Notes under the pieces: model-generated | Told to the model about the DNA's origin: nothing | Databases searched by the model: none | Seen by the model: the letters and a program-made list of their open reading frames with translations, nothing else | DNA from: Oikopleura dioica | Lineage: Eukaryota > Animalia > Chordata | Direction of reading: 5' to 3' | DNA: 64,000 nt | Assembly: GCA_907165135.1 (NCBI GenBank) | Contig: OU015566.1 | Span: 11,966,001-12,030,000 of the forward strand | Shown here: positions 1 to 64,000 of the stretch, in pieces | Layout: the number at the start of each line of letters is the position of its first letter | Numbering within the stretch: the first letter of the stretch is position 1 | Program-made: the position numbers and the translations under genes

Positions 1-3000
1 TACAGTCTCTTTAATGCCTCTAAAGAGTGACGTGTTCCCTGACAGTACTCTGTCAACCCCGACGAAAAGTCTTTCAGGATACTTTATTACACACCTGGCG
101 TTGGAGCTCAATACGAAAGCTATCTTTCAAGGAAGGGTTAAATTGATACACATTGATTACCGTAGCAAACGAGGAAAACATGAGCTAGTCGACCTTTGAG
201 CGTATATTTCATAATCGAAAATGGCTTGAGAAAGTTAAACAAACTAGGAAATCAGTGAATGATAGATGAAGTTCTGTAAAATGTCAAATAGCGCGATAAA
301 ACTTGACTTTTATGAAACTCACTGACTTAACCCGTCAAAGCAAAAGCAATTCATTTTGAAACTTCGGCATGAAGACGGCACTCCATCGGATGTAAAGACA
401 TTTACCTTCAGTAGCCGAGACGCAGCAAAAAACTTCTGGAAATGCACAATCGAGACGCATACATTCTTCAATCTCCGCGTCGGCCCACCTAGAAAGCCCA
501 AGGTAAGACACTATCGGATTCTGTTGCGTCGGAGAATAGCTTTGAATTAAGAATATCCTGTTTTCTCGTGGCTCGAGCTTCCGGTACAGTGGACGAACTT
601 TGGAGGAGCTTCGAACTGCGAATAAAAATGCTCCGGCGAGGAATATTACTTTCACGAGGAAGAGTAGTCAGCGCGCTAGAAAAACGCCAAGCATCAAGCC
701 TGGTAAAATCAATTTCACTCATTTTTTTACTAAAAAATCTTCAGACTACAAAGTGGACATTTCCGAAATCCATGCTCCTCATCCGACGCCATCTCCTAGG
801 CTACAGGCAAAAGCACAAGCTACTGTTGCGGAATCGACGAAAAGTGATTTCTCGGAGGTACATTATTTTGCATGTCTTTTTCATGCTTTATATAATTAAA
901 CATGCAGAAATACAATATTCATAATTCATTTTATTCCCTTGTCAAAGTAGACAGAAAAAAATCGATTTTTTCTTCGCGATAAGGGAACAGAATGAAACAG
1001 AATAGCTCCATTTGAGGCCGTTTTCACTCCTTTTCTTTTAGATAACCGAGCTAGCAGAGATGAACAATTTGAAATCAGATGCTAACTCGATTCCAAGGAC
1101 GGATATTGAATTGAAGCCGGATAAAAGTGTGGCTGAAGAAGAGATCTACGATGAGCCGAGGAAGTTGAGATGCGATGTGAATTACTCTGTCTGCAGAGAG
1201 ATCCTAAATACCGAAAGAACTCACCTCAAGGTAAAATTCTAGTTTTTCAAGCTATTTAGACCTATTTTAGGACCTGCAAGTTGTTGTTCTCCATTTCCGA
1301 AACGCAATAAGAGATGAAGCAGGAATCCCCGAGCAAATCATGTCGCTCCTTTATTCAAGCCTCGACCCGATTTTCGAGTTTCACAAAAACTTCGTCGCGG
1401 ACCTTGAGCAACGAGCTGCAGAATGGGAAAATTCTATCTCCGGCCAACAAACAATCTCTGAATTCTTCAAAGTGAAAATGCGCGAATTCGCGTCACATAG
1501 TGGAAAACTTGAAAGGATCGAAAGCGTGTTGCATGAGGTGGAAAGCTCGCTGCAGAATTATCCGAGGTTCTTGCAAGTTTGGAGAGCCTTTGAAGGAAGG
1601 AAGCTGTGCTATTTGCCGATTTCGATGTTTTTGTTGAAGCCGATTTGCAGATTGTTCCAGTATTTTAATGTCATCTCGAGAATGGAGAAGCATGAGGGCA
1701 TGGCAGCGCAGAAGGAGCTTCAGCCAGCTGTGAACAGGTTCGTTACTTCAATTGCTTTTTTATCATAAATTTGTTGACAAGAACAGTAGTAGTTACTTTT
1801 GCTATCATATTTTATTTCTATATATTAGTACATTACTCTTGCGTCAACAAAAATACAAATTCAACTCTTGAAATTTGCGTAAAATGGTTTCTTTTTGCAT
1901 AATTTTCATTGTATATGGTATTTTCTAGGTTAAAGCCCGTCCTAAACCGATGCCTACAATTCCAAATTACCTCCCAGTTGCAACGAGAGCTCGTCGGAGC
2001 GGACCATCTCCTAAAACCCGGTCGTGAATTCGTTCGAGAAGGTTATCTGAGAAAGTGGGCTGGGCCAAAAGGAGGCTTCAATGCTAGGATGTTCTTTTTG
2101 TTCAACGATTGCGTCTTATGGGTAAGAATTTTATCATGAGCTCTTCTAAAAGAAGTTTAGACGACGTCGAAGATCGACCCTCCATCAATCGGAATGACGT
2201 CTTCGAAGCCTTGGAAGCTCTCAGTCGAACTACCACTCAACAACGTCTCGATAGAGCTTTCTGATATGGACCGATCTGCTCCAAACTCGTTCGCCATCAA
2301 TCTACCTGATGTCAACACCGATCGACAAAACCTTAACTCTGGAAAAGTCACGTCAATGATTCTCTCTGCATCTGATGGTAGCCAACGAGAGAAGTGGATT
2401 AGGGATATTGAGTTGTATTCGAACAAGATGAAGCATTCAACGGACCTCTTTTCTTCGGTGGCGAATGGAGAGACGACCTCGAATTTCCATGTTCACAATA
2501 TTGGAAATATCGGTACCATAGTCTATTTTATACTCTTATTTACATTTTTCTAAGATGAGCGATTAATCGATGATAACAAGATGAAGCAAAGCACAACGAC
2601 TCAAGTTTGTTGGTTCCGCTACTGCACTCTTGGATTCAACGACCATCTCACAATGTCTCAGAATGTCATGGCTGGGTAAGCAGTTTTCAATGGACGAGAT
2701 TCAAAGGATTATTTAGTTATTTGATGCGTAAGTTCAAGAACAAACCGGCTGGCCTGGGTCAAGATCCTTCTACGCAACGAAGCTGGCAGAAATTGTGGGT
2801 CGTGTTGAATACCTTCAGGAATGTTTTTCATATAATTGAAATAATTATTACGGTTTCACATTTTCATGTTGAATACATTTCGAAAACTCTCAACAGTATT
2901 CACTTCTACAAGAGGCACCAAGAATCTGCTCCTCTGGCGAATCTCCCGTTACTAGAATACAAAGTTCACCCTGTCGATCCGTCAACAATTCCCAACTGTA

Positions 3001-3161
3001 AACACCAGTACATCTTTATGATCAAACTCAAGGTAAATCATAAAATTCTCTCTTTTTTCCAACCTTTTCTTTAGAAGCACGAGTATCATTTCGCCGCCGA
3101 GACGGAGTACTCTTACTTGCGCTGGATGGAAACTCTTCGCATTGCGACTCTATCCGACTAA
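1..3161 (+). CDS. FARP1: FERM, RhoGEF (DH) and PH domain protein, FARP1/2-like (5' end outside window, multi-exon)
   Basis: Spliced exons give FERM-C motifs (WRWSSIRKLSFK|QKQFILKLR, FWKCTIETHTFFNLR), a DH domain (EILNTERTHLK, FLLKPICRL), PH1 (REFVREGYL, RMFFLFND) and PH2 (LMRKFKN, WQKLWVV, ESAPLANLPLLEY, YHFAAETEYSYLRW); stop TAA 3159-3161. Confidence 0.9.
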
Positions 3162-3649
3162 ATCTAGCTCAATTATAATGTCTAAAATTTTTAAATTAAC
3201 TGCAACTACCTGTATTGACCTCTCATTGTACTTTCTACTCTTTCTGATTTCTTGAATCACCTTTCCTTTCTTTGCCTTAAACTTTCGCGTTTTCATGACT
3301 CGTATCCGGCAAAAACATGTTTGAAAAACTACGAGTACACAAACAAAAAATTACCCCTTTCCCCGAAAAACTACTTCTTCACGAATTTCTAAGTATCTAC
3401 TTTCCAACTTAAAATTTTGAGAAAACGGCCAAACGCACAAAAAATACCAACAGCATTCTACTCTTCAAATATTGTCTTTGAAAAATACTGCAATTTGTTC
3501 CAATAAAAGCTTGTCAATTGAAGTTTACAGTGTTATCAAGTGTTTTCGCTATGAATCTAAAAATATTTTCAATCGGGATAAAAGTAGCGACCTTTTTACG
3601 ACTTTGTTTATTTTAAGAATTAATTGCCCATCTCTCTGATTTTGGCTTC

Positions 3650-4353
3650 ATGGAGCAGTTTGTCCCACTCACCTTCAATGAGAAATCAATAGCTGGTTTA
3701 CGAGAGAACTACAACCTTAGCATGTAAGATTATCTCACTTCTTTGTAATCGTTCATGTTGCTCTTGATTTGAGATATTTGATTGACATTTGTTTCAGAGG
3801 GCAGTTTCAAGCATCGAATTCGGTGAACAAAGAGGCGTTTTATCAGACCAAGTTTCAGGTATTTCCTCATTATTTCCCTGTTAGTAGCATAGACACTCAT
3901 ATCAAATTTCTAGCTCGCGCATGCGCTCATCCTCTCCGAAAATCTTGATGATATCAACGAAGGGATCGATTTCCTCAAACAACTCATACGCGAGCATGAG
4001 AATATGACGGCGAATCGCGACTACGCGTATTTCATCGCCATCGGCCTCCTGCGTCAGAAGAAGTACGAGGAGTGTATGCGTAAATGCCAGCAGATCTTGC
4101 GCGTCGAGCCCGGAAATCATCAAGTCAAAGGAAACGGGTTTTGTTTTCCTCGTTGATCGCAAAAGTCGATCAATCCGATTTTTGCCGCTTAGACGAGCAT
4201 GAATAAAATCCATTGATAGATCTCTCGATCGCAGCTGAAAAAGCTTTGAGAAAAGAAGGGCTCATCGGAGTTGGAATCGCCGCCGGCGCATCCCTTTTTG
4301 GAGCTCTTGCTATTGGAGGCCTTGCAGCTCTAGCAGCGACAAAGAAACGATAA
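3650..4353 (+). CDS. FIS1: Mitochondrial fission 1 protein (TPR + C-terminal TM), 4 exons
   Basis: TKFQLAHALILSENLDDINEGIDFL...RDYAYFIAIG...KKYEECM...EPGNHQVK|DLSIAAEKALRKEGLIGVGIAAG...KKR* matches the Fis1 TPR and tail anchor. Confidence 0.88.
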
Positions 4354-4549
4354 AGACTAACCAAATACGATTATATTCATTGAAAAGAAACAAAGAACAA
4401 TCTCCAAATACTAACTACCTGTTAATTGTTCCCTATTATCGAAATGGGGCTCAGCACACTGTTCAGATCTATCCTACCAATATTTCTTCCTACGGAAAAT
4501 GCTTACATGTGAATTTTTTTTAGCTTGATATTTATTTTTGCTTTTAGAG

Positions 4550-5913
4550 ATGGAAACTCCTGAATCGGAAAACTTCATCAGTGAGAACCCGGTGGATGAT
4601 AGCGTTTATTTCAAACGTACGCATTTTATGTTATTGATTTGCGTTCGCTTTCGGTGCTAGAATCGTTATTTGAGAACTCTCAAATACGGTATTTGAAATA
4701 CCATTTTTTATTAAAGTTATTTATGAACTTTTGGACACTTTTTGACCGTTATCCCTAGCAAGAAGATTTTTAGAATGATAGGAGGGTCAATCAATGTTGC
4801 ATTACCAATGTATATTTTTCGAAGTTAGACCGGAAAAGATCATATTCGCGCATCAAAGTCACTTCCGGTTTAGACTGAGCCGCTTAGCTTAGTTATGAAG
4901 TTGTCCTGAATAGATGAAATAAAAGAAAAGTACTTTTTTGAGATGACTCTTGAGAACCAAAAAGCCTCCGCGGGCAATGAATGCGCTATCGAAAACAACC
5001 AAAACAAAAACGATGATGGTGTATCACTTGAATCAAGTGGCTTGATAATGAAATATTTGAATGCATAAATTTTAGTGTCCAAAAGTCATATTTATATGTC
5101 TTTCCCAAACTCTTTATCGACTTGCTCTAACAATCATTTTCAGCCTCAACAAAAGTGCCAAAGGTCCTCTCAAGCACGCACATCCTGCTGGCCTTGGGAT
5201 CCTTGGGCCTTTGCATCGCCTGGGTCATCAAAAATTACTCTGGCTTCACGCTCGACAATGGAACTTATCATTTTCTTCTTATGACGCTGTTCATTATCTT
5301 TACTTCTGTTGGTGCTACTTCCTTCCGAGTCTTTACCTTTGTTTCTCGTCCTGTGGCCAAGGTATTTTTCGTAAAGAATATTACTTGTCAACCTTTTTTT
5401 CTGAAGCTTATTCATGCTGCCTGTCTCACAGCAGCTTTTATCATCGCTTCAGTCGGTTTATGGACGATATTCAAATTCCACAACGACAAGGACATCCCAA
5501 ACATGTACACTCTCCACTCCTGGCTTGGTCTTACTTTCGTCATTCTCTTCGGTCTCCAGCTTATGGGTGGCTTGTTTTCCTTCCTCTTTCCTCTCGTGAG
5601 TCCAGCGTTCAGGACAAAGATTCTCCCTGTCCATCGTGCCAGCGGAATCATCCTCCTCGCTGGAATCGGTAAGTTTAAGTGCTGAATTCAACTTTTGATG
5701 CTTCTTCTTTGTCTAGCTGGAATCGCCATGGTCGGCATCAACGAAAAGCTCGTGTTTGAAGTTGGAAAATACAAGCTCAAAGACGCATTTGGAATCATTC
5801 CAAACGTTTTTGGACTAATTCTGTTCCTCTTCGCCTGCGTGGGAACATTCATTCTGGCCCGACCCGAGTACAAACGCGAAGAGAATAGAAGACAAGGTTT
5901 AGAAATGCAATAA
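4550..5913 (+). CDS. Cytochrome b561 family ferric reductase (CYBRD1/CYB561-like)
   Basis: Six hydrophobic segments with heme-ligating His motifs YHFLLM, KLIHA, NMYTLHSWLGL, LPVHRASG. First exon 4550-4616 follows a TTTTAG acceptor. Confidence 0.88.
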
Positions 5914-7911
5914 AACGCAAAATATCTAAATCAATATTTTTCATTCCCTTTCTTTCGCTCTACATAACCTTTCTGTCGATTCAAATCAGAATGATCATGA
6001 CGTCAATTTATACTTCGAAGTATACTGTGACTGCGATGAATAAACTTGTTGATATATTTAGCTCTATGGACCAAAGAGTATGGTGTTTTTTTTTATCGTA
6101 GATCCAAAATGAACCAACAATGGAAAAAGAGAAGCCATTGATCCTTTTTGAATCCGTGATCTTATTCGAAATCAATTTTGCGAGGCCTTGTTGTCGATTT
6201 ATAAAAATCCAATTTGACGAAACATCCCAAATAACCTATTGGACATTCCACTGCTTGACAATGTCTATTTTTAAGCTCGGCTGGCAACCTGTGTAGAAAA
6301 CCTTAGGCAGGTCCTGCAAGAGCTGTAATAATAATCCGCGCAGCGGCTTTTTCGAAACAAAGCCGCGTAATTCCACAGAATTAAAAATAGATACAGGTGG
6401 TTATTGAAGACCCTTGGCAAGGTTTTCTACACTGGTTCCCAAGCCCAGTTATGTAAACCAGCGTATGCATTTCTGAACCTTTCTCCGAGACAATATTAAA
6501 CGAAGCTAGAACTATTAGACCTGCAATCCTTTGAACCATTTATTTACCTTCTTCCTGATTCCTGCCTAAAAAATAAAATCCTGAAGTTCAAATTAAGACT
6601 AAAGCCTTTCTTTTTGAAACAGAGTTAACGAAAAGAAGGTGATTTATTTTCATTGTCTTGCACAGCAAGTTTTGAAAACGGAAAAATAGTATTTTCCCGA
6701 AAATAAGAGCGGGGAGATCCGAAGTTCTCGGTTAGCTCAGCTGACGAGAGGAAAAAATAAAAAAAAACGAATAAAGCAAGAAGAGTAAAAATAAATTACC
6801 GCACAAAAGTTTTTGAGAATCAAACGAAAGATTGAAGTAAAAAGGGTGCCACCGCGCGGGCAAGAAAGAGAAAATGTTGTTCGCGGGGTGGCAAAAAGTA
6901 GAAGAAGAAAAAAACGAATCTGTTTGTCGAATTTGTTTGGAGAATATCGCTGTATTAAGAATTTTGTAGTGGAATATAGTTTCCGGCGGTAGTCATTATT
7001 TTCTGTCGAGTGGTAGTAGAATAATGAGCGGTTTAGGCTTTCTGGACCCAGGAGGGGACGAACACGGGCGCGTTGACATTGAGCCGGCTCTTGACCGGTG
7101 GCTGACTCGTGCGCATCGAGAGGTTCGTCATTTGATCCATCATCTTAAGCTATCGATTAGTGCCAGTCACAGTCATTCCCGAAATGACCTTTGTTGCTAC
7201 TGTAAATCTTGCGCAGTGACATTCAAAAACATACCAATTTGCGTCTGTTGGACACAAGAGTCCTCCTTGATTTCAAGAAATTAAATCATCTAAGAATATA
7301 TGAACTCAGTTCAAAAGTTCCTTGAGATCTGGGTTTAGGAAACATATGCTTACGAAATGATCAATTTATGTCGGAAGTATACACAGGTCATAATGGTTTG
7401 ATCCAAATTATTCACAGCTGTCTTTCGATATAAATGCGCTGCATGTTGGAAATTGTTATAATCTTTAAGATGATACTTGAATGAAGAAGAAAATTCCATA
7501 TTTTTATTAAAAAATAAGGGATCTTATTTGTAATTTTATTTTAAAACGAATAAACTTCAACTCAAAGCTAGAAAAGTTGTTGTGTATCTATGCGAAAAAT
7601 TCCCGTAGACATTATTCACCCCAGCAAATAGAACAATTTTATAGCGGAATTATCATCTCGACGTCAAGAAAACTCGAGGACTCGCGTCAATATTTACAGT
7701 AGCAACAACAAACACAGGTCATGTGTTGAGATATTCACGCTCTTTCAAGCTACGGTAGCACTTTCAAGAGCTGACGTAATTATGAAAGAACCCAGTCCCC
7801 CTCACAATAATTAATTGGGCAATTTGGCCGTCCAGGGCGACAGGAAAAAAGCACACATAAAAATATTTGAAGTTTCACGTGTGTCACGAACCGTAGAGAT
7901 CAAAAAATTAC

Positions 7912-8116
7912 CTGAAGATCACCAGAGGCTTGCTCTTCTTGCATCATGAGGCGCTCGAGTTCAGCGAGTCTGAGCTCTTCTTCAACCTCTCTCTGGAGTT
8001 TCTCGTCAGCTCCTTCTTCCATCAGCCACTCGTAATCTTGCCATGCTAGAATTCCCCCTCTCAATCCATGTTTTCAGTAATCGGGACTTACCGCTGTAAG
8101 ACTTTGACATTTTCGT
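7912..8116 (-). CDS. Small acidic protein, possibly PAIP2-like (3' end unresolved)
   Basis: Two exons give MSKSYSAWQDYEWLMEEGADEKLQREVEEELRLAELERLMMQEEQ, resembling the PAIP2 EYMWMENEEEF..IEEEL segment; no PAM2 motif located. Confidence 0.35.
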
Positions 8117-10919
8117 TGAGTAAGATTATTTTTCGCTGGAGTTTACCGGTAGATTCTCTTGGTGTGGCAGAATTGCTTCTCTTACGAGCCAATTTCTAAA
8201 ATGAAAAATGATGAAAAAAGTGGTGGAACTTGAGTATGATTCAAGAGCGTTAGGGCGCCTCTAGGAATAATCCAGTGTCATCATAAAAGGGCGATTAGTC
8301 ATGAATCAAATAAGGGAGCAGTTGAACTTTACTCATATAAAAAATCTGTTTGAAATGGACCCAGTTCTCTAATAAAAAAAAACGATGAAAATCATGATGA
8401 GAATCAATTTATTAGAGGGAATCACACTCGTATCGCATAAAACCGCATTATTGCCATGATTGATGCGTTTCCAGGGCTCGTAAAACAAGTCCGATTAGAG
8501 GAAAAGATCAACTCATTTCCGGTTATCGCCTGTAAGCCGCCCTAAAAAGCTTTCACTACTCTCTTTGAGCGTCCAAAATAAAAAGGGGCCGTGTTTTTAA
8601 AAGGGCACTCTCAGTCCTCAAAATAAAAGAAGACCCGTTGCGTAAGATCGGACTCTTTTGACGTCAATAAAAAAAGAAAATCATCAGTTTTTCTCTATCT
8701 CAAAAACAATGAGCGCTTATCGCGTGACCGTTTTTTTTTTCGTTTTCATTTTCAATTTGCTGGGAAGGAGAATAAATATATTTCTGAATAAATTTGGACG
8801 CGTGTAAAAATAACATGGCTTGTCAAATATTTGGACGGGGGATTATGTGACACTGGCGAGCCGTGAAAAAGTCATGGGACTTCCGTCTCCCCAACGCCCC
8901 TACTTGAGGGGCGCTTTGAGAAGTTCTTCAAAATTCAAAAGCCGGGGAAATTCGAAACAAGACGGTTCGATCCTATTCTGTATGCTGATAGAATATTCTG
9001 AGGGAATCGAGGCTATTCTTTTAGCGTCTGAAATTTCCAGCATTTTCTGATTGATTTTTTCGCGGCTTGATCTTTCTGAAACGCGAAGCCGCTTGCGGCT
9101 TTTCCGTCTTGTTTTGGGTCGAAGCCGCAAGCAGCTTTGCTCACAGGGACATTTATTATTAAGTGCACAGAAACCCCAGTAGTAAAAAATATTGGTCCAT
9201 GTGAAGATGAAAATTCTCGCGAAATCAACAGTTTTTTTTATGTCAACGGGTTGACAAGCTTACTTGAAATTACCGCTAATTGTGGCAATTATTCCCTTTT
9301 ATGGGCTTGTTTTTCTTCGCCTTGTCTCTTTTAACACGAGACTTGCTGATGAATTATTATGTAATTATGCCCAATTTCAACTTTTTATATCAAAAAAGTT
9401 TTCTGGAAAAGCTCCAAAATGAGACAGTTTTCCTTGATTTCTGTATTTTGTATAGTCAGCATTTTTTCTTTCTTGAAATACAGGTCATTTCTCGCCAAAT
9501 TGGAAGAGAATGAATGAAAAATGAAAGTAATATATCATATATAAAGTTAATACGCATATAAAACGGGTAAATCGGTTATTTTCCCCATCGAAAATGAGCT
9601 ATCTCTCTATTTATAATTGAGCGGAGATAAGCGGGGAACAGGCCATCCTAATGTAGAGATGGATTGTTGAAGGGCCCCTTTGTTTCGCCAAAGTAAAGAT
9701 CCGGGTGAAAGGCTCTTTATTTTTTTGACTTGAAAAGAGAGATCCTTTCTTTTCTAATTTCGATTTTATTTTACCATCTTAGTCAAAATAAATAAAAAAG
9801 TAAAAATTTTGAGGTGGTCTTACTCTGAGAATCTCCTGTAGAAAATAGACCGCATGATTTCGAGCGCTCTGAAAAAGCGGATCGAAATGCCCCTGAACTT
9901 GAGCAAAAAATCGAATACAGATGGAAACAAAAATCGATTTCAATTTGCCACGTTTTTTGTTGCTCCTGGAGCACTTGACGCAAAACAAATTGCTTATTGA
10001 GTATTTCTGTCAATCAACATGTTCTGCAATAATCATAATTATTTTACCAAAGGTGTCCTCTTTGTAAATAGTTTAGTCCCTTATCAAGTATTATTTCAAC
10101 TTTCGAAGAAAAATAATAATTCTCTATAAATTTTCTTCATGATAATAGAAAAAATAGGGCCTTTGATAATATCTCTAGAAAGAATCATTTTGACCCTTTC
10201 CGACCTCTCTGTCTCTCTTTTTTTTATCTTCTCTCCCAGCGCAGTAAAAAAGCAAATAAAAATAAAGAAAAAAACTCGTGATTTACCTGTTTTCGAGATT
10301 CTGAATTTGAAAACGCTCTCAAACGTCTCTTTAAAATTTTTATCTCTCCCTCGATTTTCCCCCTTAGGCTTAAATTTTTGAATTTTCTCTTGATCCTGAT
10401 CTTTTTCTTTCAAAACGAACCAATCTTTTTATAATTCGCCGGAAAAAATCGGTTATTTCACTTGACCTGAACTGACCTTTTTGGACTGCCGCGGAGTTTT
10501 TTTCTTATTTTCTTTTCGAAAGAAAAAATGAAAATTCTTTTGATGATATTTTTGGATACAAAGGAATAGGAGATCGAGGGCGAACCACTGCGCCCTCCGG
10601 TGGTGGCGAACGAAAACTGATGACTCATCATCGAGCGGTTACGTCATCGCGCCGCGCTAACTTCAAAATTCAAATGACTAATGCGAGCTAAAGAAAATGA
10701 TAGAGAAAAAGAGGGAATTCTAGAATTATGAAAATGAAAATTGAAGAAAAGAAACCAATATGCAGAACACAGAGCTCATTATGATATAATCATAGTCAAT
10801 TGAAATTATGCTCTAAAAATATTTTTTTTTCACTTCAAATTTATTATTGCTAAACTTAATTTTAGATGTATGCTTTCGTATAATTAAACTTAAATCTTTT
10901 AAGATTGAAAAAATAAAGA

Positions 10920-12669
10920 ATGAAGTTGACAATCACCGGTCCTGGGGACTCGATTTGGTCCCAGGATCTTTCGCCCGATCTTGACATCGCAACACTCAAA
11001 ATGCTCAGCGCTCTTGACCTCAATTTAGGTGCTTCTATTAATCTTCCTATCCTATCCTTATTTTTATGTTTTCATAGACTTCAACAACATGGTTTTTATT
11101 GCAAATGGACAGCCGCTGCTGGACGATTCGATGAAAATCGAGGCGACAGGACTGAAGGACGGAGACATGATTATGGCAATGCCGGGAAATTTTCTCAACA
11201 GAGCGAGTCAAACGGATTTGCGACAGTCGAATCCAAGAGGGCGGCAACAAGCTCCAGATTGGAATGCGAAGGCTCAAGAAGTCCTAGAACAATTCAGGTA
11301 AATGATGAAATGAAGCGAAATGTTGTATTTTTCCTTCAGATCTCAACTCGGCCGCCTTCAAAACTGGCCAGCTCTGCAAGAAGCCGTCCGCGCTGGAAAC
11401 CTCCAAGAAATCGCCCGAGTTCTCCGCGAAGACTACGAGAAAAAAGTTGCTCAAGAAGAACGTCTCCGTCGAGCGGAAGCAAATCCAATGGATCCAGAAA
11501 ACCAACGAATTCTTGAAGAACACATCCGACAACAGAACATCGACGAAAGTCTAAACACAGGGCCGGTTTATGCTACTTTTCTAAAAGTGCACCCAACTGT
11601 GTGTTTTTATTAATTTGCCCTTTGAGTTGTTACAGTTAAGCCGACTGTTTTCAACCCTAACCTATTGAAAATCGATGTGGCCGATGAATTTAGGGCGCTG
11701 CCTCTTTTGTTACAGTTGATTTCGATATTTACTATCCCGCCGACCAGCATTAACCTTAATAGCCATGGAAAACTCCCCGGAGCTTTTTGGAACGGTAATT
11801 ATGCTCTACATCAGCTGCAGCGTTAATGGCATCCCCGTCAAAGGTGACCTCGCCGGTTCTTTATCGCCCTTTTTCATCGTTTCATTTAGCGTTCGTCGAT
11901 TCTGGCGCGCAGATGACGATTATGAGCCAAGCCTGTGCGGAGAGATGCAACTGCATGCGTCTCCTGGACACGCGATTCTCAGGCATGGCCGTTGGAGTCG
12001 GAAAACAGCGAATTCTTGGGCGAGTTCACACTGGACAGATTCAAATTGGCGACACTTTCATTCCTTCTAGCTTTTCAGTGATGGAGGATCAACCGATGGA
12101 TCTGCTGATAGGATTAGGTACGTCCTAGTACGAAATTAACATATTCAAGGGGAAGAGGCTTAATTTTAATTTATTAAAATATTTTAGACATGCTCAAAAG
12201 ACATCAATGCGTTATTGATTTGGCGGCGAATGAGTTGCGCATTGGCTCGACTGGCACTACAGGTACGAAGATAATTTTGGATACTGTAACTTATATTTTC
12301 TAGTAAAATTCTTGTCCGAAGGCGAGTTGGATTCCAGAGCGCGGTTAGCCGGCCCAGCTGCGGAGCAAGCACAAAGCGAGGAAATGGTAAGGCCCAGCTC
12401 GCTCATACTCAAATCTAAACTCGCTCTCTTCCTCTCAGGAAATCGAAAAAGCCCTGGCAGCTTCGAAACGCGAAGCAGAAGAAGAACGCGCTGGTCCATC
12501 CTCGAAACGGGCCGACACAGGAAGCAGCGTCTCCAAAGAAGTCCAACAAGTGATGAGCACAGCAAATTGCTCCCAAGATGTCGCAGAAAGAGCCCTTCGA
12601 GAGACAGGAGGAAACTTGGACAGCGCAGTACTGAAAATTCTGACAACGAGCTTTTCCAAGAAAAAATGA
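10920..12669 (+). CDS. DDI2: DNA-damage-inducible protein 1/2 (UBL - helical - retroviral-type aspartyl protease - UIM - UBA-like)
   Basis: N-terminal UBL; [25 protein letters not shown]; catalytic [12 protein letters not shown]; [17 protein letters not shown]; C-terminal [12 protein letters not shown] and a UBA-like tail. Confidence 0.92.
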
Positions 12670-12993
12670 GAAAAAACACATGATCAGTTCTTCTTCTCAA
12701 TGAAATTCTTTCTGTACAATGTTTCAGCAAAAAGCGTGCAGCAGCTCCTTTTTTTTCTTTCTTCAAAACCTAAAACTACTTTATTGAAACTTCGACGACT
12801 GGTACATGTAACTAACCGTTTTTAAATTCCTGGAGCTGAACAAAAATTATTAAACATTGACGAATCATCGCTCAAAAAAACACTGAAAAAACTTATTGAT
12901 ACAACTTTTATTTTACTATTTCTAAGGAAAGATATTCTATCTAATAAACCTATATTGTTAAACCCTCATTCTTATTTTTCTTGTGCAACTAGA

Positions 12994-13877
12994 ATGTTGA
13001 AGAGGGCTTATCTGAGTCGGGCGGTCCTTTCGCAGCGAGAGGCTTCCTACTCCAAGACCCCTCTCAAGAAGACAGGCGCTTTCGGCGATGTCATCCACAA
13101 CGATGCCATTTTTAAGGGACGAGCGCATCTTCTCGACCAGAAGAAACTTGCTGCGCCTGCTTCTTGGGTATCTTTTATCCAAAAAGATGAGAATCTTGAT
13201 CGTTTCTTAGAAATTGACCGCTGCTGACTTGAAAAACACGAAATCAAAAATTGACGATGAACAGTTCCCAGTTCCAGAACACAGGTAAGCCTTGTTCTAA
13301 AGTCCCCTTGCCATCAAAAATCAAGATACAACTTCCACGCCCGACCTTTCTTCGGCTTCCGGGGTGCCTACGTCGGACAGCGAATTGAGTACGACGAGAT
13401 TCTTCCTCGATGCAAGGGCAAGCTCAGCGGCCTCGAGTGGAAAGGACTCACCGAAGAGGACCGATACACTGCCAGAAACTGGTACATCAGAGCTCGTAAG
13501 TCTTTCTGATTCCTTCTCGTTCTAAAAAATGTCTAGACCAGAAGAACATCCGCGAGTCTAGCCACTACCAATACAAGAACTTCACCCAGGGCGAGCGAGG
13601 AAGCTACATGTTCGTCCTTATCTTCTCCGTCGCCCTCTGGTTGATGGTCAATCAAGGTCTTCCCTGGGAAAACAACCGAATCTGGATGTCTGGCAATCCA
13701 GACAACCAAGCCGAAATCGGAACCAAGCCAAGCTTGATCATGTCAACTCCAGTTCTTGGCGATATTCTTCTCTTTTTCGTCAATGGACAGTTCCTCCGAA
13801 ACGATTGGGGAGCTGATCAGTACAGGAAAGCGTTTCGAAAATCCGCATCTGCGTTTCTGACGCACAGTCAGTCTTAA
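12994..13877 (+). CDS. Probable mitochondrial single-pass inner-membrane protein (weak COX4-like resemblance)
   Basis: Arg/Ser-rich presequence MLKRAYLSRAVLSQR; exons joined by GT-AG introns; FPVPE...WKGLTEEDRY...TM (YMFVLIFSVALWLMV). Confidence 0.5.
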
Positions 13878-13923
13878 TCTCGCGGAAAATGGCCCATCTT
13901 TATTTCATTTTTTCGCTCGGCAG

Positions 13924-14305
13924 ATGCTTCCTAGCTATAGGAAAGTGTGGGATTATTTCTTAGCGTCATTAAAGATATCCTCTCTGGGCTGAGCGAGACG
14001 GCGGAATCGACCCTGTCGCCGACCGAGATCTTCTCAAGAGACGAGATCTCGTCGGAGTCACTCCACTCGGTCTCTGGGAAGTGCGGGAAAACGGAAAAGT
14101 CAAGAGCACGCCTTCCGACTCTTTCCGCTCCGAACACGAGCTCTACGCGGACGGCGCCGAAGGCCCATCCCAAATCGGTCCATACGATGTTTCCACATGG
14201 AAGTCTGGCAAAAAGATTAACTCTGCTCACGAAGGCGTCGGCCACTCTACTCAATCTTACATCTTCTCGACTGGTCAAGGCTGCGCGTACCATTCTAGAG
14301 GATGA
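13924..14305 (+). CDS. Small protein of unknown function (~110 aa)
   Basis: ATG directly after a CAG acceptor; one short intron; open frame YPLWAERDGGIDPVADRDLLKRRDLVG...CAYHSRG*. Confidence 0.45.
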
Positions 14306-14493
14306 GAAAAGAAACATGTTCCTGCTTATTCTGTTCAAATGTAGAAAAAACACGAAAGATCACTACTAAACGTATTTATTTCCAATAGTTCCAGATGGAG
14401 CTACTGAGTCGTTCAAAATAAAATAAAAACATCAAAATTTTCTGCGTTTTTATCAAATTTCTTTGCAAAGAAAAAAAGAGTTACGATTTCAGG

Positions 14494-16662
<2,169 letters not shown>

Positions 16663-16888
16663 AGCATTTATTTCCTTCTGAAAGAAAACTGACCTATCTG
16701 CGCATCAAATTATTGCTCACATTCCTATTCGCATAATTTCTTCTCTACTCTGCACAATTCAAAAAAACCAAAATCACAAAAATACTAATATGAAATTCAG
16801 CTTCATGATTCGCTCCTGTACTAATTAACGCTCTTGATTTACGCATGAATTTTCAAGAATGCAAAGTTGATGGAACCTATAGGAGGAA

Positions 16889-18655
16889 ATGTCGATCTGC
16901 CGCTATATCCCGCATCGTTGCTTGCCCAGGCGCTGTAAGATATTTTTCGTAGCGGCGGTTTGCTTTATCTGCATTCATTGGTACACTATCCAACGACATG
17001 GGCATCATACTGCTTACAAAGTAAAGTCCTTATTTCTTCGACCATTTCTCATTCCTATATTCAGCGACATCGTCAACCAAAACCGACCCTAGATCACGAG
17101 TTTCTCGTCGCACCCAGGCCTAAACGAAATGCTCAGAATTCAAAAGAACAAACTCCTGAAGACTCAAAACTCTCTTCAACTACAAAAAAGTCAACGACGA
17201 CAGAAAAACCAAGGCCTGTTCGCGCAACTTTGAACATCATCAAGAAGGAATTCGCGAAGACGACTGAGAAGCCAACAACTAAAAAGAAAGCCTCTTCTTC
17301 GACAAAGTCAACATCTACGGAGTCCACAACAACAACGACTACTGTCGGCAAGTGCTCTCCAGGAAGACCAGTGATGTTTTTGAAAACTCACAAAACGGGA
17401 TCAACGACTCTGGCGAATATTTTTCTTCGATACGCAGAAAAATATAAGGTACTTTTTACATGAGAACTAGCAGTTTTTAAGCTTTTATGTTTAGCTGCTT
17501 GCAGGATTACCTCCAACGCGAAAGTGGGAGCTTGGCGGTTACCCAGCTCCATTCAAAAAAGCTCTCGTCGACCCTGTTCCAAAGACCCATTACGATGTGC
17601 TCGCTCATCATGCGCGATACTCTGATGAGATTCCTGAAGTCATGCCAGAGGACACTCTTTTCGGTACTCACTTGCTCTGACTTTGAACCTATTTGTCCAT
17701 TAGTTACATCAATTCGTGATCCAGTTGACAACTTCGAGTCTGGTTTCGGATTCTTTCGCGACTACCCTTACCCTCAATGGCTCGGTGATCATCCTCAAAT
17801 TCACGAGTTCCTCGACAATCCGACAAAATACTACGACAAAACGACACCTTGGCATTTTCGCGCAAAAAACTACATGGCCTTCGATCTTGGCCTCGAGTAC
17901 GAAAACGATGACGAAAGTTACATCAAAGAAGCAGTCAAGCTTACTGAGAAACGATTCGGATTGGTGATGATTACCGATCGTTTTGAAGAGTCTGCGATTT
18001 TGCTGAAGCATGAGCTTTGTATGGAAATTGAAGATGTTGCTTATCTTAGGTAAGAAATAGGCGAACAGCGACTACTAACTCTTCGAAAGGCTAAAAGTAC
18101 GCAAAGAATCAGATAGAAAAAGCATGTCTCCTGAATACCAAGACAAAATAAAAAAGTGGAACAAACTGGACACTGCCCTATACGAACATTTCAACGCCCT
18201 TCTTGATAAAAAAGTGAAGGCTTTCGGCAAAGAAAAGATGCAAGCTGAAATTGAAGAGCTCAACCGTACGTTCTACTTTGTAGCCTCAAAAATAACTGTG
18301 CTTTCAGAAAAAGTTGAAGAGCTCAACTCAAAATGCATCGAGAGATATTCTCAATTTGATGCCAAACCCTGGATTTCCCGGATAGTTCTTAAGCCCAAAG
18401 CAGGAGCTATCTGTGAGACCATGGCACGTGGGGAAGTTCTCTTTTCTGATACTCTTCGGTAAGCGACTTTTTGAAGCTCTTTTCTTATCAATTCATAGAA
18501 CTGCTCAAAAGAAAGGAGTGGCGACGAAGAAAAAGATCAAAGTGATCCAGCCAATGATGGAAGAGCTCTTAGAACTCTTGCGCAAAGAGCAGGTCAAAAT
18601 CCTCGGAAAAGATGCAGTTTCTTTCTCTTCCGGAAACGCTGGCTCCCGTCAGTAA
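16889..18655 (+). CDS. GAL3ST: Galactose-3-O-sulfotransferase (type II Golgi protein with Thr/Ser/Lys-rich stem)
   Basis: N-terminal TM; 5'-PAPS motif MFLKTHKTGSTT; 3'-PAPS motif TSIRDP..FES; KNYMAFDLG; LVMITDRFEES. Confidence 0.9.
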
Positions 18656-18953
18656 AACAAACTTTCTGTTAATATTTTTGAAGCAACAGTTTGACCAATT
18701 TTTGTGTGGCGCGAAGATGGGCAAATGTTGTATTGTGTTTTCTGTACTTATTTAGAATTTTATATCAATTAGCATATTTTATCTGAAGCATCTGAAATTT
18801 ATCCAAAGAGCTTCCTCGCAATCAATCCGACTTCTACATTTTCTGTAAAACTCCATTTTTACTTCCAAGTTATCTATTACCTGCATGACCATTTTCCCTT
18901 GCCTAATACAGATAAAGACTCCTGAAAATCTAATTTATCTTCTCACAGAAAAT

Positions 18954-20133
18954 ATGCCTGTCACATCTGCTCTCGCTGCCAGACTCGCAAAAAGAGGAAT
19001 AAAGATAAACAAAGAAGGTCCTAAAGAAGAGATCTTCGCAGAAAGCAGATCTGAGCCTAAAGAAGAAACAGTAATTGATGAATTCGGGTAAATTTCTTTG
19101 TTTACGATTTCTTTGTCGAACGAATTTTTAGAGAAAAACTACCATCAGAGTGGGACAAAGCTTGGGATAGTAATTACGAGTGCTGGTATTATTGGAATAA
19201 AAATTCGAGAAAAGTAGCCTGGTTGCCGCCTGGAGATCCTGAATGCGAAATCGTTGAGCCTGCAAAAAGTTTTAATGCAATTCCTCACAAATATGAATCT
19301 AGCAGGTATTGAATACATCACATTTATTCTTAATGGGGGAGAGTTGTGAGAAAAAAATTATGCTCATCCATTTTATGCAGTTGCTATATCATCAAACTCA
19401 TCTTTCTAAGGCTTCTATCTGTCAGAGATCGCCATTTTAATACATTTTTTAAAGAAGCCCTTCCTATACAATCGACAGTATCGACATTCGAGCACAATTT
19501 ATGAAAGAGCTCGTCGAGCCATTCTCCCATCGGATTCATCTTCTGTTCTCTTGAAAAAAAACCTCCAAGAAGAATGAATCCGTTCCGAAAAATCTCATTC
19601 CTAAATTTTCTTCTCTCGAGAGCCCAAGCGACAGTTTTTTCTTTCCTCTTGCTATTTGCTTTGTGAGTACATTTATTTAACAAAGAACGCTCAAGTTTTT
19701 ACGCAGTGAGCACAAACAAAATGCTTGTATGAATGAGTCTGCCCCGATCACTGTAGTTGAAAGTTTATTGGTGAAATCATGATGTCTTTGAAAGTTGTAT
19801 TAGTCGAGACCGCGATACGCGAAGACGAGATGATCGAGACGACCGGAACCGCGATCGAGATCGCGACCGAGACGATCGAAAACGACGCCCCGACCGAGAT
19901 CGAACTGACAGAGGGCGAAGTCACCGAGACGATGATCGAAAAAAGAAGCGTCGCGAGGAAGAGGACGACTTCAACGATCCAATGGATCCATCCGCTTACT
20001 CTGACGCGCCAAAAGGTAAGGTTTCTTTGGAAATCAACTCGCTCAAGTCCATTTTTTAGGGAATTGGAATCGAGGAATCCCTCGCCCAGGAGAATCAGTC
20101 AGTACTGCCGGTGTTCCTCAGGTCGAACTTTAG
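18954..20133 (+). CDS. PQBP1: Polyglutamine-binding protein 1 (WW domain, DR repeats)
   Basis: MPVTSALAARLAKRGI; WW exon LPSEWDKAWD...YYWN...VAWLPP; RD-rich repeats; DPMDPSAYSDAPKGNW; TAG at 20131-20133 then AATAAA at 20175. Confidence 0.88.
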
Positions 20134-20353
20134 CAACTTTTTTCATATCTGTCAATAATCCTGCCTTTCTGTCAAATAAAACTTGTCAAATACAATTTGT
20201 TTTCACCTGACCGAAATTGGAAAAGACCAAGGATATTATAGCTGCAATGCCCATCTTTTCTTGGCACCGTCGTTCTTGATTAGTTGGCTATATTTTTCTT
20301 ATAAAATTTAACTTTCTTATCAAAATATTCTTTCCTAGATTGTTAAAAGAGAG

Positions 20354-21045
20354 ATGTCAGAAGGCGAACGTTCAAGCACTGACTTGAGTGAAGAGATAGA
20401 AGAGCTTCAGTTTGCAACTTATGAAGAATGGTACGACGATCACGAGATCGAGAGAAATGACGTGAAAGAAATGATAGGACTGTTTACCGAGAGAAATCCG
20501 AATAACCTTGACAGGCGATCTTGGATGAAAGCCTTCGAAAGTATGTCAATTTCTTTCAATCAAAACTATCTATGATTAAGGAAAAGACAAGAGCATCGAT
20601 TACTACAAAACGAAAACGCATTCTGACGAGCAAGTGAAATATGTTCTTCGGCATATTCAAATGAATCCGACGATCACCCGATTCAATGTCAAACATGAAG
20701 CCTACAACTGTATTATCACAGGTAAGATAGACTCGTGTTTCTTTTTTGATGATGTTTTTAGGTGCAGGCGGCTATGAAATCGACATCCGAACCAATTACC
20801 CGCTTCTACCCACTGTCTGGACTTTTGAGATGCAACGGCCGGACAAGAAACCCTTCACTTTCACAGCCACAATCACGATCTACGAAAACGAGGACATTCA
20901 CGACTTTGAGGTGAAAACCTACAAATCGACTCCAATGTATGAAAGAAACGGCATCGTTCAAACTGCATCTCACTCATCGTGGAACGGAGGCGCAGTTGGA
21001 CGATGGGATATTGAGCTTCACCTACCCGAGTGTCAATCCGAATGA
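20354..21045 (+). CDS. Orphan family paralogue 1 (3 exons)
   Basis: Shares HxxxxxKxxxxxxxxNxxxTRFNVKxEA, NYPxLPTxWT and SHSSxxGGxVGRWD, and intron positions, with the two downstream genes. Confidence 0.7.
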
Positions 21046-21281
21046 TTTTTGAAATAATATATTATCACCTGAGCGCCTTCACTTATTATCTGCCATTCAT
21101 CAAGTTCGCTTATCACAGAAATATAAACACTGACAGTTGATTGTATCCCCTAAAGAATATCAGCAGTCGAACATAAGACGTTGATTTTTCGCGAGTTTTA
21201 TTTGCATAATGCAGCATGCGCTTCTATAATTTCGTTTTTTAAGAAGAGTTACGTGTTGGAAGCAGAATTTCAAGTAGAAAG

Positions 21282-22421
21282 ATGTACATACGCGATAACA
21301 GATATAACAATGATGAGCATAATCTCATGAGCAAGGCAGATCGGCATTTCGCTAGAGCAAAGAATCCTGGCAAACGGAAGTATGATAAAGAAGACGAGAA
21401 GAGAAGTGAAGATATCCTCAATTCCCCTATTTTTACAACCCCTCGAGTCCGTGATCCGCATGATTCTACCGCCCAGAGTACTGGGCCCCAGACTTTCATG
21501 AAAAATGATGCTCAAGAGGTTCCAACATTGGTGTATGCTAACCGTTTACCGACCCAAATTGTCGTAATTGAACACAACCTTCTCATGGAAAAGAAGGACC
21601 CGATCCATAACTGGATCACAGAACTTCCTCGCCTGAAACACTTGATTAATGAAGGAAAATTTCACGTCGAGGACAATTATCATTACTTTCATGCTACTGA
21701 TGAATGTCCACCATTGAAACTCAAGTCATCTTTATTGAAAGATCATCTTGGTAGCGAAGAGAAGATTAACAGATTTCCAGAAAGTTGTATGCTCAAAAAG
21801 CGAGGGAACCAAGCTGCCGTTCATCGAAGACGAAAACATTATTTCGGAGATATGATAGGCTGGTATATTGATAAACATCCAAATAACTTCGATAGCAGAT
21901 ATTGGAAGATTCAAGTCAAACGTAAGGGGTCCCCGGATGATTCTTAAATGAACTTAACTTTTAGAATTTCATGATATAGAAAGGTGCTATCTTTATGGAA
22001 AAAAGAGCCACCCAGAAGATCATTTGAAGTTTCTCATGGAGTATATGAGCTGGAACCAAAAAGTCACCAGATTTAATGTGAAAGTGGAAGCTTTTACTAC
22101 CCTTGTTGCAGGTAATCATGATAGTTATTCTCTGGAATCATGTAAAATTCAGACTCAGACGTCTACAAAATCGAAATGCATTCGAACTATCCTTGGTTAC
22201 CAACAAAATGGACCTTGAAAATGCAACGAAAAGATCGAAGACCCATCAGACTCGAAGCTCATTGTACAATTTACGACAGTAACGATTTGCGTGACTTTGA
22301 ACGAAGCCCACTTTGCAGGTCGAAAACGATCTACGAAAACGGTGCATTTATTCAACAAGTCTCTCATTCATCTATGTGTGGAGGAGTTGTTGGTCGATGG
22401 GATGTGCAGATCGTTTTCTAG
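21282..22421 (+). CDS. Orphan family paralogue 2 (3 exons)
   Basis: 221-aa first exon; then HPEDHLKFLMEYMSWNQKVTRFNVKVEAF and NYPWLPTKW...SHSSMCGGVVGRWDVQIVF. Confidence 0.7.
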
Positions 22422-22829
22422 CTACGTTAGTTTATCACCTGCCAATCACTGATCATTTTGCTCAATACAGTATTGACAATACTAGTTCTGAAATAAAGAT
22501 AGACACATTGATCAAATGAAGTGGTGCCATTACAGGGAGAGCAAACTTTACTTAGAAAAGATAATGAACCAGAAACAAAACAAAACCAGCTCGAACTCAT
22601 CTCAATCATTTTAGAGAAGCGTTGCCTCGGTTGCTGGAGTCTACGAAAGACGTGATATGTATTCAGATGAATATGATTTTTATTTGGAAAACGACGATAA
22701 GGTATAAACGACACATTCCGCCTTGCTTTTCATAATCTTTATTTCCAGGAAAATATTCCAAATAATTCTACTATTTCCGCCAAATTTGTTCCGCGTTCTC
22801 AATCCCGAATATCTTCCAAAGCAAGCCAT

Positions 22830-23872
22830 CGATATGACTCGCAGCACCTCCGTGAAATTAGTGGAGGATCAAACATCGTACGTGTCGATCCACCATCATG
22901 GGATAGCGCTGTTGCCGACTCTCGGTCTTATGCAACGGTTCTTCAAAGTGCCGAAGAAACATGGAATTTAAGCCTCGAAGATAGTCACTCTTCACTTCAA
23001 AGTGTTTCTCTAAGAGGAACAAACAAAAATCGAAAAATGGTTATTCTTGAGCTCAATCTCGACATACAAAACGAAGAAGACTGGGACTTTTACATCGGAC
23101 ATCCATCCCGGCTGAAAGCTCTGATGAATCGAGAAATGTTTTATAACAATGGGGACTATTTATTCTTTCATGGCACAGCAGAGTTCCCGCCACTAAAAGT
23201 TAAGACCTTACTTTTATATGAACGTGTGTGTCCTCGAAGCCTGAGAAGACAACGAGGAAACTCGGCGGCGATTCATCGTCGAAGAAAAAGATATTTTCAC
23301 GATATGCTTGGCTGGTTTACAGATCGTTTTGAAGATAATTTAGATAGAAGATATTGGAAAATTCAATGCAAACGTACGAACTTTTTGAATAAAATATGTT
23401 TAGCGTCTATTTTAGATCCAAATCCTGCTATAGCAACACAAATGTATAATCGGAAAAGCCACCCAGACGATCATGTAAAATTTCTTCTTGATTACTTGAG
23501 CTGGAATCGACGCGTTACAAGATTTAATGTGAAAGTGGAAGCGTTTACGTCTTTAGCAGCGGGTTTTAAATATTCTATTAATTTGAACTCAACAAGGATT
23601 TAGAGTCTGATATCTACAAGATCGATATCCACTCAAATTATCCAAGACTTCCGACTATATGGACTTTGAGAATGGAACGAAAAGATGGAAAACCATTCGA
23701 ACTTGAAGCCCAATGTACAATTTACGACCCAGAGGACATCCGAGACTTCGAACTCAGTTCACTATACGATTCAAAAACAATTCACGAAGAAGGTGCCGTT
23801 ATCCAACAAGTTTCTCACTCATCGTGGTGCGGAGGAGATGTTGGTCGCTGGGACGTTCAAATCTTTCTCTAA
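22830..23872 (+). CDS. Orphan family paralogue 3 (5' end uncertain)
   Basis: FFHGTAEFPPLK...GNSAAIHRRRKRYF; HPDDHVKFLLDYLSWNRRVTRFNVKVEAF; SHSSWCGGDVGRWDVQIFL. Confidence 0.7.
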
Positions 23873-24202
23873 CCTTTTTTCTTATCACACAGTTCTCACC
23901 TCTGCAAAATTGCCACAATAAAACAAAAATTCACTTCACACTTAAACTTTTCAAGTATCGGCTGTTGCAACTTCAAAGAGCCGAGACAATGACCTGCAAT
24001 TTTGCGAAACTCAAGCCTTATTTTCAAATCAATATCTCAGCAAGCCTTCGTTTCCCTCAATTCAAGAGCAAGGCACTGTGAAAACAAGTAATTCCCACAT
24101 TGGTCCCCTGCGGGCGAGCGCACTGTGCTCCGCTGATGACCGAAAATGCCAAAAGGAACCTTAAAACATTTCTGATGCACCTGTCTTAATTCTTCATTTT
24201 TC

Positions 24203-27200
24203 ATGATTCCTTTACTTGTTTTAATTGTTAAACTATGCTGGGCGCAAATGCAAATGGGCCCAAGCGGCGCAGAGGTTTTGGCGAACATGGGGATTAACGT
24301 TAATGGAGAGAATAATCAAAATGGTGTTGAAGAGATTACTGAAGAAAAATTTAATCAAACAGAATACTTGAAAAATCTACAATTGAATCCTCCGGAAGAT
24401 TTGAAAGCGCTGCCACTGGATCCGCAATCTATCGAAGTGACATGGAAGATTCCAACTAATCTAAGAAGAGATAAGTTGAGGTTCCAGATACTTCTTAAAT
24501 ATTTCAATGCTAGGAATGTGTGAGAAAAGCCAGACATTTATTAACCAAACCAAAAGTTAACCTAACTTGTTTTCATCCACAATAAAAGACAATCAGAATC
24601 ACTTGCTACGACACTAACAATCAACCAGCTTTTTCTGGCTGAAGATGACACAAAACCAACGATCGACGATCTTGTCGGCGGAAAGTTTATTCTGAAAAAT
24701 CTAACAAGAAACATCGAGTATCGAATATCTCTTCAAACAATGATCAACTACATGGTTAATGACACCGATAAGCCAGGCCTCATGAAGCCAGTTGAGAAGG
24801 TTTCCTATCCATCCAATTGGGTCGTTGTCGACACAGCTGCAAAGATCTTCACTGGGTTGTTCAACTTCACTCAGATACCATGGGACGATGTTTACCTCGA
24901 TCCCGGAAACGACAAAACGCAAGAGAAAGCTGAGGAGGTCAAAACAATTGTCAAACGAACTGTCGAAGAAATCTCGCAAGAGTTCCTTTCATCGGGCAAT
25001 GTTCACTTCTCTCAAAGCCCAAAAAATAGGACATTTGCGAGAGTAGACATGTTTTTCAAACTCGACGCATCAGCTAAAGTAAACGATCTCAACTCTAGGA
25101 TTCGGCATGTCTGGCCTACGGGAGAAAATCGAGGACTTGATTTCTTCTCAATTGAAATATCCGACTTCGATGAATGTGGGACCGTCTGGGACGACTGTAA
25201 TAGAGATGCGAAGTGCACAAACATGGAAGGCGCCTTTCGCTGTGAATGCTTACCTGGATATTATGATCAAAGTCGTATTTTATTCTTGCCGATGGGTAGG
25301 GTTTGTAAACATACATCCGTCGACGAGTTAATAACGAAGCCGACGGAAAAGCCTTTGGATCCAAATGCTCGGGATGCGTTCATTAATGAACAGTTCTCCT
25401 CGCAGCATGACAGAAATTCACCTGCAGTAGATTTCGCTTCTCGACTTGGACTCGCGAATCTCGGACCACCTGGGCTCCCAAGTGGAAGTTATGACATTTT
25501 GCCGAATACGATGAAACCGGGAAAATGGACAGATGGAATTGACTGGCCTGGTCCGCTAGGTGTTCGAACAAGAACAACTGGACCTACAAGCTTGTTCATC
25601 AACTGGCAAATGATTGACCACGATACGTATGGAAACCGATTCTTTTATGTTCTTGCTTACCATGACGTTGGCGCTACTGAAGTGAAATGGAACGAGTGGC
25701 TTCTTGGATCTAAAGTTGACAAAGTCGAAGTCGATGGTTTAACGCAGAATCGACAGTACAATATCAAGGTTGGCGTAAGAAAAATGGATATCGCACATGG
25801 TGAAAATACAACTACCGCGTGGTCCGACCCTGCTGTTGGAGAGACATTCATCGCCAGTTACAACGCTAGAACTATTTTAGCAAAGACAAAATGGGATAGC
25901 TGTTACAAAAACAAATTCTCTGGAGCGCACCTTAAATTAGTTTCACAGCTGCAGTCTAACTCAAAACTGCTCTTTTCTTCGCCAGCAATGAATTATGGCG
26001 GTAAAGATCTGCGGTCAAAGTTCCTCAAGTCTGATGATTTCCGTTTCGAGTCTTCAGAACTCAAAAACGTTGTGGTCTTCTGGCGCCTCTATTTCAAACC
26101 TTTGGATAAATCATGGGAAGCTCCAGCTCTTGAACAGTTACTGAAAGACATGCTCTCTGGCGTTATTATCTCGAAGTACAACTTGAGAAATGTGCCGAAG
26201 TTCGAAGATGGAAATCTTTTAGCTAGGAACTCGAAGTATATGCGAATTTTTGACATTGACGAGTGCGCTACAGATCAACATGATTGTGACATGAACGCTA
26301 GATGCATTAATTCACCAGGAGATTTCAAATGTGTCTGCAAATCAAATTTCGATGACGTCTCAGCTCCATACCCACCAGGTCGTTATTGCAAAATCAACCC
26401 TGACAAGCCAGTTATTGATTACGATGATTACATCGATACCGCCGTCGACACATCCATGCCTGAAGGTTCCAAGGCTGCAGAACTTCTCGCTGGTCAACGA
26501 CCAAAGAATGAGCACAACTATAATCATGGAGTCTGGCTACGTAAATACTCAATGTGCACTCCACTTAACCCGCGAATGACCCAACCCGCTGTTTACGTGA
26601 AATCAGGGAGCTCAGAAAAATGTGAACCCGTTTTCATTTATAAATCGTCTGCAACCCTTGCTCTATCAGACGTTCAGAAAAGGTCATATAAACCAAGGGA
26701 TGTTTACGACAGGGAGTCATTTACTTATAAGAACTTGACGCTGAAAATGGATCATCAAATCAATGAACTATTAAACTTCGAGCTCGGAAGTGAATTCATC
26801 AAGTCCTCTGTTCTCGGGCTTAGATTGTCTGACAGACGAGAGATGGCCATCGAAGTAGATTTTCTCGTCTTCTTGCAACGCCGCGAAGCAAACAGTACCG
26901 CTGCATACAAGCAATACAACCCAAATCAGCTTCAGCGGTCTTTATGGGAGATTTTCTCCGAGTATAGACCTGGAAATGGCGACTTTCAATTCCAATTCGA
27001 CAAGACTGACACTACTGTAACCGATCTCAATGAGTGCCTGACAAAAATGCACGACTGTGACAAGCAAGCTGACTGTATAAATACCGAAGGAGGATTTGAA
27101 TGCTCCTGCAAGCCTGGATTCAAAGATAGCTCTAGAAAAGGTGAAGGACGAAAGTGCCAAGATCAGTGTAGGCCAAGCCCTTGCAAAAACAGCCAGCAGT

Positions 27201-28220
27201 GTCTGAAAACGAATCTGGTCGGAATGCCTGTTTGCAAATGCAAAAGCCCGTATAGAGGAGAGTTCTGTGAAATCGTCGATCCACTTAGAAAATTGCCAAG
27301 TTTTGGTACGAAGTCTCCCACTGCTGCACTTGTGCTCATAGTTGTTGTTGGGCTCATCATTATCCTTGCTATTCCACTACTTTCGATGATCTGCTGCTTT
27401 TTCTGTCCTGTGAAAACAAAGTACTCAAGAATGCTTGAAGACAGGATAAAGAAGAACCACCAGTTTTCCGAGAGACAAAAATTTCGACGAGAAGAAGAGG
27501 AAAAACGTCTTGATGAGATTTATAAGCAGCGGCAAATCAAGGAAGAATTTTTCAACGCCAAAAACAGTGAGGAAGAGAAAATTGATCTAAAAAATCTTGG
27601 ATTCAAGTCGGTGGCGGATTTTGACCCAAAACACATTTCATCAAGGTTTTTTTCTTTTAAATTTTTCTTTTCGCCAACCTTTTTAGGCCCGAAAATCTTC
27701 TAGCGACAAGTCAACGTATGATGGAAAGTACCTCAATCATGGAAGTTAAAAACCAAGAAGATGATGAGGTCAGTGAGACGGGGCCTGTCATTACCCAAGT
27801 CGGGTTCAAACCTCTTGTTAATTCGACAGGAGATATAAAAGATGAAGAATCTAAGACCGAGAAGAATTCCGAGGGAATAGGAACGGTTTAAAATAAGTCA
27901 ATTTTTATCAAATAGTTTCATATGGGCTATATGTAACTAAAAATAACCGAATAAAAGGATCTTTGATGGCTGACATTCTAGCGATCGGAGCCAAGAAAGT
28001 CAACGAAGACGAAAAAGGTCTCGTTGAAGAAGAAAACGTTCAGGAGTCTAATGCTGTCGATGAAACAGAAGCGCTAGAAACTTATGCCGAGACAACTGTG
28101 AACTCTCATGGAAACATGAAAACGGAAACTCATGATGATTCTTCATCGACTGATTCTGTAACGACAGATAGTATCACATCGTATTCTGGTACTGAAACAA
28201 TCACTGAATCACGACAATAA
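24203..28220 (+). CDS. Type I membrane glycoprotein with FN3, SEA-like and calcium-binding EGF domains (UMODL1/mucin-like)
   Basis: Signal peptide MIPLLVLIVKLCWA; FN3 motifs (PPEDL...IEVTW; GPLGV...SLFINW...GLTQNRQYNIKV); three cbEGF (DFDEC, DIDEC, DLNEC) plus one EGF; TM ALVLIVVVGLIIILAIPLL. The last exon (27985-28220) link is uncertain. Confidence 0.85.
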
Positions 28221-28282
28221 ATTATTGTAAATAACTTTATTTAATTATTTCTTTCAATGTCAAAAATAACAATTCTTATAGT

Positions 28283-29941
28283 TCATCGCAAATAGCAAAA
28301 ATCCTGAGTACAATATGACTTACAATCCTGTGGCTGAGTCTGAAAGACAATCGGTCGTTTACATGGACCCTCATGGTGAAAAAGAGTTTCAGAGGAAACA
28401 ATACTTGTGCCGTTCCAAACGATCCGTTCAACAGCGTTCGGACTTGAAATTTCAGAAAAAAGTGTAGTTGGGTTCATACCTTTCATAACCAGCGAAAATC
28501 ATCATCACATTTTCCAAATAAATCATTGAGCCTTGACTAAAACCCTAAAATTATTTTGAAAATCGAATTATTCTAATATTTTTTCGATAACATTTTTCAA
28601 TTCACCGACAACAGTCCAGATTCCATTTCTAAAATAATGGACCATTTTGAGATGTGAAGAGCCAATTTTTCCACCAGCAGTAATAATTCCATTTTCAACG
28701 GATACACAACTATGTTCGTAAAGATTGCCAGCTGGATGGGTCGATTCTGATCTCCATCCACTTTTTTTTGAGAATTTTAGAAAAAAAATTATTTTCTCTC
28801 ACTACCTAAATGCTAGAGACTCAACAGTATTTGTATTTGATCCAGCAACAATTGTAGCTTGTCCATCTAACAAGCACATAGATGCGATACTATGAGTTGC
28901 TTTCATGTCGTACATTTCAATTGATGATTCGCCATCAAACATTTCACATTTTTTGGAAGAAGTTGTTCCCCCGCATAGTAAAACTTCGTCCAGAATTTCA
29001 GGTATCGTGACAGTAGATCCATCAGTATAGAAATTGAATAAAAGCTTTTTACCGGTATCGTGAATTCCGCAATCTGTTATTTTTACGATCTATAATTTAT
29101 TCAATTTTAAAAAATCATAGAGTATTACTTTATGAGAGTCGACCGCTCCACCAAACATATAGACCTCGCCATTTAAAATTGCTGATGCTGATTGATATAA
29201 GTACTGATACGTTGAGGTTGAGTACGGAGAATCATAAAAACGATTTTCCTTGAAAAAGTATTTTGCTACATTTCTGGTATATTGAAATTAATACCTTGAA
29301 TTTCCCGTCCAATGAAATAATGTAACTAAAGGAGATCTTGTATTGACACATAACTCCAATGTATGGTTGGCAATTAAAGCCGCTCTTACATGGACATCCT
29401 TTGGGACATTCAGTATTACAAGGGCATTTGTTTGACTCTTCCGTAAATAATGTAAAACAGTGGTTGTAACACTCTCGATTGGCTGTGCAATAACTGGTGC
29501 ATTTTGTTAGTCGCTGGTTTGCTTCTTGTATACATTGTCTGTAGTAAATATTACCAATTTCGGGATTTTTACACGAACAAATAGGATTTGAACACCCCTC
29601 ACAGCCATCAGGGCAGTCAGGGTAACATGGACAAGCATCGTAGCAGGCTACCGAGAATTAAAATATTTTCAAAACTCAATTTAAATACCAGTATACTCAG
29701 ATAAACATGCTCTTTCGCAAGATGAGGAGTCGCAAGAATCTCTGCAAATAAGAAAATCCTCATAACAGAATCCATCACACTTCTCAGCTAGATCTTGATC
29801 CCTGTAAAACGTCGTTTATAATTAAATATTTTATGATTATATAAAGCCTCACGCGCATGTATCGGTAAAAGGTTTAGGTCTATATATTTCTTCGTAGACC
29901 GAGTGAACCCCGAGAAATAGGAAAATAACCAAATTTAACAT
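28283..29941 (-). CDS. Secreted Cys-rich + kelch-like beta-propeller protein (many short exons)
   Basis: Signal peptide MLNLVIFLFLGVHS; CDGFC...CRDSCDSSSCERAC...CYDACPCYPDCPDGCEGCSNPIC; kelch-like blades VYMFGG, VLLCGG, IITAGG. Confidence 0.6.
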
Positions 29942-30272
29942 CTCTCACTTCGATTATGAGACTTGAAGTACGTTGACTTGATATGATTTTTTGCCTCTTG
30001 ACCTTTCTCGTAACATTTGCATTTTTTCGATAATATTAGCACTCGCTTTCAAGATGACGCATTTTAATTTAATTTCCTAATATAGTGACAGAAGTATTGA
30101 GTTGACTACAGGACAAGGTTTGGTTCTTTTCATCAATCAGCACCTCTTCTTGTCTCCTCGCTGGGCCTCTTTCCGGATCACCTTTCGAAAAACGCTGCCC
30201 AGTTGTAAATCTTACACTCGACTTGTCGCAGGAAGAATACAGCTCCTAGCTCTATTACACTTTTCCTAAAAT

Positions 30273-30866
30273 ATGAGCGAATTTACCGAGGATCAAATTG
30301 AAGGTAAAGAGATTTTGCAAGACTTTATTTATATTTTCAATTAGCATTCAAGGATGCTTTCGAGCTCTTTGACCGAACCGGACAGGGCAAGATCGCCTGG
30401 GCTGAGTGCGCTTCTCTTGCCCGATGCTTCGGCTACAACCCAACTAATCAGTTTGTCCTCAACCTCCTTACTACCGGAAACCCAGAAGAAGAGCCCGAGC
30501 TTCCACCAACGAAGCAAGAAATGGCTGAAAACTTTGTTACCCTGGACGAGTTTCTCCCTCATTTGTGGATTGTCTCGCAGGCCCCTGATCCAGGAAGCTA
30601 CGAAGACTTCTTCGAGGGTTTGAAGGTTTTCGACAAGCACGGTGATGGAAATGTCAGGTAACGAACCAAACTTCTTCCTTGATTTCAACCAAATTTTAGC
30701 TCAGCTGAACTCAGACACGTTCTCGCCAATCTCGGTGAGAAGCTCACTCAGCAGGAGATCGACACTCTTATCGGTGACCAGGAAGACTCTGCTGGCAACA
30801 TCAATTACGATAAATTCATCAAGACCATCATGCACGACAAGGAAGGCTCTCCCGACGATTGTTAGA
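30273..30866 (+). CDS. MYL6: Myosin essential (alkali) light chain
   Basis: [23 protein letters not shown]...[11 protein letters not shown]...[32 protein letters not shown]...[10 protein letters not shown]. Confidence 0.9.
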
Positions 30867-32859
30867 TGTTTTTTTACTGTGTTCAAATGTTTTGGGGAAA
30901 ATTTTTGAATAAACTTTTCAATTGAGTTCTGCTTTATTTAAAGTAGTTTCCCATGAAAGCAAATGATGGCTTGATGTGCATTTTCCCTGACTCCATGTCT
31001 TTCTCAAATATGAAGTCTAAAATTGAAGAAATCTTGCATTCTGACGGGAGAAAGCTTACCTGCTAGGTTGGATGCAACTTCCCTGTCGAGTTTAGCAGCA
31101 GCTACATTTTTCCTTATACTTTCATATGAAGGCAAATCGAAGGCACACGCGACGAGCAGAAAAACGTTAAAGATAATCATCGCAAAGTTTTTGTGGAATA
31201 CGTTTTGAGTCAGGCCTGTTCTCTGTTAAATAAAGGCAATTTTTGTCCGATTAGTTAGGTTAATACTCAATGAACCACTAAAGAGACAGGTACTGGTGTG
31301 GAATTCAATAATTATCATGGTTATTATCGAGGGCATTGCGGTTGATTGATTTTAGTAGAGATACCACTGATCATATCAAATAAAAAGAGTTACAGCATTA
31401 TCTGACTTTATAACTAACTTTGAAGGCATATCATGTCCCTTGGTGAACCTTGACGCTCCGCCATTTTTCTTTCATCAATATAGTGGTTTTCCTGATTGAA
31501 TTAGATGCATTCAATATCATCTAAGTGGCCTTGAACTGATCATTATTTAATGATTGTACCAGTATAAAACGGACGATATAGGAAATGAGAGGCTAGAATG
31601 TTTTTCTGTAACGCGAGTAAAGCTCTTTTATTCACAATTATCGTCGGTGCACATAATTTCTTCAACCAGCCAAGAAAACTGCCTCGAAGTTCTGATATTC
31701 ATTCCAAGCCAGCAGATGATAAGAAAGCCATGACCAATTTTATAACGAAGTGGGCGAAATCAATCTGGGAAGATCCGGAATTAGGTGATTATGAATCTTC
31801 TGATGCTCCTTATGATATTTACTACATGTTATAAAAAAGAGACGCTATTAAAATACTTGATGATCGAAACTCTTACGATATTTTGCTATAAAAAGTCGAT
31901 TATTAGCAATGATTGCTTCTCAAGAATTCAGAAAATTAAAATCACATGTTGCATTAATAACCTGCTGTTTTCATCGAAAATACTCTCATGAAAATTATTT
32001 ATTTCTAAAGAGTCAATATTTCCAGGGAAGATATAATTTGCTCGGCACATTTTGCCAATATATTCTTGCCGATAATTCATTGACGATTGTATTTTTGGAC
32101 ATAAAACCATTCAATTATCAGACTTATCTCTATAAATACTTCGCTGGTTCAAGATATTCAGTAAAATATGAATTTCGGAAAGGTGTTTTTTCTCACGACT
32201 ATTTTCGTCGTAAACGCGATTGTTCCGCGCGGCCTTCAAGTTCCAGAAATAAATCTGCAAGAAGTCATGCAGAACATCTTTAACGAGTGGAAAAAGCTCA
32301 ACTGAGAAGGTGGAAAGCCTGAATCGAAACGATCTGCCATTTACTCGTTTTTCACATAATGTCTGAACGAATAAATGTAACATCCGGAGATAAAGATAAA
32401 CGCAGGTTGCGTCAAATTCTAAAAATGAGGAACCCTTTTCTATCTATTAATAAACTTCCGCTGTATCTGAAACCACAGGATCAACAAAAACCAGCATGAT
32501 TCTGAATTATTGTCGTTGAGAGTTTATAACAAGTCTGCGATCTTGACCATTTAGCGATGGCGCTGATCAAACGCCAGCTGATCCTATAAAAGTGCCGATC
32601 ATTAACCTTGAGCGGAAAAGGTTTTGCGAAATCCTTCAAGAGGTGCTTACCAGAATATTTTCCATAATAAGACAGAGACGAAAGCTTCCAGGTTCGGATT
32701 TATGGAATGAAATATTTCTAAAAGCTACTTTTATATTAAATTATTCAATCAACTCGGCTTAGAATCAATTTCGCGTCACGTCCGCGGCTAACCATTTTAC
32801 TGCATCTCGGTTCGTTTCACCATGAAATTATCCACCAATGTTAGAAGTAGGCATATATT

Positions 32860-33533
32860 TAGGGCCGACGCGCAAAAAATCAACCCCAAGAAAGCATCAA
32901 CGTAGAGAGCTGAAACTTCGGGACATAATGTAGTTCGACCCAACTAAAAAAATTGCTATTGAAAATTTTTTGGTCTGGTCACGTGGTCACGTGATACAGG
33001 CCTCCGAAAAGCTAAAAAAGCTTGACGACCTTGAACGCCTGATCAAGGTCGATCAGCTCATACCTCTGAAGAAAGAACTCAAAAAGTTATTCTTATAGAG
33101 TAAATAATATTTTTGGTGGCGCAGTCACGTGAGGCCGTAGAAGGGAAAAAGGCCCCAAAAAATGGGTTAAAATATGGTAAAATCAAGCTTTCATGGGTTC
33201 ATTTAGTCAAAATTGGTGTCAAAAACAGCTGTTTTGGACGTTTCAACGAGCTCTTCTGCGTCACGTGATTGCACCACCAAAAATATTATTAGCTCTATCA
33301 GAATAACTTTTTGAGCTCTTTCTTCTGAGGTATAAGCTGATCGACCTTGATCAGGCGTTCAAGGTCGTCAAGCTTTTTTAGCTTTTCGGAGGCCTGTATC
33401 ACGTGACCACGTGACCAGACCAAAAAATTTTCAATAGCAATTTTTTTAGTTGGGTCGAACTACATTATGTCCCGAAGTTTCAGCTCTCTACGTTGATGCT
33501 TTCTTGGGGTTGATTTTTTGCGCGTCGGCCCTA
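32860..33533. mobile_element. Non-autonomous hAT-like TIR element (MITE), 674 bp
   Basis: Near-perfect long inverted repeats starting TAGGGCCGACGCGC; 8-bp direct duplication CATATATT at 32852-32859 and 33534-33541. Confidence 0.88.
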
Positions 33534-33927
33534 CATATATTCATGAAAAGAGCTGCTTAAAAAGCTTCAATTGAGCTTGAGGGTTTCGCTATTGATTTTG
33601 GAATAGACAAAGGGGGTCGTGAATTTGTTTAGGTTAAAGCTCTCTAACTTGACTTGGGGTGAGATGACACGTTCTACGGCTGCTACACATTCCAGAAACC
33701 TAATTTTTACAAGTGTCTCCAACTTGCAACTGCGCACACTCTAGAACAGAAGCTTATTCGAGGGCAGAGAGGAATACTATTTCAAAGAAATTAACAACTA
33801 GTCAAATTTACCCGCGTTAACGGACAAAGCATCGCCTCAGAGCGTATTATACGTATTTGACATTCGAAGACATAAACCACACTGGAATCAGTAGAACAAA
33901 GAGATACTCTGGCCGATGATAGCTACT

Positions 33928-34572
33928 GATAATTTCAAAAAAATTTTTGCGGGTCTGAAAATCGTAAAAATTCTGAAAGTGCAGTTTTCTTCAGCTTGTT
34001 GAGACGAGTCGAATGGTGGGTCAAACTCTTGATAACTCCAAGGATTGACCGGTTAACCGGCTGGTTACCGGAAAATACGTTTCCGGTCGCCGTTTTTGTT
34101 CTAGATATGCTAGGATGATGAATGAACCCGGAAACTGATCCTTATGGTCAGTTCTACTGTGGGCAAAAAGATATTGGTCAAATATATAGCGAAACTTTTT
34201 TTAACTATAAAAATTCTAAATTTTGTATGTATTTCGTTGTCGCTGCACCTTCCTAATTTTCGGTCCCATTTTCATAAGAAAATAGAATTTTGGTGATAAG
34301 CATCTTATGGTTAGAGATATGATTCTCATTTTTTCACCCACAGAAGAACTAACTTCAAGGACCAGTTTCCCGCTTTTTTTGTCATTCTAGCATTTCTAGA
34401 ACAAAAACGGCGACCGGAAATGTATTTTCCGGGAAATTGCCGGCTAACCGGTTAATCATTGGAGCCATCAAAAGTTTGACCCATCATTCGACTCGTCTCG
34501 ACGAGCTCAAGAAAACTGCACTTTCAGATTTTTTATGATTTCCGGACCCGCAAAATTTTTTTTGAAATTATC
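33928..34572. mobile_element. MITE family C copy 1 (GATAATTTC termini), 645 bp
   Basis: Long imperfect TIRs; 4-bp direct repeat TACT on both flanks; homologous copy at 48392-49012. Confidence 0.85.
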
Positions 34573-34653
34573 TACTAACTCCTGTTGTAAATAAATCTAA
34601 TCAAGCATCAACCAGAGAAAAATCCACAACAGAAATCGTTAAAAAAGAGCTTG

Positions 34654-36433
34654 ATGAAGACACTCGAATTTTTGCTGCTTGCGCTCACTGATGCAAGAAT
34701 ATTAGGTATGTTTAGCTTAATTTTGTCCTTGGGGAATCGGGCGCCCGACAAAACGGTTCATTGCTTATGAAATTGACGAAAGAACCAAATTATTATTTAA
34801 ACTTAATAATACTCTGGATAATGGAACGAGTAAGAACTAATTCACGTTATTCCGCATACTAAGCGTTAATGTTCGTATCTGTCTGGTAGACAGTGCATTT
34901 GATTTAACATTATTTCAGGTTTATACAATGGATCATTGCTAGTAGAAAAATCTTTCGCTGAAGACTCCCTCTTCAGAAGACGATTTTATGTAGAATTTGA
35001 AGATGATGCTGATTTCAATTTGACTGTAGATACAACTGATCCATTCAAACTAGTCATTGGATATGAGAACTACTTATTCAACTCATTTGGGGACGATTCT
35101 TCAGTCTCTGTCAAAGTCGGCAAGCAGGTAGAAATAAGTGGTGTTGATTTTTGGTCACAAACTTTTTAGGTGGACAAAGGAATTTCCGAAATCACAGAAA
35201 ACTGGATTGAAATACAGTTTGAAGACCAAGAAAAGCCGATTTCCGCTGAATTGAACGTAGTTACGTCGACTGAATCACTATCTGCTCCCCTTTTGTCTGG
35301 CTCTCTTTCAAGCTCCGAACAAGAAAGGAACAAATTGTTCACTGGCTCTTACGGTGCAAATTTGCGAAACATTCTCTCAGTCAGTACGTCGGTTATTATT
35401 CCAGGTAAAAGTACTTTTAAAACTGAGGAATTAATAAAATTCTTTCAGACTTTCCATCGAACATTGACTATGCAACGGTTCGAGAAACCATTGTCAACTT
35501 CTTCAAAATGGATGCAGTTAACCAAGTTCAAGTTGTTGATGTTCGAAACTCTTCGCATGGAGTTGTTTTCGATGTCTCCATTGGAGTCCTTGTCCCCCAA
35601 GCAAAAACATTTCTTCAAGGCTGGAAAGTCTACATAACTGACTTGTTCCGAATGCTTCAAGTTGAAAACGGCGTCGATGCCAGCTTCACTGCTCCGATTT
35701 ACAAAGTTGAGGCGCCGAGAGCGAAGAAAGCGTTTATTGCGATTGTTACTCTCTGCTCTGCTATCATCGTTGGCTTCTTGGTCGCGTTCTTTGTCGTTGG
35801 ACTCAGAAAGGAGATGACAAAGAAAGAAATTCTGGGAGGCTGGTTTCTTATCAACTTCAGGCCAAGTTTGTTAGTGATGGCGGAGATGCTCTTGTGGTGG
35901 GGCTACAGGTAGAAAGGATTGTAAATCTCAAACTCATTGAAATTAAAAGCGAGCAACTGAACATGATTTATCCATCGCGCGACAGCTTTGGGATTGGATT
36001 CGTCTTCATCGCTGCTTTTGGGTTCATCTGTTCATGTGGTCGAAGCGTCGCGTATCTGCTGAGGATAAATCGAGGGAACAAAGAATGGACATTGCCGTGG
36101 TCTCAGGGGAATATCGCAAATATCATTGGAATTTTATTTCACGATATTCCTGTTCCTTTTGCCGTCTATTTCTACTACACGAAGTACTACTCCGTGCTTA
36201 GCAGCTTCAAGTTAACAGTGATGGTTTTTCAAGCTGCACACATGACGCTTTTCTTGAAATATTTCAAAACGCAGAGAGCCGAGAATGTTGCGAAAAGAAA
36301 GGAGGGTACATTCTCTCTTGGACATGGCCTGACTTCGCTTTTGTTCTTTTTTGCACTTCTTTCGCAGGTACGGTTGATCATCTATCATTTTGTCAGCTCA
36401 TAAAAACCTTTTAAAAGTTTTTATAGCATTGAA
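34654..36433 (+). CDS. Secreted-ectodomain multi-pass membrane protein of unknown family
   Basis: Signal-like MKTLEFLLLALTDA; spliceable ORFs 34936-35912 and 35894-36403; about 4-5 C-terminal hydrophobic segments. Exact stop (36403 or 36433) uncertain. Confidence 0.6.
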
Positions 36434-36450
36434 CTAAGATTAATTAGATA

Positions 36451-36877
36451 ATGATGTTCGCCAGAACCGTCGCCTTACAAACTGGTCGCTTGGCGGTCAT
36501 GTCCGGAAGCAAAATATCCGCAGTTGTACGAAAAGACTTCACACCTAACTATCCGAATTTCGAGGATGTTATTGGACGATCCTGTATGGACACTTTACTT
36601 GATGAAAATGGCGCGTTTGTGAATACTCCAAAGTAAGCTTTTGAAAGATTTGCCTTTTTAAGAATCTTTAAGGCCCTTTCGAAGCACGTGTTTGAATGGC
36701 ATCGAAACAGGAATAATCGTCATCTTTGGTATAACACTCTTCATCGGACTGCTGACCCTTCCTGTCTACGGACATGCTTACTTCAAGATGAGAAGAAGCA
36801 AGACTTACCAGGATACTCAACCGATGGACCAAAGAAAAGACCAAGTCGAAGAAGTCCCAAAGACAACAACTAACTAA
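36451..36877 (+). CDS. Small probable mitochondrial single-pass protein (weak COX8-like resemblance)
   Basis: Presequence MMFARTVALQTGRLAVMS; GT-AG intron joins the two ORFs in frame (PK|PFRSTCLNGIETGIIVIFGITLFIGLLTLPVY). Confidence 0.55.
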
Positions 36878-37098
36878 ATACCTTCAACAATGCTCCTACA
36901 ATACGCTTTTAACAATTCACTGCTTTTCAAAATAACTTATCGCATCACACGATGCCTTTTTTGCTAAATAAAAAACATTCCTGCACAATCTAATCGGATC
37001 AAGTTTTCAAAATAAAATAATTTTATAACAATTTGTTATTTTTAAAAAAATGAAGAAGGCACAGTACGAAAACATCTTCAGAAAGGAGTTGATAAATT

Positions 37099-37666
37099 TT
37101 AGAAAAGCTTCAAGACTTGTTTCGCTCTGAAGACCTTGCGGCAGACCGGACAGTTAAGTTCTCTCTTGACGGTTGAGTTTGAATCACCTGAGCTCGCTCC
37201 GTTGATTTGCATCATTATGCATCTAATGCAGGCCTAAATTTATTATGTAAACGATCAAGAGAGACTGCTGAAAAATTACAGTTTTCGCAGTCAAGAGAAA
37301 TACCTGATGGCAGCATTCAGTTATGCAGGCTCGCTGGCGGCTTGTTTCGTTGTAGATTTCAAGACAAACCGAACATCTGATCATGTTGTTGAGTGTATCT
37401 TCGTTCATAACCATCAAATCTGAATACATGATTAAAATATCGTCGTCACGATCAAAAATGCCTTCAGAGGTTGTTGTTCGCATAATGTCGCGAATAGTCT
37501 GCTCCATCGTAGCAGCCTCATGTCTAGTTCTTCCACAAAGGATAGAAGTGTCCATATGAACATCCTGATCGCCAGAGTTGTCGATCTTCATCCTTTTTTC
37601 GGGGCGTTTTTGGCTTGTTGAAGTTCTTCGCTTCATCCTCTCCTGAGTTAAAGTCCAGCGAGGCAT
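37099..37666 (-). CDS. RING-HC E3 ligase, RNF4-like
   Basis: CSVC...ECCHQ|ACIRC...NCPVCRKVFRAKQVLKLF* at the extreme C-terminus; acidic N-terminus with a SIM-like DDILIM. Confidence 0.7.
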
Positions 37667-37824
37667 CAAACTTGAAGTTTTACCTTGAAAATCGAGTAGA
37701 TTAATAAACTGAGGATCATCTAATAAAACAACAAGGGATGGAGCGAAATTCTAGAAATAGCGATTCTCTTCCTTGTTTCCAAGTTTCCAGCATTGATAAA
37801 TGAAACGATCGAAGGTGTTCCTCA

Positions 37825-37898
37825 GCCTTCTTGGCGCAGTTGGTTAGCGCGTCAGTCTCATAATCTGAAGGTCGTGAGTTCGAGCCTCACAGAGGGCA
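37825..37898 (+). tRNA. tRNA-Met(CAT), elongator type
   Basis: Acceptor stem GCCTTCT/AGAGGGC; A box TGGCGCAGTTGG; anticodon loop CTCATAA; B box GTTCGAGCC; T5 terminator immediately after. Confidence 0.95.
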
Positions 37899-38867
37899 GT
37901 TTTTGCTGATTCTAGAGATTTTTTCTGACAAGAGAGGATTCAATTGCTCTTTCTGCATGCTGGCATGCCTCTGCAAATGTTAGCCCCGATATCAAACGAC
38001 GATTCGACTACAAGAATGAATGAATTGCCAAATACTGATTAGCATTTTCTGTATTTTTTGTTATTTTATTCAGATTTTCTTTCTTTAGTGAATTTAGAAC
38101 TGTCAAAAAGCCAGGCAAGCAGTCTCAGAAACAGGAGTATGACAGTATACAGATGAGTTGAAAAAGTTCTTACTGTTGACTCGATTCTAGCGACAGTCCT
38201 TACTTGAAAACGTGGGTGATGGTGGTGATGATGATGGTGTTGATGAAAAACAGAAAAGTGATCAAAGACGAACAGGCTGTATGAAGAAGCTAGTGATGCT
38301 TTTACCATTCAAAGATAACATTTGACTTTATAAGACAAGCCAATTATAAATAGTAATCAGTCTCCGTACAGCTGTAGATTACGGCTTGAGGTAGCGAAAA
38401 AGCAAATTTGGTATTTGTTACTGTTGAGTCTCGGATGAATGGTTTATCTTTGAAATTATTACAAGAGTACAGATGATAATGAGTGAACCATTGTCTACGC
38501 AAGTCGAAAAGGTACTTTAGAAAATGTAAAAAGGAGCCTTCTAGTTGGGAAAAACGCGAAAAGAATAATTGAAAAGATCCGTGAGGAGCTTTCAATACTA
38601 GAAGCTTCTTTTACAAGTCTCAGTTTAGAAGTTGAGACGGCGAAAGAATTGTTTTGAATAAGAATACATCTTTTTTCATGGGCAGATAATGGGCACAAAC
38701 CAATCGGTCGGAAGTGAATTTTACGAAAAAAAAAGAGAAAATAAGTGGGAACTGGCGGAAGCAGCACAAGAAGATGTGAGTTTAGAAACAAAACAAAACG
38801 AGTGTTACGCTCTTATTGTAAAAATTGTAGAAAAGAAACCGCTTCTCAAATATTTTAAAGTGAATAT

Positions 38868-39867
38868 CTATTTTTGATTTTCTCGAAATTGAAACAATTT
38901 AAAAGTCGTCATTTGGAGGCTCGTGGTGAGGATAGGCGCTGAACTCGTTGATCTTCTGTCGCTTGTGCTCGTAGACGGCGTCGTCGAAGAGCTGCAGGGC
39001 TCGTTTGCGGCTCACTTTTTCTGTTCGAGGTGGAGAAGACACGGAGAAGTCGTCAAGTGTGTTCTGAAATCAGATAAAGATGAAAAATCGACGTTCAAAT
39101 AAATATAGAAAGAGCAAGAGATCGATGCGCTCTCTCAAGTTTTAATGGCAATCAATTACCTGAATATTGCTGAGTTCTTTGTTGCAATTAGTGTTACATC
39201 GATGTATGCATGGCTGGCTACTTGGACCAGGTCGGGGCGAGCGTCGCTGCGGCGAGTTTCGATTTCGCTTCGCCAGACAGGTCTTTTGGCGCTCGAGTGG
39301 CGGAACTCCTGGTGGAGGAAGAAGAGGCGGTGGCGAACGATTCGCCATCTTTCCCAACATTTCTTCTCGGCGGATCATCCGGCGTCGCGTTCGAAGCCAC
39401 TTGACGGACTCTTGATCTCGCTGCACGCGGCCAAGCTCCTTTGATTTCTCCCTGAATACATTTACTCAGCCGCCACTCATAAAATAAAGTAGAATAAAGG
39501 TTTTTAGCAAGACAAAGGGGGATTAGAGCTACTCTCAAATTTGACATAATGGAGAGTTGAATTACCTGACAGAATTGAAGCTATCCTTCGACTCTTTGTA
39601 GAAATCTGTCAATTTGCAAGCAGCTGTTCTGAAGGCTTGATAATTCTCTCTGGATTGGTTCGAGTACAGTTGAGCGATCGCCAAGGCTGCTTCTCGAAAG
39701 CCTGAATAATTTTTTAAAACTGAACCGTAGATGAAGAAGAGTTTACCTTTTTCGAGTCTGATGAGACTCTGTTGAGCTTCCAGATCTCTTCGTCGCGCAA
39801 CTTGCTCAAAAGTCGCTTCCAGCGCGGCGATTGCATCTTCCTCCCAAACAGAAAGGTCGTCGCACAT
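38868..39867 (-). CDS. HAPSTR1: HUWE1-associated stress-response protein (C16orf72/DUF4588)
   Basis: Spliced: SVWEEDAIA...FREAALAIAQLY...FRTAACKLTDFYKES...KWLRTRRRMIRREEMLGKMA...RKRALQ..HKRQKI, matching recalled HAPSTR1 motifs (FQNSATAVAQLY, RRRTIRREDL, C-terminal NLS). Confidence 0.75.
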
Positions 39868-40618
39868 TTCTTTTGCAAACTTCCGAACGTTCGCTACAGG
39901 AAAAACTAAAAAAAGAATAAATAGAAAAAACTTCTTCCGCTTTTATTCTAGAGAAAATCAATAAAAGACGTCTAGAATAACCCAGAACAGTTTTTGGTAA
40001 TATTATCTTGTCTTGTTCGAATTTGACCGGATTATTCGAAGAAATTCTTGAGCGAAAAGGTGTTTTGAAGTGTCTGGGTACAAAAATGACTACCCATGAT
40101 AATTGGCGGAGGAGATATTCTCTTTTCTATAAAATGTCTCATTGATCACAGAAGTAAGATTACATAAGTAAAAGTTAAATTTATTTCTCTGAATCAAACT
40201 TACCTCTTTAAATTCTACGAAAACTTGAACTTCTTTGTGGATCTTTCGTTGTAGAATGGGCGCTCTGTATTCTTGTGAATATTATCTTCCCTCTCTTTCC
40301 CTCTCTTGCGAAATGGGGATTTGCTTCGAGTGAAGAGGAAAATCTCGTGAGTTGCCCGGAGCTGAACGACGTATTTTCTGATGGGAGAGTCTGCGTGGCG
40401 CGCGCGATTGGCCCCGTCCTGGCCACTCAGAGGGCGAATTTCGCGGATGAGCGAGCCGAGCTCCTCCACCACCGTGCATCAAGTTGCAGCAAAGCCCCTT
40501 GGCTCCCCTTCTTCCTCGAGTATTCACAATTCTATCGAGAGAGTAACCTAAGAAGAGCGTGAGAATTGGAGAACTGGTGGAACGCGCCTGAGGGCGAAGT
40601 GGAGGCAATTATCAAATA

Positions 40619-43186
40619 ATGGCACGAGTAATTAGGAAGGGCTCTATTTTGATTACATAACGAATTTAACACGTTTGGTCAGCATTATCACGTAAATAGG
40701 GTGTGTGGAAAAAACAATTGTCTATAACTTCAGCCATTTGTACCGCTTTAACACCGCTTATACAATCAAATCATATTCTCCCAAATAATTAGCCTGAAAA
40801 AGATATGCTCTGCTAGGCACTTGTGCACACAGTACCGTCACAAGATGTCCCGCTGGCTGCGACTGTACAGCTGAACAATCCGGCGCCGGTACATTCGTCG
40901 ATTGCAAAGGCCGAGGACTAAAACGAATTCCGACAACGTAAGAATCTACTCACGGCTGAATGAGTAAATTTTCAGTTTTCCGGACGACGCGAGGACGATC
41001 GATCTGTCGGACAACGAAATCACCAGGCTCGATGAAATCCAGGAACTTGAGCAGCTGATTACGCTGAACTTGGCGAACAATCGGATATCCGAAATCGATC
41101 AAGATTTTTTCGATGACCTCGACGCTCTTACCACCCTCCACCTCTCTCACAATCATTTACGGTTTGTTCATAAATCATCAATTCAAAGCACGACTCAAAT
41201 CTAAAATTTTAGATTTATCGAAGACGATGTTTTCGAGTGGGGCCCTGAAAACCTTCGGCGATTTTACGTCGATCACAATCGTCTTGAATCCATTACTCAC
41301 TTCACATTCAACAACTTTGAAAGTCTTGAAACACTTGACATCTCCTCCAACTTCCTCTTCTATATCGACGACAACGCATTTGAAGACCTCGAAAACTTGC
41401 GATCAATCCGTCTTCACAACAACTCCCTTGTGAGTTTTCGTCCTCACTGGTTTGAGGACATTCTCTACAACTCTATCGACATCACCCTTCATGACAACCC
41501 ATGGTCATGTGACTCCGACACAGCTATTCTACTCGACTCCAATGAGTTCGACACCAATGGGTCTTCCAAAAGAATCCTCAAGGATGCAGTCAATGCTGGA
41601 AACTCGCGACTAGAATGCTCCAAGCCGGAAAGTCTAAGTGGCAGAAGTCTTTTCGACCTGAGACGAGAAGAAGTTGAAGACATATCTGAAGATATCAAAA
41701 TTCGATCGATCACGAGTTCGTTTGAAGTGAACGAAGGCGAAGCGATTCTTCTGCGATGCGAAGTCACAGGAATTCCAGTGCCGATCATCGATTGGTTCGC
41801 CCCCGATGGTGATGAATACTCAATTTCCAACGACGATTTTACGGACGTCCACATGCATCAAGACGGTACTCTCGTCATTTTACACGCAGAAGACTTGGAC
41901 GACGGAGAATACACCTGCACTGCTAAAAATAGCAAACACTCTGTCGAAGCAAAAACGACTGTATCTGTCAGGCGGTCCAATGTGGATAAAGATTTCGAAG
42001 TGTGCACTTACAATCCTGTCGATAAGACATTCTTCCACGATGTTGAAGGATGTGTATCACCTGTCGAGCAAGGAACTAGTTCTCCCATCGCAATTCAAAC
42101 GAGCGAAAGAAATACTGCCGAAAACTGTCCCCGAAGTTGCGAATGCTCTTACAAAACTGCTGATTGCTCTGATCAAAGTAAGACTTCCATGATTCCAATA
42201 TCTCCTCATCGCTCTCTTTAGATTTATTACAGTTGCCGAGGGTGGTTCCTCCGTACGTCAAGCAGTTGAACTTTCAAGACAACGATCTTATCGACTTGGA
42301 TGGTAATATATGTGAAGATTTCACATGGCTTGAAGAGCTACTAGCAGATCAGAACTCTGTCACCACTATAAGTCGCAGCGCCTTTAGCAACTGTCGAGCA
42401 TTGACCAAACTGACCTTGGCCAATAATCAAATACGGCTGCTTGAAAGTGGTCAATTTTCAGGGCTCACCAAGCTGGAAACATTAGACCTTAGGTATTTAG
42501 AATCGAATCTTTTCTGTAATTATTTCATTTATTTAGTGGAAATCTGATTCAACACATTCAAAATGGCGTCTTTTCCGGGCTTGTTAGTCTTGAGAGGGTA
42601 TTTCTAAGAGACAACGAGATCACGCAAATAGCATCAGATGCATTCCACAATCTTCCAGCTCTCAAACTCATCCATCTCCAGGAAAACAAAATATCAAGAC
42701 TCGAACGCGACTGGATAGAGGGTAAAGCAAATGCATCAGTATCAAATCTAAATACTTCTTTCAGGCGCAGCTTCGGTCACTCTTGCAACTATAGATCTTT
42801 ATGACAATAAAATTGATTGTTCCTGCAGCTTGAAAGAATTCGGCGCTCATCTAAGCTCGCCAACAAGCACAATTTTCAAGCTTATCAAGCCAGACGAGCT
42901 TTCATGCTCCTATCCGATATCGTTGAATGGGAAGCCACTGTCAGAGGTTTGTTAAATATCGATGAATCTCGTGATTATTCTGTAGCTCGATTTGGATACC
43001 CTTTCGTGCCAAGATGACAACTTACCCATCTACGATGATTACAAGGAATCTGGTGGCACGCATTTCATGACTTTCTTTGTTGGAATCATATTTTCAATTG
43101 CTGGATATCACGGTTATCAAAAATGGAAGATCTGGAGAAGTCGTCAGCCAATGCCAAGTCGAAGACGAGGTGAATCCCTGCTATAA
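40619..43186 (+). CDS. LRR-Ig-LRR single-pass receptor-like protein
   Basis: Signal peptide, LRRNT (CPAGCDC), LRRs, LRRCT (NPWSCD), Ig (LRCEVTG..W..DGEYTC), second LRRNT (CPRSCEC), LRRs, LRRCT (NKIDCSC), TM, short basic tail. Confidence 0.85.
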
Positions 43187-45311
43187 TCAAACATATAAAC
43201 ATAACTTCAAGGCGGTGTTAATGCAGATCTTGACTCCGGCTTGGCTCCACTAATAGGAGGATCAAATGACGACGAACGATTTGTATAAATAATGTTGCAC
43301 TCATGCATATTTATGATATAAAAAGTATCATAAAATGTTTATCTATTTAGACTTTATTACTTATCAAGACTTAGAACTTATTCCAAAAGTGAGAACGGTG
43401 CGTTTCTAAATTGCACTTTTCTGTATTTTCGTTACTGTAATTTTAACTCGATCAAACTTATCCTGCCTTTTCCTTTATCCGAGTTTACCTAAATCTCTTA
43501 TTTTCTGTAGATGCTCAATGATGGGCATTGAATTTCTTATTTCTGTACCTGAAAATGCCAAAAACATGAATAAAAAAAAGCCCAGACTAAAAAAACAATC
43601 CTTTCGGTTTTCGATAGAACACACCGCCACGCACTCGGGCGGGCAAATACGGTACTATCGAAACTTTGGATTTATGTACTTTGTGTGTTTATCGCAAGTG
43701 ACAGGCCGGTATTTGCGGTATCATCGTTTGCATGGGTTAAATATTAACCCTTGGTGGTTCGAACGAGAGGGCTCCAAAGGTCCGAAATTAGTCTATCCCA
43801 GACACACCATTTTCGTAAATTTTATTCGTATTTTTTCGAGAAATCCAATATTTTTTGAGCATTTTTCGAATCCCTACTTCAGTATAAGGTAAAGCTGGCT
43901 ACATAACGTACATGTGAATATTCAACACAACGTTAGGGCCTCTTGCCTACCACTGGATGGGAACGTTCGACCACCAACGGGTTAAAACAGAAATAGAGAT
44001 GCAGAGAGCTTTTGAATAGAGCATTGTTTTATATTTGGCAAGATAATTGTTATTGCGAGCATAGTTTTTTGATGAGGAAGTATTTCGTGGTCGCTCATTT
44101 GAATATTTGATTGTTCGAACATGGAACCAATAAACCCAAGAGTACATTTACAGCATCAGCGCTTGCATAAATTTAAACATGATGAGTCTTCCTGGCATGC
44201 GCATGGTCCAACTCTCGATTCTGGTGAACAAACGTCGCACATCCAATCGCAAAAGTCGCCAGAAACAGTAAAACAAGAAAGATAATTATGCAAATCCAGG
44301 TTCGATATAAAGACGCTAAAGTAACCCTCGTACAGTCAGAGGCGGAAGAATGTGTTTACTCACGTATTGGAAAGAAAAAGCGCCGGAAGAATGTCGTTTT
44401 CTCAGAATTGATGCAGTAATACTCGCCTGTGTCGAGCTCGCTTGCATTGCGCAGGTAAAACTCCCACTGACCTTCGACATTTCGACTGATTAAGTTGCTC
44501 AGTAAACTTTGACGGACTCACTCTCTTTCGAAAGAAAAGCAAAATCATAACGTTGGAATGTGTCAATAATTATCAAAGTTTGAATGAGAGGAGCCCAATT
44601 CTTGAGCCTTCGTTTTTGATCGCAAGAAATAAAGTTTCTTCTTTTCTATTTTTTCCATATAAATTTCGCCTGAGCTCCACCTCAAAAATCATCTTACCGC
44701 TTCGAAAAAGAACATTTTAATTACATAATCATAGTCCGAGTCGCATGACAAGGCAATACTCCCGCCAGTATGATAAAAAGTCGTTTGCGATATGAGTATA
44801 ATTATTTCTCTCAACGAAAGCATGGTCAATCGCTCGTCACTGCCACTTGATGCTCTAATTCACCGAGAACTGATGCTGTTAAAAAGCGCTGATTCGGAAA
44901 TCGATGTTCCGAATTTCTAATGAAAAGCAATCATTGATATTAATTAACTGCCGATTGAAGCTAAAAATAAGCGTCAGCGAAACAGGGATCTCTGACGAGT
45001 ACACAAAGTCATACCTCTCGTAATGAATAAAATATTGGGAAAGGTGTGAACATTGGGAAGCGATGTGGTTTCCCATGCGTATTTTGTACAGTAACTCGCT
45101 GTGAAAGGTTGAATGAAAGGATCTCAAACATATCTTAGAACTATGAAAGAATGATAAAAAGGCATTGCTGACTCTCTCTCCGGTCTTGATGATCGTATCA
45201 ATCCTCAAAAACAAGCACCAACCAGGTGAAACATATTCTAGCTCATTTTTAAATGCGGCTCCCTGGTGAGTTAATGCTTTCATTTTTTTATAAACAAACG
45301 ATTCAGAGAGC

Positions 45312-45677
45312 ATGACTTTTGCTGAATTCGACAGAGTGCACAGGCGATCGTTGCGAACAGTAAACGAGGTTCTCGGAACAAGACTCTTTCATCGAGAAAT
45401 TCCAGCTAGAGAAACTCATTGGGATCCTCCAAGCAGTTATGGAAGCAGGCCTACAAATCATTTGCAGCAGAGAATGAGTTCGTCGCGATTAGATTCTGGG
45501 AGGGACTTCCAATCACCATCGACGACTATGAGTTACGGAGGATATGGTCAGAGACATTATGAAGAAAGATCAGGTTCTTTGCCTAGGTCAAGCATTGGAG
45601 CAAGACGGCCAGAAAATATGGCAACCAGAAGACATCAGTATCACGAGGAACCTGCTTCTCAGTACAGTGATGGATAA
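45312..45677 (+). CDS. Possible intronless 121-aa low-complexity protein
   Basis: Open frame with ATG shortly after a TTCAG acceptor; no recognisable domain. Confidence 0.4.
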   Translation: MTFAEFDRVHRRSLRTVNEVLGTRLFHREIPARETHWDPPSSYGSRPTNHLQQRMSSSRLDSGRDFQSPSTTMSYGGYGQRHYEERSGSLPRSSIGARRPENMATRRHQYHEEPASQYSDG

Positions 45678-45712
45678 AAATTATAATCAAGACTTACAGC
45701 TGGATCTAACTG

Positions 45713-45739
45713 CGGTTAGGAATACCTCGTGCGCTAAGC
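45713..45739 (+). pseudogene. 3'-terminal 5S rRNA remnant
   Basis: CGGTTAGGAATACCTCGTGCGCTAAGC plus ATTTT matches the 3' end of the intact 5S gene. Confidence 0.8.
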
Positions 45740-45989
45740 ATTTTGATCCTTATTTTATCAGGAAAAGGGTCATCCTTTTTCCGTTTGGAAGGGATTGTAT
45801 AAATGTCTGATGGAATGAGAAAGCTTCTATATCGTTGAATTCAATTGCCTATGCGAAGAAGCTACCAAACGCGGGCCCCAGAGCATCGAGGAGATTTGGC
45901 GCCCTCCGCCGCGCGCTTTTCTGAAAATAGGCCGAAAATAGGAGCGCGCAGCGACAAAACGACCTCGAAATCAAGCACCCTCTCTCTAC

Positions 45990-46085
45990 ACTCATCCCAT
46001 TTTTGAGTCCGATTTCGATTGTCTAACAGGTAGGAATCGTCTCCATGCCCTCTCTCTCCTATCCCTCTCGCCTCTCACAAACAAA
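45990..46085 (+). ncRNA. Spliced-leader (SL) RNA gene copy 1 (exon 45990-46029; 3' end approximate)
   Basis: 40-nt leader identical in all copies and matching the recalled Oikopleura SL; followed by donor GTAGGA; conserved upstream block. Confidence 0.9.
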
Positions 46086-46133
46086 AATCTTCTAATCAAA
46101 GAAACGTTAGCTAGCCTCAAATGGAAGTTTCAT

Positions 46134-46544
46134 TTATTCGGTTTTATTGACAAAACTGACTGGAACGTTAGTGCCGTACTTTCTATCAGCAGTGAATAAA
46201 AGGTTTTTGCCATTGAATTTGGAGGAGAGTGACTCAAAGTCAACCGTTTTTGGTACAGAAAGGGTTCTCTTCCAGTTGTGTGCTGACTCGATCTTCACTC
46301 CTTCGATGATTTCTGATGTTTTTGATGAGCCAGAGATTTGCAGCTCTCTCTTCGACTCGTCCTTGGTGATTTTGAGGTCTTCCTTCTGCGTCGGAAGCGA
46401 CGCGAGATCAATTCTTGCTGACCAGGTTGTAAGAGTGATCATTTCTTGCGAAATGGAGTAGGGCTGGTAGCGACGATCACGGGATTTGCGCTGGATCGGG
46501 CGGTCGAATTCGGGAGAAAAGGGAAATCCGGCGATTTTAATCAT
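46134..46544 (-). CDS. Small heat-shock protein A (alpha-crystallin domain), intronless, 136 aa
   Basis: WSARIDL...DLKIT...LQISG...WKRTLSVPKTVDFESLSSKFNGKNLLFTA; C-terminal VPV (IXI-type) motif; TATAAAA upstream at 46613-46619. Confidence 0.8.
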   Translation of the reverse strand: MIKIAGFPFSPEFDRPIQRKSRDRRYQPYSISQEMITLTTWSARIDLASLPTQKEDLKITKDESKRELQISGSSKTSEIIEGVKIESAHNWKRTLSVPKTVDFESLSSKFNGKNLLFTADRKYGTNVPVSFVNKTE

Positions 46545-46612
46545 CTCTTGCTTTTTTTGTATCTCTTGGAAAGATTTCCCAGTATGAATGTGCTCTTGCT
46601 GAAACAAGCCCA

Positions 46613-46818
46613 TTTTATACTGTTGAAAACTTGGAGAACATTCGGGAAATCAAGTGTAGAAAATTCCAGAATATAACAGAACATTCCAGAACCAATGGAA
46701 CATTCGAGAAGACTGGTATCTTCACTGTAGATTCTTGAGAAAGAAGATTCCAGAACATTCTACACTGGAAAAAGAACCTGCTAGAAGAGACGACGACAGT
46801 CATCAGTGGCTATAAATA
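46613..46818. promoter_or_regulatory. Bidirectional heat-shock promoter: two TATA boxes flanking at least five HSE arrays
   Basis: nGAAnnTTCnnGAAn at 46635-46649, 46658-46672, 46678-46692, 46697-46711, and a four-unit array at 46742-46761; TATA boxes at 46613-46619 (-) and 46811-46818 (+). Confidence 0.88.
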
Positions 46819-46870
46819 CCGAGCGGGAGATGGCTTTCTCATCACACCAGAGATACAAAAACCAACGAAA

Positions 46871-47302
46871 ATGTTTACTTTTTCCAACGAACACTTCGAA
46901 CCGCTAATGAACCAGGTCTTTTCTGAGCTCGCCCATTCCGCCAACAAGCGTGGAGGATGCCGGCAAACTGCTGAGAAATCGAGCAAGTGGTGCAGCTGCA
47001 TCAACCTTTCTACCATCCCCACCAAGGCCGAGGAACTGCACGTGAAGGTAGACGAGAAGAGCCGCACTCTGACCGTGTCTGGACAGTCTGAAACGGAGTC
47101 TACTCGACGAGACGGATTGAAGATCTTTTCAACTCACGTCTGGACGAAAGAAATTCGAATTCCAGAGGATGTGGAGCTGAAGACGATCGCGTCCAAGTTG
47201 CACGAGAATCAGCTCACTTTCGTCGCCGAACGAGTGCAGAACGAAGAAGACAAGCAACAAGAAATTCCGATCGAGATCGTCGATACTCCTGCTCATGACT
47301 GA
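46871..47302 (+). CDS. Small heat-shock protein B (alpha-crystallin domain), intronless, 143 aa
   Basis: AEELHVKVD...LTVSG...WTKEIRIPEDVELKTIASKLHENQLTFVA; C-terminal IPI motif. Confidence 0.85.
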   Translation: MFTFSNEHFEPLMNQVFSELAHSANKRGGCRQTAEKSSKWCSCINLSTIPTKAEELHVKVDEKSRTLTVSGQSETESTRRDGLKIFSTHVWTKEIRIPEDVELKTIASKLHENQLTFVAERVQNEEDKQQEIPIEIVDTPAHD

Positions 47303-47433
47303 GACAGTCGATTTTCGCATATTCCTTTATTACCTGATTTTACGGAAAACACATAGATACAGTATTAACCTGCAATAAACATAATCCTGAGTCAAAAATT
47401 TGCTATATATGCTGGCTAGAACCGACCTCGTTC

Positions 47434-47551
47434 GCTTAGCGTCATACCGCGTAGAATAAACCAGTTCTCGTCCGATCACTGAAGTCAAACTACGACGGGC
47501 GGGGTTAGTACTTACATGGGTGACCGGTTGGGAATACCTCGTGCGCTAAGC
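47434..47551 (+). rRNA. 5S rRNA
   Basis: 118 nt, colinear with eukaryotic 5S (CATACC...TCTCGTCCGATC...GTTAGTACTT...GGGAATACC); terminal stem GCTTAGCG/CGCTAAGC; TTTT terminator. Confidence 0.95.
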
Positions 47552-47656
47552 ATTTTGACTTTTTTGCATAAAACAATCATTCTTTTTCACGACTAAACTT
47601 TCTTGATCCTCAATTATCATTTAATCGAGCTATAAGAAGCTATTGAAAAGATCCTA

Positions 47657-47817
47657 CAGTGGGTTGCGCAGGTACTGCACCCTTTGTGATTGCGGCGTTG
47701 CTGAACCCTTCGCCCGCGCTTTTTCTATTGTTTCTTTCTAGACTTGCTCAAAGTGATTGCGTGACTGGTGCACCCTTTACCCGCTCTTTAGGGGTGCACT
47801 ACCTGCGCAACCCACTG
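47657..47817. mobile_element. Tc1/mariner-type MITE, 161 bp
   Basis: TIR CAGTGGGTTGCGCAGGTA..TGCACCC; TA on both flanks; absent from the outer 5S-SL spacer. Confidence 0.75.
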
Positions 47818-47976
47818 TAATGTTTGCGACTGGGAAGTATTGATAGTTGAGCTTGCGTAGTGGGCTGCGTGGCACTTGTGAAAAAGCGCCCTCTACCGCG
47901 CGCTTTTCTGAAAACAGGTCGAAAATAGGAGCGCGCAGCGACAAAACGACCTCGAAATCAGGCACCCCTTCTCTTT

Positions 47977-48072
47977 ACTCATCCCATTTTTGAGTCCGAT
48001 TTCGATTGTCTAACAGGTAAGAATCGTCTCCATGCCCTATCTCTCCTATCCGTCTCGCCTCTCACAAATAAG
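47977..48072 (+). ncRNA. SL RNA gene copy 2 (exon 47977-48016; 3' end approximate)
   Basis: Exact 40-nt leader plus GTAAGA donor; same upstream block as copy 1. Confidence 0.92.
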
Positions 48073-48112
48073 AAAATTCTTTCGAAGGAGAACCTCAGAA
48101 CGGTTCTCCTTA

Positions 48113-49316
48113 GACGCGCTTTTTCTAAGGTGGGTTATTTCACCGACTTCTTGATTTTTAACCCTGGAACACCATACCTTTTTGGAATCAGCAGAAAATT
48201 TTAAGAACTTTGACCGTTTAAAATTCTAGAAATCTCCACTTCCGGTCGATTCTAGAGCCGGAAGTTGACGAAATATAGGACTTAGGGTGAAGTGTGACCT
48301 ATCAAATTGATGCTTAGAAGATTTCCTATGATTGAAAAGAAGAATTAACCCCGAGCGCGGCCAAGCCAACCGGTCAAAACAGAAAAAAAATGATAATTTC
48401 AAAAAAAATTTTTGCGAGTCTGGAAATCGTAAAAAATCTAAAAGTGCAGTTTTCTTCAGCTCGTTCAGACGAGTCGAATGGTGTGTCAAACTCTTGATAA
48501 CTCCAAGGATTGAAAATACGTTTCCGGTGGCCATTTTCGTTCTAGAAATGCTAAAATGATGATTGAGCCTGAAAACTGATCCTTATGGTTAGTTTTACTT
48601 TGGGCAAAAAGATATCGGTCAAATATGTAATACAACCTTGATTAATGATTAAAATTCTAAATTTTGTATGTATTTTGTTGTTGCTGCGCCTTCCTAATTT
48701 TCGGTCCCATTTTCATGTGAAAATACAATTTTAGTGATAAGCATGTCATGGTAAGAGATATTATTTTCATTTTTTAGCCCACATAAGAACTAACTTTGAG
48801 GATCAGTTTTCGGGTTCAATCGTCATTCTAGAATTTCTAGATCAAAAACGGCGACCGGAAACATATTTTCCGGTAACCAGCCGGTTTACGGGTCAATCCT
48901 TAGAGTTATCAAGAGCTTGACACACCATTCGACTCGTCTCAACGAGCTGAAGAAAACTGCACTTTTAGATTTTTACGATTTCCAGACCCGCAAAAATTTT
49001 TTTGAAATTATCAAATCATCAATTTATGCTTTTTTCAATATTTTACCGGTCGGTTTGACGATGTTTGGGATTTTTTCTTCTGATATACTGATTATAGGAT
49101 GACTCAAAATCTTCTGAGCGTCAATTTGATAGGTCACACTTCACCCTAAGTCCTATATTTCGTCAACTTCCGGCTCTAGAATCGACCGGAAGTGGAGATT
49201 TCTAGAATTTTAAACGGTCAAAGTTCTTAAAATTTTCTGCTGATTCCAAAAGGTATGGTGTTCCAGGGTTAAAAATCAAGAAGTCGGTGAAATAACCCAC
49301 CTTAGAAAAGCGCGTC
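48113..49316. mobile_element. TIR element family B at the palindrome axis (contains nested MITE C)
   Basis: ~200-bp TIRs starting GACGCGCTTTT; after removing 48392-49012 the interior aligns with the element at 49420-50009. Confidence 0.85.
48392..49012. mobile_element. MITE family C copy 2, nested, 621 bp
   Basis: GATAATTTC...GAAATTATC termini; 4-bp direct repeat AAAT on both flanks; homologous to 33928-34572. Confidence 0.85.
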
Positions 49317-49361
49317 TAAGGAGAACCGTTCTGAGGTTCTCCTTCGAAAGAATTTTCTTAT

Positions 49362-50045
49362 TTGTGAGAGGCGAGACGGATAGGAGAGATAGGGCATGGA
49401 GACGATTCTTACCTGTTAGGACGCGCTTTTTATGGTTGTGGAGGTTTTCTAGCCCACTTGCGCCTTATAAACCCTCGAACATTATACCTTTTTGGAATCA
49501 GGAAGAAATTTTAAGAACATTGACCGTTTTAGTTTCCGAAATTTCCACTTCCGGTCCGATTCTAGAGCTGGAAGTTGCCGAAATTTTTGAGTTTGGGCAA
49601 CTTGTGACCTATCAAATTGATGCTCAGAAGATTTCGAGTCATCTCATCTAAAAATCATTAAGAAAAACCATCCCAACCGCGGTCAAACCGACCGGCAAAA
49701 CTTGTAAAAAGGCATAAATTTGTGATTTTTCTTTCCGTTTTTAGCGGTTGATTTGACCGCTGTCGGCATTTATTCTTCTCTCAGATGATAGGAAATCTTC
49801 TGAGCATCAATTTGATAGGTCACAAGTTGCCCAAACTCAAAATTTTCGTCAACTTCCGGCTCTAGAATCGGACCAGAAGTGGAAATTTTAGAAACTAAAA
49901 CGGTCAAAGTTTTTAAAATTTCCTCCTGATTCCAAAAAGGTATAATGTTCAAGGGTTTATAAGGCGCAAGTGGGCTAGAAAACCTCCACAACCTTAAAAA
50001 AAGCGCGTCTAGACAATCGAAATCGGACTCAAAAATGGGATGAGT
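49362..50045 (-). pseudogene. SL RNA gene copy 3, leader exon split by a TIR element
   Basis: 33 nt of leader at 50013-50045, and the last 7 nt plus donor and intron at 49419 downward; separated by the element at 49420-50009. Confidence 0.9.
49420..50009. mobile_element. TIR element family B copy 2, 590 bp
   Basis: GACGCGCTTTT...AAAAGCGCGTC termini; TAG duplicated at 49417-49419 and 50010-50012. Confidence 0.88.
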
Positions 50046-50204
50046 AAAGAGAAGGGGTGCCTGATTTCGAGGTCGTTTTGTCGCTGCGCGCTCCTATTTT
50101 CGACCTGTTTTCAGAAAAGCGCGCGGTAGAGGGCGCTTTTTCACAAGTGCCACGCAGCCCACTACGCAAGCTCAACTATCAATACTTCCCAGTCGCAAAC
50201 ATTA

Positions 50205-50365
50205 CAGTGGGTTGCGCAGGTAGTGCACCCCTAAAGAGCGGGTAAAGGGTGCACCAGTCACGCAATCACTTTGAGCAAGTCTAGAAAGAAACAATAGAAA
50301 AAGCGCGGGCGAAGGGTTCAGCAACGCCGCAATCACAAAGGGTGCAGTACCTGCGCAACCCACTG
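50205..50365. mobile_element. Mirror copy of the Tc1/mariner-type MITE
   Basis: Reverse complement of 47657-47817, TA flanks. Confidence 0.75.
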
Positions 50366-50470
50366 TAGGATCTTTTCAATAGCTTCTTATAGCTCGATTA
50401 AATGATAATTGAGGATCAAGAAAGTTTAGTCGTGAAAAAGAATGATTGTTTTATGCAAAAAAGTCAAAAT

Positions 50471-50588
50471 GCTTAGCGCACGAGGTATTCCCAACCGGTC
50501 ACCCATGTAAGTACTAACCCCGCCCGTCGTAGTTTGACTTCAGTGATCGGACGAGAACTGGTTTATTCTACGCGGTATGACGCTAAGC
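50471..50588 (-). rRNA. 5S rRNA (mirror copy)
   Basis: Reverse complement of 47434-47551. Confidence 0.95.
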
Positions 50589-50719
50589 GAACGAGGCCGG
50601 TTCTAGCCAGCATATATAGCAAATTTTTGACTCAGGATTATGTTTATTGCAGGTTAATACTGTATCTATGTGTTTTCCGTAAAATCAGGTAATAAAGGAA
50701 TATGCGAAAATCGACTGTC

Positions 50720-51151
50720 TCAGTCATGAGCAGGAGTATCGACGATCTCGATCGGAATTTCTTGTTGCTTGTCTTCTTCGTTCTGCACTCGTTCGGCGAC
50801 GAAAGTGAGCTGATTCTCGTGCAACTTGGACGCGATCGTCTTCAGCTCCACATCCTCTGGAATTCGAATTTCTTTCGTCCAGACGTGAGTTGAAAAGATC
50901 TTCAATCCGTCTCGTCGAGTAGACTCCGTTTCAGACTGTCCAGACACGGTCAGAGTGCGGCTCTTCTCGTCTACCTTCACGTGCAGTTCCTCGGCCTTGG
51001 TGGGGATGGTAGAAAGGTTGATGCAGCTGCACCACTTGCTCGATTTCTCAGCAGATTGGCAGCATCCTCCACGCTTGTTGGCGGGATGGGCGAGCTCAGA
51101 AAAGACCTGGTTCATCAGCGGTTCGAAGTGTTCGTTGGAAAAAGCAAACAT
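50720..51151 (-). CDS. Small heat-shock protein B' (mirror paralogue)
   Basis: 143 aa; differs from B at four N-terminal residues (T3A, S23P, R31C, T33S). Confidence 0.85.
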   Translation of the reverse strand: MFAFSNEHFEPLMNQVFSELAHPANKRGGCCQSAEKSSKWCSCINLSTIPTKAEELHVKVDEKSRTLTVSGQSETESTRRDGLKIFSTHVWTKEIRIPEDVELKTIASKLHENQLTFVAERVQNEEDKQQEIPIEIVDTPAHD

Positions 51152-51203
51152 TTTCGTTGGTTTTTGTATCTCTGGTGTGATGAGAAAGACATCTCCCGCT
51201 CGG

Positions 51204-51395
51204 TATTTATAGCCACTGATGACTGTCGTCGTCTCTTCTAGCAGGTTTTATTTCCAAGTTAGAATGTTCTGGAATTTTCTTTCTGAAGATACCAGTTTTC
51301 TCGAATGTTCGATTTGTTCTGGAATGTTCTGTTATATTCTGGAATATTCTACACTTGATTTCCCGAATGTTCTCCAAGTTTTCAACAGTATAAAA
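51204..51395. promoter_or_regulatory. Mirror bidirectional heat-shock promoter
   Basis: TATA boxes at 51204-51211 (-) and 51389-51395 (+); repeated GAA/TTC pentamers such as AGAATGTTCTGGAATTTTCT and TTCTGGAATGTTCT. Confidence 0.85.
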
Positions 51396-51461
51396 TGGGC
51401 TTGTTTCAGCAAGAGCACATTCAAACTGAGAAATCTTTCCAAGAGATACAAAAAGCAAGAG

Positions 51462-51872
51462 ATGATTAAAATCGCCGGATTTCCCTTTTCTCCCGAATTC
51501 GACCGCCCGTTCCAGCGCAAATCCCGTGATCGTCGCTACCAGCCCTACTCCATTTCGCAAGAAATGATCACTCCTACAACCTGGTCAGCAAGAATTGATC
51601 TCGCGTCGCTTCCGACGCAGAAGAAAGACCTCAAAATCACCAAGGACGAGTCGAAGAGAGAGCTGCAAATCTCTGGCTCATCAAAAACATCAGAAATCAT
51701 CGAAGGAGTGAAGATCGAGTCAGCACACAACTGGAAGAGAACCCTTTCTGTGCCAAAAACGGTTGACTTTGAGTCACTCTCCTCCAAATTCAATGGCAAA
51801 AACCTTTTATTTACTGCTGATAGAAAGTACGGCACTAACGTTCCAGTCAGTTTTGTCAATAAAACCGAATAA
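51462..51872 (+). CDS. Small heat-shock protein A' (mirror paralogue)
   Basis: 136 aa; three visible substitutions versus A (I/F, L/P, E/K). Confidence 0.8.
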   Translation: MIKIAGFPFSPEFDRPFQRKSRDRRYQPYSISQEMITPTTWSARIDLASLPTQKKDLKITKDESKRELQISGSSKTSEIIEGVKIESAHNWKRTLSVPKTVDFESLSSKFNGKNLLFTADRKYGTNVPVSFVNKTE

Positions 51873-51919
51873 ATGAAACTTCCATTTGAGGCTAGCTAAC
51901 GTCTCTTTGATGAGAAGAT

Positions 51920-52015
51920 TTTTGTTCGTGAGAGGCGAGAGGGTAGGAGAGAGAGTGCGTGGAGACGATTCTTACCTGTTAGACAATCGAAATCGGACTC
52001 AAAAATGGGATGAGT
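51920..52015 (-). ncRNA. SL RNA gene copy 4 (exon 51976-52015; 3' end approximate)
   Basis: Exact 40-nt leader plus GTAAGA donor on the minus strand. Confidence 0.92.
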
Positions 52016-52239
52016 GAAGAGAGACGGTGCTTGATTTCGAGGTCGTTTTGTCGCTGCGCGCTCCTATTTTCGGCCTTTTTTCAGAAAAGCGCGCGGCGGA
52101 GGGCGCCAAATCTCCTCGATGCTCTGGGGCCCGCGTTTGGTAGCTTCTTCGCATAGGCAATTGAATTCAACGATATAGAAGCTTTCTCATTCCATCAGAC
52201 ATTTATACAATCCCTTCCAAACGGAAAAATGATCAAAAT

Positions 52240-52274
52240 GCTTAGCGCACAAGGTATTCCGAAACGGTCACCCA
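52240..52274 (-). pseudogene. 3'-terminal 5S rRNA remnant (right edge)
   Basis: Reverse complement TGGGTGACCGTTTCGGAATACCTTGTGCGCTAAGC, a diverged 5S 3' end. Confidence 0.8.
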
Positions 52275-52773
52275 GTTTCTCCTTCGTATTCAATAATCTT
52301 AGTCTATTTATCCTCCACAAAGATCTCCTTATCACCCTCGTGCTTCACCTGCTGTTCCTCCGACGCCAATACCAAAGCCTTCCAGATCTTACGATCGAAA
52401 GCGGGAAGACCTCGACTTCTTGAATAAATTCAACGCTCCACTTCGCCAAGAGCCGGTCAAAGGACCGCGCGTCAAAAGATTTCCCACTGGGCTTGACTTT
52501 GATTCTGGACTTCTGATCAAGAAAACGGTTACCTCCGTGTCCACTTGAATAAATAAAAACATGGTCAACTAGACATCATTCGAGGTAACATCCGTAAAAG
52601 CCTTCGTATGGGACATTGACGACGGACTTGAGGAGGGAGATCTCGGAAGAAACGCCGTATCCGTCTAAGAGTACTATGGAGGTTAATTTGAATCGATTAG
52701 GAGCGTGATTTCGGTCAAGTATTTGCTCGAAAGTAAAACAATCAGGAATCAAAATTAGATCGGATCAAGAAAA

Positions 52774-53769
52774 TGGCTACCCCCCATCTCAAACGAAAAC
52801 CTGTTAAAATGCAGCAGCTCAAGTCAGACTCAGATACTTCGATGGATGTTTCGTTTTCAATGCGTAAGGAAATTTAGTTTACTGGAGTTATTTCACTATA
52901 CATTTTAGTCTCCGCAGCTACGAAACCATCATCTCTTTATAGAAACAAGAAGAAAGTAGACGAAACTGCAAAGTCTCTAGCGAAGGAACTTACGAGCTTG
53001 CTCTATGTTTTTGACTCTTATAAAATCAAGTTTATATATGCCGATTTTTATCGACTAACTCTTCTTCAGCACCGTTGGCCATGCCCGATTTCTCGAAGGA
53101 AAACTGAAGGAGATTCAAAAGAAAGCTGTTCTTAGCAAAATTTGTCAAAACGACTTTCCAAACTTTTTGCAGAGTTTACTGAGGCTGAGATCAAGGATTC
53201 AAAAGAGCCTGGCCGGACTTGATGATCAAAGGTCGGTTCAACAGTTCTCAGACTCTCGAGAAAAGAGAATTTTAGAATTCGAATGATAATAAAAGATCAA
53301 CTCGAAGATTGTTCAGAACAACTTCTCCGCATTGTTGTTTGAAGGGGAGAAACTGTTGTTTCGCGAAGAATTATTAATGCCTGTTATTCCTGTTCCTAGA
53401 TAAAAGCATGAATACATATAAACCTATCTTCAGAGAGTCTCCCTTTCCTTTTCACCTGAAAAGAATAAATCTGAATTTTTGATCAAAGGCGCGATAAAAA
53501 TGGAAGACCTTGACTGGCTAGACCCAGTTTTCGAAACGATGGACTATTTCAGACAGGTGCATTTTTCAAAGACTTTTTGAACTGATGATTTTAAGTACAT
53601 GTACATAATATACGTTGTCATAATATTGGCAGTAATGGCCGTGGACTATTTGAGCTACAGTATCGACAAGAGAGATCACGACCTCGATCCGAGATTAGTT
53701 GAGGAGAGAAAGACTGTTAGAAAGCAACAAGGACTTCGTTTTTCGGCGCACAAAAAGAACTTCATTTGA
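52774..53769 (+). CDS. Multi-exon protein of unknown function with a C-terminal hydrophobic segment
   Basis: Short ORF pieces with GT-AG boundaries (MATPHLKRKPVK...; YIIYVVIILAVMAVDYLSY); structure not fully resolved. Confidence 0.4.
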
Positions 53770-54035
53770 TCTGCGAAAGTATTTTATTTATGAATAAATT
53801 ATGATTGATAAAATAATAACTCGTTATCTTCAACTCGATTGACCGTTAGTTCGGCGAAAAATATCAGTCGCCCGCGATCAGTCTGTTTTTCAAAATGCCA
53901 ACGACAAATTATGGCCCAAAAATAAGCTGATACGCCATCTAAACCGACTTCTCGGCATGAAAAACAATCTTGTCTCTCAGTTAGCCTCAGAGGGAGCTGA
54001 CGCAAAAAAGCGTTTCTTTAAATTTTTTGCTAAAA

Positions 54036-54955
54036 ATGAGTTTTGAGCGAAAGGCTATTTCATTGCCGGCGAGGCCAGAGGATTTGATGCCAGTTTATGA
54101 AAGTGCATCATCAATCGAGAGTGAAGGGTCTGACGATGTTTTTGAGTCCTTTGGGGAAGGACATGAGGAAGAGTTCTTCAGGTAATCTCCCTATAAAATG
54201 ACACCGAGAAATAAATTGTGTTAGAGTTCTAGAGCAACGAAAATCTGATGACATAGGAGAATGTTTCAAAGAGGAAGCTAAACCAGTGGCTAAGAAACAA
54301 CTTGATGTAACAATTTTTTCTTCGACGAGCACTTACTATTCTACTGTGTCGAATGATTCAGGTAAAAACGCACTGTCAGCCTTTTATAAACAAAATTCTT
54401 AAGCTCTGAAAACGGCTGATCTCCTGGCTCTTTCAAGCGATCAAGAGCATTTTGAGTTTCAACGAGTTTCAACTAGCACCAACGCTTCTGAACCTGTTCG
54501 GCTACGAACTCTGTCTAAGAGCGCCTTGGATCCAAAGAAACCGCCTGCGAAGCCCGAGAAGAAGGAACTCTTCATTTCGCTCGAGGAACTCGAAAAACTC
54601 ACGCTGGAGGACAACGATGCTGAGGGTGAATTTGAGCAGGGTGCGGAGATATTCAAGCTGAAGACTTGGAATCATGCATCGCTGTGGAAGTGGGACGTAG
54701 ATTGTGACATTTGTGCCATTTGCAGAGTCGTGGTTACGGAACCCTGTCTCAAGGTAAGTTCTTCATGGAAGTAAGAAGTTGCCAGTGATAATTTTTCAGT
54801 GTCAAACGAGTGGTAAAGGCGCCGACGAATGCGCCGTGGTTTGGGGCGAGTGCAACCACAGCTACCACAACTGCTGCATGTCGCGTTGGGTGGCAACGAG
54901 TCCGCGATGTCCGCTCTGCCAGGGGACCTGGGTCGTTCAACGAATTGGCACATAA
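54036..54955 (+). CDS. RNF7: RING-box protein 2 (SAG) with long N-terminal extension
   Basis: FKLKTWNHASLWKWDVDCDICAICRV...VVWGECNHSYHNCCMSRW...CPLCQGTWVVQRIGT*; upstream exons splice in frame. Confidence 0.88.
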
Positions 54956-55181
54956 GAACAGAAACCCTTTACTCCTAGTAGTTCATCCTTACTGTTTTTA
55001 CAAATAAAATATTTCCTTGAAATTTTGGTGTCATTGATGCCTCGTAAAATTGTCAATCATTAATTAAAATGACACTTTTGATAATCATTATTTCGCTCAT
55101 GTTTACAGGCACTGCAAGTCTTCAAGCATTATAAACTCGTAATTCTCGAATTCGGGTAGCAACAAGAAATTGAATAAATCG

Positions 55182-56846
55182 ATGGTTCAGCTCGGGCGGC
55201 GCTCATTGGTTGCCACGGCATTTCTCCGAGGGAAAATCTTTCCCAGAAGAAGGCATTTTGACAATTACCGAGAAAGATTTATGAACATGCTGAGAGCTGC
55301 CAGATCAATAGGGATTATTTTGAAAAGAGATTATTCGCCGAAATATCCAGGAATTGAGAAGTTTCTTGCTGCGTTTCATAGGTAAGGTCTTCTAAAAATA
55401 GAAATAAGGCTTTTTTCATTGATTATTTTCTATTTAATTTTGAAAATTTGATGAGTAATCGAAAGTATGCATAATTCTCTGAGGTCATTATTGTAAATTT
55501 TGTATTTGAAGACCAGAATTCGAGCAAAGACGCGAATATTCTCGAAAACGTCAACAAGATTCTTCTGCACTTGGCTCCTCTACGAATTCCAGAGTTGAAA
55601 AATGAATCGAAAAATCACGTAGAAAGCCTACTCTACCTCAGAGAACTCAACGAAAATGTCGCGAAAGAACAAGACCCGGAGATGAAAGAATTGCTTCGGG
55701 AAGAAATCAAAGAATCGGAAGAGCAAATAAGTGAGATTGAAGAAGAAGTTTTCGACATTTTGGCCGAATATGAAACTGAAGAAGCCGAAAAGGCGAATTT
55801 TGTCGTTGAAGCTGGAGCAGGAGGGGATGAAGCTGGAATCTTCGCTAGGAAGGTTTCATTTTGGAACGGTCAGAATTGAAAAAACGGTATTTTGCAGTTT
55901 ATCTTTTGCGAACTTGAAGCTCAAGAGGCGCTACTTTCTTTCATAAAGTCAAATTAATTATTGATTGATGATGATCGCGAATTTATGAATAATAAACAAG
56001 TTCGTTCCAAATTGTCCCAATTCCTTCTGAAACCGGTGTCAGAGAACTCTTCGATCACTACCTCTCCTTTTTCGATTTCATGAACTGGCACTATGAAGTA
56101 GTAAATCGAGATGAAGAAAACGGGATGCTCAATGAGGGGCACATTGTTGTTTCGGGGCTGAATGCGTTCAATAGAAATCTCGCCGAGGCGGGGGTTCACC
56201 GCGTCGCACGCATTCCTCAAAACTCGACAAAGCTTCATACGAGCACTTGCGCCGTCAAAGTAACGCCGATTTTGGAAAGGAGGCTGATCGAGATTCCAGA
56301 GAGGGAGTTGGAGATTTCCTCTTGCAGAGGGTCTGGAAAAGGCGGACAGGTAAACATAGTATTTTGACTAATTCTAACGTCATTTTTTTCCAGAAAATCA
56401 ACACTGTTCATTCCCGAGCGGTCGTAAAACACATTCCATCCGGCATCACCACCACTTACTTCGAGCCTGGCAGAAACAACACCCTAGCCGGCAACACTGA
56501 AAAAGCAATTGAAGAGCTTCGCTCAATCCTTCAAGCTCGTCAAGACGCTGAATTCGAGCGTGAATTCCTCGGTTTTCAGAATTCAATGAACACTAATTTC
56601 GAGCGCGGCGAGCGAATACGAAATTATTCATGGAGCAATAACAATGTTACTGACTACCGGACAAAGCGGAAATTCAATTTGCAGAAGTATTTTTCGAATT
56701 CTGGTTTTGAGATGATGGAAGAGATTCAAGGGGAATATTCGCACATGAAAAATTGTGAAAGAAATGTCGCCTTGTTTGAAAAATATGACAAGGATGTCTC
56801 CCAAGAGCTATTTAAAAAGTTCCTTTCTGATTTTAAACCTTTCTAG
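55182..56846 (+). CDS. MTRF1L: Mitochondrial class I peptide chain release factor
   Basis: Presequence; EAGAGGDEAGIFA; GVHRVARIP..LHTST; GSGKGGQ|KINT; RGERIRNYSW..VTDYR. Confidence 0.85.
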
Positions 56847-56909
56847 CTTCTATTTATTTTTATTTCAAACAATTTTCATCACTCGCTAACCATCATTTTT
56901 TAGAATAAA

Positions 56910-57779
56910 ATGAGATTCGAAATCGCAGCTATGCTTCGTGCACAAACAAAGAAGCGCACGCATGAAATGTGCGTGGCAATCACGAAAACGCTTTTTGCAC
57001 AAAATTGCGTCGTGCGAAATTTCGAATCGCACGGAATTAGGACTCTCGCGCGAGCTACGAGGAGACAGAACTTTTCAAGCAATGAAAAATATCACCAACA
57101 AAAAGTTGAGCGGCCGCTAATTCCGGATGATATTAATATCCAAGAGGTTATGGAAGAAGATCGGGCGAATAATAGAGGCTACAGGTATTGAAGAATTCGT
57201 TTTTCTTAAGAATGATTGAATAAATTAAGCTTCGAGGGACATAAAAATTATTTGGCAGCTGGCGACGCGATCTACACAGAAGGCAATTTCGTCACTTGGG
57301 ATCTCCATGCTCCTTCTAGTATCAAAATGGAAATAGAAAAAATCCTGGGCGAGCATAATGACGTTATCAAATTTGCAATTTTAGGTAAATTCAAATGACA
57401 GCCTCGAAAAAGACGAATAATTGTTTTTTCAGACTACAATAAAGCGAATCCGGGTAAAAAGCCCTGCGAAGGGTGGGAAAAGATAGATTACGAAGAAGAA
57501 ATGGCAAATAAAACCGGGATGATCCACCCGCATCGCGTTCAACCTTACAGACAGTATACGCCCAATGAATTTTCGGACCAAGAAGGAATGCCGCATATTA
57601 TGAGCGTAAACAAACAATATGGCGGAAATAAATGTAAGTTGTAGTTTCTCGACCTTGATTCATACTGAATTCTTTCAGATAATCCAAACGGTTTTCACGC
57701 ACTAAAACGATGGGGAGCCGCAAACCGCCCTGGAAACAGATCTTTTTACACTGAAGAAAATCTCAAAGAATTGCTTTGA
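56910..57779 (+). CDS. MRPS6: Mitochondrial ribosomal protein S6 (enlarged)
   Basis: MRFEIAAMLRA...VVRNFESHGIRTL...GNFVTWDLHAP...DVIKFAIL...PCEG follows the bS6m pattern. Confidence 0.7.
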
Positions 57780-57882
57780 AAATTTTTCAAGAACACGATT
57801 TTTCTAGATCTGTTCCTAAGAGCTTTAATTTTCCCATTTGTTATTATTTCACTTTTCAGATTGACTCAGAACAGCAAAAGAG

Positions 57883-59952
57883 ATGCAGCTTCCAGTTAAA
57901 CTTTTGAAAGAAGGCACTGACACCTCCCAGGGTATTCCCCAGATCGTCTCCAACATCAATGCCTGTCAGGTCATCGGTGAGGCGATCAAAACGACTCTTG
58001 GGCCCCGAGGCATGGACAAAATGATCATCGATGCTAGATCAAAGGTAATCAATTATCAGAAGTACTCTTTTCTATTTTCTCCTTCAGACTCACATTTCCA
58101 ACGATGGTGCCACCATCCTCCAGCTCCTCGACATCGTCCACCCTGCAGCAAAGACCCTCGTCGACATCGCCAAGTCACAAGATGCCGAGATCGGCGATGG
58201 AACGACCTCTGTCACTCTCCTTGCCTGTGAATTCATGACGATGATGAAGCGATTCATCGAAGATACCGTGCACCCACAGTTGATCGTCCGCGCCTTGAGA
58301 GAGTCGGTCAACCTGGCCATCAAACGACTTGAAGAAATCGCTGTCAACCCAATGAAGAGTGGTACTCCCGAGGACAGACGATCAACCTTGATCAAGTGCG
58401 CCCAGACAGCTATGAGCTCAAAGGTATTGTATTTTTAATTTAACAGGGATCACCTGAATATTTTAGCTCGTCGCTGCCAACAAAGAGTTCTTCTCCGAAA
58501 TGGTCGTTTCTGCTGTCCAGTCCATTGATCAGGATATCATGCCGCTAGAGATGATCGGTATCAAGAAGGTCCCCGGTGGTGCTTTGGAGGATTCGCGACT
58601 TATCAACGGTGTTGCCTTCAAAAAGACTTTCAGGTAAAACTCTTGAAAATTGGCCCATTCAGCAAGGGACTTTCAGCTACGCTGGATTTGAAATGCAGAA
58701 GAAAGAGTACCAAAACCCACTGATCGCCCTCCTGAACGTCGAACTCGAACTCAAGGCGGAGAAAGAGAACGCGGAGGTGCGCGTTACAAACGTCAAGGAC
58801 TACCAGGATGTCGTTGATGCCGAGTGGGACATCCTCTACGAAAAGCTCGAGTGCTGCTACAAATCTGGCGCCAAGGTCGTCCTCTCCAAGCTTCCCATTG
58901 GCGACGTTGCTACACAGTATTTCGCTGACCGAGGAATGTTCTGCGCCGGTCGAGTAGCTGACGAAGATCTCAAGAGAACTATGAAGGCTTGCGGTGGTGC
59001 CATTGTGGTAATTTTCTGAATTAGTGATTTTGGTTTTCAAATGTTTTTAGTCATCATGTTTGAATCTGAGCGAAAATCAGCTTGGAACATGCAGCACGTT
59101 CACTGAGACCCAGGTCGGCAGCGAGCGATTCAACTTCTTTGAGGGCTGCCCCAACGCCAAGACTTGCACCATGCTCCTCCGAGGTGGCGCCGAGCAGTTT
59201 TTGGAAGAAACAGAGCGATCCCTTCACGACGCGATTATGATTGTTCGACGAGCGAGCAAGTCTGATAGCGTAAGTTTTCTTCATCCCGCCAAGCCTTTAA
59301 CAAAATCTTAGATCGTTGCTGGAGGTGGAGCTATTGAAATGGAGCTCTCCAGAACTCTCAGAGAACATTCCCGAACCATCAAAGGAAAAGGACAGATGTT
59401 AGTGAATGCATACGCAAAGGCTCTCGAGGTAAGAAAAAAACGATAAGTTGGGGTCGACGTACACATTCATTATTTAGATCATCCCACAGCAGCTGTGCGA
59501 TAATGCCGGTTTCGATTCTACTGATCTTCTTAATAAGCTTCGTAAAGGCACTTTGGTTTTAAAAGCAATCAATTTTACTCAAAGATTCTTTGAAGGACTG
59601 TTTTTAAAACCTGATAAAAGCGCATGCTGATGGTCAAATCTGGGCTGGTGTTGACGTAAATGAAGAGGGCATTTCCAACAACTACGAAAAGTTCGTTTGG
59701 GAGCCAGCTCTTGTCAAAAAGAACGCTTTAATGGTAAGCCAATTTTAAGGATGAAGTGGGAAGGATGGAGTCTATTCTAATTTGATTTCGCTTTTGATCC
59801 GCTTTCTAAATCCGCCCTCGTTTAATTATATCTTATTTCACAAGGGGAGGAGTCGATTCTTTATTAATTTATTCTTTAAGGCTGCCACAGAAGCTGCATG
59901 CGCCGTCCTCTCCGTAGACTGGACCATCAAAGTGCCAAAAGCCACTCAATAA
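57883..59952 (+). CDS. CCT7: T-complex protein 1 subunit eta
   Basis: [22 protein letters not shown]; TLGPRGMDK; [10 protein letters not shown]; [11 protein letters not shown]; RYNFF-like [10 protein letters not shown]; [11 protein letters not shown]. Confidence 0.96.
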
Positions 59953-60877
59953 GCCATCTTGAGCGTCTTTTAGATTTTTCTATATTTCACGCCTGAAGGA
60001 AAATGTTTTATACTAGCAATTACGAATTAATGAGATCGAGAACGTACAAAGCGCGTCGTTTGAACAGGTTCTATTTAATCCTAGAATTTCATTTATAAAA
60101 CATCATCTAAAGACATGTTTTCCTCGCACCCAAACCTTGTCAACAGAAATCAACCTCATAAAAACCTCTTTAGTCATTATTACAGTAATACGTATTCTAG
60201 TTTGAAATTGCTGCCTTTGCGCCTTAATTATCATTCTACTCGTATTTGATTATATATATTTTTATTCCCAAGTAGTTCACGAGATATTTTATGTTTTACT
60301 TTTTTCCTGTTCACTGACAATACAGTAATAACAGTTCACTGTACCTGAAATCCGCCTACTTCTTCAATAAGTGAGAAACCAATTGTGTGATACTTGAACG
60401 AATTAGGCAGAATTACACCTATCCTAGGCTTATTTCAATACATATATTGTTCTTTTTCCTCCGATCCTCAAAGAGATTGATTTTAGGAAATGATAGATTC
60501 ACTGGAATTCCTGAGGATAGGGTCTCTCATATGAGATTAATGAAGGCCGCTTGAGCTCGTCCAAGGATGCATCAACAAGTGCCTAAGATCGTGCTCAATG
60601 ATGATGATGAATCCGTTCAGGAGGATAATGTAAGTCGGTCGTCTCACTGTAGTTTGTTGTCTGTTCGTACTCTATGTAGTATCCGCATGTCGTCGCATGA
60701 ATCAATCAATAAAAAATTTGTCTTTATTGTCGTCACATCCTTTAATTTATAAAATATGTACTTTCTGACGGAAAGTCTCCGTGACGTTTAAGTCATGGGC
60801 TTGCTACATAAATAATATGTAATAAAATCGATGTCCTGTATTCATATATCGCAAGGCGAGATATATAAGTTTTCATT

Positions 60878-63800
60878 ATGGAACCGTGTCTAATTGATAT
60901 CAACAAGGACTTGCAGTCAGGTGTGTCGAAGATCAAAGAGGGCTGGGTGTCGGTGAACCTGGGTGTTGGCGCGTTCAGGTCGCTGTCTGGATGGCAACCC
61001 CGCTGGTGCGTTGTGCGCCGCGGCGAACTCCATTTCAATCGAACCGACGACGAAACGCAGGGCGAGGAAACTTCTTCGGTCACCACAATCTGCACAAAAT
61101 CGATCATAGCGGAGTCCAGTAACAAGAACAGAGCGTGTAGCTTCGAGGTACGCAACAAAGCAAAAAAAAAACGAGCCGCGATAGTAACATAAATATATTT
61201 TTAAAACAGAGAAAAAATATTAATAAAAAAGAGATATCCCTTCAAAATGAGAAGTTATAAAGAAGGTACAATCAAAAAAAAATTCATAGTTCAGAAAAGA
61301 AATTTTTGAAGTAAACATTCAATTGTAAAATCTAGGTGATTGATAGTACCGGTTCTTCTATCGAAATCAGCTGCCAGACTCGTCCACAAATGGAGGACTG
61401 GATTGACTCAATAAAATCTGCTATTCCAAAGGGTGGTGCCGCTCACACTTGGTATATTACTTCCCATGGCAAGCCAATGTTCTGGTAATAAAATGAGACT
61501 CATCCGACACTTGCTCTTATCGCCGTTTTTAGCAATGTTTGCGAGCACATTATCAATGGGCTGAAACAAAAAGCGTTGAGCTGCGAAGTGTGTAAAATAA
61601 AAGTGCACAGATCGTGCGCCACCGAGTGCGTGCAGGAGTGCAAATGGCGCACAATCGAACAGGTCAAAGTCGTCGAATCCAAAAGTGGCGAGACATATCA
61701 ACAACACCAGTGGCTAGTGGGGAATATTCCAGTCAATTCCAAATGCACTGCTTGTAAAAAAGCCTGCGGGTGAGTTCAAAAAAGGAACAAGTTTTTTAAG
61801 TTTCGCGAAATAGTTAGTAACTCGACATTCATTAAAAGCATTGAAGGTGAGCTCATTTGATCCAGGAGATGAGCCACTAAGCTTCATCGTTCAATTTCTG
61901 CTCGCGTCGCGGGGATAGACAATAGTCGATAGCTTTTATCGATTCTAAGACTGTTCAACCTTAATTTTAGATCAATTCTGAGGTTATCAGAAGACAGGCG
62001 GTGTCTCTGGTGTCGCGAAATATACCACTCGCAATGTATTGGTGCCAATTTGAGATGCTCATTTGGGCTCAATTCAAATTCAATTTTGAAACCGCTTGCG
62101 CTCTCCGAATATGACAAAGAAGAGGACGTTTGGCGTGCGAGTAATTGTACCAAAACGCCCAAGCCGATGCTCGTTTTCGTCAACTCCAAATCCGGCGACA
62201 ATAAAGGTTCCATCAAAATCCAAATAGAATTAGGTCTTTATGCATTCTTAGGTGTCCAATTTCTGCGAAGATTCAGACAGCATCTCAATCCGGGACAAGT
62301 TTATGATTTGATGCGCGCTGGACCGCTGCCCGGACTTAATGTTTTCCAGAGATTAGACAATTTCCAAGTTCTTATCTGCGGTGGCGATGGAAGTATAAGC
62401 TGGGTGCTCGGCGAAATGGATCGGCTAGGACTTACGCCAAAGGTATGCCACCTGGAAAAAACCTCGTGCTGAAACAAAAGTTAAAGACGCAAGTCGGAGT
62501 TCTACCTCTGGGAACGGGAAATGATCTTAGCCAAGTTCTCGGATGGGGTGACGTTTTCAATGACGATACAAAAGTGCCAACTTTGCTGGAAAGATACGCT
62601 TGCGCAAAAACGAAAATGCTCGATCGATGGTCGATAATGGTGTACGAAGGCATTTTGCCAGATCTCCCCCAGCAAATGTTCGACAAACACGAAGATGAAA
62701 AGGAAAAAGCAATAGAACAGAAGATAGGCAATCAGTATGTTTATCTTCTTTGTGTTCCTGGTCATAAATTGGTTGTTTTTAGAATCGCTAATATAATCAA
62801 TTCAACAGATCCTGAGATAGTGTTGAAGGCTTCAAGTGACCTTATCCGCATCGCCAAGCATGTTTTGGACATAACCGCAGAAAGATCTGCAGAATTCGCG
62901 CAGCGTGACACGGAGACATTATCAAATATCAATTTATTGCGGCAAAAGCTGAATGGATTAGAAGAAGCGTCATCATTTTCCGATAATGTGCATTCAAAAT
63001 TCAACGAGGTAATTGAAGAATAACCACAAACAACTATACCAGCTTTAGAACTCGAAAAACAATCTGATGAACCGAGCAAACTCGGTGAAAAACGCGGTGA
63101 AAAACGTTCTCGATAAAGCCGTCAAGTCGAAGAAAAATGATAAAAATCCAACTAGAAAGAATCCCAAAATCTCGCCCAGAATCAAAAGCCGACCAGTTCG
63201 AAGAGAAACGTCTGATGAAAGTATTTTGACTCCCTGCTTTTACATAATTAATCATGGTCTTTAGCATCGGACCAGCCTAATCTCCAGACTTTTCTTGGCC
63301 TGAATGATTTCAACGAGAGATATGTGATGAACAACTATTTTGGAATCGGAGTTGATGCTAAGATCGTCCTTGATTTTCACCATTATCGTGACAAAAATCA
63401 GAAAAACTGCGGGTAATCCCTTCTTATAAAAAGCTTTCGATTAAAGTTGTTTTTCAGGCGGAATCTAAATAAACTCTCCATGACACTCTTCTCGGCCAAC
63501 GAGCTGCTGAAACAATCACATAAAAAACTAAATAAGAAAATTCGACTCTTCTGTGATGATAAAGAAATCAACCTGCCAGATCTTCAAGGTGTTCTAGTTC
63601 TTAATATACCGTCTTATGCTGCTGGAATCAATTTTTGGGGAGACAAGTCCGGAGGACAGGTACCTATCTTCTACAAATCGTATTCTAAAAAGCTTCAGTC
63701 TTTCGTTACTCCCTCATACTCTGATCGATTGATCGAAGTTATTGGAATCTTCGGCGTCTTTCAACTTGGAATGTCTCAAGCCTTCCTGGGCTTGCCCCAA

Positions 63801-64000
63801 CGCGTTTCTCAACGACATCGCATCGCTCAGTGCTCCTCCCTAAAAATAATGATCAAAGGAAGCGACCCAATCCCGGTTCAAGTCGACGGAGAGGCCTGGA
63901 TGCAAAACCCCGGCATCATCAAAATTGAACATAAAAATCGTGTACAAATGCTTGCCCGCGATGTTAACGCGGAACTGATGCTGTCTGAGACTGCGCTTTC
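60878..64000 (+). CDS. DGKH: Type II diacylglycerol kinase (PH-C1-C1-catalytic-accessory), 3' end beyond window
   Basis: PH (IKEGWV); two C1 domains (HTWY...CNVC; HQWLVGN); FVNSKSG; LICGGDGS; LPLGTGNDL; MNNYFGIG; QVDGEAWMQ. Delta versus eta not distinguishable by eye. Confidence 0.92.

Follow-up and report, generated by a model that had tools for sequence, protein, structure and literature searches.

In Oikopleura dioica, the 5S rRNA and spliced-leader (SL) RNA genes "form inverted repeats": the assembly paper counts 27 copies, 22 of them inverted, and cites Ganot et al. 2004, which predates long-read assembly, for more than 40 copies of 5S-SL inverted repeats (PMC8008620). Palindromic pairs of small heat-shock protein (sHSP) genes are classic in C. 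elegans (Russnak and Candido 1985, as cited in PMC3966223), whose hsp-16 inverted repeat is comparable to the co-duplicated, gene-converted sHSP module proposed here. We analysed a 64-kb stretch (the window) of chromosome OU015566.1 of the Okinawan O. dioica genome OKI2018_I69, in which a sequence-only reading had described a palindrome joining these gene classes. That reading took 5S-SL linkage in Oikopleura as known, which is right but understated, since the inverted repeats are a published hallmark of O. dioica (PMC8008620). The 5S/SL inverted repeat is therefore already known; no paper describing an embedded sHSP pair with its heat-shock promoter was found in the literature searched. Our main reading, to which we give a probability of about 0.7, is that the locus genuinely belongs to the dispersed O. 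dioica 5S-SL inverted repeats, built by co-duplication of a compact module and arm-to-arm conversion.

Gene content of the palindrome

The 6.5-kb mirror-image repeat was confirmed as real and lies where it had been placed before (Table 1). Self-comparison of the window showed 97.8% complementarity over 2242 nt between arms 45772-48012 and 50010-52233, beyond which the symmetry extends at lower identity to the outer 5S remnants; these two remnants pair at 88%. Arm alignment and gene calls bore out the mirror arms, the order of genes and the transposon-filled centre of the sequence-only reading, as well as the coexistence in one locus of Pol II (HSE/TATA), Pol III (5S) and snRNA-type (SL) genes.

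Table 1. Features of the palindrome, in window coordinates
Feature	Position	Strand	Description
Arms, full extent	45713-48112 and 49317-52274		Order per arm, outer to inner: 5S remnant > SL > (sHSP-A < HSE promoter > sHSP-B) > 5S > SL
Left outer 5S remnant	45713-45754	+	5S 3' end (~positions 92-119) and T-run; 97% identical to 47525-47558
Left outer SL unit	45899-46093	+	Exon 45990-46029, GT donor, upstream element ~-46 to -19, conserved intron to ~+104
sHSP-A	46134-46544	-	136 aa, divergent alpha-crystallin-domain protein; annotated in OKI2018_I69; identical to catalogue protein P0075
Left bidirectional A/B promoter	46545-46870		HSE cluster 46636-46760; TATA 46614-46619 (A), 46811-46816 (B)
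sHSP-B	46871-47302	+	143 aa, HSP20/alpha-crystallin family (Pfam HSP20), C-terminal IPI motif
Left 5S rRNA gene	47434-47552	+	Rfam RF00001, 97 bits; starts 131 bp past sHSP-B stop codon
Small MITE	47657-47817		161 bp, CAGTGGG... termini, TA target duplication; in 5S-SL spacer, both arms
Left inner SL unit and downstream, up to central MITE	47886-48112	+	Exon 47977-48016; 100% complementary to split mirror copy
Palindrome centre, family-1 MITE	48113-49316		Termini GACGCGCTTTTT; 80-85% identical to MITE 49420-50009
Family-2 foldback element	48392-49012		Nested in central MITE; direct 4-bp AAAT target duplication
Right inner SL, 3' piece	49317-49419	-	Last exon bases, GT donor, intron part, downstream; 100% complementary to 48010-48123
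Family-1 MITE in right inner SL exon	49420-50009		590 bp, ~5 nt before splice donor; this arm only
Right inner SL, 5' piece	50010-50136	-	Upstream element and first 36 nt of exon; 99% complementary to left arm
Right 5S rRNA gene	50470-50588	-	Rfam RF00001, 97 bits
sHSP-B'	50720-51151	-	143 aa; 4 amino-acid differences from B, all within first 33 residues
Right bidirectional HSE promoter	51152-51461		HSEs 51262-51372; 14-bp and 2-bp indels relative to left arm
sHSP-A'	51462-51872	+	136 aa; OKI-annotated (L017 gene 4673-5083); 3 amino-acid differences from A
Right outer SL unit	51912-52106	-	Exon 51976-52015; exact SL+GT match
Right outer 5S remnant	52225-52274	-	5S 3' end from ~position 84; 90% identical to 47517-47565

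sHSP-B scored above the Pfam HSP20 threshold (36.6 bits; cut-off 20.8) and had 74 homologs, named O. dioica SHSP proteins among them; no gene on record has this product, and sHSP-B is not called in the OKI annotation. Its AATAAA lies at 47374. sHSP-A reached only 14.5 bits in Pfam HSP20; it is paralogous to sHSP-B (37% identity, E 2e-18), and its AF2 model (core pLDDT 73-88) matched alpha-crystallin domain (ACD) structures with an E value of 5.7e-6. The ORF lengths of 159 and 217 aa given earlier for sHSP-A are too long: the protein has 136 aa, as in the OKI annotation, because a 2-bp indel distinguishes the two arms upstream of Met24 and the first ATG overlaps with a TATA box. Purifying selection was shown to act on both genes, with all sHSP ORFs intact and dN/dS values of 0.2-0.3 for sHSP-A compared with its paralogs and 0.05-0.3 for sHSP-B.

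The window has 15 perfect trimeric HSEs, against an expectation of about 2.6; twelve of them lie between sHSP-A and sHSP-B in one arm or the other, six in the left arm alone. sHSP-A and sHSP-B are intronless, functional genes and are predicted to be transcribed divergently from one promoter with five or six HSF-type HSEs and two TATA boxes, an arrangement that suggests heat inducibility of the pair. Since the N-terminal extensions of catalogue proteins P0001 and P0082 are translated genomic 5'UTR and not translated SL, sHSP transcription appears to start at its own TATA-directed sites and not with the SL.

The RF00001 gathering score is 38, and the left 5S gene is 100% identical to the 5S at every locus fetched. 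An element (TTGNTATATA) located at about -30 of 5S is kept across clades; 5S would have a Pol III promoter of its own, including a conserved TATA-like element upstream. Searching for the 40-nt O. dioica SL as printed in PMC6883708, followed by GT, gave three exact matches, at 45990 (+), 47977 (+) and 51974 (-), and none in shuffled sequence. The order of SL genes in four arm positions was read correctly, but the 590-bp MITE interrupts the right inner copy inside its exon, so that intact copies are three, not four. The left outer unit is 92% identical to the inner unit and is substituted at one almost invariant position of the intron, while the right outer unit carries a 1-nt deletion and two substitutions at conserved positions, the conserved block being defined from a 14-copy alignment. 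The upstream SL block is conserved across clades, and this snRNA-type element would drive each SL gene on its own.

Recurrence of the sHSP-5S/SL linkage

The module SL > (sHSP-A < HSE > sHSP-B) > 5S > SL would have been copied in one piece to three loci of the OKI2018_I69 genome, where it occurs four times: in the window palindrome, at L015 (U6>5S>SL>[same MITE family]<SL<5S<B[HSE]A><SL<5S<U6) and at L016 (<SL<5S<B[HSE]A><SL remnant). Adjacent sHSP and 5S/SL genes were also present in Bergen (assembly OdB3, L002) and on contigs from marine metagenomes (L003, L004, L006-L010 and L018), so the linkage is not unique to one assembly. L004 keeps SL>(A<HSE>B)>5S with 86% identity over 1.6 kb, L006-L010 contain B>5S and L018 A>5S; L002, L003 and L015 have Nudix/UNC-93 neighbours in common.

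Both partners also exist apart. Among the fetched loci, L015, L002 and L006 contain at least three 5S genes without an adjoining sHSP, the same being probably true of most of the 27 published 5S-SL copies, and the sHSP pairs of L001, L005 and L014 lie beside tRNA-Val, with neither 5S nor SL in the fetched flanks. A further sHSP subfamily has tRNA-Val ~90 bp downstream. Junctions between sHSP and small-RNA genes are of at least four types: B followed after 131 bp by 5S, A followed after 178 bp by 5S (L018), A convergent with SL, and a chimeric sHSP>SL (L002).

Symmetry and origin of the arms

The second arm could be an artefact, produced by a chimeric read folded back on itself or by head-to-head joining of two haplotypes: long-read assembly is known to fail at palindromes, and the 2.6% divergence of the outer arms falls within the heterozygosity range of O. 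dioica. Such an artefact is very unlikely, because the arms differ by 34 substitutions, by indels of 26, 14, 2 and 1 bp and by the one-arm 590-bp MITE, and unrelated unique sequence lies beyond each of them (45 kb on one side, 12 kb on the other). In addition, the L015 palindrome has the same gene set built differently, the short-read metagenome contig L006 has inverted 5S/SL copies adjoining sHSP, and inverted copies prevail in the assembly paper (22 of 27), whose citation of Ganot et al. 2004 concerns repeats described before long reads (PMC8008620).

Mismatches between the arms are unevenly distributed, with 31 in the outer 1.2 kb (45772-46967, 2.6%) versus one in the inner 1.34 kb (46968-48310); with the boundary placed where the sHSP-B coding sequence ends, the identity gradient has a Fisher P of 3.7e-5. 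This pattern fits the earlier description of the arms as self-homogenising. Selection alone is insufficient to explain it, since the near-identical tract covers neutral spacers and a MITE. Intrachromosomal gene conversion would be the process that keeps the arms alike, its last tract reaching from the centre out to about codon 33 of sHSP-B, and the second MITE would subsequently have inserted in one inner SL exon, killing that copy.

The transposon content of the centre was recognised correctly; more exactly, it is one MITE holding one nested foldback element. Each of the two is internally symmetric, so the palindromy runs on, with decaying identity, to ~48690. A second copy, located at window 33928-34572, is 83% identical to the core of the central element. 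The MITE at 49420-50009, which forms a 593-nt gap in the arm alignment, has 234-nt terminal inverted repeats (91% complementary) and a direct TAG (or TA) target duplication, and matches the L015 MITE at 92% identity. The 161-bp MITE has 28-nt terminal inverted repeats (47655-47682 / 47792-47819) and its mirror copy at ~50205-50365.

According to our main reading, the module at the window locus would have been duplicated in inverted orientation around the foldback MITE. The flanks of the central MITE are mirrored (TTA / element / TAA) rather than direct, which suggests that palindrome formation may instead have been MITE-driven and not a simple inverted duplication, inverted copying of one flank having been primed by breakage or fork stalling at the hairpin. 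The same MITE family lies on the axis of two palindromes (window and L015), at differing distances from SL, and mirror-image triplets flank both axis copies (TTA/TAA and TTT/AAA), in contrast with the direct duplications of the off-axis copy (TAG) and of the nested family-2 element (AAAT). Also, the inverted repeats of the axis MITE are 99-100% complementary over the outer 210 nt, versus 91% in the sister copy. However, insertion into a TTAA palindrome centre with a 2-bp duplication of the TA target accounts equally well for the window copy, mirrored flanks could also come from arm-to-arm gene conversion, the comparison involves three copies only, and the Bergen SL-SL spacer (L002) is devoid of such a MITE. 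We hold this origin to be possible but less likely than not.

Linkage and regulation

The sequence-only reading proposed a stress/translation module, in which chaperone output may be coupled to SL and 5S supply. Heat activation of the sHSP promoter could affect 5S and SL output via shared chromatin opening, or via Pol II read-through that passes from sHSP-B into the co-oriented 5S and SL genes. sHSP-B, 5S and SL share orientation with gaps of just 131 and 333 bp, the B-to-5S spacing of ~131 bp is retained in two clades with saturated synonymous sites, and in O. dioica the SL serves as a TOP-like motif in growth control (PMC6883708), which makes a link to stress conceivable. Nevertheless, the sequence gave no evidence of such coupling: each gene retains its own conserved promoter, HSEs are restricted to the stretch between A and B, and the B-5S spacer is unconserved in sequence except for the 5S upstream element. 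Unlinked copies exist, both as sHSP pairs (L001, L005, L014) and as 5S genes, of which six full ones were located in sHSP-bearing loci of the genome versus the 27 copies reported, and a MITE has destroyed one SL copy of the cassette itself. Moreover, genes for growth and genes for stress normally respond in opposite directions. Altogether, we judge such coupling very unlikely.

Alternatively, the small-RNA genes could be kept as boundaries or roadblocks. In an ultra-compact genome, their stably bound Pol III or snRNA-type complexes would hold back the burst of heat-shock transcription and its read-through, by analogy with the insulators found beside heat-shock loci of other animals. In yeast and mammals, Pol III genes are known to act as insulators and roadblocks. 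With the exception of one group, all informative sHSP 3' ends have a small-RNA gene (5S, SL or tRNA-Val) within ~40-250 bp, the junctions are of several distinct types, and L005 and L010 share 700 bp (94.7%) before diverging, one to tRNA-Val and the other to 5S-SL. Against this, the sHSP genes of L012 and L013 have no small-RNA gene in 7.8 kb downstream, rearrangement inside one ancestral cluster may yield all junctions, and proximity by chance is common in a compact genome. A boundary role is thus unlikely, if somewhat less so than coupling.

Long-standing physical adjacency and co-duplication, rather than shared regulation, offer the best explanation of the sHSP-5S/SL linkage, which would be neutral. 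Between the Okinawa and Osaka genomes, breakpoint regions occur roughly once per 7 kb (PMC11067885), so that survival of a 2-kb module requires no selection. Counting against this explanation, the several junction types exceed what inheritance of a single junction would give and hint at a recurrent cause. Under adjacency and co-duplication, the main functional effect of the palindrome would be on copy number, providing O. dioica with four heat-inducible sHSP, two 5S and three SL genes.

Structure and probable homogenisation of the palindrome

Self-comparison of the 43-55 kb region resolved the cassette as an inverted repeat whose arms (45772-48012 and 50010-52233) are 97.8% identical over 2242 nt. 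Weaker symmetry extends outward up to 5S fragments at 45713-45754 and 52225-52274; on the inner side the two halves match at 99-100% (48010-48324 versus 49107-49419), then at 96% and then at 81%, up to an axis near 48690. Past the 5S remnants (beyond 45712 and 52275) the alignment is gap-ridden, with 78% identity over 46 aligned columns, and BLAST returned no match. Mirror arms, gene order and a centre filled with transposable elements are essentially as the sequence-only reading had them, and the positions of the features are collected in the table. Two unannotated ORFs, at 45312-45677 (+) and about 52305-52700 (-), point at the palindrome and end 25-36 bp short of the 5S remnants; neither matched Pfam, and no resemblance between the two could be detected. 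At window 57883-59019, about 5.6 kb to the right of the cassette, lie exons of a gene for a TCP-1/CCT chaperonin subunit, read from ORF translations alone; the nearness is probably a coincidence.

Each inner unit carries 5S and SL on one strand, 5S(+) at 47434 followed by SL(+) at 47977, with SL(-) and 5S(-) at 50470 in mirror image. The SL of the cassette is identical to the 40-nt O. dioica SL sequence as printed in PMC6883708. Since Rfam holds no model that detects it (no SL RNA family was found, even at E <= 5), the SL genes were defined by the published 40-mer together with a 14-copy alignment. Of the four SL genes expected from the first inspection, three proved intact and the right inner one is broken by a 590-bp MITE.

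Coordinates of features in the window and, where a locus is named, at related loci
Feature	Position	Strand	Remarks
Full-length 5S rRNA genes	47434-47552, 50470-50588	+, -	Rfam RF00001, 97 bits each (gathering score 38)
SL 40-mer followed by GT donor	45990, 47977, 51974	+, +, -	exact matches; 0 in shuffled sequence
Right inner SL gene, split	50010-50045 (first 36 nt), 49403-49419 (rest)	-	590-bp MITE between the pieces
sHSP-A, 136 aa	46134-46544	-	matches OKI annotation call
sHSP-B, 143 aa	46871-47302, 50720-51151	+, -	Pfam HSP20 PF00011, 36.6 bits (cut-off 20.8)
Uncalled sHSP-B copies at sister loci	L015 9237-9668; L016 9270-9701
TATAAA boxes facing each sHSP gene	46614-46619, 46811-46816
Family-1 MITE, centre	48113-49316		80-85% related to SL-exon MITE
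Family-1 MITE in right inner SL exon, 590 bp	49420-50009		234-nt terminal inverted repeats; direct TAG (or TA) target duplication
Family-1 MITE copy at L015	8045-8617
Family-2 foldback element nested in centre	48392-49012		direct AAAT duplication
Second family-2 copy	33928-34572		TACT duplication; 245-nt arms, 85% complementarity
Further foldback element	33000-33393		142-nt arms, 92% complementarity
Small TA-flanked MITE	47657-47817		inside identical inner tract
tRNA-Val(AAC), convergent with sHSP-B-type gene	L001 10497-10569; L005 756-828; L014 341-413
U6 snRNA genes, ~160-700 bp from 5S	L015 7295-7401, 11103-11209; L002 4247-4353; L003 2682-2788

The 34 substitutions that separate the arms are unevenly spread: 31 fall in 45772-46967, a single one (47425) in 46968-48310, and the remaining two at 48311 and 48315. 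With the boundary pre-set at the sHSP-B coding end, the contrast is 31/1513 versus 1/811 (Fisher P = 3.7e-5), a distribution that fits the proposal of self-homogenising arms. Besides neutral spacers, the near-identical tract takes in the small MITE (47657-47817) and the central element's outer part, and this rules out selection on 5S and SL as its cause. We infer a gene-conversion or repair tract that would have run from the centre and ended inside sHSP-B; such an end would explain why all four amino-acid differences between the left and right copies (B/B′) lie within the first 33 residues. Because the 590-bp MITE sits in the identical tract of one arm only, it inserted after the arms were last homogenised. 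These private variants, together with a MITE private to one arm, the unique flanks, a differently built sister palindrome at another locus of the same genome (L015) and independent literature on inverted 5S-SL repeats, make it unlikely that the cassette is an artefact of assembly.

Terminal inverted repeats, a target-site duplication, several diverged copies and the lack of coding capacity identify the elements as MITEs, and the ORF in the centre had no Pfam match. Family-1 MITEs lie on the axes of both the window and L015 palindromes, at different distances from the SL gene, and at both sites the flanks are mirror images (TTA / TAA in the window, TTT / AAA in L015). Such flanks on two axes would fit a foldback element that itself primed the inverted duplication. 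This origin is possible but tentative: a TA-duplicating element entering the exact TTAA centre of an existing perfect palindrome is an alternative, and only three copies of the family were compared. All three, seen across some 100 kb of the OKI assembly, are inside an SL RNA gene or at most 140 nt from one, and the family may have a regional target preference near SL genes, judged from three copies only. Transposons that land in small-RNA genes include the SL-gene-specific retrotransposons of trypanosomatids and nematodes, and the Dada DNA transposons. Family-1 MITEs resemble these in the location of all three copies inside or near an SL gene, and differ from them in having neither a shared target sequence nor a known autonomous partner, and in their 2-3-bp target duplication.

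The small heat-shock genes and their promoter

A profile search of the PDB matched sHSP-B to HSPB8 and Hsp16. For sHSP-A the profile scores were weaker (Pfam HSP20 14.5 bits, under the cut-off of 20.8; PDB profile E 0.032), and over the domain the protein is 37% identical to sHSP-B (E 2e-18). An AlphaFold (AF2) model of sHSP-A built from nine homologs has a core of residues 31-121 at pLDDT 73-88. A Foldseek search with this model returned sHSP/crystallin ACDs for all of the top 44 PDB matches (E <= 1e-3; TM-scores (target) up to 0.78), the best being 4ydz (E 5.7e-6), with C. elegans SIP-1 and human alphaB-crystallin among the fold matches. Structure prediction and fold search together settled the weak sequence case, giving sHSP-A a predicted alpha-crystallin beta-sandwich fold. 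The C-terminal I/V-x-I/V motif of small heat-shock proteins is an anchoring motif, and the translations carry it in the form I/V-P-I/V, as IPI in sHSP-B and VPV in sHSP-A. A longer sHSP-A ORF was rejected, given that its start falls inside the TATA box and that a 2-bp indel upstream of Met24 distinguishes the two arms.

All ORFs are intact, and dN/dS amounts to 0.2-0.3 between paralogous copies and 0.05-0.1 between clades; on these grounds both sHSP-A and sHSP-B are predicted to be functional genes. The sHSP-A product is identical to an annotated protein of OU015566.1 in the Okinawa assembly OKI2018_I69 (GCA_907165135.1), at about 12.00-12.02 Mb. An exact-protein look-up of sHSP-B gave no entry because the gene is unannotated: in the fetched stretches of all three loci (the cassette, L015 and L016, the latter two being other loci of the same genome) the OKI2018_I69 annotation calls sHSP-A, without a Pfam or domain label, and has no call for sHSP-B. 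The calls in these stretches thus miss an HSP20 gene that is conserved and subject to purifying selection. Three related proteins, P0039, P0045 and P0054 (L002, in the Bergen assembly, 6754-7215; L003, a metagenome contig, 468-929), join an sHSP-A-like N-terminus (MKITGFPFS...) to an sHSP-B-like alpha-crystallin domain, a chimeric make-up that points to recombination of the two paralogs or to conversion of one by the other.

Perfect three-unit HSEs (alternating nGAAn units) number 15 in the 64-kb window against 2.6 expected, and 12 of them fall between A and B, six in the 326-bp intergenic region of each arm. Nine of 11 homologous loci likewise carry HSEs, and sHSP-A and sHSP-B are probably heat-induced. 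In the 'merc' homologs, the N-terminus is a translation not of the SL but of genomic 5′ leader some 30 nt past the TATA boxes; provided that their source is transcript-derived, as we take this marine catalogue to be, transcription of the sHSP genes begins at sites of their own. A scan for bacterial-type promoters and terminators, irrelevant to a eukaryote, gave nothing above shuffles. At the metagenome contig L006, two inverted arrays of eight 15-bp repeats with TTGCGCAAT (394-765) lie upstream of an sHSP-B homolog without HSEs. The motif resembles a C/EBP-type bZIP site, and the arrays may represent a promoter swap.

Recurrence of the linkage

Two further 5S-SL loci were found dispersed in the same genome, both on OU015568.1. 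The first, L015, reads U6>5S>SL>[MITE, family of centre]<SL<5S<B[HSE]A><SL<5S<U6, a palindrome of which one arm alone carries the sHSP pair; the second, L016, reads <SL<5S<B[HSE]A><SL remnant and has no second arm. All sHSP-A-type genes found in the OKI proteome (4/4) lie inside such modules. In the Bergen assembly, L002 carries Nudix, UNC-93, U6>5S>SL><SL and then HSE-sHSP>SL>, its flanking genes being common to L015, and the L003 contig shows the same arrangement. The presence of U6 beside 5S at this Nudix/UNC-93-flanked locus, kept between Okinawa and Bergen, makes it a U6-5S-SL-sHSP cluster. The Bergen scaffold FN653740.1 also holds a 100% identical 612-nt inverted repeat with SL genes (L002 5477-6088 and 7228-7840), which brackets the sHSP gene and reaches the scaffold end, and is either real or an edge effect of assembly.

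Among the other metagenome contigs, L004 has SL>(A<HSE>B)>5S and is 86% identical over 1.6 kb; orthology at its left boundary was rejected, as homology extends no more than about 70 bp beyond the SL unit on its upstream side, where another foldback element follows. L006-L010 carry B>5S, the gap often being 131 bp as in the window, and the more divergent L018 has <B[HSE]A> with a co-oriented 5S gene 178 bp on. The recurrence of the module at L015 and L016, and of the adjacency in Bergen and metagenome contigs, contradicts the possibility that the linkage is unique to this assembly.

Counter-examples were also found. At L001, L005 and L014 the sHSP pair is followed about 90 bp downstream by tRNA-Val(AAC), with no 5S or SL gene in the fetched flanks, and at L012 and L013 no small-RNA gene occurs in the 7.8 kb downstream of the sHSP gene. 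L005 and L010 have 700 bp in common at 94.7% and then split into tRNA-Val and 5S-SL, respectively, which indicates that the sHSP segment has been exchanged between differently flanked loci. The metagenome scan returned five loci, too few for a statistical census.

Related systems, origin and significance

Genes for snRNAs are among the linkage partners of 5S rRNA genes, as is SL1 in nematodes. The relevant passage of PMC10946416 (citing Drouin and de Sa 1995) names as partners the remaining rRNA genes, histone genes and the trans-spliced leader, and has 5S genes sitting in repeat units of other gene families, with which they undergo concerted evolution, as in the cassette; unlike the partners named there, the cassette has a stress-inducible chaperone pair, and its loci are dispersed palindromes rather than long tandem arrays. 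The closest relatives are the inverted 5S-SL repeats of O. dioica itself (Ganot et al. 2004, as cited in PMC8008620; Bliznina et al. 2021), which come from the same species and assembly, and which bear out the earlier statement that 5S-SL linkage is known in Oikopleura. As they appear in the passage on these repeats in PMC8008620, they likewise carry 5S and SL on one strand per unit, with the units inverted and dispersed over chromosomes. That passage gives 27 copies for OKI2018_I69, 22 of them in inverted arrangement, so that the palindromic 5S-SL arrangement is an already known feature. It describes 5S and SL alone, and our loci are set apart from it by the divergent HSE-driven sHSP pair of the cassette and of two other loci, by the U6 genes at L015 and L002 and by the nested MITEs of the cassette centre. 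The sequence-only reading knew of no description of sHSP genes inside SL/5S repeats, and a search of the accessible literature likewise gave nothing relevant for O. dioica, although the clones of the 2004 study may show sHSP ORFs. The class of locus is therefore known and the observation is real, while the embedded sHSP pair and its recurrence appear to be undescribed.

In its organisation the cassette also resembles the C. elegans hsp16-1/hsp16-48 locus, a 1.9-kb head-to-head module in an inverted repeat whose identity is kept by gene conversion (PMC3966223, citing Russnak and Candido 1985). Both have a head-to-head sHSP pair with a shared heat-shock promoter, a module of about 2 kb present as an inverted repeat, and near-identical arms beside diverged flanks, ascribed to gene conversion. 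Only the cassette has 5S and SL RNA genes in its arms; its spacer consists of 1.2-2 kb of transposon sequence as compared with 416 bp of unique sequence in C. elegans, and its arms are 97.8% identical overall (with a near-identical inner tract) as compared with 100%. The resemblance is organisational only and does not imply common descent, the chordate locus having probably arisen independently.

We favour, at a probability of roughly 70%, a structural and evolutionary account. A compact multigene module would have formed from an old adjacency, been copied as a unit and been inverted around a MITE, its homogeneity then being kept by conversion; duplication and inversion of the module would have yielded the four sHSP genes of the locus, predicted to be heat-inducible. 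The idea that the cassette couples chaperone output to 5S and SL supply, put forward at first, is unsupported. The SL upstream block and the 5S upstream element are conserved, and 5S, SL and sHSP genes each have a separate promoter; in the B-5S spacer, only a TATA-like element upstream of 5S is conserved between clades. Moreover, the three sHSP-bearing loci hold six full 5S genes, compared with the 27 copies that the passage in PMC8008620 reports for the assembly, some sHSP pairs have no 5S or SL, and one SL copy of the cassette is broken.

Conservation across lineages was also rejected as evidence of selection. Between the Okinawa and Osaka genomes there are 8821 breakpoint regions, which is a density of about one per 7 kb (PMC11067885); a 2-kb block usually survives at that density, and conservation of the linkage is for this reason weak evidence for selection. 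It is improbable, in our estimate, that the position of sHSP genes beside 5S, SL, U6 and tRNA-Val was selected or mechanistically driven, with small-RNA genes acting as boundary or roadblock elements and foldback MITEs seeding amplifying palindromes. What keeps this idea alive at low probability is the unexplained variety of the juxtapositions, which comprise at least four junction types across lineages about 25 million years apart with extreme genome scrambling.

On the structural account, the cassette offers an example of palindrome dynamics in which diverged outer arms flank a putatively converted inner tract ending in coding sequence, and a younger MITE has inactivated one SL gene. Some of the 5S-SL inverted repeats of O. 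dioica are multigene modules with stress genes and, in places, U6, so that a chaperone family, too, has its sequence and number of copies shaped as the repeat evolves in concert. If the adjacency were selected, these loci might, speculatively, make it practicable to study how Pol III genes organise a stress locus of Pol II in a chordate whose genome is very compact.

Follow-up and report, generated by a model that had tools for sequence, protein, structure and literature searches.

A small heat-shock gene pair as a probable passenger in dispersed, mirror-paired 5S rRNA/SL RNA repeats of Oikopleura dioica

The 5S rRNA and SL RNA genes of Oikopleura dioica reportedly occur as inverted repeats (Ganot et al. 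2004, MCB 24:7795), 5S genes are also said to be linked to other repeated gene families (Drouin & de Sa 1995), and the hsp-16 locus of Caenorhabditis elegans was reportedly described as early as 1985 (Russnak & Candido). For the O. dioica assembly used here, Bliznina et al. (2021, PMC8008620, citing Ganot 2004) give 27 copies of 5S linked to SL, 22 of them inverted; the query coordinates in that paper coincide with 5S positions on contig C4. The 5S linkages elsewhere include L-type arrangements with rDNA, histone, snRNA or SL genes (e.g. PMC3692318). As for palindromes with protein-coding genes, that of C. elegans hsp-16 goes back to an ancient duplication whose copies gene conversion has kept similar (Zhao et al. 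2007, PMC1803023), and the same paper's citation of Rozen et al. 2003 attributes arm-to-arm gene conversion to the ampliconic palindromes of the human Y chromosome.

The locus described here lies in the window (i.e. the whole stretch of 64 kb that was analysed) of the O. dioica Okinawa genome OKI2018_I69. It agrees with the inverted repeats of this species in that a 5S gene is followed by a same-strand SL gene with a 40-nt leader, and in that such units form convergent, near-identical pairs on several chromosomes, the window holding one such pair (47434-50588). Unlike them, its mirror region also takes in a divergent sHSP pair, a second SL gene and a truncated 5S gene (Table 1). A palindrome of 6.56 kb (45713-52274) encloses all 5S, SL and sHSP elements, and its arms (45713-48112 and 49317-52274), with a block identity of 96-100%, both carry a 5S remnant, SL1, both sHSP genes, a 5S gene and SL2 in the same order, each arm amounting to ~1.3 tandem units of which the outer one is truncated. 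The first-pass annotation had placed the sHSP pair between two 5S-SL units, with a 5S remnant and SL1 upstream and an intact 5S gene and SL2 downstream, which is indeed the arrangement found; the 5S gene that it had starting at 47434 is recognised by Rfam (97 bits) and is followed by the SL2 leader exon.

Table 1. Coordinates of the features in the window
Feature	Position	Strand	Evidence or remarks
5S 3' remnant, 5S positions ~92-119 + T-run	45713-45746	+	97% to 47525-47558 over 34 nt
SL RNA gene 1	45897-46082	+	leader exon 45990-46029, GT donor 46030
sHSPa, 136 aa, start MIKIAG, divergent alpha-crystallin-domain protein (probable)	46134-46544	-	ORF; similarity to sHSPb
Bidirectional heat-shock promoter (predicted)	46545-46870	.	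six perfect trimeric HSEs, 46636-46760; TATA-like box each side
sHSPb, 143 aa, HSP20 family	46871-47302	+	Pfam PF00011, E 5e-9, 36.6 bits vs cut-off 20.8
Intact 5S rRNA gene, T-run after it	47434-47552	+	Rfam RF00001, 97 bits vs cut-off 38, full length
Foldback element, 165 bp, 28-nt terminal inverted repeats	47655-47819	.	in enlarged 5S-SL2 spacer, both arms
SL RNA gene 2	47884-48069	+	upstream block + leader exon 47977-48016
Palindrome centre	48113-49316	.	composite foldback MITE, one element nested within another; arms abut both ends
Mirror SL gene 2'	49317-50136	-	leader exon interrupted by foldback MITE
Mirror 5S rRNA gene	50470-50588	-	Rfam RF00001, 97 bits
Mirror sHSPb'	50720-51151	-	97% amino-acid identity, 6 nt differences
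Mirror sHSPa'	51462-51872	+	98% amino-acid identity
Mirror SL gene 1'	51923-52108	-	leader exon intact at 51976-52015
Mirror 5S remnant, 5S positions ~84-119	52239-52274	-	outer edge of arm B

Within the arms the intact 5S gene is preceded by a TATA-like box, while the outer 5S copies of both arms are remnants of 28-36 nt, the left one forming the outer edge of arm A, with a left flank unrelated to arm B. SL1 and SL2, spaced 1987 bp apart, have the same 40-nt leader followed by GT and are 92% identical over their common 195 nt. SL gene 1 consists of an upstream block (-93 to -1), the 40-nt leader exon and a conserved RNA portion to ~+90, and the region from -93 to ~+90 is conserved in all 34 SL units examined (32 distinct). 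The upstream block that the first-pass annotation had seen as common to both SL copies is therefore present, but it is a property of the whole family rather than of these two. The ~250 bp that had been given from the 5S remnant to the first SL copy was measured as 250 bp to the SL1 leader, inside the family range of 231-272 bp, whereas the distance from 5S to the SL2 leader is 424 bp because of 255 extra bp (47565-47819), including the 165-bp foldback element, of which a 97% copy is located at C5:11610236; typical 5S-SL units are without these extra spacer bp (query positions 132-386). In the other arm, the leader exon of SL gene 2' is disrupted by a foldback MITE of 590 bp (49420-50009) with a CTA duplication at its flanks. 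At gathering thresholds Rfam returned no SL, U6 or other snRNA family in the window, and SL RNA folding gave MFE z-scores of -0.57 to +0.94, which are not significant.

Of the two protein genes, only sHSPb passes the Pfam threshold for HSP20; it weakly matches C. elegans SIP-1 in the PDB (E 0.006) and has 74 relatives, marine metatranscriptome sequences among them. sHSPa reaches 14.7 bits on the same model, below the cut-off of 20.8, but aligns to sHSPb (BLASTP) with 37% identity over the domain at E 2e-18, and is probably a divergent HSP20/alpha-crystallin member. The region between them holds six perfect trimeric nGAAnnTTCnnGAAn elements within 125 bp and its mirror copy also holds six, compared to three perfect HSE trimers elsewhere in the window (remaining ~63 kb), and HSE clusters are confined to loci with intact sHSP genes. 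From the HSE cluster and the TATA-like boxes, the pair is predicted to be HSF-regulated and heat-inducible. Between loci dN/dS is 0.07-0.38, which suggests purifying selection on the sHSP genes (versus the other lineage discussed below it is 0.05-0.09), and together with the six perfect HSEs these ratios make the genes look functional. An AATAAA overlaps the stop codon of sHSPa, whose 3' end converges on SL1, while that of sHSPb is located at 47377-47382, the 5S gene starting 132 bp past the sHSPb stop codon.

The sHSP-5S-SL module is found at seven loci (the window and six on contig C1) in the order SL, sHSPa (minus strand), HSE promoter, sHSPb (plus strand), 5S and SL. Of these, five (the window and four on C1) are collinear in sHSPa, the HSE region and the upstream SL; the C1 loci were assembled from stitched regions, and some locus edges fall outside the sequence examined. 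Eight 5S genes are preceded by an intact sHSPb (eight intact copies in the genome) at a gap of 132-135 bp and four further ones by a partial or pseudogene sHSPb, while sHSPa has five intact paralogues in the genome. Collinear decayed sHSPb fragments precede 5S genes on C5 and in both arms on C2, and an sHSPb pseudogene also stands before the preceding 5S at C1:14.49 Mb. Matches to 5S (at least 47) and to SL (at least 40) are spread over contigs C1, C2, C4 and C5, mostly as inverted pairs, and intact sHSPb or its remnants stand in front of about one third of the 5S genes listed. The sHSP genes are, in other words, a physical part of the copied unit.

Outside this genome, a metagenome contig from a distant lineage (L041) carries sHSPb (81% amino-acid identity), a 5S gene (Rfam 97 bits) and an SL gene in that order. 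The suggestion of the first-pass annotation that protein genes could be carried along with the RNA genes is thus borne out by the six further C1 loci, the remnants on C2 and C5 and this contig, and other 5S-SL units do carry protein genes. A one-off capture or rearrangement was rejected on the same recurrence at seven loci and on L041. The broader explanation, in which the locus arose by a single local rearrangement or is a product of misassembly (a head-to-head join of two haplotypes or a chimeric long read), is extremely improbable: the arm divergence of 1-4% does fall within the range of heterozygosity and nanopore sequencing can generate false palindromes, but the module recurs at seven loci and on an independent metagenome contig, the arms differ by the 590-bp MITE, a ~25-nt indel and the 5S truncation points, and inverted 5S-SL pairs are reported for O. 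dioica and this assembly in PMC8008620.

It is likely that the locus is a member of a dispersed, mirror-paired 5S/SL family, in which the sHSP pair belongs to a composite unit and has been copied as a passenger. The repeat unit of ~2.0 kb would consist of sHSPa pointing outward, the heat-shock promoter, and sHSPb, 5S and SL in the opposite direction, with the truncated 5S and SL1 as the end of the unit before. The four gene kinds would be independent transcription units placed end to end, as is suggested by the T-run of 5S, the 93-bp upstream block of SL, and the shared promoter and own poly(A) signals of the sHSP genes. Spread may have proceeded by duplication at the DNA level, first in tandem, then as a mirror copy and then to other sites, with the sHSP genes as passengers. 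Later loss of copies, by decay or by deletion between direct 5S-SL repeats, would explain the plain palindromes with sHSPb remnants as well as the three-unit loci. The first-pass annotation had proposed that the pair was captured into a 5S-SL array, or that the 5S-SL unit duplicated around it, before the inversion; the tandem order in both arms agrees with the proposed timing, but a composite unit is the more economical origin. At the sensitivity of blastn, approximately five other plain 5S-SL palindromes are free of sHSPb remnants, so spread of 5S-SL units in the absence of the sHSP genes may occur as well.

With regard to age, dS is 0.12-0.25 between loci and saturated (>1.5) to the other lineage, and all Okinawa copies form one clade. 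The sHSP linkage is old, since it is found in a lineage at saturated dS, while the current copies are young or homogenised; the age of this particular insertion and the case for arm-to-arm conversion rest on one genome and one environmental contig of 1.3 kb. The linkage is not universal, since the environmental sHSPb contigs L043-L045 have no 5S nearby. Persistence of this kind could also point to functional coupling, i.e. to selection holding the sHSP genes beside the highly transcribed 5S and SL genes, which would make the linkage adaptive instead of hitch-hiking; the RNA genes might permit fast induction by keeping chromatin open or serving as insulators, or SL and 5S output might be modulated by the HSEs under stress. 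Besides the retention across lineages with saturated dS, the tight spacing of 132-135 bp between sHSPb and 5S within the genome and the purifying selection on the sHSP genes speak for such coupling. It is nevertheless unlikely, because many 5S-SL palindromes have neither HSE nor sHSP, sHSPb is decaying at several loci and its relatives on L043-L045 lack the 5S, while the sHSPb-to-5S gap on L041 is ~250 bp rather than 132, and the poly(A) signal and the TATA-like box before 5S fully account for the conserved gap. A dependence of 5S-SL units on HSEs was rejected in view of the plain palindromes, which are without them.

Both arms have an identical element order, which means that the mirror duplication (or its last homogenisation) postdates the tandem arrangement. 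Near-identity is confined to the mirror arms and, with an sHSP dS of 0.016-0.022 between them, can be the result of arm-to-arm conversion or merely of recent duplication, both of which fit equally well. The first-pass annotation had gone further by supposing an RNA-gene array under concerted evolution, where the members of a tandem 5S-SL array become homogenised and the genes embedded in it are carried along. Consistent with this, identity between the mirror arms is 96-100% here and complete at several loci, and the left unit with which the right arm pairs is not the same one at two sister loci (the outer-left unit at C1:13.43 Mb, 96.6% over 813 nt, and the inner-left unit at C1:13.73 Mb), which conversion could bring about. 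However, there are at most two tandem units at any locus, the outer one being truncated in the window, so that the term array does not apply; the identity of SL1 to SL2 (92%) is below that of SL2 to its closest copies at other loci (94-97%); in a tree the outer SL copies group neither by position nor by locus and tandem neighbours do not group; and deletions between direct repeats explain the changes of arm partner equally well. Array-type concerted evolution is therefore very unlikely as the explanation.

The centre of the palindrome is occupied by a MITE family with at least 40 dispersed copies, which takes up the centre of most 5S-SL palindromes (at least 10 of the 13 examined), and at one base of its flank TTA stands against a mirrored TAA. 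From this geometry and the one flanking base, it may tentatively be suggested, with the balance somewhat against it, that the mirror step was a fold-back at the central foldback MITE; it is just as possible that the element was inherited together with the palindrome or has a preference for such centres. A more far-reaching version, in which the ancestral propagating 5S-SL unit was itself the composite sHSPa/sHSPb/5S/SL package and spread between chromosomes as palindromes seeded by MITE fold-back, is doubtful. If true, it would imply DNA-level co-amplification, without retrotransposition, of a Pol III gene, an snRNA-type gene and Pol II stress genes, and it could tune heat-shock gene dosage across ocean lineages.

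These results, which are structural and evolutionary in kind rather than mechanistic or regulatory, show that a dispersed RNA-gene repeat can regularly include a pair of protein-coding stress genes, and the package is seen both gained and lost. With about one third of the listed 5S genes preceded by sHSPb or a remnant, the copy number of this heat-shock family in the genome depends in part on how 5S-SL palindromes turn over. As a compact natural system, the locus also lends itself to the question of how kb-sized palindromes originate and retain their likeness in a chordate genome that is extremely rearranged: the palindrome is complete in the window, other loci hold three-unit and truncated derivatives, and a foldback MITE forms the centre.

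Compared to described systems, C. elegans hsp-16 is the analogue (no homology is claimed) in having divergent sHSP pairs, a shared HSE promoter and a palindrome with near-identical arms, but the nematode palindrome is a single locus without 5S or SL, whereas that of Oikopleura belongs to a dispersed multi-copy family. L-type 5S linkages likewise combine 5S and unrelated genes in one co-amplified repeat unit, although those are long head-to-tail arrays of housekeeping genes and the present case concerns a stress-inducible (as predicted) sHSP pair in dispersed palindromes with at most two tandem copies. The human Y palindromes are similar in that protein genes lie in near-identical arms and a short spacer, unique or foldback, separates these arms; the Oikopleura scale, however, is kb and not Mb, and recent duplication fits as well as conversion. 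Searches of the available literature (Ganot et al. 2004 being outside their scope) found neither an sHSP linkage nor protein genes in a 5S-SL unit, and those on Oikopleura and small heat shock found nothing relevant. What is already published, then, is the linked inverted 5S-SL pairs, whereas their linkage to the sHSP genes would, as far as the literature searched goes, be new.

The layout that the first-pass annotation had described, i.e. a 5S remnant, an SL RNA gene (SL1), two divergent small heat-shock genes (sHSPa and sHSPb), a 5S gene and a second SL RNA gene (SL2), is present in all its parts, and only the SL exon coordinates and the start of sHSPa had to be corrected (see table). The SL1 and SL2 leaders each lie within a 195-nt block, the two blocks being 92% identical and spaced 1987 bp apart. 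The window also holds a tRNA gene at 37825-37898 (+; Rfam, 65.8 bits), which is probably a tRNA-Met given its anticodon loop (CUCAUAA).

Features of the 5S-SL-sHSP locus in the window, related loci on Okinawa contig C1 and a metagenome contig (L041, 1312 bp)
Feature	Position	Strand	Remarks
5S remnant	45713-45746		34 nt; 5S 3' end plus T-run, 97% match
SL1 leader	45990-46029		40 nt, then GT
sHSPa	46134-46544	-	under Pfam cut-off; 37% identity to sHSPb over crystallin domain, E 2e-18
sHSPb	46871-47302	+	HSP20 match, E 5e-9
5S rRNA gene, full	47434-47552	+	Rfam
165-bp hairpin element	47655-47819 and 50203-50367		28-nt terminal inverted repeats; 5S-SL spacer, both arms
SL2 leader	47977-48016		40 nt, then GT
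Foldback MITE, 590 bp	49420-50009		in leader exon of SL2', arm B only
5S rRNA gene, second full copy	50470-50588	-	Rfam
Module	C1:13.434 Mb		full, with full outer 5S and mirror SL<5S arm
Module	C1:13.736 Mb		full, with full outer 5S and mirror SL<5S arm
Module	C1:13.334 Mb		sHSPa, sHSPb, 5S and SL, with an SL fragment before them; mirror arm absent from stretch examined
Module	C1:14.489 Mb		sHSPa a pseudogene; sHSPb residues 99-143 kept on right arm
Palindrome	C1:12.658 Mb		sHSPb on each arm, without sHSPa
Decayed sHSPb	C1:13.821 Mb		residues 92-139, on each arm
sHSPb	L041:190-618		81% amino-acid identity
5S	L041:871-989		Rfam 97 bits; identical to window 5S
SL gene	L041:1175-1311		reaches contig end

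Between SL1 and SL2, the two divergent ORFs (sHSPa and sHSPb) each have a TATA-like box and an AATAAA signal, and their 326-bp intergenic region contains six perfect trimeric heat-shock elements (HSEs); elsewhere in the window, mirror copy excluded, there are only three (16847-16859, 55534-55546 and 59363-59375). The dN/dS of sHSPb is 0.07-0.38 between Okinawa loci (dS 0.12-0.25) and 0.05-0.09 against another lineage, and that of sHSPa is ~0.3. Many relatives came from marine metatranscriptome catalogues.

The left arm (A, 45713-48112) is mirrored at 49317-52274 (arm B) in blocks that are 96-100% identical, with the axis inside a 1.2-kb composite foldback MITE (48113-49316) that consists of two foldback elements, one nested in the other, and whose ends are abutted by both arms; the flanks outside the arms are unrelated to each other. 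As copies the arms are imperfect: ~25 extra nt follow the 5S remnant in arm A, the 5S position with which the remnant begins is ~92 in arm A but ~84 in arm B, and only arm B carries the 590-bp MITE (terminal repeats beginning GACGCGCTTTTT), the insertion of which therefore postdates the palindrome. Since this element sits in the leader exon of SL2', the mirror copy of SL2, that copy is dead. In both arms the 5S-SL2 spacer is enlarged by 255 bp, and the 165-bp hairpin element (97% copy at G000:C5:11610236-11610400) forms part of this extra stretch. To the right of the palindrome, an ORF fragment at 54526-54774 contains a RING-box-like motif (WNHASLWKWDVDCDICAICR) and probably represents one exon of a gene of the RBX1 type.

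The outer element of the palindrome centre belongs to the ~590-bp foldback MITE family, of which 40 or more copies are dispersed genome-wide; among 13 palindromes examined, this family occupies the SL-to-SL spacer in 10 or more. The centre MITE has TTA as its left flank and TAA as its right flank (i.e. a mirror, with no direct duplication), in contrast to the younger MITE in SL2' with its direct CTA target duplication. These flanks and the reach of the arms might tentatively fit a fold-back duplication seeded at the centre MITE, which would have produced the palindrome; that the MITE was inherited along with the palindrome is equally possible.

Whole-genome searches with sHSPb, sHSPa, 5S and the SL unit, with subsequent annotation of the stitched loci, recovered the collinear order SL > sHSPa(-) / HSE region / sHSPb(+) > 5S > SL at several loci. 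Intact sHSPb precedes eight 5S genes and a partial or pseudogene copy four more, while perfect HSE clusters are restricted to loci with intact sHSP genes. Throughout, 132-135 bp separate the stop codon of sHSPb from the start of 5S. This constancy is sufficiently explained by what the 132-bp gap contains, namely the sHSPb 3' UTR and, ~27 bp ahead of 5S, a TATA-like box; no evidence was found for regulatory coupling of the heat-shock genes with the RNA genes. Two 'plain' palindromes on other contigs hold decayed collinear fragments of the sHSPb coding sequence upstream of 5S: at C2:5.591 Mb these cover nt 130-183 on both arms (E 3e-9), and at C5:14.003 Mb nt 348-432 (E 4e-14). The 5S gene that precedes the C1:14.49 Mb module has immediately upstream of it an sHSPb pseudogene interrupted by in-frame stops (G000:C1:14486260-14486900), which suggests that the sHSP genes belong to the tandem unit. 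At another 5S-SL palindrome (C5:13101852-13104470), the flanks hold two longer minus-strand ORFs (G000:C5:13098518-13098763 and 13105433-13105702; open frames of 335-368 aa) with weak crystallin-domain similarity (30-35%).

An alignment of sHSPb relatives, used to scan metagenome contigs from JGI, returned five loci (L041-L045). On L041, sHSPb, 5S and SL are again linked, and dS between its sHSPb and that of the window exceeds 1.5, so that the linkage is older than a deep split. No 5S was seen near the sHSPb relatives on L043-L045, and the L042 contig ends too early to judge. With its recurrence on C1, remnants on C2 and C5 and linkage on L041, the module is not the one-off rearrangement that would have refuted the earlier idea of sHSP genes travelling as passengers of 5S-SL units, and this idea is supported. 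L042 represents a different Oikopleura lineage, and in its divergent pair (58-525(-) and 822-1250(+)) the crystallin domain is sHSPb-like in both genes, although one of the two begins with an sHSPa-type N-terminus (MKITGFPFS...); the protein entries P0039, P0045 and P0054 belong to this observation too. Such a pair suggests conversion between its two members, or a chimeric gene; in the Okinawa counterpart, sHSPa and sHSPb are only 37% identical.

Concerted evolution of the array, as had been proposed, is not supported: the tandem pair is not homogenised, SL2 being 94-97% identical to its closest copies at other loci versus 92% to its tandem neighbour SL1. Outer SL copies cluster by neither position nor locus. 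The eight sHSPb copies from Okinawa all group in a single clade relative to the metagenome copies, within which the window arms are sisters (path 0.013; sHSP dS 0.016-0.022), with other loci ~0.08 away. The right arm at C1:13.43 Mb has its partner in the outer-left unit, which it matches at 96.6% over 813 nt (330 nt of flank included), against only 88% for the inner-left unit; at the sister locus C1:13.73 Mb, the partner of the right arm is the inner-left unit. Both patterns would follow if the two loci descend from a full palindrome like that of the window and lost the inner part of the right arm, possibly by recombination between direct 5S-SL repeats with breakpoints differing between them. 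In the one genome compared, arm-to-arm conversion that drew on different donors would equally produce these patterns.

The locus is most economically read as stemming from a ~2.0-kb composite unit that would first have been duplicated in tandem, the tandem units then being mirrored and subsequently dispersed, and the dispersed copies eroded last. The sHSP linkage is the part for which no record was found in the literature searched, the founding 5S-SL paper lying outside that search, while the 5S-SL part is already published. According to the Okinawa genome paper (PMC8008620, citing Ganot et al. 2004), Oikopleura 5S genes are frequently associated with an SL gene, forming inverted repeats, with >40 copies in the original work; for this assembly (64.3 Mb, 19 scaffolds) it gives 27 copies, 22 of them inverted, and the coordinates of its 5S-SL query (chr1:8487589-8879731) coincide with 5S positions on C4, the contig of the window (C4:11966001-12030000), which identifies the assembly as OKI2018_I69 and C4 as its chr1. 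The inner pair (47434-50588) is an inverted repeat of this kind, and the inversion recognised at first pass is therefore the normal state of the family rather than a local accident. For the sHSP part of the locus, the closest analogue is the hsp-16 palindrome of C. elegans.
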